The position numbers and the translations under genes are program-made. Shown one piece after another: positions 1-64,000 of a DNA stretch of 64,000 nt. Numbering within the stretch: the first letter of the stretch is position 1; each line of letters begins with the position of its first letter. Source of the stretch: Paramoeba atlantica (Eukaryota; Protista; Discosea); the NCBI GenBank assembly GCA_977017575.1, contig CDRNVI010000143.1:372001-436000 (forward strand), given 5' to 3'. Below the pieces are notes generated by a model that saw nothing but the letters and a program-made list of their open reading frames with translations, was not told where the DNA came from and did no database searches.

Positions 1-16049: not shown

Positions 16050-17729
16050 CTTTTTTTTTTTTTTTACCTTCAATTTTGTGGAACCACTCCACCACACACA
16101 CACCACACCATGTGTATGGAGGTGGTGGGGCAGAAATTGGTCTTATTTTTTGAGGTCATTGTTTGTTCTTTTGTTTTCTCCATCAAAATGGTGTATCTGT
16201 TTGTGGGTCCAGAAAACCAAGAAAAATTTGAAACTTTTTTCAAAAACAATTTTGAAAGTGTCAATCACACTATCATCTTTTTTTGAAGGTTGATGGTGAG
16301 GGTGGTCCTCTTTCATCACCAATGTACCACCATTTTAGAAAGAATGGTATGGTTCTCAAAGATTTATTCTTTCAGTTTCTTTCATTCACAACATCACAGC
16401 CTTTTTTACCTGTTTCTTTGGACAATTTTGCAAGAGCTAAACTACAAAAAGCATTTTTCGATTGTCGAAAAAGCATTTTTCGATTGTCGCAATTTCCAAC
16501 TTCAACCCCCCCCCCCCTCATAATTTGGTGCCTGGTTTCTCTCTCTCTTCCAGACACCCAAGCAAATGGTAGTGTTGACTTATGTTTCTGGACAATCACA
16601 CCTTCCAACAATTTAATAGAGTAAGACCTTTAACTTCTCGAACAGATCTTTCGACTGCACCCAAGAAGCCACCCACACTTTCTTTGGCCAAACCTTTGCA
16701 AATGCATTGACACCTTGCAGTGTTTTTGGACAAAGGGTCATTGAAAAGAAACAAGGAACAACCGCTGACAGATTGCATGCAGGTGGGGTTGCTGAGGATT
16801 AAACAGGGCTTTTCCAAGCAGAACATCCATTGGATGAAGTTTGTCCTTGGCTGGTTTCCTGGGTCTGTTTCTGCCCCCCTCTGGTGGACACTCCATGTTT
16901 TGTCAGTTTGAAGTGAAGCCAGGGCCAAAGTAATATAAGACTTTTATAATATTTGTGCTCCCTCCCTGAGCCAGTTTCCTTTTCCGGCCAAAGTGTCATT
17001 CTTTCTTTTCATCCTTTTTTCTGTTTGTCCCTCTACCACTGTCAATTTTCGGTCTTCCACAGTGAAGCCAGGGCCGAATTATATCAAGGGCTTATATGTG
17101 TATTGCGCTCTGCTGAGGGCATCTGGAATTACTAGTTTGTCTTTCCTGGTTTATGGAGAACTTGTCTCTCTCACCATTTGAGAGATGTTATAATTAACCA
17201 ATTGTTTATCATGCCACTTCTTGATTTCTTCATCGAATTGCTCAAGTCCTTCAAGCTGTGGTGGTTGGTGAATGCAACCACATCACATCCTTTGAATGAA
17301 CTCTTTGAACTTTTCCATCACCCAGTGCAACCCATAACACTCTCTTTTTCTGAGTTAGTGTGTATCCAGTGTGTGAGTTGTTGGAGATCTTTTTCAACCC
17401 CAAAAAAAGAAACACTTTTTCAACGCTGGCGTCGAAAAAAAAGCGAACAAAAAATCTAGGAGTTTTCATTTGAGAAGAGTTGGAGAAGAGTTTACGCGCA
17501 GAAAAGGAACGATTTTTGGCTCAGGGTAGTTCTTTTCTCTGGAAACCACAGGCCTGAAAATTTCTAGGAGAGGTTGGAAGCGCTTTAGATCCACGAGGTG
17601 GACTGAAGTTGTGGAAAACTCATCCTAAAAAGTAAGGAGGATGGAAAGAAAGAGAAAAAAATAAAGGCGGTGACTCAGATAAAAAAAATAATTTATTTTC
17701 GCAAAAAAAGTCTATTTGTTGAGAGCTCT

Positions 17730-20601
17730 CTCCTCTTTCACAACAACAACTGGGGCGACTGGGAGTTTCCAGTTTTCAACCATCCCCCTTGCTGGCCTTC
17801 CATCTTGGTTTCAAAGAAAATAGCCACCAGAAATAGATAACAGTTTTTTTTCCTTGTGAAAATTTGATTTTCACAGGGCCAGTCACTGTCATGGTGGACC
17901 CATCTTGAAAAATTTTCTGAGAGGCAATGACCCCCAACTTCTTTCGTATTTGTGAAGGGAGATCAAGTTGTCCCCAAAATTCTTTCTTCCCAGTTTTCCG
18001 ATTCATTTTGGTTTTGGTAACATTATCATCTACCAAAAAGAAAAAGAGGGCCTCAGGGAAATGTTGAATGAAAACCCGGCGAGAGAACCAATTTTTTGGA
18101 GCTTTTCCCCTCCACTAAAAGAATTTTTGTGTGTGTGAGTGAAAAGAATCTTTTGAAAAAAAAAACTCATGAGAGTGGTTTTTACCAATTTTTCAAGGGT
18201 CTTTGGGATTCTTTGCGCCAGAACACAAGGAACCATTTGTTCATTCGTTCGTTCATCATCATCTCGTGTTCGTTTCCACCTGCTGTTTTTTTCACTCTTT
18301 TTTTTCTGTTTGAAGCGTTTTGCTCTTTCCTAATCAAACAGAGACATTCTTCGGTCTCCCAAGTATCTTCGCTCATTAATTTGTTTTCCATTTCAAGAAG
18401 TTGAAAAATAACACCTCCTCCTCTCCCACACCATCTTGATCCCACCCAAAAATTTTGAGTGAAAAAGAACCCAATTATCATCCTTTTTGGCAATTGAGTT
18501 CATATCTTTTTGCCTTTTCGCGTTTTTTTTGGGGGTCTTTTTTGCCTATCCACTTTGCCACATCACTTCCACAGTCGTGTTTCAGAGCCAAAAAATGCGG
18601 GGGTTGACTTCTGGCTGTGTTCTCTCCCAAGAAATTTTTTTGACCCAAAGTGGTCAATATTGCTCCGTATCCTTTCTTTGAGGCATGGACATGAATGGAA
18701 AAGGTTTTCCTCTGAAATCAAGATGTACCAACACGAGGTATCTCTTTGATTCTTTTCTTCATTCCCTGAAATTCTTTGTCTGTCTGCCTCCTCCGTCCAT
18801 TTTCAGAATTTCTTTTCTTTCAGGAGTTGTCTCATATTAAATGTTCTTTTGTGAGCATTTGTGTAAGAATCTCCGGCACCAGCACTTACAATCCCGAGAA
18901 ATGTCTGTAATTCCTTATGGTGTTGGCTGGTGTTGTGTAATTTCCAATAGCCTCCCCCTTTGACGTTGTTCGCTTCAATACACCTTCTTTGGATGCAGTG
19001 TATCCCAAAAGCATGAATTTCGGTTTGCACAAAATGGGACTTTGGAAATATTGATTCTCACTTTGTGTTTTTCTATTCTTGTCAATATTTCTTGCAGAGT
19101 CTTGTAATGTGTTTTGAAGTCTTTCGAGAAGACAACAATCTAATGAAGAGATCTGCCATCTGAATCTTTTCTCCCATTGTGAGTCTCAGGTCATTATGAG
19201 TTTTCTGTTTATTCAGATTAGTGAGAGGATTTTTTTCTCCTTCTTCTTTCTTATTCTTGATACCTTTTAAGATTCCATCAATTTGTTTGATGAGCTCAGC
19301 ATTTCCTGTTGCATCTTCAGCATCAAGGTTTGCAATTACCTCTTGAAGCCTTCCATTCAATGTTGGAAACATCTCTCAGTCTCTTGTAAACCAGGCCTGA
19401 TCGTCCACCATATCATATTTTGGGTTCTCTCTGACCTCGTTGAAGAACATTCTCACTGTTTCTTCCCGCGGTCGCCCATTTTCCGTTGATCTGGATTTGA
19501 GATCTTTCTTCATGATGGGTGAGGATTTCACATTTGTGGCCTCTGTGATTGGAGTTTCCACACACAAGAAGCAGAGTCGAAGGTTGGAATGGACTTTCAG
19601 TTCTCGCTTTCTCTCTTCTATATTCGTCAGTATCTTTGATTCCCATCTTGGAAAGATCCATCTTAGTGACTCCCTTTGGTGTCTCTATTTTAACAGGTGA
19701 GAGAGAGGCGTTCATGACTTCAACAAAGTCAGTCCATGTTTTTCTGCTTTTGTAAATTTGATACTGAGCCTCTGTTTGAGTGTCCACCTCGATTTTGTGC
19801 TCAATCTCTGAGATGAGTTCCCGGTCTGAGACTTGGTATTGTTTCTTTCCTCTCTTTCTTGAGTAGAGTTTGACAAACTTGAGAGCTTTCTTCTTAAAGG
19901 TCAGATCCCCATAGCTGTCATCAATCCGAAATTGATTATACTGACTGATCGGGTTTCTGTACTCTGGAATCCCCGTAAGCCTCTTGAAGATGTGGGATTG
20001 TCTTTTGGAGGTCATCTTGTGGCACTGCTCCAATTGAGCCCCAGAGGAGAGACACTGCAAGGGAGATCCACCTCCCTTTCAGGACGTCTGCCATTGCGAC
20101 TGTCTTCTCCCACAGGTGGTACTGGCTATGCAATCCTGCACCCAGACACAAAAATTGGCGACTTTGGCCTTGGATCCAAAGTCTGTCTTTCCAACTCTGT
20201 AGTTCGAATTTTGTGTCTATTCTCCTTCAAATCATCTTTTACTCTTCCATCCCTTGTGGTTACTGCCTGGCTGATGGGTTGATTCCCATTCTTACTGAGG
20301 GGGGGTTCCTGATGGGCTTTGTTGAGACCGCTGGGAATAGGTCCTTATCTGAATAGTGATCGATGCCAAAAGCCTCCCTTCCATCTCTGAGAGCATCTCT
20401 TTGGCTTCATCCCTGGTGAAGGTGGGTTCCACTTGGGGGTACCATCCTTTCTCCCTCTGGGGGTTCTTCCTGTTCCTCAAGTTCTTCCTGGTGGAACAGT
20501 TCTCTTTCTTGGGGGTTTTCAGGCTCTTGCCTTTCCTCGGGGTGGGCTCAACCTTCTTGATCACTGCCAGCAGAATCACTATCCCCATCAGGGTTTTCTA
20601 C
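17730..20601 (-). mobile_element. Degenerate Ty3/Gypsy retrotransposon (gag, RT C-terminus, RNase H, integrase relics), interrupted by the MULE
   Basis: Frameshifted remnants HFVQTEI..KELQTFLGIVS..MRQLLKEKKF*KWTEEA (RT/connection), FSIHVHASKKGYGAIL (RNase H) and VHHDS..YFWW (integrase H2C2-like), plus gag-like ORFs at 19082-20588. Confidence 0.75.
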
Positions 20602-20713
20602 GGTACAGGCAGCAAAGTTGATAGTTGCTGTTGTTCGAAAGTTGCTTCAACTTTTCATCAACCCTTATCCTTTTAAAACAACACAAAAACAACGCAATTC
20701 TTTTTGTCAGGAA

Positions 20714-20833
20714 GAAAAAACTTTTTTTGAGACTTTGATGACTAGATAATAAGAGTTGTTTTGAAGTTGTTGAAAAAAACTTTTTTTGAGACTTTGATGA
20801 CTAGATAATAAGAGTTGTTTTGGAGTCGTCAAA
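20714..20833. repeat. 59-bp tandem duplication in the MULE left subterminal region
   Basis: Two copies of AAAAAACTTTTTTTGAGACTTTGATGACTAGATAATAAGAGTTG. The ATAATAAGAGTTG core recurs inverted at 25343-25355 near the right TIR. Confidence 0.9.
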
Positions 20834-21168
20834 AAAAAGAAAATTGATTTTTAATTCATTCCAAAATTCTTTTTTTTATTTTTTCCGTTGCTCTCTCTTC
20901 TTCTTTTTTCCCCGCCGCTTCTAATCTCAGGGGGAAGACAATCAGCTTTTCAATTTCTCTCTTTCTTTCATTTTACCTACAAAGAAAATGGATGTGACTC
21001 TTTTTTGTCTGTTGGGAATTTTGACCGTTGGAGTTGGGATCAACAGCTCTTTTTTTCAACACTTTTTCAATTTCCAATTTAATTTTTCAAGAAAAAACAA
21101 AAAGGTTTGTATTTTTGTTTTGGAGTTTTTTTAATTCCAACTCATGAACATATTTTGTAGAGCTATAG

Positions 21169-23822
21169 ATGTCTTCAATTACATCAATCAAGAAAGGAGA
21201 CTATGTTAAAATCTCCAACTGTGAGGATTATGGATATGTTCAGGATGCTGCCTACTTCCAGAATGAATACCACCTCGCTCTTATCTGGGCAGAAACAGGA
21301 AGAAGAGAAGATGTATCATTTGTTGATATTTCTCTTGTTTCTTGTTTTGAACCAGCCCATGATCAAGGTACGCTTTGCCCAGAGTGCAAAATCCCAATGC
21401 AACAAATGGTTTGCTTTTTTTTTCTTTGACAATTTTAAAGTTTTCTTAAACTAAACTTCTTTTGAATAGATCAACAAAACAACAAGTGAAAAATTTTTGG
21501 CATGTCCATCATATCGCTTGCGATCTGCTCGAAAATGTCGATCGAGAACTATTTCGCTTCCAGACTTCGCGAAAACCCACACTTCAATCAAGCTTGGTGT
21601 TGATGATTGTGATGATACTTGGAACTGGGTACGAGGTCGGCGATCAAACTCAACAGAGGTGGCCATACCAAAATGGGCTCAATTATTGATCCCTGAGGAG
21701 TACCATTCTCAAAAGTTTACCGGTCAGTTATTTCATTGCTCGACTGGGCGATCAAGAAGTCGTCATCGGAAAGATGAAGGCAGGTGCCCTTGGAAAAAGT
21801 TCTTGGTATTTGATTCCCAAGCTTTTTTGAAAGGAACTCCTCCCCCCCAAGATGCGATTTGTACAGTTTATCAAGGGTATGATGGAGAGGGAAATCTTTC
21901 TTCAAAACCTGCTGACCATGCTCTCTGGAACCCAGGGGAACATAAAAAACCTCAAGCAGTGTTAGCAATGAGAAAGGATTGGGTTGAACACCTTGAAAAA
22001 TCGCAAAGTATCACCCCAAGTGAGACAATTCTAAGTTTTCAAGAAAAACTAGTTGAGAGTGATCTCTCTCCATCAACAAAAGCGAATCTCATCCAACAAA
22101 GTTCAAAGATGGGAAATACTTTGAAATATCGGAAACAAAAGGTTTTTTTTTCTTTTTTTCTTTTTTTCTTTTTTTCTTTTTTTTTTTCTTTTTTTTTTTT
22201 TCTTTTTTTTTTTGTGAATCAATTTATATGGATTGATTGAATGTTCTTCCAGCAATCGTTTCAAGAATCACGAATTTCTGATGTTGAGAAAATGGTTCTA
22301 TGCCCTCATACAGGGGAGGTCTCATTCAAATTTGGGTTTGAAGATCATCCCTCTGTCTTCATTGAACTTGGTTCGAAGATCCTAATTGCCAATTATGTAA
22401 AACCAGATATGAAAGAATTTTTCATTGATGGTGTTTTTAAATTATCCCCCTCTCTACAACTGATGATTCTTGGTGTTCCCCTGAGAGGTTTGTTATCTTC
22501 CATTTGAAAAGAAAAGTTTAATTCATTTTCATTTTTTTGATAATTCTTTTTCATGTTAGAGGATACAAAAGATAAAATACATGGAACAAATTTTTGTCCT
22601 CTATCTTGTTTATTAACAAATCGAAAAACTGAATTCACCTATCTCCGGTGGTTTGCTGACCTCAAATATATTGGGTTGGAATTGAATGATTGTTCTATTT
22701 TAACTGATATGGAGTTTGGTATTGGAAATGCAGGTTGATTATTTGAATGACAATTATTTTCTTTTTTTACTTTTATCGATTTGTTTTGTTTTAATAGGAA
22801 AAGTAATGTGGGAGGAGTCTGAATGGAAGTTATGTTACTTCCATGTGATCATGAATGCTAAGGACAAGTTAAAAGCCCTTGGGGTTCCGAAAGAAACTTA
22901 TTCTTTTTATCTTGGGGTATTGAAGGAAATGAAAGAACAAGAAGATGAGAAACAAGCAGAAAATGTATGGGAAAATTTTCAAATTGCTGTTACTTGTCCA
23001 AAAGGAAAGCTTTGGTTTGGATTTTGATTTATTTTATTCTTTTTTTTTTCCTTTGAAAAATGAAACAAGTGTGTAAAGTAAAATTTATATTTTATTTTTT
23101 GTTTTTAGGCTTGAGTATATGGAGAAATGGATAATTCCTCGTTTGTCACAATGGATTGGAGGAAAAACGAATAATTTGATTGAGAGGTTCAATCGATACC
23201 TGAAAGAAACTCTTTTTCGGGGTCAAACATACTCCAATGCTGCAACAGTTGTTGACATCCTTAGTCGATATTTTTCAATTTTAGAAACTGTTTTGGTGCC
23301 CCCACCCAAAGAAGAAGAACATACAAATGAGATTGTTTTCGAGGAACAACTTCTTTTTTCAGAAGAAGTGGACAGGAAAGATACAACAAAACACTTGTTG
23401 GAAAAAAATCTCTCAATTTCTCTCGGAAGAAAGGTTTTTTCTTTATTTTTCATTTTTGAATGATTTTTTTTTAAAATAAAATAATAATGTTATTATTCTA
23501 GACTAGTACAATAAATAAAAGGAAAAGGAGGGATTCAAGCAAAAAAAAAGATGTTTTGGAAACAAGAGAATTTCTCAATCCTCCCCATAATGACTTTGAT
23601 TGTTCGATCGAAGCAGTTGTGCCTCCGCCTTCCTCTTCATCATCTTCCTCTTCTTCATCTTCATCTTCATCTGGTTCCCTTGGTTCATCTGATGCTCCTG
23701 ATTCTCCTGATGATTCTCCTCCTCGAAAGAGAAAACGTTCCCCAATGACAATTCCTGTTGAGGGAAGTGAAACTTGGAGTGAGTCAAGAAAGATTCAGTG
23801 GTTCGCTTCACATGAATTCTAA
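21169..23822 (+). CDS. MULE transposase, 7 exons, 727 aa (21169-21408, 21470-22141, 22253-22487, 22560-22733, 22798-23014, 23109-23433, 23502-23822)
   Basis: Six GT-AG introns (61, 111, 72, 64, 94, 68 nt) join the track ORFs in frame with no stop. MULE motifs: FFIDGVFK (D), ILTDMEFG (D), CYFH, LEYMEKW..KTNNLIERFNRYLK (E). N-terminal CPEC..CPSY..C zinc ribbon. Confidence 0.9.
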
Positions 23823-23983
23823 TGAATGAAATGAAATAAAAGTTTTTATTTTTGAGAATTTTTTTTTATCTTTCCTTCTTTTCTGCACAAGTCATTATTC
23901 TCTTTCTATTCTTTTTTTTTCTTCCAAGTTCTCCATTTATTTTGAATCAATTATACAAAAAAAGTTTGAAGAAGAACAAAGAT

Positions 23984-24952
23984 TTATTTTTTAAATAAAA
24001 GTTTTTTATTTTTTATTTTCCTTCTTTCTTTGCTTCTTTTCTGCAGGTGACATTCTCTTTTTTTTTTTTTTGGTGGTTCCTTCACATTCGGGATGGTTCG
24101 ACTTCCAAAATCTTCACGCAACATTGTATCCCACTCCACACCACGCAACTTTAAAAAGGTTCGGTGAAGAACAAAGATTCCAACCATACGATCATCTTCA
24201 TGAGGAAAGAAAGGGTCTTCATCACCCTGATAGTCTCGACTCCCATGCCAAAGTGCATCAGAGTCCAACATCAAAACATCTCCAACTCTAATATTGAACG
24301 CTCTCTTAGATCCTCCAATTTCAAGAGCTCCTCCAGTCGAATTTGGGTTCACATGGACTCCAAAAATAAATGCAACATAATCAAATGAGTCCTTGTGAAA
24401 CAAACTGAATCCAAGAGGGGAGAGAAATAAATGAAACAAGCCAAAATTTGAACATAATTGGTTCTCGCCCTTCAAAAGGTTGTAGATATCCGGTCGTTTC
24501 TCTTTCACCAACAAAGTTGCCTTTTCTCCAAGTCTCTCCAAAACTGGAGTCAATATTGGATATTGTAGCTTATCTTCATATTTCCCTCCAAATCCAGCTG
24601 GATAAGTTGGATCCCCAGGGTTACAATGGCCTTGAGCAGGCCACACTCCCATGATAGTTTCAGGACGATCTCCGCGTTTGTCCTCTTTTCTTTTCCAATA
24701 ATCGCAAGAATGAAGAGTTTCGTGGAGCATCTCCATTTCTTTCACAGAAAAAAACTGTTTTACAAAGTGAGCTCGATTCACTTTTCCATCTCGAGTCTGA
24801 ACCTCAACATACACATTCTTGTTGTGGATATAACAACGATCAGCAGTTTCCCGTTGCAAATCTTCCTCTGACTCGGTAAAGACCACTCGATCTCTTGGTG
24901 TTTTCAATGATCCTCTTTTTCGGTTTGAAACTTCATCCTCTTTGTTACTCAT
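23984..24952 (-). CDS. TET/JBP-like 2OG-Fe(II) dioxygenase, 322 aa
   Basis: HxD triad start FHKDSFD, GGALEI strand, GDVLMLDSDALWHG (distal His) and downstream RMVGIF (2OG-binding Arg). Spacing resembles the Tet_JBP family as I recall it; no HMM search was run. Confidence 0.75.
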   Translation of the reverse strand: MSNKEDEVSNRKRGSLKTPRDRVVFTESEEDLQRETADRCYIHNKNVYVEVQTRDGKVNRAHFVKQFFSVKEMEMLHETLHSCDYWKRKEDKRGDRPETIMGVWPAQGHCNPGDPTYPAGFGGKYEDKLQYPILTPVLERLGEKATLLVKEKRPDIYNLLKGENQLCSNFGLFHLFLSPLGFSLFHKDSFDYVAFIFGVHVNPNSTGGALEIGGSKRAFNIRVGDVLMLDSDALWHGSRDYQGDEDPFFPHEDDRMVGIFVLHRTFLKLRGVEWDTMLREDFGSRTIPNVKEPPKKKKRECHLQKRSKERRKIKNKKLLFKK

Positions 24953-25422
24953 CGTGAAACTTCTGTGTTTCTACAACTTTCCAAAAAGAATGAAAATTTC
25001 AAACAGAAAAAAGAAAGAGACAAAGAAAAGAGAGAAAAGACAAGAAAGAGAGAAGAGAGAGAGAAAGAAGAAAACAGAAAGAAAACTTTTCCAAGAAAAA
25101 TTCACGGGATTTAGTTTTCTATTTTTTTTCACCAAAAAAGAAAAAAAAATTGTCCCCTTTGAAAAGAATAAATTTTATTTTCAGGACCCTAAATTAAATT
25201 GTGCTTCAAAGTGTTTTTTGTGGCTTTGAAAGAGTCCTTTTGAAAACAACTTTTCGCCTGCTCATATCATAAGGTCTGGTCTATTTCATTCATTTTTCTT
25301 GTGGAAGTAGGAATAAATCAAATTGTGCCAGCAACTTTTCAGCAACTCTTATTATGGATAAAGATGACATCATCAAATACTTCTTTTTCTCAACCGCAAC
25401 TATCAACTTTGCTGCCTGTACC

Positions 25423-25750
25423 GTTTTCTACCAAGTAAGTCTCCTTTAACTCATCCCAGAAAAGAGCCATCGATCTACCAGCATTGCCAATGTAAAAACT
25501 GAAAACAAAGTGGTGTGTGAAAAACTGATCTTTAGAAACCAAAAGGGAAAACGACAAAAGAAAAGCGCATCGCGTCGCGTCGCCTTTGTGATGTCATCAA
25601 ACAGTCCCTATCAAGGGTGTTCAGTGAAGTTGGCTGAAAGTTGGGCCGAAAGTTCAAGGGTTAAAAATAGCCTTTATTCACAATCTCTTCACGGTATCCT
25701 CCCAATCAAGTTTTTTTCCCAAATAAATGATTTCTGTTATATGTTGTGAG
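25423..25750 (-). mobile_element. 5' part of the Gypsy relic split by the MULE (gag start, candidate PBS, LTR end)
   Basis: ATG at 25470 reads MALFWDELKETYLVEN and continues in frame across the empty site into PDGDSDSAGSDQEG at 20592. Upstream is ..TTTTTACA-T-TGGCAATGCTGG (LTR end plus PBS-like). The outer boundary is uncertain. Confidence 0.6.
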
Positions 25751-26504
25751 AGAGAAGCTCAACTCAAAAGTCTGGCTGAATGTGGCACCCACCTCTTGGT
25801 AGGGATCTGGCGTTGTTTCTCAAACTGCCTAATTCAATTAGTTGGAAGATGATGAGCAAGTTCCAAGATCCATTTGTTATTGCGCTTGAGGCTTTTTGTG
25901 GAGGATGTTTGGACAAACTGAAGAGGAGATTGACAGATTTGTTCAGGTACCAAAATTTTCGAATGCCTAATTCGAAAATGAGCGAGTTCCGGCAGTATGC
26001 CACTCATTTTCTCGATCTGTATTTGAAGAAGAACAAAATCTCTTTGAAGGAATGCGCGTGATAGAGATGAGAAGTTTGAACAAGGGTCTGTTCGTTTCTT
26101 TCACCAGTTCTCTCAGGTTCTCTCTCTTTGAGCAACCTTACTAGATGTTCCAAAGTCTTGAGATGGGAAGGGTTGAGCTATCAACATTGAGCTGAGCCAG
26201 GAGAGATTTGTCTTCTCATACCATCCAAGTCCTTGTTCATCAGCTGTCTCTCTTCTCAGAGTTGAAGAAAACTATTCTGGAGCTCTTCATAAGAGGGCGC
26301 CTCATCTTTCCCATTTCCATGGACAGGTGAAAGACCATCAAGTAGATATCGGTGAGAATCTTGGTTTTTTCAGTTTTCTGAGATGTCTGTCAGATGAAAG
26401 CGTTCGAAAGCTACAAATGGTGGGTGTCCCTTTTGCTCCAGAGGAGCCCGACAAGTGTTGGGGTGAGTTTTGTTTTTGAAGCTGCAAAGGATTTCCTTAT
26501 TTAC

Positions 26505-26670
26505 ACTGGGAACATTGTATTGAGAGGAGAGGGGGGAGACTCATTCAAGGCAAGATGATTTGATTTTATATAAAAGTATTTTTTTTCCTGTTATTTGCCT
26601 CTTTTCACATCCTACTTTTTTTCAACAACCAGTTTTATTTTGGAGGAGATCATCAAAACACCCCCCCCCC
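26505..26670 (+). repeat. Partial third copy of the ~1-kb dispersed repeat
   Basis: GGAACATTGTATTGA..GGCAAGATGA..GCCTCTTTTCACA..GGAGGAGATCATCAAA matches 15730-15930. Confidence 0.85.
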
Positions 26671-27201
26671 CCCCCAATGAATTGATTTCTTGATTATTCC
26701 AAAATTAGCAGGGGGTGTGGTAGGCCAAAAGAGATGTTTGGATCTTAATTAGCAAAGATACATCACACCATCAGAGGATTTCTTCGTGATCTTTGCGAAG
26801 AAGTTTCAGTCATCAATTTGGTTCTGTTCCATGAACACAAAAACCCACCCACTCCTCATTCACATTGCAAGAGGAAAAAGGACACAAAAAGGGATTGGGG
26901 AAAATCTCCCAACAAAAGATGATGAATTTTTGTTGGCGCATCCTTTGCTTCACCCACTTCTTGATGAAATAAGACATTAATTCACTCAGGTTTTCCTCTT
27001 GAATTTTTCTTGGTTGCCTTCCCCTTGAGACCTTCAGGTTTCCCTAAAGTTCTCCCTCCATTTTCCTCCAACCAATTGAGCAGTGAGGTTCAATAATCCT
27101 TGACACTCCCTTTTTCAACATCCAAATTTCAAAAAAAAAAAGAAAAAGAAAACACAGCACCTTGAAATGAAAGGCGTAAAAAAAATAAATCAAAAAAAAA
27201 A

Positions 27202-27318
27202 TGGTTGAGGTGGGATTCGAACCCACGAACCCGAAGGACCAGAAGACTAAACACTGTATTTTTACAGCCAAGATTTAACTCTTGAGTCTGGCGCGTTTGA
27301 CCGCTTCGCTACCCAACC
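27202..27318 (-). tRNA. trnL: tRNA-Leu(CAA) with 36-nt canonical intron
   Basis: GGTTGGG/CTCAACC-A acceptor and CCAGA-CT-CAA-G[intron]T-TCTGG anticodon arm. The intron contains CTTG, which pairs with the anticodon. Long variable arm and GGTTCGAATCC are present. Confidence 0.93.
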
Positions 27319-27759
27319 AGATATATGACAATTACCCTTCAAGAGCACCTTTCTAAAGAGACCACACACACACACACACACACAGAGAAGACAATAAAAG
27401 ACAGGAGAAGTCCAAAGGGAATGCCACAAAATAATAGTTATGGCGGCACCATAAGACACCATCAGAAGATCCATTGCAGGCATTATGTCATTGAAAACAC
27501 ATCTTTTCTCCCTCAATGGTCTTGTTGCAGACCCAGAGCCGCACTGATCGCACCACCAACCCTTCCAGTTCCTTCTCATCACTTGAAGCAGAGCCATTTC
27601 CATATTGAGTGATGCATAACACATAGCACATGGATTTCATTTCTAATTGCAGCAATGGCACTCAGAGCAGCCACGCCCAAGCCATGAGGACACATCCACA
27701 CTTTCTTTGGCCAAAACCTTTGCAGCGGCATTTTGTTGTGTAAAAAAAGAAAAAAAAAA

Positions 27760-27832
27760 CTCCACCTGGAGGGTTCGAACCTCCGACCTTGTGGTTAACA
27801 GCCACACGCTCTGCCAACTGAGCTAAGGAGGA
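27760..27832 (-). tRNA. trnN: tRNA-Asn(GTT)
   Basis: Cloverleaf with TGTGG-CT-GTT-AA-CCACA; one U4.U69 mismatch in the acceptor stem. Confidence 0.95.
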
Positions 27833-28129
27833 ATGTATGGAAAAGATGTCGATTTTTTAGATTCACATTTTTCAAAGCCATTGGGATCCTTCAATTACTT
27901 GTCTCAAACATAAGCTGGAGGCAGTGTTGTACTCTTGTTGGGGGGAGGTCTTGCATTGATGAGGTTACCTTGCAAGTTTGAAGTCACATTCTACCAAGTG
28001 ATCTGATCACACAATTGGGATCATTGTGACTTTGTAAGAGCGGTTTCGACTTTTTTGTGCTTCGACCAAGGGGAAGTATTTGTTTTTTGAATTTCACTCA
28101 ATTCGATATTTGTATCATGGGAGTCAAAG

Positions 28130-28700
28130 GTTGTAATCTTAAACAAAGAGAAGGAGAATTGATCAAATCTTTTGGATCAAAAGGTTCTGAAGATGGTCAG
28201 GTTGATGATGAACCAGTGTGGGTGTGGATGTGGATGAAGAAGGTTGAATTATTGTTGCTGATATTTCCAATCATTGAATTCAAGTGTTTAATTATTATTG
28301 ATAATGATTGGTCGGAAGATTCTTCTGAAGGGGTCAGTTTAACCAATCTTTACAATGTTGGCATTGATAGGAGGGGGATGGGAATATTGTTGTTTGTTTC
28401 TGATTTTGAGAATCATCAAATTCAAGTGATGGAATATGAAGGGAATTTTATTTGATGTTTTGGAACAGAAGGTTCAGGTGTGATTCTCAATATTCCATGG
28501 TCCAAGAGGGAGGTGTTGATGTGGATGGGGAAAGGTAGAATTGTTGTTTGTGATTCAGAAAATGGGAGAATGAGGGTGTTTTTAGAAGGAAGGAACATTT
28601 CTTTTTTTATTTGGTGATTTTCACATGAGTGAACCTCATTTATGGGGTTGTTGTTGTTGATTCATTTTGGATCAATTATTATTTCAGATTTTAAGAAGGA
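28130..28700 (+). pseudogene. Degenerate NHL-repeat (beta-propeller) gene
   Basis: Repeated motifs SFGSKGSEDGQ, SEGSEGGQF, VSDFENHQIQVMEYEGNFI and RIVVCDSENGRMRVF, broken by frameshifts and stops. Confidence 0.7.
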
Positions 28701-28874
28701 ATTTTAAAATTGAATTGTGGAACTAATTTGGAAGAGAGGAAGGGATTTTTTATTATTCTTTTTCATTTTCTCCCTTTTTATTTTCTCTTCTTCAAGAGGG
28801 TTTTTGTTTTTTTTGATTTTTTTTGATTGATTTTTTTGGTAATCCTTCTTACTTTGTTTCTCTCTTTCAACAAA

Positions 28875-28946
28875 TCCCCGATAGTATAGTTGGCAAAATC
28901 CCCGCCTGTCACGCGGGAGTCCCAGGTTCGATTCCCGGTCGGGGAG
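28875..28946 (+). tRNA. trnD: tRNA-Asp(GTC), with stem mismatches
   Basis: TCCCCGA/TCGGGGA-G acceptor and CCCGC-CT-GTC-AC-GCGGG anticodon arm. A.C mismatch in the T-stem and a weak D-stem. Confidence 0.85.
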
Positions 28947-30125
28947 GATTTTTTTTTCTCTTTCTCTTTCTTTTTCTTTTTTTTGATTCAATCCAAAAAT
29001 ACATGAAAAAAAGAGGAATTCTTCAAATTTTGTGTCTTCAAAAGATCAAAGTGATATGGTTTTTTTCTTTTTTTCTTTTTTTTTTTCTCTCTTCTCTTTT
29101 TTCTCTTCTATTTTTATTTTTTGATTCTCTCTCCTTTTTTCTGATTTCTTTGAACTCACACTAATAATAATAAATCACAAGATATGAAAGGGTCTCTGTT
29201 TTGCAAACTCCAATGCCTATGGTGATCTCTTCTTTCTCCTCTTTTGGGTTTCCTCTTTCTTTTCTTCTTTTCTCTTTCTATCTTCTTTTATCCATTTTGT
29301 TGTTTTTCTTTTTGTTTTGATTTTAGGATTGGTTTTTTCCATTCTTCATCCTTTTTTCCCAAAAAATTTTTTGTTGAAGAAAGACTTATTTTTATAATTG
29401 AAGTCAAAAACAAGAAAATGTTGAAAAAATCAGAGGAGCAACTCACCCAAAAATGAGAAAAAGAGAGAGAAGAGGATGCAAGATCTATTTTTCAACATAA
29501 AAAAAAAGATGAATAATTCTCAAAAAAAAATAAGGAACTTTAAAACAAACTCAAAAACAAATTGGATTAAAACAAAATAAAAAGAACCAAAAAATCAAAC
29601 CCCAAATTATTTTTTGGAACAGTACTTTTTGTGATATCATAAAACTTCAACAGCCACAAAGTTCAACTTCAATTGGTCTCTTCTATTGCAAAGTGAACAA
29701 TCACCATATATTCACCCTTGACAACAATCATTCTCTTGCCAACAAAAAATTGAAATCATCTCATGTGAAAAATTTTCGCTTCCACAGATTGTGTATGAAA
29801 ATCTTTTGTTTTTTCTTATTCACCAGATCAAAAGCTGTTTGAAAATCTTCCTCTTAGTGAGTTGTTTCAAAAATTTTGGTCCATTCTCCAATTACTTTGT
29901 TGTGCAATGGAAGAGGGCCTTTCATTTTTTGGAAAGAAATTTTTTTTACCCCTTTTCTGTTTCTTTCCAAGCAATTTGTTACCATCACCCAAAAAAAAGA
30001 GAAAAACAGAGAAAACCAAATTTTTCCAAAATGAATTTGAGTGTCACACAACAAACTTCAATTGGAGCAAAAGAGTGTTTGGGGAAACTTTTTTTCTTTT
30101 TTTTTTTGAAAATTAAAAAAAAAAA

Positions 30126-30198
30126 AGCCACTAAAGGGGCTCGAACCCTTGACCACTAGGTTAAAAGCCTAGCGCTCTACCGACTGAGCTATAGTGGC
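30126..30198 (-). tRNA. trnK: tRNA-Lys(TTT)
   Basis: GCCACTA/TAGTGGC acceptor, CTAGG-CT-TTT-AA-CCTAG, GGTTCGAGCC. Confidence 0.97.
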
Positions 30199-30424
30199 AT
30201 TTGTTGAAAAAAGTCAAATTTTTTAGTGTGATGGGGGGGGCTGATTTTGATGGAAGAAGGAAAAAGAAGAAAAGGACACTCAAATCGAAAAAAAAGAGGT
30301 TTTTAATTCCTTCTTGAGCAAAACAACAAAGACAAAAGAAAACCCCATTCAATTCCCAACCAACCAACAACAAGGAAAAGGAGGAGATTTATTTTTTTTC
30401 AATTTTTTTTTCAAAAAAATAAAT

Positions 30425-30497
30425 TGCTCATTACAGGGATCGAACCTGTGACCTCCGCGTTATTAGCACGGCGCTCTACCGACTAAGCTAAACGAGC
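30425..30497 (-). tRNA. trnI: tRNA-Ile(AAT)
   Basis: GCTCGTT/AATGAGC-A acceptor, CCGTG-CT-AAT-AA-CGCGG, GGTTCGATCC. Confidence 0.96.
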
Positions 30498-30890
30498 ATT
30501 TCTGAAAAATGACCCAATTTTTTGGCTTTCCAGTGGGAAAAATTTCTGGAGAAACAGAAAAACAAAGTGAAAAACAAAGAAAAAGAGCAGAAAAAGGAAA
30601 AATATACAAATGAAAAAAGTGATTGGAGAAAATGAAGGTGAAAATCAATTTTTATTGTTAATTCACAAAAAATGGAGGAAAAAACATAGCCTGATTTCCC
30701 CAAATAATATTATTTTTCAGGATTTCCCAAAGATTCTTTTTTTTTCTTTTTCAAAGGGAAGGGAAAACCTTTTCAAAATCAAAATTGAAAGATTATTTTT
30801 CATTCAAAAAAAAAAAGTAAAAGAAAAAAAAATGTTTGAAGTCAAAAAAAAGAGGAAAAAATTCAAAAACAAAACAAAGAAAAAAAAATT

Positions 30891-30974
30891 CGTCGGAAGC
30901 AGGATTTGAACCTACGCCCCGTTTCCAGGATGTGATTTCTAGTCACACGTCTTAGACCACTCGACCATTCCGAC
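30891..30974 (-). tRNA. trnS: tRNA-Ser(AGA)
   Basis: GTCGGAA/TTCCGAC-G acceptor, TGTGA-CT-AGA-AA-TCACA, long variable arm with GAAA loop, GGTTCAAATCC. Confidence 0.96.
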
Positions 30975-31574
30975 ATTTCATAAAAAATGAGTGAAAAAAA
31001 GCAGAGAATAAGGAAAAAGAGCAGGAGAGAAAGAAAAGGGGCAAACCAAAAACAAGGGGGGAAAGGCTTAAAAGTTTGAAAAAAGTTTTAAATTTCTTGA
31101 AAAGAGGAAGAACAGGAAGAAGAGACAGATGATAAAGAGAAAGATGGAGAAAAGCAGAAGGACAAAAGAAAGAAAAGACAAAAGACTCAAAATTCGACGG
31201 TCGAAATTTTGATTGACTTTTTTCTTTCAATGGTCGAAATTTTTGATGTTTTTTTCGACCATTGAAGTTATTTTTTCGACGGTTGATGTTTTTCTTGGGT
31301 TTTTTTCGATGGTCAAAAGTTTGGACAATGGAAGAAGATCAAGTTGAGGCTGTTTGTGAGCTGAGGTGGGCAATGACATCAGCTAACTTTCAGGGTGTTG
31401 AAACCTCTCCAGTGGTCCGATTCAAACCCACAAATCGCCCCAACTACAAGTGCAGCAGCTTGAGCCCACCCCCATGTGTGGAGAACTGTCACATGCAGAG
31501 AGAGAGAGAGAGAGTGAGATTCTCAACAAAATGAAACAACCCACCACAACACAACAGTTCTTTTTTGGTTTTTT

Positions 31575-31619
31575 CCGGCTCTCACCCGGCCACCCCGGGT
31601 TCGATTCCCGGCAAGGGAG
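31575..31619 (+). pseudogene. 5'-truncated tRNA-Glu(CTC) (anticodon arm to 3' end only)
   Basis: CCGG-CT-CTC-AC-CCGGCCACCCCGGGTTCGATTCCCGGCAAGGGAG matches the 3' part of the 15978 gene apart from the anticodon wobble base and one stem base. The 5' acceptor strand and D-arm are missing. Confidence 0.85.
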
Positions 31620-31877
31620 CTTTTTTTTTCAATTCCTTTTTTTTTTCTGATGTGTTGTGTTGTTTCTTTTTCTCCAAATGTGTTCTTTGTTCCTTTTCTT
31701 TCTTTTTTTTTTGATAATCTTTCCCAAAGAATCAAGAATAATTTTTGAATCAAAAGAAGGTGAACCCCAAAGAGTTGATTTGAAAAAAAAAAAAAGATAT
31801 CTTTGAGTTTGGACATCAAAAACACAAAACTGATTCAATTTCAAAAAAAAAAAAAAAAAAAAAAAAAGAAAAAAAAA

Positions 31878-31902
31878 TGCCGAAAACGTGGATCGAACAC
31901 GT

Positions 31903-31934
<32 letters not shown>

Positions 31935-31950
31935 GCTGAGCTATTTCGGC
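31878..31950 (-). tRNA. trnF: tRNA-Phe(GAA)
   Basis: GCCGAAA/TTTCGGC-A acceptor, TCAGA-CT-GAA-GA-TCTGA, GTTCGATCC. Confidence 0.97.
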
Positions 31951-32635
31951 TTTTCTGGAAAAAAAGACCATTTTTTGGGAACACAGGTACTTGTGAAGGG
32001 GATTGTCTGATTGGAACATTGGAAAACATCAAAAATTCCCTTTTTTGAAACCACTTTTTTGTGTTTTTGAGTGTTTTTTGGGATTAAAATATTCTCAAAA
32101 TGAATTTTTGATACATGTTTAAACTGTTGTGATTTGGTGAAAGCTCTTTTTGAACACAAAGCACTAGATTTGTAGCACTAAAATCAACTTTGTTGTTTTG
32201 TGTTGGAACCACAAGGGCAGACACAGATGTACAAGGGCAAGATCTGTATCCCATTTGGAAACTCCGCTCCAACAAAAATATTTCCCACTTGGAACTTGGA
32301 GCAACGCTTCAGAGAGTTCATTTAGGGTGACATTGGCCAGTGTCTCCCTGATTGCATTCAGTATCCCTTCTTGTTGAACTCTTTTTCTCAAAACCAATTT
32401 TTCCTTTCATTATTTTTTTCGATCCACACAGACTTTGTTCTTGATTTTCCAAATAACAATTACAGAAATACTCTTTTCGATTTTTGGACTGTTGGAGTTC
32501 TTCTGGGTTTGGAAGGATGGAGTGGGGTAATTCAGGATGAAGAGAAAGAAGACCTTGGATTCATCCCTCAGCCAACAAAAAAAAGCGTCCACAAACTTCC
32601 CAAAAAAGGAGATTGTGATGTTCTTCATTGTTTTT

Positions 32636-32828
32636 CGTTAAAGTCTCATAGCCAAAGGTAAGAGATCAAATTGGATTTGGAAAATGTTTTAATGAATGAA
32701 ATCAAAATAAAAAGTGTTTTGTAATTCTCGGAAAATGAAATTTCCATTTTCCGGAAAATAAATTGTTTTCGCTGAATGGATTATTTGCATGATCAATCCA
32801 GGAATAAGAAATCGGTCGGCAGATTTCG
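32636..32828 (+). repeat. ~190-bp repeat, paralog of 44115-44322 (3' end of the Crypton-like relic)
   Basis: Shared TAGCCAAAGGTAAGAGA..TCAAATTGGATTTGGAAAATGTTTTAATGAATGAAATCAAAAT..GGAATAAGAAATCGGTCGGCAGATTTC. Confidence 0.9.
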
Positions 32829-32864
32829 GGAAACAAAAGATTGAAAAGGACAGTCAATATTCCA

Positions 32865-33618
32865 GGGTGACCTTCCCAGGTGACTTTTTGAAGCTTGAAT
32901 AACTTTGGAAAGGAATGGAATTTGAAAAAACTTAAACATGAAGTGAATTAACAATATTTTTAAAGATTTTTGAGTTCCATTTGCTCATGGAAGAGTGCTC
33001 ATTCAATACCTTAAAATTGAGCTAACATCAAAAAGACCCCTAATTTTTTTTTAAAAAAAATTCTAAAAAATCAAAAAAAAATATTGAGCCTCATGAGAAT
33101 CAAGTTTAAGAAAGAAAATAACTTTTTTTTCAATCCTACCAAAAAAAAATAAAAAAAAATTAATTTTGAAGTTCATAAACATCAAAAAACAATTTTTTAT
33201 GAGCCATCGAAAGTGCACAACACATCATAAAAAAAATTCCGGATTTTTTTTTTTTTGGATATTGGCAAAATTGGGTGGGAATTTTTTTTTGTTTGAGAGT
33301 GTGTCAAGGGCTTTGTAGGAGAGAACAATTTTTTTTTAATTTTTTTTTCTTTTCTTATTGGAATAAGGTTCTTATAACCCCCTTCTTGTGAGTTTAGTTT
33401 TCTCTTCTGTGACTCTGAGAATTTTTTTTTTTGAAGGTCGTACCCAAGGTAGTACCAAAAAATCAATTTTTCTCTTTTGGATTGAGACATTTCACAGATG
33501 TTTGGGGGGGGAAAAATTGAAAAAAATATTGTGGTTGATGTGATAAAAAAAGATTTTTAACTTTCAGTAATCCTCCCTTGAAATCAATGATTCAAAAAGT
33601 CACCTGGGAAGGTCACCC
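32865..33618. mobile_element. MITE / non-autonomous DNA element
   Basis: Perfect 28-bp inverted repeats GGGTGACCTTCCCAGGTGACTTTTTGAA (32865-32892, 33591-33618) around a non-coding AT-rich interior. TSD not resolved. Confidence 0.7.
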
Positions 33619-33975
33619 AGGAATTGACAGTTCATCAACTAGAAAGATCGCCCTGATCTCCTCTCTTTTGAGGACTGGATGAATACTTGTTCAAGGGAGT
33701 TCTTTGTGAGTTATGCCCACCAAAGTTTGCACCCAAGTCCAATTAAGTTGACATACCCAAGATGAAAATATTTTTATCCAATTACCACATGACTATTTGC
33801 CAAGGACAGAACTGAAAACCTTGTGAGTCTTCAAATTTGGGACGATTTTCAAAAACTTGTTAAATTGTCAAAAACAAAGATGAAGGACCTCTCAAACTCA
33901 ACAGTGAATGAAGCAAAGACCATTGGGAAGCGACTCAACGGCAGCAAAAAGTGGATAAAAAAGAAGAAAAAAAAA

Positions 33976-34048
33976 TGGAGATGCCGGGTTTCGATCCCGG
34001 TACCTTCCGCATGCTAAGCGGACGCGATACCAACTTCGCCACACCCCC
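33976..34048 (-). tRNA. trnA: tRNA-Ala(AGC)
   Basis: G3:U70 pair, TCCGC-TT-AGC-AT-GCGGA and the eukaryotic Ala-type T-loop GATCGAAA. Confidence 0.96.
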
Positions 34049-34399
34049 TTTTCTTGAAAAGTTGAAGCAAAGATTGAATGTCTTTCATTTTCAGATCCCC
34101 TTGACCAGAAAAGAGGTTTTCCATTTTGAGGCTGTGAAGAGAGCCTCCAGCAAGAAATGAGAAGAATGTCCATAGAGAAGAAGGATGACTGGTTTATCTT
34201 TTTGTCTGGCAATTTTGTTTTTCCAAGCAATGAAGAGGAGCATATTAATCTTCCCAACTTTCTAGCAGTTAAGCCATGGCTTGAAAAATGCTGTTAATCA
34301 TCAAGGGTGTTTTTGATTTTGAGACGTGGATTCTTATGAGGGCCAATCTTTGATTGGCACAAGATCCAAAGAATCCTAGTCGAGACTTAGCAAAAACAC

Positions 34400-36690
34400 C
34401 TGAGACTGATTTGCATTTGTCGAGTCATTGCTTCAACATTTTATCCAGGGTTGCAGTGGGTCAAAGTCGAAGGGCTGAGCTGGTCGACCAGCCTGGGCTG
34501 GTGAGATCAAATATCCTGATTCACTCCACAAAGATTCAATCTTTGTTGACGCACCAGGGGTACAACAAAACTTTCGAAAAAGAGAGAAGATCTTTTCGAA
34601 TCTTGAAAGGAAAAGTGAGAAACTGATTGACGAAAACAACAAAAAAAGTCAAACCCGTGGCTCTTGAACCAATCACCAGGTGCCTCTTTTGGACAACAAG
34701 GAGGAGCAATGAGATACCTCTCATATTCCGTGCAGGTATCTCTTTGTTCATTCGTTCAGAGGACATGAGTTCCATGTTCCATGAGACCTGGTGGTTCTTG
34801 CGGTGCCACCTCCATTAACTGTGGGTTAACTTTCTCAAATTCTCTCTAAGAAAAAAAGTGAATTAACTTTTAAAAAAAATAGAGAAAACAATCAAGCCTT
34901 TCCCAAAAAAGAAGTCTCATCCCAAAACTCGCCTCCCTTGAGAGAATCTTTTGTTTGGGGATCAAAAAGAGCACTCATCCAGTGGGGTCCCTTCTTGACT
35001 GCAGAAATGAGTCGGTTGTTGAGTCCCTCCACAATTGAATTCCGGACCACCTCTGCATCACCAGTCTCCAACTCGTCCAGCTCAGCATACACCTTTTTCA
35101 AATGGAGAAGAGATGGAATTGCCAGTGCGAGGGTTGGCTTTGTTTTTTGGTCAAATAGTTTTGTCACAAGGCGGAGAGGAAGAAGAACTTTCTGGAGATC
35201 AAACAATAAGTCCCATTGGTTTTGAAACAGTTGTTTTTTTCTCTTTTTCAGCTCTGCCTCTGTAGAAGCAACACCACCATTTTCTTCAAGAACTGGGAAA
35301 ATATGGAGTATGGCTCATTCAAAAAATGTTTCAAAGAAATAAATAATAAAAAACTTGATTTTCGAGCACTCTCTCAATCATCGTCAATGTTGAATTTCAA
35401 CAAGTCGGAACATCCTTTTTTAGTTTTCTCCCCTTCAAACCCTCCAGTTCCTGAAAATTCTTGAGCGCTTTGAGACTCTTCGGTGACTTCTTGAAAAACG
35501 AACAGATTTTCCTTGTTGTCTTCAAGGTGGCAATAGTGAGCAAAGACCTATCGAGTGCATCCTGTTCAGGACATGTCCAATGCATGGGATCCATTGGAGA
35601 CCAAGTTGGGCGACCATTTTGGGCATGACTGCGGTGGTGTCTGTTGTGAATGTTTGAATTTGACGTTCCTTGATTGGGCGATTCAACTCTCGTCACCAAA
35701 ACCCCATATTCTTCAAGAGATTGTCGGACTGAAATTTCGAGGTCGTCCGCAGTTTGTTCATCTTTGGGAAGGCACTTCAGGAGCAAAGCATGCCAGATCC
35801 CTTGTTGGTCGAGAAAATGGAGGATGATTCCAAAATATGAATCCCCAGCAGCAGAGGTCCAACCATCCGCAGAAAGACCACCTGAAAGAAGATAACAATG
35901 GAGTTACAGTTTCAAAGCCCTTGTGAGGAGTCCAACTTCTGCCGTCAAAATGCCTTTCATCGTTTCAACACTTGGAGGATCATATCCAGGATGAAGGGCT
36001 CTCACAAACTCCTTGAACTTTTCGCTGTTAACAAAGGAAAAAGGCAAATGTCTCTCAGTCATCCAATGGAAGAGTTTTTTGTTTACTTCTTGTCGATGAT
36101 CAGCAGAGATCAAATATTCATTGAGTTTTCGAATTTTCGGTGGTCACTCAACAACTGCCCAAGGGACGAGAACACCATGTTTTTTCTCCAGGTTGCCTTT
36201 TGAGAGATTCAGTTCCCGTGTTGATGGAACGCACTGTTGGTTGTATTTGTGAAAGAGGAATTTCTTTCACATCAACTGGCCAACATGGCAAGCAGACGAT
36301 TGAGTTTGGATCCGCAGGGTGTCGCCGAAAATAGTCCCACACAGCTGAAGTTCTTTTTTCCAGTCTTTTGAGTTTCGCTCGTACAATGATTTGATGAGGG
36401 TCCATTGTAAATGTAATTTAAAAAGTCTTTTTCTCAAAACAGAAAAGTAAAAACAGTTATTTTTGAAACCAGTTTTTGAAGAATGTCACAAAGCCAATAC
36501 TTTATTTCCACCTCATCTGTGGAGGCATTGTCCATAGGTGATGTGGACCAATCACTGGCTTCCACATCATTTTTCATCCACGGATGACAAAGGAGTGCTT
36601 GACTGGTCGACCCAGGCCGGCCCTTGGTCGGCTAGCCGACCCAACAAAAAAATCGCCAACCTGCTCAACCCGCCTTAGCCGCTTCAACCC
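34400..36690 (-). mobile_element. Degenerate hAT transposon (BED finger, DDE, dimerisation domain)
   Basis: RTSAVWDYF..CLPC (BED), HLPFSFVNSEKF, SADGWTS, KKDVPTC*NST (cf. DVPTRWNST), PTLALAIP..ALFDPQ and TPGASTKIESLWSESG (C-terminal dimerisation domain), with stops and frameshifts. GC-rich subterminus ends CAACCCTG (CAGGGTTG on minus). Confidence 0.85.
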
Positions 36691-36747
36691 TGATTTGATC
36701 CACTTTTTGATGCTGTCAAAGGAAGTCCCAAAAAGAAAGTGGACCTG

Positions 36748-36811
36748 AAAATTCTGCATAGATTAAAATATGAGATTAAAAAATTCTGCATAGATTAAAA
36801 TATGAGATTAA
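36748..36811. repeat. 32-bp tandem duplication
   Basis: AAAATTCTGCATAGATTAAAATATGAGATTAA twice. Confidence 0.85.
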
Positions 36812-37001
36812 AAAATTTGGAGTCATGTTTTTCATTTTTTCATTTCTCTTTTTGTTTGGAAAATGGCTCAAACTGTGTCTGGGAGAGCGTTGTCATGTCG
36901 AAAATGGGATCCCTGATGCTGCCAAACCAATCTTGTTAGCGGAAGCAAACCTTGATGAAACTTGAAAGGCTGTGCAACAGTTCTTGGCTGAGGTCACAAC
37001 T

Positions 37002-37192
37002 TGTAAAATGATAGTTTTTACAGTGAATAATAAAAGCAATCAAAATGTTGTTGTGCAATTTGAGAATTTGAAAAGTGAACGTTGGACCGTTTCAGAATTT
37101 GGCGGTTCCACGTCAGCACTCATTCTCCTTTATTTAGTAAATCAAAAAGGCATAGATGTCTTTATCAAGGAGTCGTCGATTTCTCCGTTGCA
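37002..37192 (-). repeat. 3' LTR (191 bp)
   Basis: Direct repeat of 43387-43577. Confidence 0.97.
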
Positions 37193-40100
37193 TCCTCCCA
37201 CGCGATGAGAACCTCGGCTCCTCAGATATTTCTGAAGATGAAGGAGGGGAAGAAGGAGTAGACTCATTAGCAGGTTGACCAGTTGGAACAGTTGTTGGTG
37301 AAGCCACTCGGGATTCTTCACGATCAGCACCAAGTATATCAAAGTTGATGGGGTTATGCAGATGATAATCATCTAAGAGCTCCTCAGCATCAACATCACT
37401 TGCTCGGCACCATTCAGCTGATGTTTTTCGGAATCCTTTAAATTGAATCTTGTAAAAGAGTTCTCCATTACGAACAGCATGGTTCAGGATTTTTTCAATC
37501 TCAAAATCATATCCGTGATCGTCGAAGGAGACGTTCTCCGGTCCAGAGGAGTCTTCAAGACCAATTTCGTTCGACCCAGGGTCCAGGTTAATCTCATGAC
37601 GGAATTGGAGTTTCTTGATAATTGAGATGTTTGCTTTGAATGGAGGATCTTTTCGGGATAGATCTTGTAATGTATAACTTCCATTCTCATAATCTCCCAC
37701 AACCATATACACTTTTCGATGGAATAAGGCTCGATATTTCTTTCCAAGATCAGCTTCATCCGTAGTTGTTCCGAATTTTCTTAACAATACATGGTCACCA
37801 ATTTTGAGTTGTGCGATCCTTGACTTATGAGTTCGATTATAGAGTTCAGATTGACTTTCAGCAACTCGCAATCGTTCAGCTCGAACCCACTCAATGACTC
37901 TATCTCGGTCGGTTTGGAGTTTGCTCACATATTCATCTCTGGTCACATACGGCCGATAGACTGACCCATACATCATATCGAGAGGCATAATTGGTGGTCG
38001 TCCAAAATGTACTTGAAAGGGCGTATATGTGGTTGATGAAGATCGAGAGGTATTGAAGGCAAACTCAACTAAAGGCACTAATAAATCCCAGTCATCTCTA
38101 AATTTGTCCACGTAGGCTCGTAGGATTGACTTGGTGACTTTGTGTGTCCATTCTACTCGACCATTGCTCTTAGAGTTATAAGGAGAAATTGTGGTTTGTT
38201 TCAATCCCATCAAATTAGATAATTCAGTAAAGAGTTCGTTCGCAAATTCAGGTCCGTTGTCAGTAACGATCTTCAATGGCATTGAATTTACGCAAATGTA
38301 CTGCAATAAAGCTCCAGCGGCGTCCTTCGCAGTGGGCTGAGGGATTGGATATAACCTCAGATATCCAGAAAAGTTATCCACAATTGCCAATAAATGAGTA
38401 TTTCCCCTGGCTGAAGTCTTTGGGCCTTTTGTACAATCAAGGTGGACAGTGACTCCAGGGTATGAAGCCATATATGGGTTCAATTCGGATGTCAAGGTCT
38501 TTCCTTTTGAATTGATTGCACAATTCAAGCATCGATGACAATAGCCTTTAATATAAAGGGACATACCTGGAAAATAATAAGAAGCAGCAATTGCTTGATA
38601 GAGACGTTCATACTTCCGATGTCCAGAGACAAGGGAGTCATGATAGGCCTTTAGGACATCATCCCAAAGTGCTCGAGGTAATACAGCGGGAGGTCCGGTC
38701 TCGGCTGGAGCTGATTCATCAATCTTTCTTAAAATACCATTCGCATCGATCCAGTATTTGAATGCTTGTCTTTGCAGCATTCTAAGTTCTGACCGGCGTT
38801 TTGGGAGTATCCCATAAAGGTAGTTGATGATTTTTGAGCAAAACTTGTCATATCTTTGGGCTCGAGCCAAGAAAGGAAGCGGAACAAGAAGACGGTCTAT
38901 GGTGTCTCCATCGACCTCTATGGTGTCCTCCCCTTGAGAAAGTTCTTCGCCTTTTTGCCAAAGCGTTCTGACCTCAGGGAGATCAAATGTTTGGTCTGGT
39001 GAAGAATCAATTGCCTCTATTTTTTCAAGGATATCTTTTTGTCTCGACATTGCTCTGCTTTTTGACGTTTCGTCTAGCGCGAGGTCAATTATTTTTTCGA
39101 AACAATTTGTCATGTAATCTTTCTTTTCATCTTTGTTGTCTTTGTATCCAACAAAGTGCCTACTCAACGCATCTGGAATAGCCATCAGCTTTCCAGGTTT
39201 ATGTATGACGAGAGGATTATATTCTAATGTTCGGGCAACCCAATCACGCAACATTGCATGTTCAGGGATTTTTGTTCCAGTTCTTGAGAAGACCGAGCGC
39301 AGAGCTTGACAATCGCAAACTACAATCGGTTCTCTTCCGTGAACATAATACTTAAAGTTTTTTAAAGCCCAAATAATTCCTAATCCTTCTCTGACAGGAT
39401 TAGTATATTTTTGTTGAGTCGGTGTTAATGCCTTTGAAGCATACTCGATTACTCTGTGATAACCTTTGTCATCTAATTGTGTTAGGATAGCTCCAAGACC
39501 TCGAGAACTAGCATCAACATGGATGAAGAATCTTTTTGAGAGATCTGGATGTGCTACACAGGTTTCTTTTTTGAGTATGTCTTTCAGTATTTGAAATTCT
39601 TCTTCAGCTTTTTCTGACAGGAAAAATCTCGATTCTTTTAATGTTTTTGCTTTTCTTAGATGAAAAGTTAATTTGGAGAGGTTTGGTATGAATCTTTTCA
39701 ACCAAGTAACCATTCCTATAAATATCTCAACCTCCTTTGGTGATTTTGGAAGGGGATAATTTTGGATTGCTTCAACCTTTTTTGGATTTGGTGATAAACC
39801 ATCCTTTGTAGCGACAAAGCCAAGTATTTCAAAAGTTGGTTTACAGAAAGAACATTTTAAAGGTTGTAAAATTAAATTATGTTCCTTTAGTCTTCCTAGT
39901 ATATCCCTCAAGTCTTCTAAATGTTTTTCAAAGGAATTGCTGAAACATATAATGTCATCGACATATGCAAAACAGCATCTCCATATGAGTCCATTCAATA
40001 CAGCTTCAATATAACGTTGTTGTGTTGCTGGAGCATTACACAATCCAAATGGCATTGAGAGAAATTCCCAAAGTCCATATTTGCTTGTAAAAGCTGTTTT

Positions 40101-43100
40101 TTCAACATCTTGTTGTCGGATCGGAATTGACCAAAAGGCGTCCGTCAGATCAATTGATGAGAAATATGAGGAATTGCCAAGGGCTCCAAGAATTGTATCC
40201 ATTCTTGGAAGAGGATATGCATCCTTCTTTGTGACATTATTAAGACGACGAAAATCAACACAAAATCGGATTTTGCCATTCTTTTTGTCTGCCAATAGAA
40301 TTGGTGAAGCCCATGGTGAGGTTGAAGGTTGAATTACTTTTCTTTTCACCATTTTATCAATATGTTTCCAAATAATGTAATCTTCAGCAGGAGTTGTTTT
40401 TCGAGGAACTGTGCGAACTGGTTTAGCAGTTGCATCAGTTTCGATCTTATGCTCCGTTGCTGTTGTTCGGGTCAATGGACCTTCTCTTTTTTGTTCATCC
40501 CAAAGGTCTTTAAATTCAGTTAGCAGTTCTGCTAATTTAATTTGTTGTTGAGAATTCAAGTTTGTAGCATTGATTTGAAATGTCTCATATGCTTCTTTTA
40601 ATTCAGATTTCATTTGATTTTCTTCACCAAAATCCGGTGGTTCATTTTCTGGATTTGCAAGGAGAGCAAAAACTTGATTTATCTTTGATTCGTCAAAAGC
40701 ATCTGTTTCCATTGTTGGATTTATTTTGGGTTGTTTTTGACTTTGAATCGGGGAGATTTCTTCTGCAAAATTTTCTGAAAATTTGCGTTTTCGTCCCTCT
40801 TTAAGAAACAACATCTTATTTTCTTTAGCAACCCAAGCGTCAAGCCAAGGGCTGTTGAGAGCTTTAAAATAGTTTGCTCCCACTTTTGAATTAAATGGTT
40901 TCTTTTCTTTTGATTTTTGATCTTGTTCTTTTGTATTCACCTTTTTTACAGGTTGAATATCTTGAAGATCAAGGAGCGAACGATTTGATATTTGAAGAAG
41001 TTCTGTTTGTTCAACATCATCATCGTTAATCTCATGTATGGAACCAAGTTCCCATCCTTTTTTAAGTTTTACATATTTGTTTGTTGGATTAATTACCAAT
41101 ATGTTTGATTGATAGATGTTTTTCTTTCTTCCAGGTCTTTCTTTTTGGGTAATTGAGATAAGACCTTGTGGAGCAATTAATTTGCCTTTTCCACTATCTC
41201 TTGGAAAGAAGAAACATTCCGGTGATGAGACTTGTCCTTTTGCTGTGAGTGGCACTATCACAGCCGATCTTGGGGGAATGCCACTGGTTACTGCCGTTGT
41301 GACCAGGGTCTTACTTCTCCGGTTCCTTCTGTCATCAAGAAGTTCCAAGTCCGGACTAAGTTCATTCATTTGAAGATTATTTTCTTTTGGCTTTGCCTGA
41401 ACAAGCTTTTTTTCTTGCCACAGAATATAATCGCCATCCGTTCCAAGTTTTAGTCTTTTCATAGCTGGCCAGCCTATCAAAGTTTGGACAGGAAGGTGGT
41501 CGAATATGAAGAACCATAAATTGGCTTCAAAATGTGAGAATTTTACTCTCAGTAAAACTTCTTCATTTACAACAACTTTGGAAGAATTTCCAACTGTGAC
41601 TTTTAAAGTATGGATTTTTCTTCTTCTTAATATTTGAATACCAGGTCTTTTTAATTGTTGTAAACTGATTGCATTAATTCCAGATCCTGTGTCGAGGCAT
41701 GTTGTTGAATTTAGATTGCCTATTTTCGACTCAAATTCCAGAGGTCCCCCGACATCACGGCTTTCTTCTCCTTTTTGTTCAATTTGACTTAAGGAGAGGA
41801 TGCGGATGGGTTCTGAATTGGTTAATTCTGGAGAATTAATTGCCATTTTGTAATGTTCGGTTGGGATATCATGGACATCCATAAATTGTCTATTTTCTTT
41901 CTCTTGTGTATTTTCTTTCTCTTGTGGAGAAGGATTTTTACTTGAATTTTTACAAGAAAGATCAGAATACGGTGTATCATGATTTATTGGAGTTTGTTGA
42001 GTTTGACCACTACTTTGTATGAAGAGACTTTTCAATTCATTGAATTGTTGGTTCATCTTTTCATCCATTTTGTGGGCAAATTCTTCAAATTCTTGTTTTC
42101 TTTTTTTATGTGGGTCTTGGTCTCTATTTGAACCTTGACCTTGTTGTTTTTGTTGTCCTCTTGGACCTTGATCTTTCAACCCTCTTTTCCTTTTTCTGGT
42201 TACTTTGCAGCGTTGCGTAATGTGGGTGTCTTGATTACCACAATGGCGGCAATATTTCAACCCTTTTTGCATCGCTTCTTTCACCAAAGGACAATTTTTG
42301 GGTACATGACCAAAGTCTTCACAGGCTCGGCATTGCAACTCCCGTGCCCTCTTTCTCGCCTCTTTCAGCTCTTGTCCATTAGGGTTCAAGGCTAATGAAA
42401 GGGAGTTTCGGGTCTTATCAGCGAGTTGTTTTGTTGGGTAGTCCTTTTGGTACTGGACAGTCAGAGCAATAGAAAGCATGTCGCCTCCTTTAGCTGTAGC
42501 TTTCGCTCCCTCCCATGCCCGATGGTACGAAGAATCTTGTACTCGGGCTTCGAAAATGTCTCTAACTTCTTCGAGTTGGGTGTCCTCACTCCCCTTTTCC
42601 TTGACAGCAATGTTCAAGAACTTCATTGTATGAGTCATGAAGTCCTCAGAGATATCGAACTTGTACGAGTAAAGAGCACTTGTATCAGTATCAAGGGGTT
42701 TGTAAACGTGACTTGAAGCCATACAGAGATCAAAAACCAACTTCTGGAAGGTTTGAGGATGACCGATGATGTCAAGTCCGAATGCTATCAACTTGGGTCG
42801 TGCGAGGGTTACAGCGAGTTCATTATTTGGCCACCCATTGGTTTTCCAAACTTGATAAAGAGCATCAAGCTTTTCTGTTTTGGTTAGATTCTTTGAGAGG
42901 CCATCGATCGCTCTTTCGATTGATTGTTGGAGAGCTTTGTCAGCCACAAAGGATTTCTCGTCCGGTATCGGTACCAAAGCATCCTTTCCCAAACGATGGT
43001 TTTGCGTTGTTGAAGATGAAGAGATACTTTGATCGAGTTCTTGGATCAGAGTTCGTCTCGCACCCACATTTGAAGCAGCAACCACGACTTTGGGCAGGGG

Positions 43101-43373
43101 AATCAATTCAACTTTGCCTTTGTCATTGACCTTTTGCTGGTAAAGGGTGCCATTTATGACTACTAGTTGCATTTCCGAGGAATCGGGAAGACCAGAAGGA
43201 TCAGAATGAAGGGGAGAGGGGGTACTAGAATCAAGAGGGGAATCACTTTCAGCGCTGGGAGTTTCGCCAAGAGAAGGAGGACTGAGCTTGGGCGTTCCAG
43301 GATGTTTCTTAGGCGACTTTTTCGTCTTACCAGGGGTCTCTCCTTCTTGTTTCTTATCTTTATCCTTTCCCAT
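37134..43373 (-). CDS. Gag-Pol polyprotein, 2079 aa (CCHC knuckles, PR, dUTPase-like insert, RT, RNase H, IN, chromodomain)
   Basis: CEDFGHVPKNC knuckle, CLDTGSG (protease), RFCVDFRRLN/YVDDI (RT), IHVDASSRGLGAIL (RNase H), HDSLVSGH..CHRC, VHLD/VTDNGPEF/GRVE (integrase) and FEIEKIL..FYKIQFKGF..EW (chromodomain). Real start is MGKDKD at 43373. Confidence 0.97.
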   Translation of the reverse strand: MGKDKDKKQEGETPGKTKKSPKKHPGTPKLSPPSLGETPSAESDSPLDSSTPSPLHSDPSGLPDSSEMQLVVINGTLYQQKVNDKGKVELIPLPKVVVAASNVGARRTLIQELDQSISSSSTTQNHRLGKDALVPIPDEKSFVADKALQQSIERAIDGLSKNLTKTEKLDALYQVWKTNGWPNNELAVTLARPKLIAFGLDIIGHPQTFQKLVFDLCMASSHVYKPLDTDTSALYSYKFDISEDFMTHTMKFLNIAVKEKGSEDTQLEEVRDIFEARVQDSSYHRAWEGAKATAKGGDMLSIALTVQYQKDYPTKQLADKTRNSLSLALNPNGQELKEARKRARELQCRACEDFGHVPKNCPLVKEAMQKGLKYCRHCGNQDTHITQRCKVTRKRKRGLKDQGPRGQQKQQGQGSNRDQDPHKKRKQEFEEFAHKMDEKMNQQFNELKSLFIQSSGQTQQTPINHDTPYSDLSCKNSSKNPSPQEKENTQEKENRQFMDVHDIPTEHYKMAINSPELTNSEPIRILSLSQIEQKGEESRDVGGPLEFESKIGNLNSTTCLDTGSGINAISLQQLKRPGIQILRRRKIHTLKVTVGNSSKVVVNEEVLLRVKFSHFEANLWFFIFDHLPVQTLIGWPAMKRLKLGTDGDYILWQEKKLVQAKPKENNLQMNELSPDLELLDDRRNRRSKTLVTTAVTSGIPPRSAVIVPLTAKGQVSSPECFFFPRDSGKGKLIAPQGLISITQKERPGRKKNIYQSNILVINPTNKYVKLKKGWELGSIHEINDDDVEQTELLQISNRSLLDLQDIQPVKKVNTKEQDQKSKEKKPFNSKVGANYFKALNSPWLDAWVAKENKMLFLKEGRKRKFSENFAEEISPIQSQKQPKINPTMETDAFDESKINQVFALLANPENEPPDFGEENQMKSELKEAYETFQINATNLNSQQQIKLAELLTEFKDLWDEQKREGPLTRTTATEHKIETDATAKPVRTVPRKTTPAEDYIIWKHIDKMVKRKVIQPSTSPWASPILLADKKNGKIRFCVDFRRLNNVTKKDAYPLPRMDTILGALGNSSYFSSIDLTDAFWSIPIRQQDVEKTAFTSKYGLWEFLSMPFGLCNAPATQQRYIEAVLNGLIWRCCFAYVDDIICFSNSFEKHLEDLRDILGRLKEHNLILQPLKCSFCKPTFEILGFVATKDGLSPNPKKVEAIQNYPLPKSPKEVEIFIGMVTWLKRFIPNLSKLTFHLRKAKTLKESRFFLSEKAEEEFQILKDILKKETCVAHPDLSKRFFIHVDASSRGLGAILTQLDDKGYHRVIEYASKALTPTQQKYTNPVREGLGIIWALKNFKYYVHGREPIVVCDCQALRSVFSRTGTKIPEHAMLRDWVARTLEYNPLVIHKPGKLMAIPDALSRHFVGYKDNKDEKKDYMTNCFEKIIDLALDETSKSRAMSRQKDILEKIEAIDSSPDQTFDLPEVRTLWQKGEELSQGEDTIEVDGDTIDRLLVPLPFLARAQRYDKFCSKIINYLYGILPKRRSELRMLQRQAFKYWIDANGILRKIDESAPAETGPPAVLPRALWDDVLKAYHDSLVSGHRKYERLYQAIAASYYFPGMSLYIKGYCHRCLNCAINSKGKTLTSELNPYMASYPGVTVHLDCTKGPKTSARGNTHLLAIVDNFSGYLRLYPIPQPTAKDAAGALLQYICVNSMPLKIVTDNGPEFANELFTELSNLMGLKQTTISPYNSKSNGRVEWTHKVTKSILRAYVDKFRDDWDLLVPLVEFAFNTSRSSSTTYTPFQVHFGRPPIMPLDMMYGSVYRPYVTRDEYVSKLQTDRDRVIEWVRAERLRVAESQSELYNRTHKSRIAQLKIGDHVLLRKFGTTTDEADLGKKYRALFHRKVYMVVGDYENGSYTLQDLSRKDPPFKANISIIKKLQFRHEINLDPGSNEIGLEDSSGPENVSFDDHGYDFEIEKILNHAVRNGELFYKIQFKGFRKTSAEWCRASDVDAEELLDDYHLHNPINFDILGADREESRVASPTTVPTGQPANESTPSSPPSSSEISEEPRFSSRGRMQRRNRRLLDKDIYAFLIY

Positions 43374-43384
43374 TGGAGCCTCCA
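43374..43384 (-). promoter_or_regulatory. Primer-binding site, tRNA-Thr-type
   Basis: TGGAGGCTCCA, 2 nt after the 5' LTR, is complementary to a tRNA 3' end TGGAGCC-U73-CCA, typical of Thr isoacceptors. Confidence 0.75.
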
Positions 43385-43386
43385 AA

Positions 43387-43577
43387 TGTAAAATGATAGT
43401 TTTTACAGTGAATAATAAAAGCAATCAAAATGTTGTTGTGCAATTTGAGAATTTGAAAAGTGAACGTTGGACCGTTTCAGAATTTGGCGGTTCCACGTCA
43501 GCACTCATTCTCCTTTATTTAGTAAATCAAAAAGGCATAGATGTCTTTATCAAGGAGTCGTCGATTTCTCCGTTGCA
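43387..43577 (-). repeat. 5' LTR (191 bp)
   Basis: Direct repeat of 37002-37192. Confidence 0.97.
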
Positions 43578-44479
43578 AACTTTGACACATGAGAATGTGA
43601 TTTTCCACAAAAAAGAGGGTTCAGTGGAGGGTGGTCATTCAAAGATGTGTGCGAAATCAAGAAATTTGAGAACAACCTGAGTTGTTGTCCCTGCAGTCGG
43701 TCTCTTTAACACAGCAGTCCAACTTGAGAAGCACTTGACCCTGGTGCTGAATCAACCTCGCCTCTGGTGTGGACTTTGCAGAATGGTTGTTTTGTGGCCC
43801 AGCACCTTGGAAAGAACCAAATCAGTACAATTGCCAAAAAAATTGCTGTGTTTCTTGATTGTGATCCATCTGACTATGCCTCACACTCCTTTTGAAGGAG
43901 AGCTGCTGCCACAGCCATTGTTGAGAATGGGGGGACAACTGACCATTTGTGTCAGGTGTGTGGAGTAGCCATCATGTTGCACAGGGCTATATACAAGACT
44001 CCAGCCAGGCAGCACAACCTGATTGCTGGAAGCTCAAGTTCCTCATCTTCAAGTTCCTCACATCTTTCAAGTGGGTATCAATGTCACAATTAACATGCCC
44101 CCATTTCCCCAAGGCGTTAAAGTCTCGTGTAGCCAAAGGTAAGAGAATAAAGAACAAATCAAATTGGATTTGGAAAATGTTTTAATGAATGAAATCAAAA
44201 TGAAAAGTGTTTTGTAATTCTTGGAAAATGAAATTTCCATTCTCTGGAAAATAAATTGTTTTCGCTGAACCAATCATTTTGTCGTGATCAATTCAGGAAT
44301 AAGAAATCGGTCGGCAGATTTCAACGCAAGGAGTTCCCCAAGGAGTTCCCCAAGGAGTTCCCTGGGAGAAGAGATTAAATTGCAGGTGGATTAAATTTTA
44401 ATCACCCAGCAAAGGCAATAAATTCCTGATAATCTTCAAAAATCAGATTATTTTTTTTATCTCAAGGTAACAAAAGGGA

Positions 44480-45510
44480 GAGGAGAGAGGAAAACAAAAA
44501 AAAAACCGAGACAGAAAAAGACGAAAAGAGGAGCTTTTCCACTTTTCCACACCCCGAAAAATTAAGGTTCTAAATCACAAACCTCAAAAATCGCTTTTTT
44601 TTGTTTTTCGGTTTTCGTTTTGGGGCACAAGAGGAAAGAGAAAGAGAGAGAGGGAAGAAAGAGAGAAGAGAGAAAGAGAGAAAGAGGAGAGAAATAGAGA
44701 AAGGGAAAGAGGGAAAGAGGAAAGAAAGAGAAAGAGAAAGGAAGAGAGAGAAAGAGAGAAAGAGAGAAAGAGGAGGGAAAGAGGGAAAGAGGGAAAGGAA
44801 AGAGAGAAAGAGAAAGAGAAAGGGAAAGAGGAGAAAGAGCGAAGAGAAAGAGAAAGAGGAGAGAAATAGAGAAAGGGAAAGAGGGAAAGAGGAAAGAAAG
44901 AGAAAGAGAAAGGAAAAGAGAGAAGAGAGAGAAAGAGAGAAAGAGAAAGAAAGAGGGAAAGGGAAAGAGGAGAAAGAGCAAAGAGAAAGAGACTTTGTGG
45001 AACCACTTTGTGTTTTTTTTTGGTTGTTGTTGAAATTAAGAAGGGTCTTTTCCTTTGGTTTTTTTTCCTTTTTCTGTTCTTTTCTGTTCCTTTTTTTCTT
45101 GTTTTTTCTTTTCTTTTCTTTTCTTGTGGATTCCCTTTTTGTATTTTACCATATATAAAAATATATATATTTCGAGATGAACTCCTCTCAAATCAAGAGG
45201 GTATTTTAGTTTCAGTCCAAAAAATAAAACAGACAAAAAAGGGTTTATTTTTATCCTTTTTCTCATCAGAGATTTACCAGCAGTTGAGCAGTTGGCAGGC
45301 AGGGAACATTGACTTGAGTTGAGGAGAGGAGAGGGGGAAGATTCGTTAAAGGCAAGATGATGTTGAGTTTAATAAAAGCATATTTTTTTTCGAATTGGTC
45401 AGAAAAAATAAAATATTTTTTTTCCTGTTATTTGCCTCTTTTCACATCCTACTTTTTTTCAACAATCAGTTTTATTTTGGAGGAGATCATCAAACACACC
45501 CCCACAAAAC
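44480..45510 (+). repeat. ~1-kb dispersed repeat, copy 2 (no downstream tRNA)
   Basis: Collinear with 14935-15960. Confidence 0.9.
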
Positions 45511-46018
45511 AGTTTTCTTGATTTTTCCAGTTTTTAGAGTTCTGAGCCAATTGGGAACCTTGAATTCTGACCAAATCCTCACATGTACAACTTCCTTCTG
45601 CTGTGTCCTTGCTTCAAAAGTTCTTGCCCATTCAGGTTCAAAAGGGCAAAAGAACTGAGAAGCGCTTCTTGGGGGAGGGGGGGGTTTGAACACATTTATC
45701 TCCATTTTACTGAGGTTCTTTGTTTAACAGAAGGAGTTGTGAAAAGAGTCATCAAGTTGATCTTTTGGACAAAGAAAGTGCACTCTGCCAGAATTTGCTC
45801 CCATTGAGAGTGTCTGACAAAGCGCCCTAAAACGCAATAATCTAGCTCTTGAAAATTGCGGTGTCGCAATTTTGCGTTGCGGGTGGACAAACGCATTTTT
45901 TTTCTTTGGTGGAAGAAAAAGTTGGAAATGCAATGAAATGGAGAAAATGGCAGATTTATTGATCTTTCTCAAATAAATTCCTGCATCTCTTCAAGAAATT
46001 TATCAATCTTTTGAGAAT

Positions 46019-47364
46019 TCAATGCAGAACAAACAGGAGCAAGAAGAGGTGTGTGTGACCTTCTTGGGGAGAAGGAGAGTCAAGCAACAACGATTGCCGG
46101 ACAGGTCGACATAGAAGGCGAGCAGCCACAATTTCATAAATGACCAACAAACTCATCAATTGAAGTCCTGGAGATTCTCCAAAAGGTTTGGTTGATGCTT
46201 GCCAATTATGAACAAGTCCATAAACAATTTCAACTATTCCTCTCAAAAACTGTTGGGTTGGAACTTCAGAAGACGGAACGTCATTTTGGGTAATCACAAG
46301 CCCATGGTGATAGCCACCATCCCCAATAAGAAACTTCATTTCCTGCTCAATTTGTCGTGCCATTCCTGTCATATTGAAAGTACCTGTGTTGGGAGTTGAG
46401 TACAAGGAGAGAGAAAAAAAGGGGAAATCAGTCATGATCGTGAGGTGATTGGGTGAGAAATGAAAAAAAAAAAAAAAAGAAAGAAAAAGGGATAAACCTT
46501 GATCATTGTTGTGACCCCTCACAAAACCAACAGAAGCAATGCGTGAGCCAGCCAAGCCAACAACCATTTGAGATTGCATAAAACAACAATGTTTATCACC
46601 ATGATACCACCAAGCATGACCAGGATGAATTCTCCGTCGATTATGAGCAGAGCAATCAATCACAAGATTTGCATTCCTCCAACAGACTGTTTCAGGATAG
46701 TCAAGCCTTGGCTCCCAGGAAATAGAAGAATTCTTCATGGCAAAAGTTGCAAGAATTGGAATGACATGTTTGCGGTCATTTTGGATTGTTTTTTGATTCG
46801 CCTGAAAAAGACCTCCTGCATTTGCCCTAGATGTATGATAACGGAGAAAATTGAACTGAGCCAAAAGACGAACAGGGGTGGTCATCACTGTGTTTGGAGC
46901 AGTCCTTTTTTTGGGAGGATTTCTGGCCAGAAGTGATTGTTTTCGACGGCGAGGGCTTTCAATTGCTTTCTCAGTTCCTTTATAAAACCTCCAAAACTCT
47001 TCAAGAGTCAAACCAGACAAAGACTCAATGGTTTTTGTGCCATCAGCAAGGAGCAACTCCAGCGTCACCTTTCTTCGTTGTTGGGGAGGTCGAAACTTCA
47101 GTTCTTTGCTTTCTTTCTATGACAAAAAAAAAGAAAGAAAAAAAAGAATAAGAAAAAAGAACAAAAAGAACAAAAAGAACAAAAAAAGAGAACTGTTTCT
47201 TCTTCTTTTCTCTCTGTGTAGCCATTCCGTTCGAGACGCTGGATTGAGTGTTGGAAGAAAAGTTGTGTTCTGTTCAAGGCTAAAGTCTCCATTTCAATTG
47301 CTTCACCAAGAACACACCGCAAAAGAGCCTGACGGAAGCGCCTTCTCCTTCTTCGGCCCTCCAT
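46019..47364 (-). CDS. PIF/Harbinger-type DDE transposase, 3 exons (47364-47194, 47116-46498, 46383-46019), 384 aa
   Basis: LVIDC, YHGDKH..QSQMVV, GHNNDQG, LIGDGGY and RGIVEIVYG are DDE_Tnp_4-type motifs. GT-AG introns of 77 and 114 nt restore the frame and remove low-complexity inserts. Confidence 0.8.
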
Positions 47365-47558
47365 CGCTTCCTCAAAACAAACGGAAACAACATCGAAATT
47401 TCCTTTTGTGAAAAAGGGCCACTTGACAATCAGATCAAAAAGGGAATAGGTCTTTTTATTTTGAATTTAGCGATTAGGAAAAGATAAAAAATCCCAATCC
47501 CTTGCAATGTCTGAACCCTCATTTTTCTTCTTTTTTTTTTTTTTTTCGAAAGCGAAAA

Positions 47559-48458
47559 ATGGTCTTGCCGCCGTTGCCCCCGAATCACCCAAATCTTGGT
47601 CCTCTCCTTGAGGATTATTCTAACCTGACACATGTTGAACCAAATGTTGAAAGTAAAGATTTAGATTTTATTTGTCAGTTTCCTGATTGCAAATATCAAA
47701 TCTACGGGCCATGTCTTTGTTCCCGGAAGTTTTGCTCACTCCATTCCATTGATAAAAGCGTATTATCCAAATGTCCTCATCCCCCATATTCTCCTCCTCA
47801 CTCAATGCAAACACGCCAACGCACTTCCTCCACACCAAGCACCAAAAAAACCAGTTCTCCCACAACTCCAACCGCCGGAAAAAGAAAAAAACAATCTTCC
47901 TCTTCCTCTTCCTCTTCCTCTTCTTCTTCCTCTTCTTCTTCCTCTTCTTCTTCCTCTTCCTCTTCCTCTTCCTCTCCTCCTCCTGCTCCCAAAAAAAGAA
48001 GGACAACAAACCGACAGTATTCTCTTGCAGAAGATCATGCCATCATGAAGGGATTGAAGACATGTGGATCGAACTATCAGAAGTTGATTGAAGGCATCCA
48101 GAAAGACAAAAAATTGTTACTTTTGCTAAATCCAGCAAATGGTCTTGATGTGGAGGCTGTGGGGAATCGGGTTCAATCAACACTCAAAGTGGCCCACAAG
48201 AAAGGAAAATATTCAAAGGAGTACAAGTCAACAACTCCTTGGCCAGAGACAAAGAATCTGAGTGACAAAGACTCAACCAATGTTCTGGAAGCACATGCGC
48301 AATCTGAAAGGAAGAATCGTGCTTTATGGAATGAGATTAAGGAGATGGCTGCAGAGTATTGTGGTGAAGATGTAATCTTGAAGCCTGGAACCTCAGTTGA
48401 TAGTCTTGAAGACCTGAGGAGGTGGAACAAACTTTGTGAAGTGAGGTTTAACAAATGA
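47559..48458 (+). CDS. Myb/SANT-like DNA-binding protein with N-terminal Cys/His finger (Harbinger partner), 299 aa
   Basis: CQFPDC..CLC..FCSLH cluster, poly-Ser linker and RQYSLAEDHAIMKGLKTCGSNYQKL (Myb-like). Head-to-head with the transposase, as expected for Harbinger ORF2. Confidence 0.65.
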   Translation: MVLPPLPPNHPNLGPLLEDYSNLTHVEPNVESKDLDFICQFPDCKYQIYGPCLCSRKFCSLHSIDKSVLSKCPHPPYSPPHSMQTRQRTSSTPSTKKTSSPTTPTAGKRKKQSSSSSSSSSSSSSSSSSSSSSSSSSSSPPPAPKKRRTTNRQYSLAEDHAIMKGLKTCGSNYQKLIEGIQKDKKLLLLLNPANGLDVEAVGNRVQSTLKVAHKKGKYSKEYKSTTPWPETKNLSDKDSTNVLEAHAQSERKNRALWNEIKEMAAEYCGEDVILKPGTSVDSLEDLRRWNKLCEVRFNK

Positions 48459-48539
48459 AGAGGCCTTTTCAAAATTGTCAAAAGTGTACAAAGCTAAGCC
48501 AACAGCCATCACCATGGCTTACTCTTGAAAGAAGCCAAA

Positions 48540-49350
48540 GTCTACAGTCCATGGGAATTCCCTCTTATCTGAGGATGAAGACAAAGCACTTCTGGACATT
48601 ATTCTTGTGATGGTGAATGTACAAAAGCCATGGTCGATTATGGAGACCAAAAGTGCTGCTGAATTGATGTTCAGAAAGTCGATCTCAAAAAGCACAATTC
48701 AGAGGGTTCTTTATGAAACACAAGGAGCACTTGAGTCTTGGGCATCTGTCTCTCTTTCGAAATGACTGAGCCAACCTGAACATCTACAAGGAAGTCATGG
48801 AATTTATTGAGAAAATAGGCAACTTTTTGGAGTCGAAAATAGTCCTTCCCAAAATGTTTGTGAACTATGACAAGAGTGTTGTGTTTTCCTCACTCTTGAG
48901 GGTAAATTACAAATCAAGCGACTGGCTTGAAAGGACCAATCAAAGCTCCAAAATCGATCAAAGGTGCAAGGGACACACTGTGGGACATTCCTACCTTTTG
49001 TCACTGCGGATGGGACAATCCTGGCACTCTATTTTATCATTGCCACGAAATTCGATGAGGAGGACACCTGGGACAGCGAAGTTGACACTCCCAAAAGTGG
49101 CCTGACGAACTCGAGCGGCAATTTTACCCTGAATTTTTTTTTTTACAACCAAGGGCTACCTAAATGATATTATATTTGCCAAATATTAAAGAAGTTTTGT
49201 GATCTGTGGGCCCTTCAATACCCTGGTCTCCATTGTTATGTCTTGCTGCTCATTATTGGAGTTTAATTCCCAATACCTCCCATATCTCTCTGGCTTGCAC
49301 CCCTCAAAAAATTTGTTCATACCCCGAATGGTTGGATGTTTGTTTGTTTC
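48540..49350 (+). pseudogene. Degenerate pogo/Tc1-mariner (DDE_1) transposase
   Basis: RKSISKSTIQRVL (HTH), FVNYDKS, FVTADG, SG..N and EWLDV (cf. QPLDV), with frameshifts. Confidence 0.6.
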
Positions 49351-49756
49351 CACAGCAGTCACAAAATAAAGAAACAAGAAAAAAAAAGTTTATGTGGTTT
49401 TTCATCAATATTTATTGATGTCAAAAAAAAAAAGAAAAGGGAGAGTTTTCACTCAAATAGTTTTGCTACAACTGATTCTCGAAAATTTGTCAGTTGCATT
49501 CAAACAGATTCATTGTGCAATGTGTGTGGGCATTGATGAGGGCGGCACAATCCATCAATGAAAAAAGGATTTTTGTTCGCCAATCTGAAATTTGATATGA
49601 ATTGGCAAATTGGTACCACTTCTTATCCATCAGGTCGATTTATACAAAGATGAAATTGGGGAGGGGGCAGGGTGCTCCATTGTGGGAACAGCTTGGAGTG
49701 TGGTCTCAAACTTGTTGGCCTCTTCTTGACTTGGGAAGGCTTTTTGGAGGATGTAC

Positions 49757-50176
49757 TCAATTGTCTGAGCTTTCCTCTGACCTTGTCTTACATTCAAATT
49801 CCCAACAAATATTCCTGAGTTGTGGGCATTTCAAAGAACTCAAGTACTCCCTTGTCAAGTGAGGGGTGGGTGGAGGGGCTGGAGCAACAGCAGGAGAGGC
49901 AGTTGTGGGAGAAGTTGGGGAGGCAGTTGTAGTTGGAATGGGAGGGATTGAATTGGGAGGGGTTGACAACACAGTGGAAGAGGTTTGTGACAGAGTGGGA
50001 GAGATTGGAGAAACAGCAGGAGAGGTCGGAGAAACAATGGGAGAGGTTGGAGAAACAGTGGGGGGGGACAGTGAAACAGTGGGAGGGGTTGGTGGGAGAG
50101 TGGGAGAGGTGGTTGTTGGATCAGAAGAAGAAGAGGAGGAGGAAGGTGAGGGTTCCACAACAAAGGAGGAACCCAA
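49757..50176 (-). pseudogene. Pro/Ser/Thr-repeat ORF ending in a SAP-like helix, probably truncated
   Basis: 7-aa VSPTSP(T) repeats followed by REYLSSLKCPQLRNIC. Confidence 0.3.
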
Positions 50177-50239
50177 ACCTCGATGAAAAGGCCGCTTACC
50201 TTCATCATCAATTCACAGTGAGGGTGTAGACAAATCCCT

Positions 50240-64000: not shown

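Follow-up and report, generated by a model that had tools for sequence, protein, structure and literature searches.

The stretch of Paramoeba atlantica DNA analysed here (the window, 64,000 nucleotides in all) raises the question of whether a transposon of this marine amoeba carries an oxidase of the TET/JBP family as a gene of its own, and what such a gene would do for the element. TET/JBP-carrying transposons have so far been described only in fungi. Iyer et al. reportedly described KDZ/Plavaka transposons of this kind in 2014. The widest survey, that of Kojima in 2025, adds ten other TET-carrying transposon lineages, all of them fungal (PMC12730594), so that the original prediction, which knew transposon-borne TET/JBP genes mainly from KDZ elements, understated their range. 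The literature search uncovered neither a pairing of Mutator with TET/JBP nor any amoebozoan transposon with a TET gene. The locus is probably best explained as a young Mutator-type transposon whose TET/JBP oxidase would counter a cytosine-methylation-linked defence.

The transposon occupies positions 20593-25431 of the window, target-site duplications (TSDs) included, or about 4.8 kb. Its left TSD, GTTTTCTAC (20593-20601), is repeated exactly on the right (25423-25431). Inside the TSDs lie two 27-bp terminal inverted repeats (TIRs), GGTACAGGCAGCAAAGTTGATAGTTGC on the transposase side (20602-20628, plus strand) and its exact reverse complement on the dioxygenase side (25396-25422, minus strand), so that both the perfect TIRs and the exact 9-bp TSD are present as predicted. 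With up to three mismatches allowed, the TIR has two matches in the whole window, where none is expected from 100 shuffles, and the similarity continues beyond 27 bp to 31 of 32 bases. In the left subterminal region (20629-20932, plus strand) lie AAAGTTG(C/T)T motifs together with a tandemly duplicated 59-bp segment (20715-20832, 93% identity). AAAGTTG occurs three times within 330 bp of each element end, as against three times across the roughly 4 kb of interior, and the longer motifs are candidate binding sites for the transposase.

Boundaries, mobility, copy structure and gene integrity of the element are established, with at least six further copies in the same assembly. The alignments of six other copies end exactly at the TIR tips, and copies bear different 9-mers as TSDs, which argues for transposition rather than chance. 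A genome-wide search for such distinct duplications yielded exact ones in L004 (ATTCTTTGG) and L005 (TCTTTTGGG) and a degenerate one with one indel, CCTTGTC(C)T, in L007. An empty site is present in the window as well (11917-11925): it has one CTCCTTTAT, while copy L001 carries the element at the corresponding place, with one flank 99.5% identical. TIR perfection (27/27) is peculiar to the window copy; L002, L004, L005 and L007 reach 26/27 because C replaces its T in the dioxygenase-side TIR. The transposase splice sites are kept in L005 and L006, and one acceptor has become AA in L007. Copies lacking the dioxygenase gene were looked for and none was seen among the six; it is present in all copies found, including two internally deleted, non-autonomous ones. 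One of the copies, L002, is a 3.3-kb deletion derivative that has lost part of the transposase and retains an intact dioxygenase, 99.4% identical. To all appearance, the window copy is structurally intact and autonomous, and the family is a young DNA transposon of P. atlantica.

The transposase gene lies on the plus strand in seven exons (21169-21408, 21470-22141, 22253-22487, 22560-22733, 22798-23014, 23109-23433 and 23502-23822), separated by six GT..AG introns of 61-111 nt. Once spliced, it encodes 727 amino acids without internal stop. The catalytic core (22427-23184, plus strand) comprises D363 (22427-22429), D432 (22706-22708), C453xxH456 (22833-22844) and E538 (23182-23184). This layout, D-68-D-20-CxxH-...-E with 105 residues from the second Asp to the Glu, agrees with the C/D(2)H signature of Mutator/IS256 transposases (PMC3942029), and the 9-bp TSD falls inside the 8-11 bp range of MULEs (PMC6446971). 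The exon 5 piece weakly matches the IS256 transposase model of NCBIfam (E 0.0023), the sole NCBIfam match of the piece with the CxxH, and all named clusters among the Atlas leads for exon 3, which come from a language model, are MULE, ZSWIM1-3 RNaseH-like or ALS2CR8. On TSD length, motif layout, the weak IS256 match and the Atlas leads, a DDE transposase of the Mutator (MULE) superfamily is the probable assignment. The predicted stop-free, spliced MULE transposase is confirmed as spliced and stop-free, while its MULE label stays probable, since no exon piece matched PF10551.

It is unlikely that the transposon and its TET/JBP cargo are real but the transposase comes from another superfamily, such as P, hAT, KDZ or one not yet described. 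An RNase H fold with a C/DxxH motif is common to all of these. None of the exon pieces, scanned separately, matched Pfam PF10551 (MULE) or PF00872 (Transposase_mut); the exon 6 piece weakly matches the IS3 and IS481 models (E 0.0064 and 0.13), and TIRs of 27 bp are on the short side for MULEs. Searches for relatives of the transposase beyond the P. atlantica assembly yielded none. However, a 9-bp TSD recurs at three to four independent insertions, whereas TSDs measure 5-8 bp in hAT, 7-8 in P, 5 in Transib and 2-3 in CACTA elements. In Zisupton the length is 8 (PMC12730594). The spacing of the catalytic residues, the IS256 match and the Atlas clusters likewise argue for Mutator. Within Amoebozoa, the Entamoeba elements MULE1_EI and EMULE are also Mutator-type with a 9-bp TSD, although by description theirs is a single ORF between 187-bp TIRs (PMC6446971), in contrast to the 27-bp TIRs and second enzymatic gene of P. 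atlantica.

This second gene is a single intronless ORF of 322 amino acids with basic N- and C-terminal tails (23984-24952, minus strand). As predicted, it is intact and convergent with the transposase gene, 161 bp separating the two stops. Its active-site codons (24188-24397, minus strand) are those of H186 (24395-24397), D188 (24389-24391), D191 (24380-24382), H236 (24245-24247) and R255 (24188-24190). Among 57 family members, H186 and D188 never vary, and conservation of D191 and H236 is at least 90%; R255 is invariant in the 8 closest relatives. The gene is transcribed, as seen in the MMETSP0151 transcripts P0003 and P0004, the latter being 97% identical overall and in agreement up to a lysine run, after which a frameshift alters the tail. 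A 2015 run labelled as RNA contains 30% of the element's words.

A Pfam scan of the dioxygenase itself gave no match, even at E 10; its clade is missed by Tet_JBP because it is so divergent. A two-sequence profile search of 1.84 billion proteins (E <= 0.001) recovered 121 representatives of its family. Three of them (P0124, P0136 and P0133) score above the Tet_JBP gathering threshold, so that the HMMER comparison suggested with the original prediction fails for the enzyme and succeeds for these relatives. P0020, P0021 and P0024 match Tet_JBP below the cut-off (E about 1e-3), as their sole match at that level. Among solved structures, the family profile matches NgTet1 best (E 4.9e-5), with HKDxxD, distal His and Arg aligned. 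When the AF2 model (pLDDT 90.1) was compared with the PDB by Foldseek, the top 24 chains were all CcTet, CMD1, NgTet1 or TET2, followed by a second tier of AlkB and PHD. The top 15 matches among Swiss-Prot models were JBP2 and JBP1 (E 1.7e-12 to 3.9e-9), with NgTet1 behind (1.1e-7), and the matches in AFDB clusters and Atlas were likewise TET/JBP. By modelled fold and transitive sequence links, the predicted enzyme belongs to TET/JBP. A non-nucleic-acid 2OG family was considered as a refutation, and TET/JBP precedes AlkB and prolyl hydroxylases for both the structure model and the wider family. The enzyme shares with NgTet1 (Naegleria), CcTet (Coprinopsis), CMD1 (Chlamydomonas) and the human TET2 catalytic domain a double-stranded beta-helix, the HxD...H iron triad and the 2OG arginine. 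However, this predicted oxidase is only 10-16% identical to them; it is compact, like NgTet1, and without a Cys-rich or CXXC module.

NgTet1 Asp234, CMD1 Asp350 and TET2 Asn1387 bond the N4 of 5-methylcytosine (PMC11040006). D191 aligns with this position, and NgTet1 and CMD1, like the P. atlantica enzyme, have Asp at HxD+3. This residue suggests a preference for cytosine over thymine, unlike in JBP1/JBP2, and 5-methylcytosine is the somewhat favoured substrate.

Thymine has to be considered because the best Swiss-Prot structure matches, JBP2 and JBP1, which outrank NgTet1 among reviewed proteins, are kinetoplastid thymine hydroxylases. The spacing HxD-47-H-18-R is also presumably close to that of JBP1. 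Such an enzyme would mark the element's DNA with 5hmU or a base-J-like modification instead of oxidising 5-methylcytosine. It is nevertheless improbable: the conserved Asp contacts the N4 amino group of 5-methylcytosine in NgTet1 and CMD1 (PMC11040006), where thymine has a carbonyl, and the best solved structures are 5-methylcytosine oxidases. Furthermore, the CpG-centred C>T decay of host repeats points to cytosine methylation pressure, and the element has no glucosyltransferase. The enzyme differs from JBP1/JBP2 in having no J-binding or SNF2 domain. Paramoeba hosts a kinetoplastid endosymbiont, Perkinsela; nothing in the present data shows a transfer of the dioxygenase from it.

That the enzyme has only its fold in common with TET/JBP, its substrate being RNA, a protein or a small molecule, is very unlikely. 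The failed Tet_JBP scan and the second-tier AlkB and PHD matches would fit it, as would the matches of a few family members to WelO5, TauD or 2OG-FeII_Oxy_3. The WelO5 and TauD matches, however, are confined to some 25-40 residues surrounding the distal His, the top structural matches in four libraries are all TET/JBP, the base-contacting Asp is retained, and the two basic tails fit a nuclear protein.

The older copies have decayed by C>T change. In L004, L005 and L007, 93-95% of differences from the window copy are C>T/G>A, and the rates of change are 30-55% at CpG cytosines, 3-7% at other cytosines and 0.2-0.35% at A/T sites. Across the window as a whole, CpG observed/expected is 0.51, a value that is only suggestive.

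The proposed mechanism is that the element moves by cut-and-paste, its Mutator-type DDE transposase making 9-bp target duplications, and that a second gene, fixed in the element and served by its own promoter, encodes a divergent TET/JBP-family dioxygenase with nuclear-type basic tails. This enzyme would most likely convert 5-methylcytosine in DNA, either in the element itself or more widely, into 5hmC and later oxidation products, and so counter a cytosine-methylation-linked host defence, which may show itself in the massive C>T decay of older copies. Whether the element gains an anti-silencing benefit is evenly balanced; L004, L005 and L007 have decayed despite carrying the gene, which counts against it.

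Fungal TET-carrying DNA transposons resemble the P. atlantica element in that TIRs and TSDs enclose a transposase and a separate TET/JBP gene, movement is by cut-and-paste, and one dioxygenase clade accompanies several unrelated transposases. The C>T decay of host repeats, comparable to fungal RIP and methylation, and the presumed anti-silencing role are also alike, whereas the host is an amoebozoan and not a fungus. The VANDAL21/Hiun MULEs of Arabidopsis (cited in PMC6446971 and PMC12730594) are also Mutator-superfamily elements with an extra gene that undoes their own DNA-methylation silencing; its product VANC, however, is a non-enzymatic, sequence-specific DNA-binding factor, while the P. 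atlantica cargo is a predicted base-modifying oxidase.

Finally, that the dioxygenase is a host gene captured passively, as in Pack-MULEs, and of no use to the element is highly improbable: MULEs do capture host genes (PMC6446971) and L004, L005 and L007 decayed although gene-bearing, but the gene is complete with its own promoter side and no fragment, occurs in every copy, outlasted the partial loss of the transposase in L002, is transcribed, keeps its catalytic residues across the family at 30-50% identity, and has near copies in the protein collection only within this element family. Homologues accompany unrelated transposases elsewhere; in metagenome loci, one relative adjoins a piggyBac transposase (L012; PF13843, E 4.7e-32) and another lies inside an element with 29-nt TIRs (L010).

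The element at 20593–25431 of the window is bounded by TIRs and by a TSD, both of which had been predicted and were confirmed by sequence matching in the window. The left TIR, the 27-mer GGTACAGGCAGCAAAGTTGATAGTTGC (20602–20628, forward strand), recurs as its exact reverse complement at 25396–25422, and the exact 9-bp TSD, GTTTTCTAC, flanks both ends. No further match to the 27-mer was found in the window at up to three mismatches, and none in 100 shuffles. These TIRs are short compared with those of Mutator elements, which are often long, and AAAGTTG motifs lie subterminally. At the 21st base, the dioxygenase-side TIR carries a T in the window copy and a C in four other copies (L002, L004, L005 and L007), so the perfect 27/27 pairing of the window copy is probably the result of a single C>T change.

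The two convergent genes of the original prediction were also found. The transposase gene, on the forward strand, comprises seven exons separated by six GT..AG introns (61–111 nt) and encodes 727 amino acids in a stop-free frame of 2184 nt. The dioxygenase gene (23984–24952, reverse strand) is a single, intronless ORF of 322 amino acids. A purine-rich stretch is located upstream of it, at 25041–25085.

The 322-aa protein belongs to a 90%-identity cluster of 15 members, including two P. atlantica MMETSP0151/EukProt transcripts and the ORFs of ten contigs of the ENA assembly ERZ24900291. Six of these ten contigs were examined (L001, L002, L004, L005, L006 and L007), and all the BLAST alignments between them and the element end exactly at the TIR tips. 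Full-length copies are present in L005 (95.8% identity) and L007 (96.9%), the L006 copy (98.6%) is truncated where its contig stops, the L004 copy contains two nested insertions, and those of L001 and L002 are internal-deletion derivatives without the segment equivalent to window 20950–22343. The copies in L004 and L005 are flanked on both sides by ATTCTTTGG and TCTTTTGGG, respectively, each differing from the TSD of the window copy, in agreement with the prediction that genomic copies would have distinct 9-bp TSDs. The L007 flanks, CCTTGTCT and CCTTGTCCT, form a near-exact TSD, and no TSD was detected in the flanks of the L002 element. The 9-bp duplication is therefore exact at three insertions and near-exact at a fourth. 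Since the alignments stop at the TIR tips and the 9-bp TSDs differ, the copies represent a family that is mobile and duplicates 9 bp of its target on insertion.

A filled and an empty version of one site were also recovered. The L001 flank on the transposase-TIR side corresponds to the window from 11917 onward (99.5% identity), where the site is empty and a single CTCCTTTAT occupies 11917–11925; the matching region of L001 (6994–9808) is filled. The 9-mer is found on both sides of the L001 copy, the second CTCCTTTAT adjoining the end from which 556 bp of the element, including the dioxygenase-side TIR, were lost. Further to the left, the correspondence between L001 and the window is not simple. 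The state of the L001 copy may have arisen by abortive excision followed by repair.

Among the copies examined, both genes are intact only in the window copy, while the L005, L006 and L007 copies have in-frame stops in both. At the reconstructed empty site no long ORF spans the insertion point, so the disruption of a host gene by the insertion is not supported. In several copies the TET/JBP gene lies within the element defined by TIRs and TSD, the configuration that identifies a TET+ DNA transposon in the sense of Kojima 2025. A Pack-MULE, that is, a non-autonomous element with host-gene fragments, was ruled out by the full transposase ORF and by the complete, conserved and transcribed cargo gene; nor does the cargo look like a one-off capture, as the dioxygenase gene is kept at 99% identity even in the deletion derivatives L001 and L002.

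Two insertions found in the copies deserve description. A 1.8-kb insertion (L004 5145–6968) interrupts the dioxygenase gene and contains a called gene of 550 amino acids (5171–6823) with an RVT_3 (RNase H-like) match. A repeat of about 420 bp (L004 9921–10340, L005 4000–4407 and L006 7116–7534), nested in one element copy and also located at two other loci, may be a small non-autonomous transposon.

The catalytic domain of the transposase is split across exons 3–5. Its core motifs, identified by inspection, are FFID363GVF, ILTD432MEF, C453YFH456 and NNLIE538RFNRYLK, with 68 residues between the two aspartates, 20 from the second aspartate to the cysteine and 105 from the second aspartate to the glutamate. 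In the DDE triad of the Mutator signature, a C/D(2)H motif closely follows the second D, and a long insert precedes the E (PMC3942029); the D363–D432–C453xxH456–E538 layout, assigned by inspection, fits this description. The 9-bp TSD falls within the range of 8–11 bp made by MULEs and has the same length as that of Entamoeba MULE1_EI (PMC6446971).

Profile searches with the separate transposase exon pieces were less informative. No Pfam family, including PF10551 (MULE) and PF00872 (Transposase_mut), matched them at E values up to 10. The exon 5 piece, which bears the CxxH motif, has a single match among 18950 NCBIfam models, to IS256 (E 0.0023; 17 bits against a cut-off of 150), and the exon 6 piece matches the IS3 and IS481 models weakly around the E motif. 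In Atlas, a language-model-based protein cluster resource, the named clusters near exon 3 are all MULE, ZSWIM1–3 RNaseH-like or ALS2CR8, and one SWIM-bearing cluster lies near exon 6. The exon 5 and 6 pieces gave only chance matches against PDB sequences, the word-indexed protein search with exon 3 returned only copies from the same assembly, and the metagenome scan with exon 2 gave no match. A tblastn search with exon 5 also yielded chance matches, and the plasmid pLW043 contains no IS256 transposase. The predicted MULE transposase is thus supported by the 9-bp TSD and the arrangement of catalytic motifs and finds no support in a PF10551 match on the exon pieces; judged by these sequence features, it is quite probably a member of the Mutator superfamily. 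Cys/His patterns in the N-terminal exon 2 look like WRKY/FAR1-type fingers, which are common in MULEs.

The dioxygenase is also distant from current family models. Neither the whole protein, its core nor P0002, a metagenomic relative of 40% identity, matches any Pfam family, including Tet_JBP (PF12851), at E values up to 10. Searches of PDB sequences with phmmer or a three-sequence profile gave nothing useful, and a metagenome scan with the dioxygenase alignment found no match. The word-indexed protein search, even with an alignment, recovered the element's own cluster and P0002 as the sole relative. The Atlas lead for the protein was Tet_JBP (score 0.95, 207 shared features). An exhaustive profile search of 1.84 billion proteins, using the dioxygenase and P0002, retrieved 121 representatives at E ≤ 0.001, of which 42 reached E ≤ 1e-30.

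The relatives provide a transitive link to the TET/JBP family. Pfam Tet_JBP is detected at E ≤ 0.01 in 9 of 57 relatives, and three of these, found by the profile at E values from 3.9e-6 to 4e-4, pass its gathering score of 34.9 bits (P0124, 45.7 bits; P0136, 41.5 bits; P0133, 35.1 bits). The close relatives P0020, P0021 and P0024 match Tet_JBP at E about 1e-3, short of the cut-off, and no second Pfam family reaches this level in them. The best PDB sequence match of the family profile is the Naegleria enzyme NgTet1 (5cg8/4lt5; E 4.9e-5), across HKDxxD, the distal His and the Arg. In the 57-sequence alignment, H186 and D188 are invariant and G102, F173, G181, D191, G208, D225 and H236 are conserved in at least 90% of the sequences; R255, the 2-oxoglutarate-binding Arg, is invariant among the eight closest relatives. 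The HxD...H triad and this Arg (H186, D188, H236 and R255) all align with NgTet1 residues.

The predicted fold points to the same family. AF2 modelling with a shallow alignment of seven rows was unusable (pLDDT 41), and the deep alignment from the profile search gave a model with pLDDT 90.1 and pTM 0.84. In the Foldseek comparison of this model with the PDB, ranks 1–24 are all Coprinopsis CcTet (2e-10), Chlamydomonas CMD1, NgTet1 and human TET2, with AlkB homologues from rank 25 and PHD2 from rank 36; this order argues against a 2OG family that does not act on nucleic acids, the alternative under which the original prediction would have failed. Among AFDB clusters, the first are '2OGFeDO JBP1/TET oxygenase domain' proteins, together with Tet-like proteins of fungi and one protein associated with KDZ, and phage Tet_JBP clusters rank first in Atlas by shape. 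Because the profile link through relatives, the modelled fold and the active-site residues agree, the 322-aa protein is filed as a divergent TET/JBP member; the predicted assignment stands on these three lines, and the direct Pfam Tet_JBP match does not form part of it.

Regarding the substrate, the structural comparison with Swiss-Prot models, which also agrees with a TET/JBP fold, places JBP2 and JBP1, the kinetoplastid thymine hydroxylases, at ranks 1–15 (1.7e-12 to 3.9e-9), with NgTet1 at rank 18. A JBP-like hydroxylation of thymine is nevertheless less likely, given the residue at HxD+3. In NgTet1 (Asp234), CMD1 (Asp350) and TET2 (Asn1387), the residue at this position forms a bond with N4 of 5mC and selects against 6mA (PMC11040006). 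In the P. atlantica protein the position corresponds to D191 (HKDSFD), aligned with HKDNLD of NgTet1, whereas CcTet has a Gly there (PMC11040006). D191 thus favours 5mC as the substrate.

The dioxygenase gene is transcribed. Its expression is seen in two P. atlantica transcripts of MMETSP0151, P0004 (315 aa, 'complete') and P0003, which agree with the window protein as far as a lysine run; there, a difference in A-run length shifts the tail. Furthermore, 30% of the element's words occur in a 2015 run labelled RNA, a share that roughly corresponds to the length of the dioxygenase mRNA.

The divergence of the older copies has a strong bias. Taking the window copy (20602–25040) as the reference, 137 of the 148 differences in L005 are C>T or G>A (split 72/65), as are 116 of 123 in L007 (63/53) and 111 of 118 in L004 (57/54), so that these changes account for 93–95% of the differences, on both strands. 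In these three copies, CpG cytosines are changed at 30–55% and A/T sites at 0.2–0.35%; outside CpG, the values are 6–7% for TpCpH and 3–4% for other cytosines. Most changed sites (203 of 286) are private to one copy. The many stop codons of the old copies are a consequence of this C>T decay.

The changes are directed at cytosines, above all those in CpG, as would be expected from the deamination of methylated cytosine or from a RIP-like system. For other transposon-like repeats of the examined loci, transition to transversion ratios are about 5:1 to 28:1, with one pair showing 17 transitions and no transversions; hypermutated pairs include L004 946–2158 with L007 5945–7159, and the repeat of about 420 bp in L004 with its counterparts in L005 and L006. 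For large segmental duplications of this DNA, the ratios are about 0.5:1 to 2:1. The window contains a 7.6-kb direct duplication (1–7620 and 54720–62346) whose copies are 97.4% identical and separated by 54.7 kb, and L001 1–5213 holds a third; its ratio, about 2:1, is ordinary, unlike that of the transposon copies. From this we infer that C>T decay is a pressure under which a 5mC oxidase would pay.

Members of the same dioxygenase clade also accompany other transposases. In the JGI metagenome contig L012 (1144–3897), a piggyBac-type transposase (PF13843, E 4.7e-32) is followed after 150 bp, on the same strand, by P0017, the closest outside relative (50% identity). In another metagenome contig, L010 (3–4493; also L011), the relative P0018 and a 1037-aa ORF with a weak YagK_YfjJ_C match (E 0.0015) are enclosed by 29-nt TIRs, 93% complementary and starting TATGG/TATGC, probably forming another type of TET-carrying transposon. 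A further relative, in L008, is near an unclassified 802-aa ORF.

A tentative proposal is that this divergent amoebal TET/JBP clade is a portable anti-silencing module, moved among unrelated transposon superfamilies and shielding active copies from 5mC-linked, RIP-like C>T hypermutation. The module would here be carried on a Mutator-like backbone and, in the metagenomes, beside piggyBac and within another TIR element. If this were true, the arms race between transposons and hosts in fungi would have a convergent counterpart in a lineage from which neither the defence nor the counter-defence has yet been described.

TET/JBP genes in DNA transposons are established for fungi, where Iyer et al. 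2014 made the first connection, to KDZ and Plavaka elements, as cited in a survey of TET-carrying fungal transposons (Kojima 2025; PMC12730594). In that survey, MuDR appears solely in relation to VANDAL anti-silencing and SET-domain cargo (PMC12730594). In line with the original prediction, no report of JBP/TET with MULEs, or with Amoebozoa and transposons, was found in the full-text literature collection searched. Because the fungal carriers are established and no report of this architecture was found in that collection, the novelty is limited to the carrier superfamily, the eukaryotic supergroup and the Pfam-missed dioxygenase clade; TET-carrying transposons themselves were known.

Self-carried enzymes of the DNA demethylation type were formerly thought to be a fungal speciality among transposons. 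An intact, young and multi-copy amoebozoan example on a Mutator-like backbone suggests that the strategy arose or spread far beyond fungi. P. atlantica could serve for the joint study of a cytosine-directed repeat defence (C>T, strongest at CpG) and its counter-defence. The putative TET/JBP enzyme, compact at 322 amino acids and from a clade missed by current family models, would be useful for annotation and is a candidate base-oxidising tool.

Finally, the window also includes an uninterrupted 2096-aa ORF (37134–43424, reverse strand) with RVT_1, RT RNase H, integrase zinc finger, rve and chromodomain matches, apparently an intact Ty3/Gypsy chromovirus-type retrotransposon.

What the first reader, a model, noticed from the sequence alone, without database searches (positions are those of the whole stretch)
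23984..24952. Dioxygenase keeps the full Fe/2OG ligand set, is intronless and has a basic C-tail
Seen in sequence: H-K-D-x-x-D, GG-x-L, GDVLMLD..WHG and R-x-x-x-F motifs in an open 322-aa frame with a K/R-rich (NLS-like) tail. It has no introns while the neighbouring transposase has six. Inference: it was captured from a different source (retrocopy, or viral/bacterial TET/JBP) and is maintained by selection.
Basis: partly seen in the sequence, partly recalled or inferred. Interest (0 to 1): 0.75.

Follow-up and report, generated by a model that had tools for sequence, protein, structure and literature searches.

The report
Jumping gene carrying a TET-type dioxygenase
The 322-residue gene is an intact TET/JBP-type DNA-base oxidase carried as the second gene of a young Mutator-type jumping gene, probably to resist cytosine-based silencing, a kind of cargo so far published only for fungal transposons.

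Summary
Window 23984-24952 (minus strand) is an uninterrupted 322-aa frame. Its H186-x-D188, H236 and R255 are invariant or nearly so across 49 relatives.

Pfam does not recognise the protein directly. An alignment-based AlphaFold model (pLDDT 89) has the four solved TET/JBP proteins (TET2, NgTET1, CcTet, CMD1; Z 16-18) as its best matches among 48,161 chains. A profile of the family also hits NgTET1.

The gene lies inside a complete 4,821-bp Mutator-like transposon (20602-25422). The element has 32-nt inverted ends, a perfect 9-bp target duplication and a convergent multi-exon transposase. Four other copies of the family carry the same gene.

- No close viral or bacterial relative was found, and there is no retrocopy mark.
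- The nearest relatives are also intronless, and one sits beside a piggyBac transposase.

Selection shows only at family level. Older copies are dead, with dN/dS of 0.8-0.9. About 90% of their changes are C-to-T and nearly every CpG is destroyed. That fits an anti-methylation or anti-hypermutation role, but the role is inferred.

This scan already noted TET-carrying transposons of several superfamilies elsewhere in this genome.

The parts
20593..20601 (.). Left copy of the 9-bp target-site duplication (GTTTTCTAC)
   Evidence: Read directly; identical to 25423-25431.
20602..20633 (+). Left terminal inverted repeat, 32 nt (31/32 match to the right end)
   Evidence: Homology of the independent copies L002 and L007 stops exactly at 20602.
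20715..20838 (+). Subterminal tandem repeat (about 59 bp x 2); a related inverted motif lies at 25329-25355. Possible transposase-binding sites (inferred).
21169..23822 (+). Mutator-like transposase gene in 7 open coding blocks (about 21169-21426, 21470-22237, 22241-22504, 22544-22735, 22704-23024, 23077-23460, 23502-23819). It shows the D (FIDGVF), D (ILTDMEF), C-x2-H (CYFH) and E (TNNLIERFN) motifs and a basic C-end.
   Evidence: Exon-by-exon Pfam scans were negative. There is a weak language-model lead to SWIM-domain proteins. Splice sites are unresolved.
23984..24952 (-). ORF2: 322-aa TET/JBP-like Fe(II)/2-oxoglutarate dioxygenase, convergent with the transposase
24380..24397 (-). H186-K-D188-S-F-D191: two iron ligands, plus the Asp at the position that binds N4 of 5-methylcytosine in NgTET1 (D234), CMD1 (D350) and TET2 (N1387)
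   Evidence: residue roles from PMC7854593 and PMC11040006.
24245..24247 (-). H236, the third iron ligand
   Evidence: 48/49 conserved; aligned to the NgTET1 distal His.
24164..24190 (-). R255 (2-oxoglutarate C5-carboxylate binder) to H263 (R+8, the position of NgTET1 H297 and TET2 H1904, which contacts the flipped base)
24953..25390 (-). Upstream region of ORF2 up to the right end, with a purine-rich low-complexity tract; presumed promoter (inferred).
25391..25422 (-). Right terminal inverted repeat
   Evidence: Homology of copy L009 stops exactly at 25422.
25423..25431 (.). Right copy of the 9-bp target-site duplication

Best explanation
ORF2 is a divergent member of the TET/JBP branch of the Fe(II)/2-oxoglutarate dioxygenases. 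It is the second, convergently oriented gene of an autonomous, recently inserted Mutator-like DNA transposon (20602-25422).

Shown: the fold, the intact metal and 2OG site, its place between the element's ends, and its presence in every copy of the family.

Inferred: basic N- and C-terminal stretches take the protein into the nucleus. There it binds Fe(II) through H186, D188 and H236 and binds 2OG through R255. It flips a 5-methylcytosine into the pocket (D191 to N4, H263 to the ring) and oxidises it. That would remove or mask the methyl mark on the element's own DNA. The element would then escape transcriptional silencing, the methylation-linked C-to-T hypermutation that has destroyed the older copies of this family, or both.
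For: Fold and family:
- The alignment-based AF2 model has pLDDT 89 and pTM 0.83.
- The top 25 Foldseek PDB hits are all TET/JBP.
- An exhaustive VIA-align search of 48,161 chains ranks TET2 (Z 18.3, 242 aligned), NgTET1 (17.8), CcTet (16.8) and CMD1 (16.0) first; the next chain scores 14.9.
- Viral and ESM Atlas structure hits are Tet_JBP clusters.
- The family profile hits NgTET1 at E 1.5e-4 and aligns HxD, H and R.
- 12 of 49 family members hit Pfam Tet_JBP, and P0112 passes the curated cut-off.
- 27 of 30 language-model neighbours are Tet_JBP clusters.

Active site: H186 and D188 are kept in 49/49, H236 in 48/49, R255 in 46/49, D191 in 47/49 and H263 in 31/49. The roles of the equivalent residues are taken from PMC7854593 and PMC11040006.

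Transposon context:
- TIRs and a perfect 9-bp TSD.
- Homology of three other copies stops exactly at the two ends.
- ORF2 is present in copies L002, L007, L008 and L009.

Defence context: differences from the old copies are about 90% C>T or G>A in the direction window to copy. In L007 this is 283 of 311 changes. At least 88% of CpGs are lost (63/63 in L007). All premature stops in the ORF2 copies are C>T products. The mutated sites are mostly independent between copies.

Precedent: fungal transposons of 11 lineages carry TET/JBP genes, and an anti-methylation or anti-hypermutation role has been proposed for them (PMC12730594).
Against:
- Pfam Tet_JBP does not hit this protein even at E<=1.
- The aromatic residue that stacks under 5mC in TET2, NgTET1 and CMD1 (R+6) is V261 here and aliphatic in most of the family.
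- C-to-T decay also hits non-CpG cytosines at 13-17%. It could come from a deaminase acting on unmethylated C, against which a 5mC oxidase would be useless.
- I did not show that the host methylates DNA.
- Copy-to-copy dN/dS is near 1.
Confidence: 0.6

Rival explanations
1. It is a TET/JBP-type enzyme working on DNA, but on another base or with another outcome. Candidates are thymine hydroxylation (as in JBP), N6-methyladenine demethylation (as in CcTet), or a protective hypermodification (as in CMD1 or the phage enzymes) that shields the element's DNA rather than demethylating it.
For: Known TET/JBP members do all of these. The stacking aromatic is replaced by V/I in this clade, so the pocket differs from canonical TETs. 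The sequence is too divergent for Pfam.
Against: D191 occupies the position whose Asp/Asn side chain binds cytosine N4 and clashes with 6mA; CcTet has Gly there. Thymine O4 pairs poorly with that Asp. R255 is kept, as in 2OG users, unlike the displaced Arg of the vitamin-C user CMD1. No glycosyltransferase or other partner gene lies in the element.
Confidence: 0.2
2. One reading: the gene was recently captured by this element from outside the transposon pool, either as a retrocopy of a host gene or from a virus or bacterium, which would explain the missing introns.
For: It is intronless beside a gene with at least 6 introns. The nearest language-model and structure neighbours in the Atlas and BFVD are mostly phage Tet_JBP clusters. 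The TET/JBP family as a whole is thought to stem from phage-bacterium conflicts (PMC12730594).
Against: No viral or prokaryotic sequence relative was found by pattern plus tblastn. There are only 121 relatives among 1.84 billion representatives. The closest ones are intronless genes on eukaryote-like contigs, one next to a piggyBac transposase and one next to a possible hAT remnant. In the tree the window protein nests inside that clade. There is no poly(A) tail or flanking repeat. The phage resemblance is at the level of fold (10-19% identity).
Confidence: 0.07
3. It is a 2OG dioxygenase of the general fold that acts on a non-DNA substrate (protein, RNA or a small molecule), or it is a functionless passenger that is intact only because this copy is young.
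For: Copy-to-copy dN/dS is 0.78-0.94. AlkB, prolyl hydroxylases and other 2OG oxygenases also match at Z 12-15. No functional data exist.
Against: TET/JBP structures stand 1-3 Z units above all others and have 30-60 more aligned residues. Catalytic and base-contact residues are kept across a family of 18-45% identity spread over different transposons; a functionless passenger would not show that. The near-neutral dN/dS reflects C>T hypermutation of dead copies.
Confidence: 0.1

Closest known systems
TET/JBP-encoding ('TET+') DNA transposons of fungi (Iyer et al. 2014; Kojima 2025, PMC12730594)
   Same: A cut-and-paste DNA transposon carries, beside its transposase, a separate TET/JBP dioxygenase gene. 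One dioxygenase clade is shared among different transposon superfamilies: here Mutator and, for relative P0003, piggyBac. The host shows C-to-T hypermutation of repeats, as in rust fungi.
   Different: Mutator/MuDR is not among the 11 published carrier lineages. A 2019 survey of Mutator elements lists no dioxygenase cargo. Other notes of this scan call the host an amoeba, which I did not verify. The protein falls below Pfam's Tet_JBP threshold.
Naegleria NgTET1 (PDB 4lt5, 5cg8) and human TET2 catalytic domain
   Same: Same fold (Z 17.8-18.4), HxD...H iron triad, Arg for the 2OG C5 carboxylate, Asp/Asn three residues after the HxD Asp, and His eight residues after the Arg. Like NgTET1 it is a minimal, single-domain enzyme of about 300 aa.
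   Different: 12-15% identity. The stacking Phe/Tyr is replaced by Val/Ile. There is no Cys-rich or CXXC domain. It is carried by a transposon rather than being a host gene.
VANC anti-silencing proteins of Arabidopsis VANDAL (Mutator-family) transposons
   Same: A Mutator-superfamily element carries an extra gene whose proposed job is to undo DNA-methylation silencing of its own family (PMC12730594 introduction; titles).
   Different: VANC is a sequence-specific DNA-binding protein, not an enzyme of this fold. There is no homology.
Maize MuDR (mudrA/mudrB) two-gene architecture
   Same: Two convergently transcribed genes, each reading inward from one terminal repeat, with 9-bp target duplications (from my own knowledge of MuDR; TSD range cited in PMC6446971).
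   Different: mudrB is not a dioxygenase, and the terminal repeats here are short (32 nt versus about 200 nt).

Membership tests
TET/JBP dioxygenases (Pfam PF12851 clade of 2OGFeDO) | Double-stranded beta-helix fold whose closest solved relatives are TET/JBP enzymes | tested here: met
   Model pLDDT 89. The top four of 48,161 chains are TET2, NgTET1, CcTet and CMD1, Z 16.0-18.3; the next chain scores 14.9. The top 25 Foldseek hits are all TET/JBP.
TET/JBP dioxygenases (Pfam PF12851 clade of 2OGFeDO) | HxD...H iron-binding triad and the distal Arg that binds 2-oxoglutarate | tested here: met
   H186 and D188 are kept in 49/49, H236 in 48/49 and R255 in 46/49. They align to the NgTET1 motif residues.
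TET/JBP dioxygenases (Pfam PF12851 clade of 2OGFeDO) | Significant match to the curated family model | tested here: inconclusive
   The query itself has no Pfam hit at E<=1. 12 of 49 relatives hit Tet_JBP, and P0112 passes the cut-off (45.7 versus 34.9 bits) while also matching the query profile at E 1.6e-5. The family profile hits NgTET1 at E 1.5e-4.
TET/JBP dioxygenases (Pfam PF12851 clade of 2OGFeDO) | Residues that hold the flipped 5mC: Asp/Asn at HxD+3, His at Arg+8, aromatic at Arg+6 | tested here: inconclusive
   D191 (47/49) and H263 (31/49; Gln in 10) are present. The aromatic is V261 (Ile or Val in 39/49), with F260 one residue earlier.
TET/JBP dioxygenases (Pfam PF12851 clade of 2OGFeDO) | Oxidation of a methylated base in DNA | not testable with these tools
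   Needs a biochemical assay.
Mutator-like elements (MULE/MuDR superfamily) | 8-11 bp target-site duplication and terminal inverted repeats | tested here: met
   Perfect 9-bp TSD and 32-nt TIRs (31/32) in the window. A second insertion, L002, is also flanked by a 9-bp repeat at its intact end. The TSD range comes from PMC6446971.
Mutator-like elements (MULE/MuDR superfamily) | [quoted passage not shown] | tested here: inconclusive
   The motifs are seen by eye in the right order. Exon-by-exon Pfam scans were negative. There is a weak lead to SWIM-domain proteins.
TET+ DNA transposons | The dioxygenase gene lies between the element's ends and travels with it in several copies | tested here: met
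   ORF2 or its remains sit at the same internal position in L002, L007, L008 and L009.

The most novel reading that the evidence does not exclude
A non-fungal eukaryote (an amoeba, according to unverified notes of this scan) runs a RIP-like, CpG-first C-to-T hypermutation defence against repeats. Several unrelated DNA-transposon superfamilies, here Mutator, have answered by passing around one divergent clade of TET/JBP oxidases as counter-defence. That would be an arms race parallel to, and independent of, the one proposed for rust fungi. This element would be an intact, possibly still active, experimental handle on it.
Probability: 0.4. Interest if true: 0.7.

Novelty: new member of a known kind. 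Interest (0 to 1): 0.5.

Why it matters
Transposon-borne TET/JBP genes are the clearest candidates for enzymatic counter-silencing by mobile DNA, but none has been tested, and published cases are confined to fungi. This case offers three things:
- an intact, very young copy in a Mutator element, a carrier superfamily not yet reported;
- dead sister copies that record what the host does to the family: C-to-T hypermutation that erases nearly every CpG;
- a small, single-domain enzyme of 322 aa that should be easy to express and assay.

It also shows that Pfam misses a whole TET/JBP clade of about 120 representative clusters.

Tried and rejected
- Direct Pfam and PDB sequence searches of ORF2 found nothing.
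- The single-sequence AlphaFold model was useless, with pLDDT 36.
- Word-index homologue searches gave only 2, 6 and 2 hits. The tree covers the family only and is rooted on its Pfam-positive distant members.
- The search for related loci rejected the 49-sequence alignment. With an 8-sequence alignment it found no relative in viral, prokaryotic or JGI metagenome contigs. These scans rest on one or two short patterns, so they exclude close relatives only.
Two local scripts had still read files that included them: BLAST of the element against loci already fetched; profile scan of window ORFs.
- Exon-by-exon Pfam scans of the transposase were negative. Enumerating GT-AG introns gave 18-32 frame-keeping candidates per junction, so exact exons are left open.
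- tblastx of the transposase region against the relatives' contigs found no related transposase.
- Pfam on the neighbours of other relatives was uninformative, apart from piggyBac in L003 and a weak precomputed hAT-like hit in L013.
- Metagenome contig pairs encoding identical proteins differ by 0-1 nt, so they give no dN/dS test.
- I did not verify the host organism. Run names are coded, and the scan's notes disagree ('amoeba', 'protist', 'animal').

Full report
**Observation**

The frame at 23984-24952 on the minus strand is a real ATG-to-stop ORF of 322 codons. The only correction is that the last one is R255-x4-F260.

Direct searches were blank:
- Pfam gave no hit even at E<=1.
- The PDB sequence search gave nothing.
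- The word-index protein search found only a 95%-identical fragment, P0001, and one 40%-identical metagenome protein, P0002.

**What the protein is**

A profile of the query plus P0002 was scored against 1.84 billion cluster representatives. It found 121 relatives, 45 of them at E<1e-30.

In an alignment of 49 of them (18-45% identity to the query), conservation of the key residues is:

| Residue | Kept in |
|---|---|
| H186, D188 | 49/49 |
| H236 | 48/49 |
| R255 | 46/49 |
| D191 | 47/49 |
| G208, G224, D225 | at least 46/49 |

Links to the TET/JBP family by sequence:
- The alignment's profile has the Naegleria Tet-like dioxygenase as its best PDB hit (E 1.5e-4). HKDxxD aligns to NgTET1 HKDNLD, GDV...H to its distal His, and R-x7-H to its R289...H297.
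- Twelve of the 49 members hit Pfam Tet_JBP.
- One of them, P0112, passes the curated cut-off and also matches the query profile.

Evidence from structure:
- With the alignment, AlphaFold gives a confident model (pLDDT 89, pTM 0.83). The single-sequence model was useless.
- The top 25 Foldseek PDB hits are all TET/JBP enzymes.
- An exhaustive VIA-align search of 48,161 chains puts the four TET/JBP representatives first: TET2 (Z 18.3, 242 residues, 3.5 A), NgTET1 (17.8), CcTet (16.8) and CMD1 (16.0). They stand ahead of a generic 2OG oxygenase (14.9) and AlkBH3 (14.0).
- BFVD and ESM Atlas neighbours are Tet_JBP clusters.
- 27 of 30 language-model neighbours are too.

**Active-site reading**

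According to PMC7854593 and PMC11040006:
- The residue three after the HxD Asp (NgTET1 D234, CMD1 D350, TET2 N1387) hydrogen-bonds N4 of 5mC and excludes 6mA. CcTet has Gly there.
- The Arg (R289/R1896) holds the 2OG C5 carboxylate.
- A His eight residues later (H297/H1904) contacts the base.
- An aromatic six residues later stacks under the base.

Here D191, R255 and H263 fit. The stacking position is V261, and it is aliphatic in most of the family. This points to a cytosine-type substrate and to 2OG as co-substrate, with a somewhat different pocket. It rests on a sequence alignment, not on coordinates.

**Context**

The gene sits inside a complete transposon:
- The ends are 32-nt inverted repeats, 20602-20633 and 25391-25422, matching at 31 of 32 positions.
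- They are flanked by a perfect 9-bp duplication, GTTTTCTAC.
- Similarity of three other copies stops exactly at 20602 (L002, L007) and at 25422 (L009).

On the plus strand, seven open blocks between 21169 and 23822 carry, in order, FIDGVF, ILTDMEF, CYFH and TNNLIERFN. That is the D-D-CxxH-E layout of Mutator-type transposases, and the blocks need at least six introns.

Pfam did not recognise single exons. A language-model search gave only a weak lead to SWIM-domain proteins.

The transposase and ORF2 are convergent, with 161 bp between their stop codons, each reading inward from one end. From my own knowledge, this is as in maize MuDR.

**Other copies and selection**

One ENA assembly (ERZ24900291) holds four more copies:

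| Copy | Identity to window | State |
|---|---|---|
| L002 | 99% | internal deletion of the transposase 5' half; truncated at ORF2 codon 29/30 |
| L007 | about 91% | decayed |
| L008 | about 92% | decayed |
| L009 | about 95% | decayed |

All four contain ORF2 or its remains at the same position, so it is a standing part of the family and not a one-off capture.

In the three older copies ORF2 is broken by stops and indels. dN/dS against the window copy is 0.78, 0.94 and 0.86. Against L002 there are 3 synonymous changes and 1 non-synonymous change.
- In L007, 283 of 311 substitutions are C>T or G>A in the direction window to copy. Only 12 run the reverse way and 16 are transversions.
- 63 of 63 comparable CpG dinucleotides are destroyed, and non-CpG cytosines are hit at 13-17%.
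- L008 and L009 show the same pattern.
- The mutated non-CpG sites are mostly different between copies: 36 shared against 23.5 expected.
- Every premature stop in ORF2 is a C>T product, such as CGA>TGA or CAG>TAG.

So the old copies were killed by a cytosine-directed hypermutation process, and the window copy is simply young and unhit. Purifying selection is visible only at family level, in the invariant catalytic residues across transposon-borne relatives.

**Origin**

The relatives whose contigs I fetched are all single uninterrupted frames:
- P0003, the best hit of the profile search, lies 150 bp downstream of a piggyBac-type transposase (PF13843, E 5e-32).
- P0126 lies beside ORFs with a weak hAT-like mark.
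- P0004 lies beside an unassigned 1,037-aa ORF.

In a maximum-likelihood tree the window protein sits in a 99%-supported group with P0006, P0009 and P0014. That group lies inside a 98%-supported clade that includes P0003 and P0004.

Pattern plus tblastn scans found no relative in IMG/VR, in 185,579 prokaryotic species genomes or in JGI metagenome contigs. The 3' flank has AATAAA-like signals but no poly(A) remnant.

The simplest account is that an already intronless, transposon-borne dioxygenase moved between transposon superfamilies, as Kojima (2025) describes for fungi (PMC12730594). A deep phage ancestry of TET/JBP as a whole is not excluded.

**Mechanism**

Shown:
- a TET/JBP fold with a complete Fe/2OG site;
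- residence in a structurally complete Mutator-like element;
- cytosine-directed hypermutation of sister copies.

Inferred:
- nuclear import through the basic N-terminal patch, which is conserved in the family, and the C-tail, which is not conserved;
- oxidation of 5mC on the element's DNA;
- relief from silencing, from 5mC-dependent C>T mutation, or from both.

Weak points:
- There is no expression or activity data.
- I did not show that the host methylates DNA.
- Non-CpG C>T decay could come from a deaminase acting on unmethylated cytosine.

**Comparison and novelty**

Published TET-carrying transposons belong to 11 lineages in three fungal groups, and Mutator/MuDR is not among them. A 2019 survey of 1,631 Mutator elements lists no dioxygenase cargo.

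Notes from other agents of this scan report TET-like cargo in P-like, CACTA-like, Transib-like and Mutator-like elements elsewhere in this same genome, and CpG-first C>T decay of its repeats. I confirmed the Mutator case and the decay on this family. I did not check the other elements or the host name those notes give.

I therefore file this as a new member of a known kind: a new carrier superfamily, probably a new host group, and a TET/JBP clade that Pfam misses.

**Limits to declare**

I worked beside those places afterwards. Two local scripts still read files that contained them.
- The sequencing runs that hold the element are coded.

Noticed in passing
L007, L008, L009 versus window 20602-25422: Old copies of this transposon family differ from the young one almost only by C>T/G>A (about 90% of changes), with at least 88% of CpGs destroyed (63/63 in L007) and 13-17% of other cytosines hit, mostly at different sites in each copy. 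This is a RIP-like or methyl-cytosine deamination signature.
   Followed up: yes
window 11917-11925; L002 9994-10002 and 12800-12808: The contig behind L002 is a 97%-identical counterpart of window 1190-19895 and carries a Mutator copy where the window has an uninterrupted site (CTCCTTTAT once). In L002 that 9-mer flanks the copy on both sides, although the copy's ORF2-side end is truncated inside codon 29/30 and about 390 bp of adjoining flank is missing. The history is unresolved; interrupted gap repair after excision or a deletion with templated filler are possibilities.
   Followed up: partly
window 1190-7600 and 55908-62346: Both stretches match the same part of L002 (1-6441/8213) at 97%, so the window holds a large internal duplication about 55 kb apart.
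   Followed up: no
window 37134-43424 (-): An uninterrupted 2,096-aa ORF with reverse transcriptase, RNase H, integrase and chromodomain: an intact-looking Ty3/Gypsy chromovirus-type retrotransposon.
   Followed up: partly
L003 1144-3897: On a JGI metagenome contig the best hit of the profile search (P0003) lies 150 bp downstream of, and on the same strand as, an intact 563-aa piggyBac-type transposase: a second carrier superfamily for this dioxygenase clade.
   Followed up: partly
L004 142-3255 and L005 2-2482: A 1,037-aa ORF with no clear Pfam family (only a sub-threshold YagK_YfjJ_C hit) sits directly upstream of dioxygenase P0004 on two contigs from different samples; it may be an unclassified transposase.
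   Followed up: no
window 24001-24090 versus L002 10775-10886: A 1-nt indel in the A-rich 3' end of ORF2 gives the sister copy a different C-terminal tail that is still K/R-rich. The basic tail therefore partly reflects purine-rich DNA rather than a conserved signal.
   Followed up: partly
window 28823-29164: ORF translations here contain the ...GSIPG... string typical of a tRNA-derived repeat read through in protein frame; possibly a SINE-like element.
   Followed up: no
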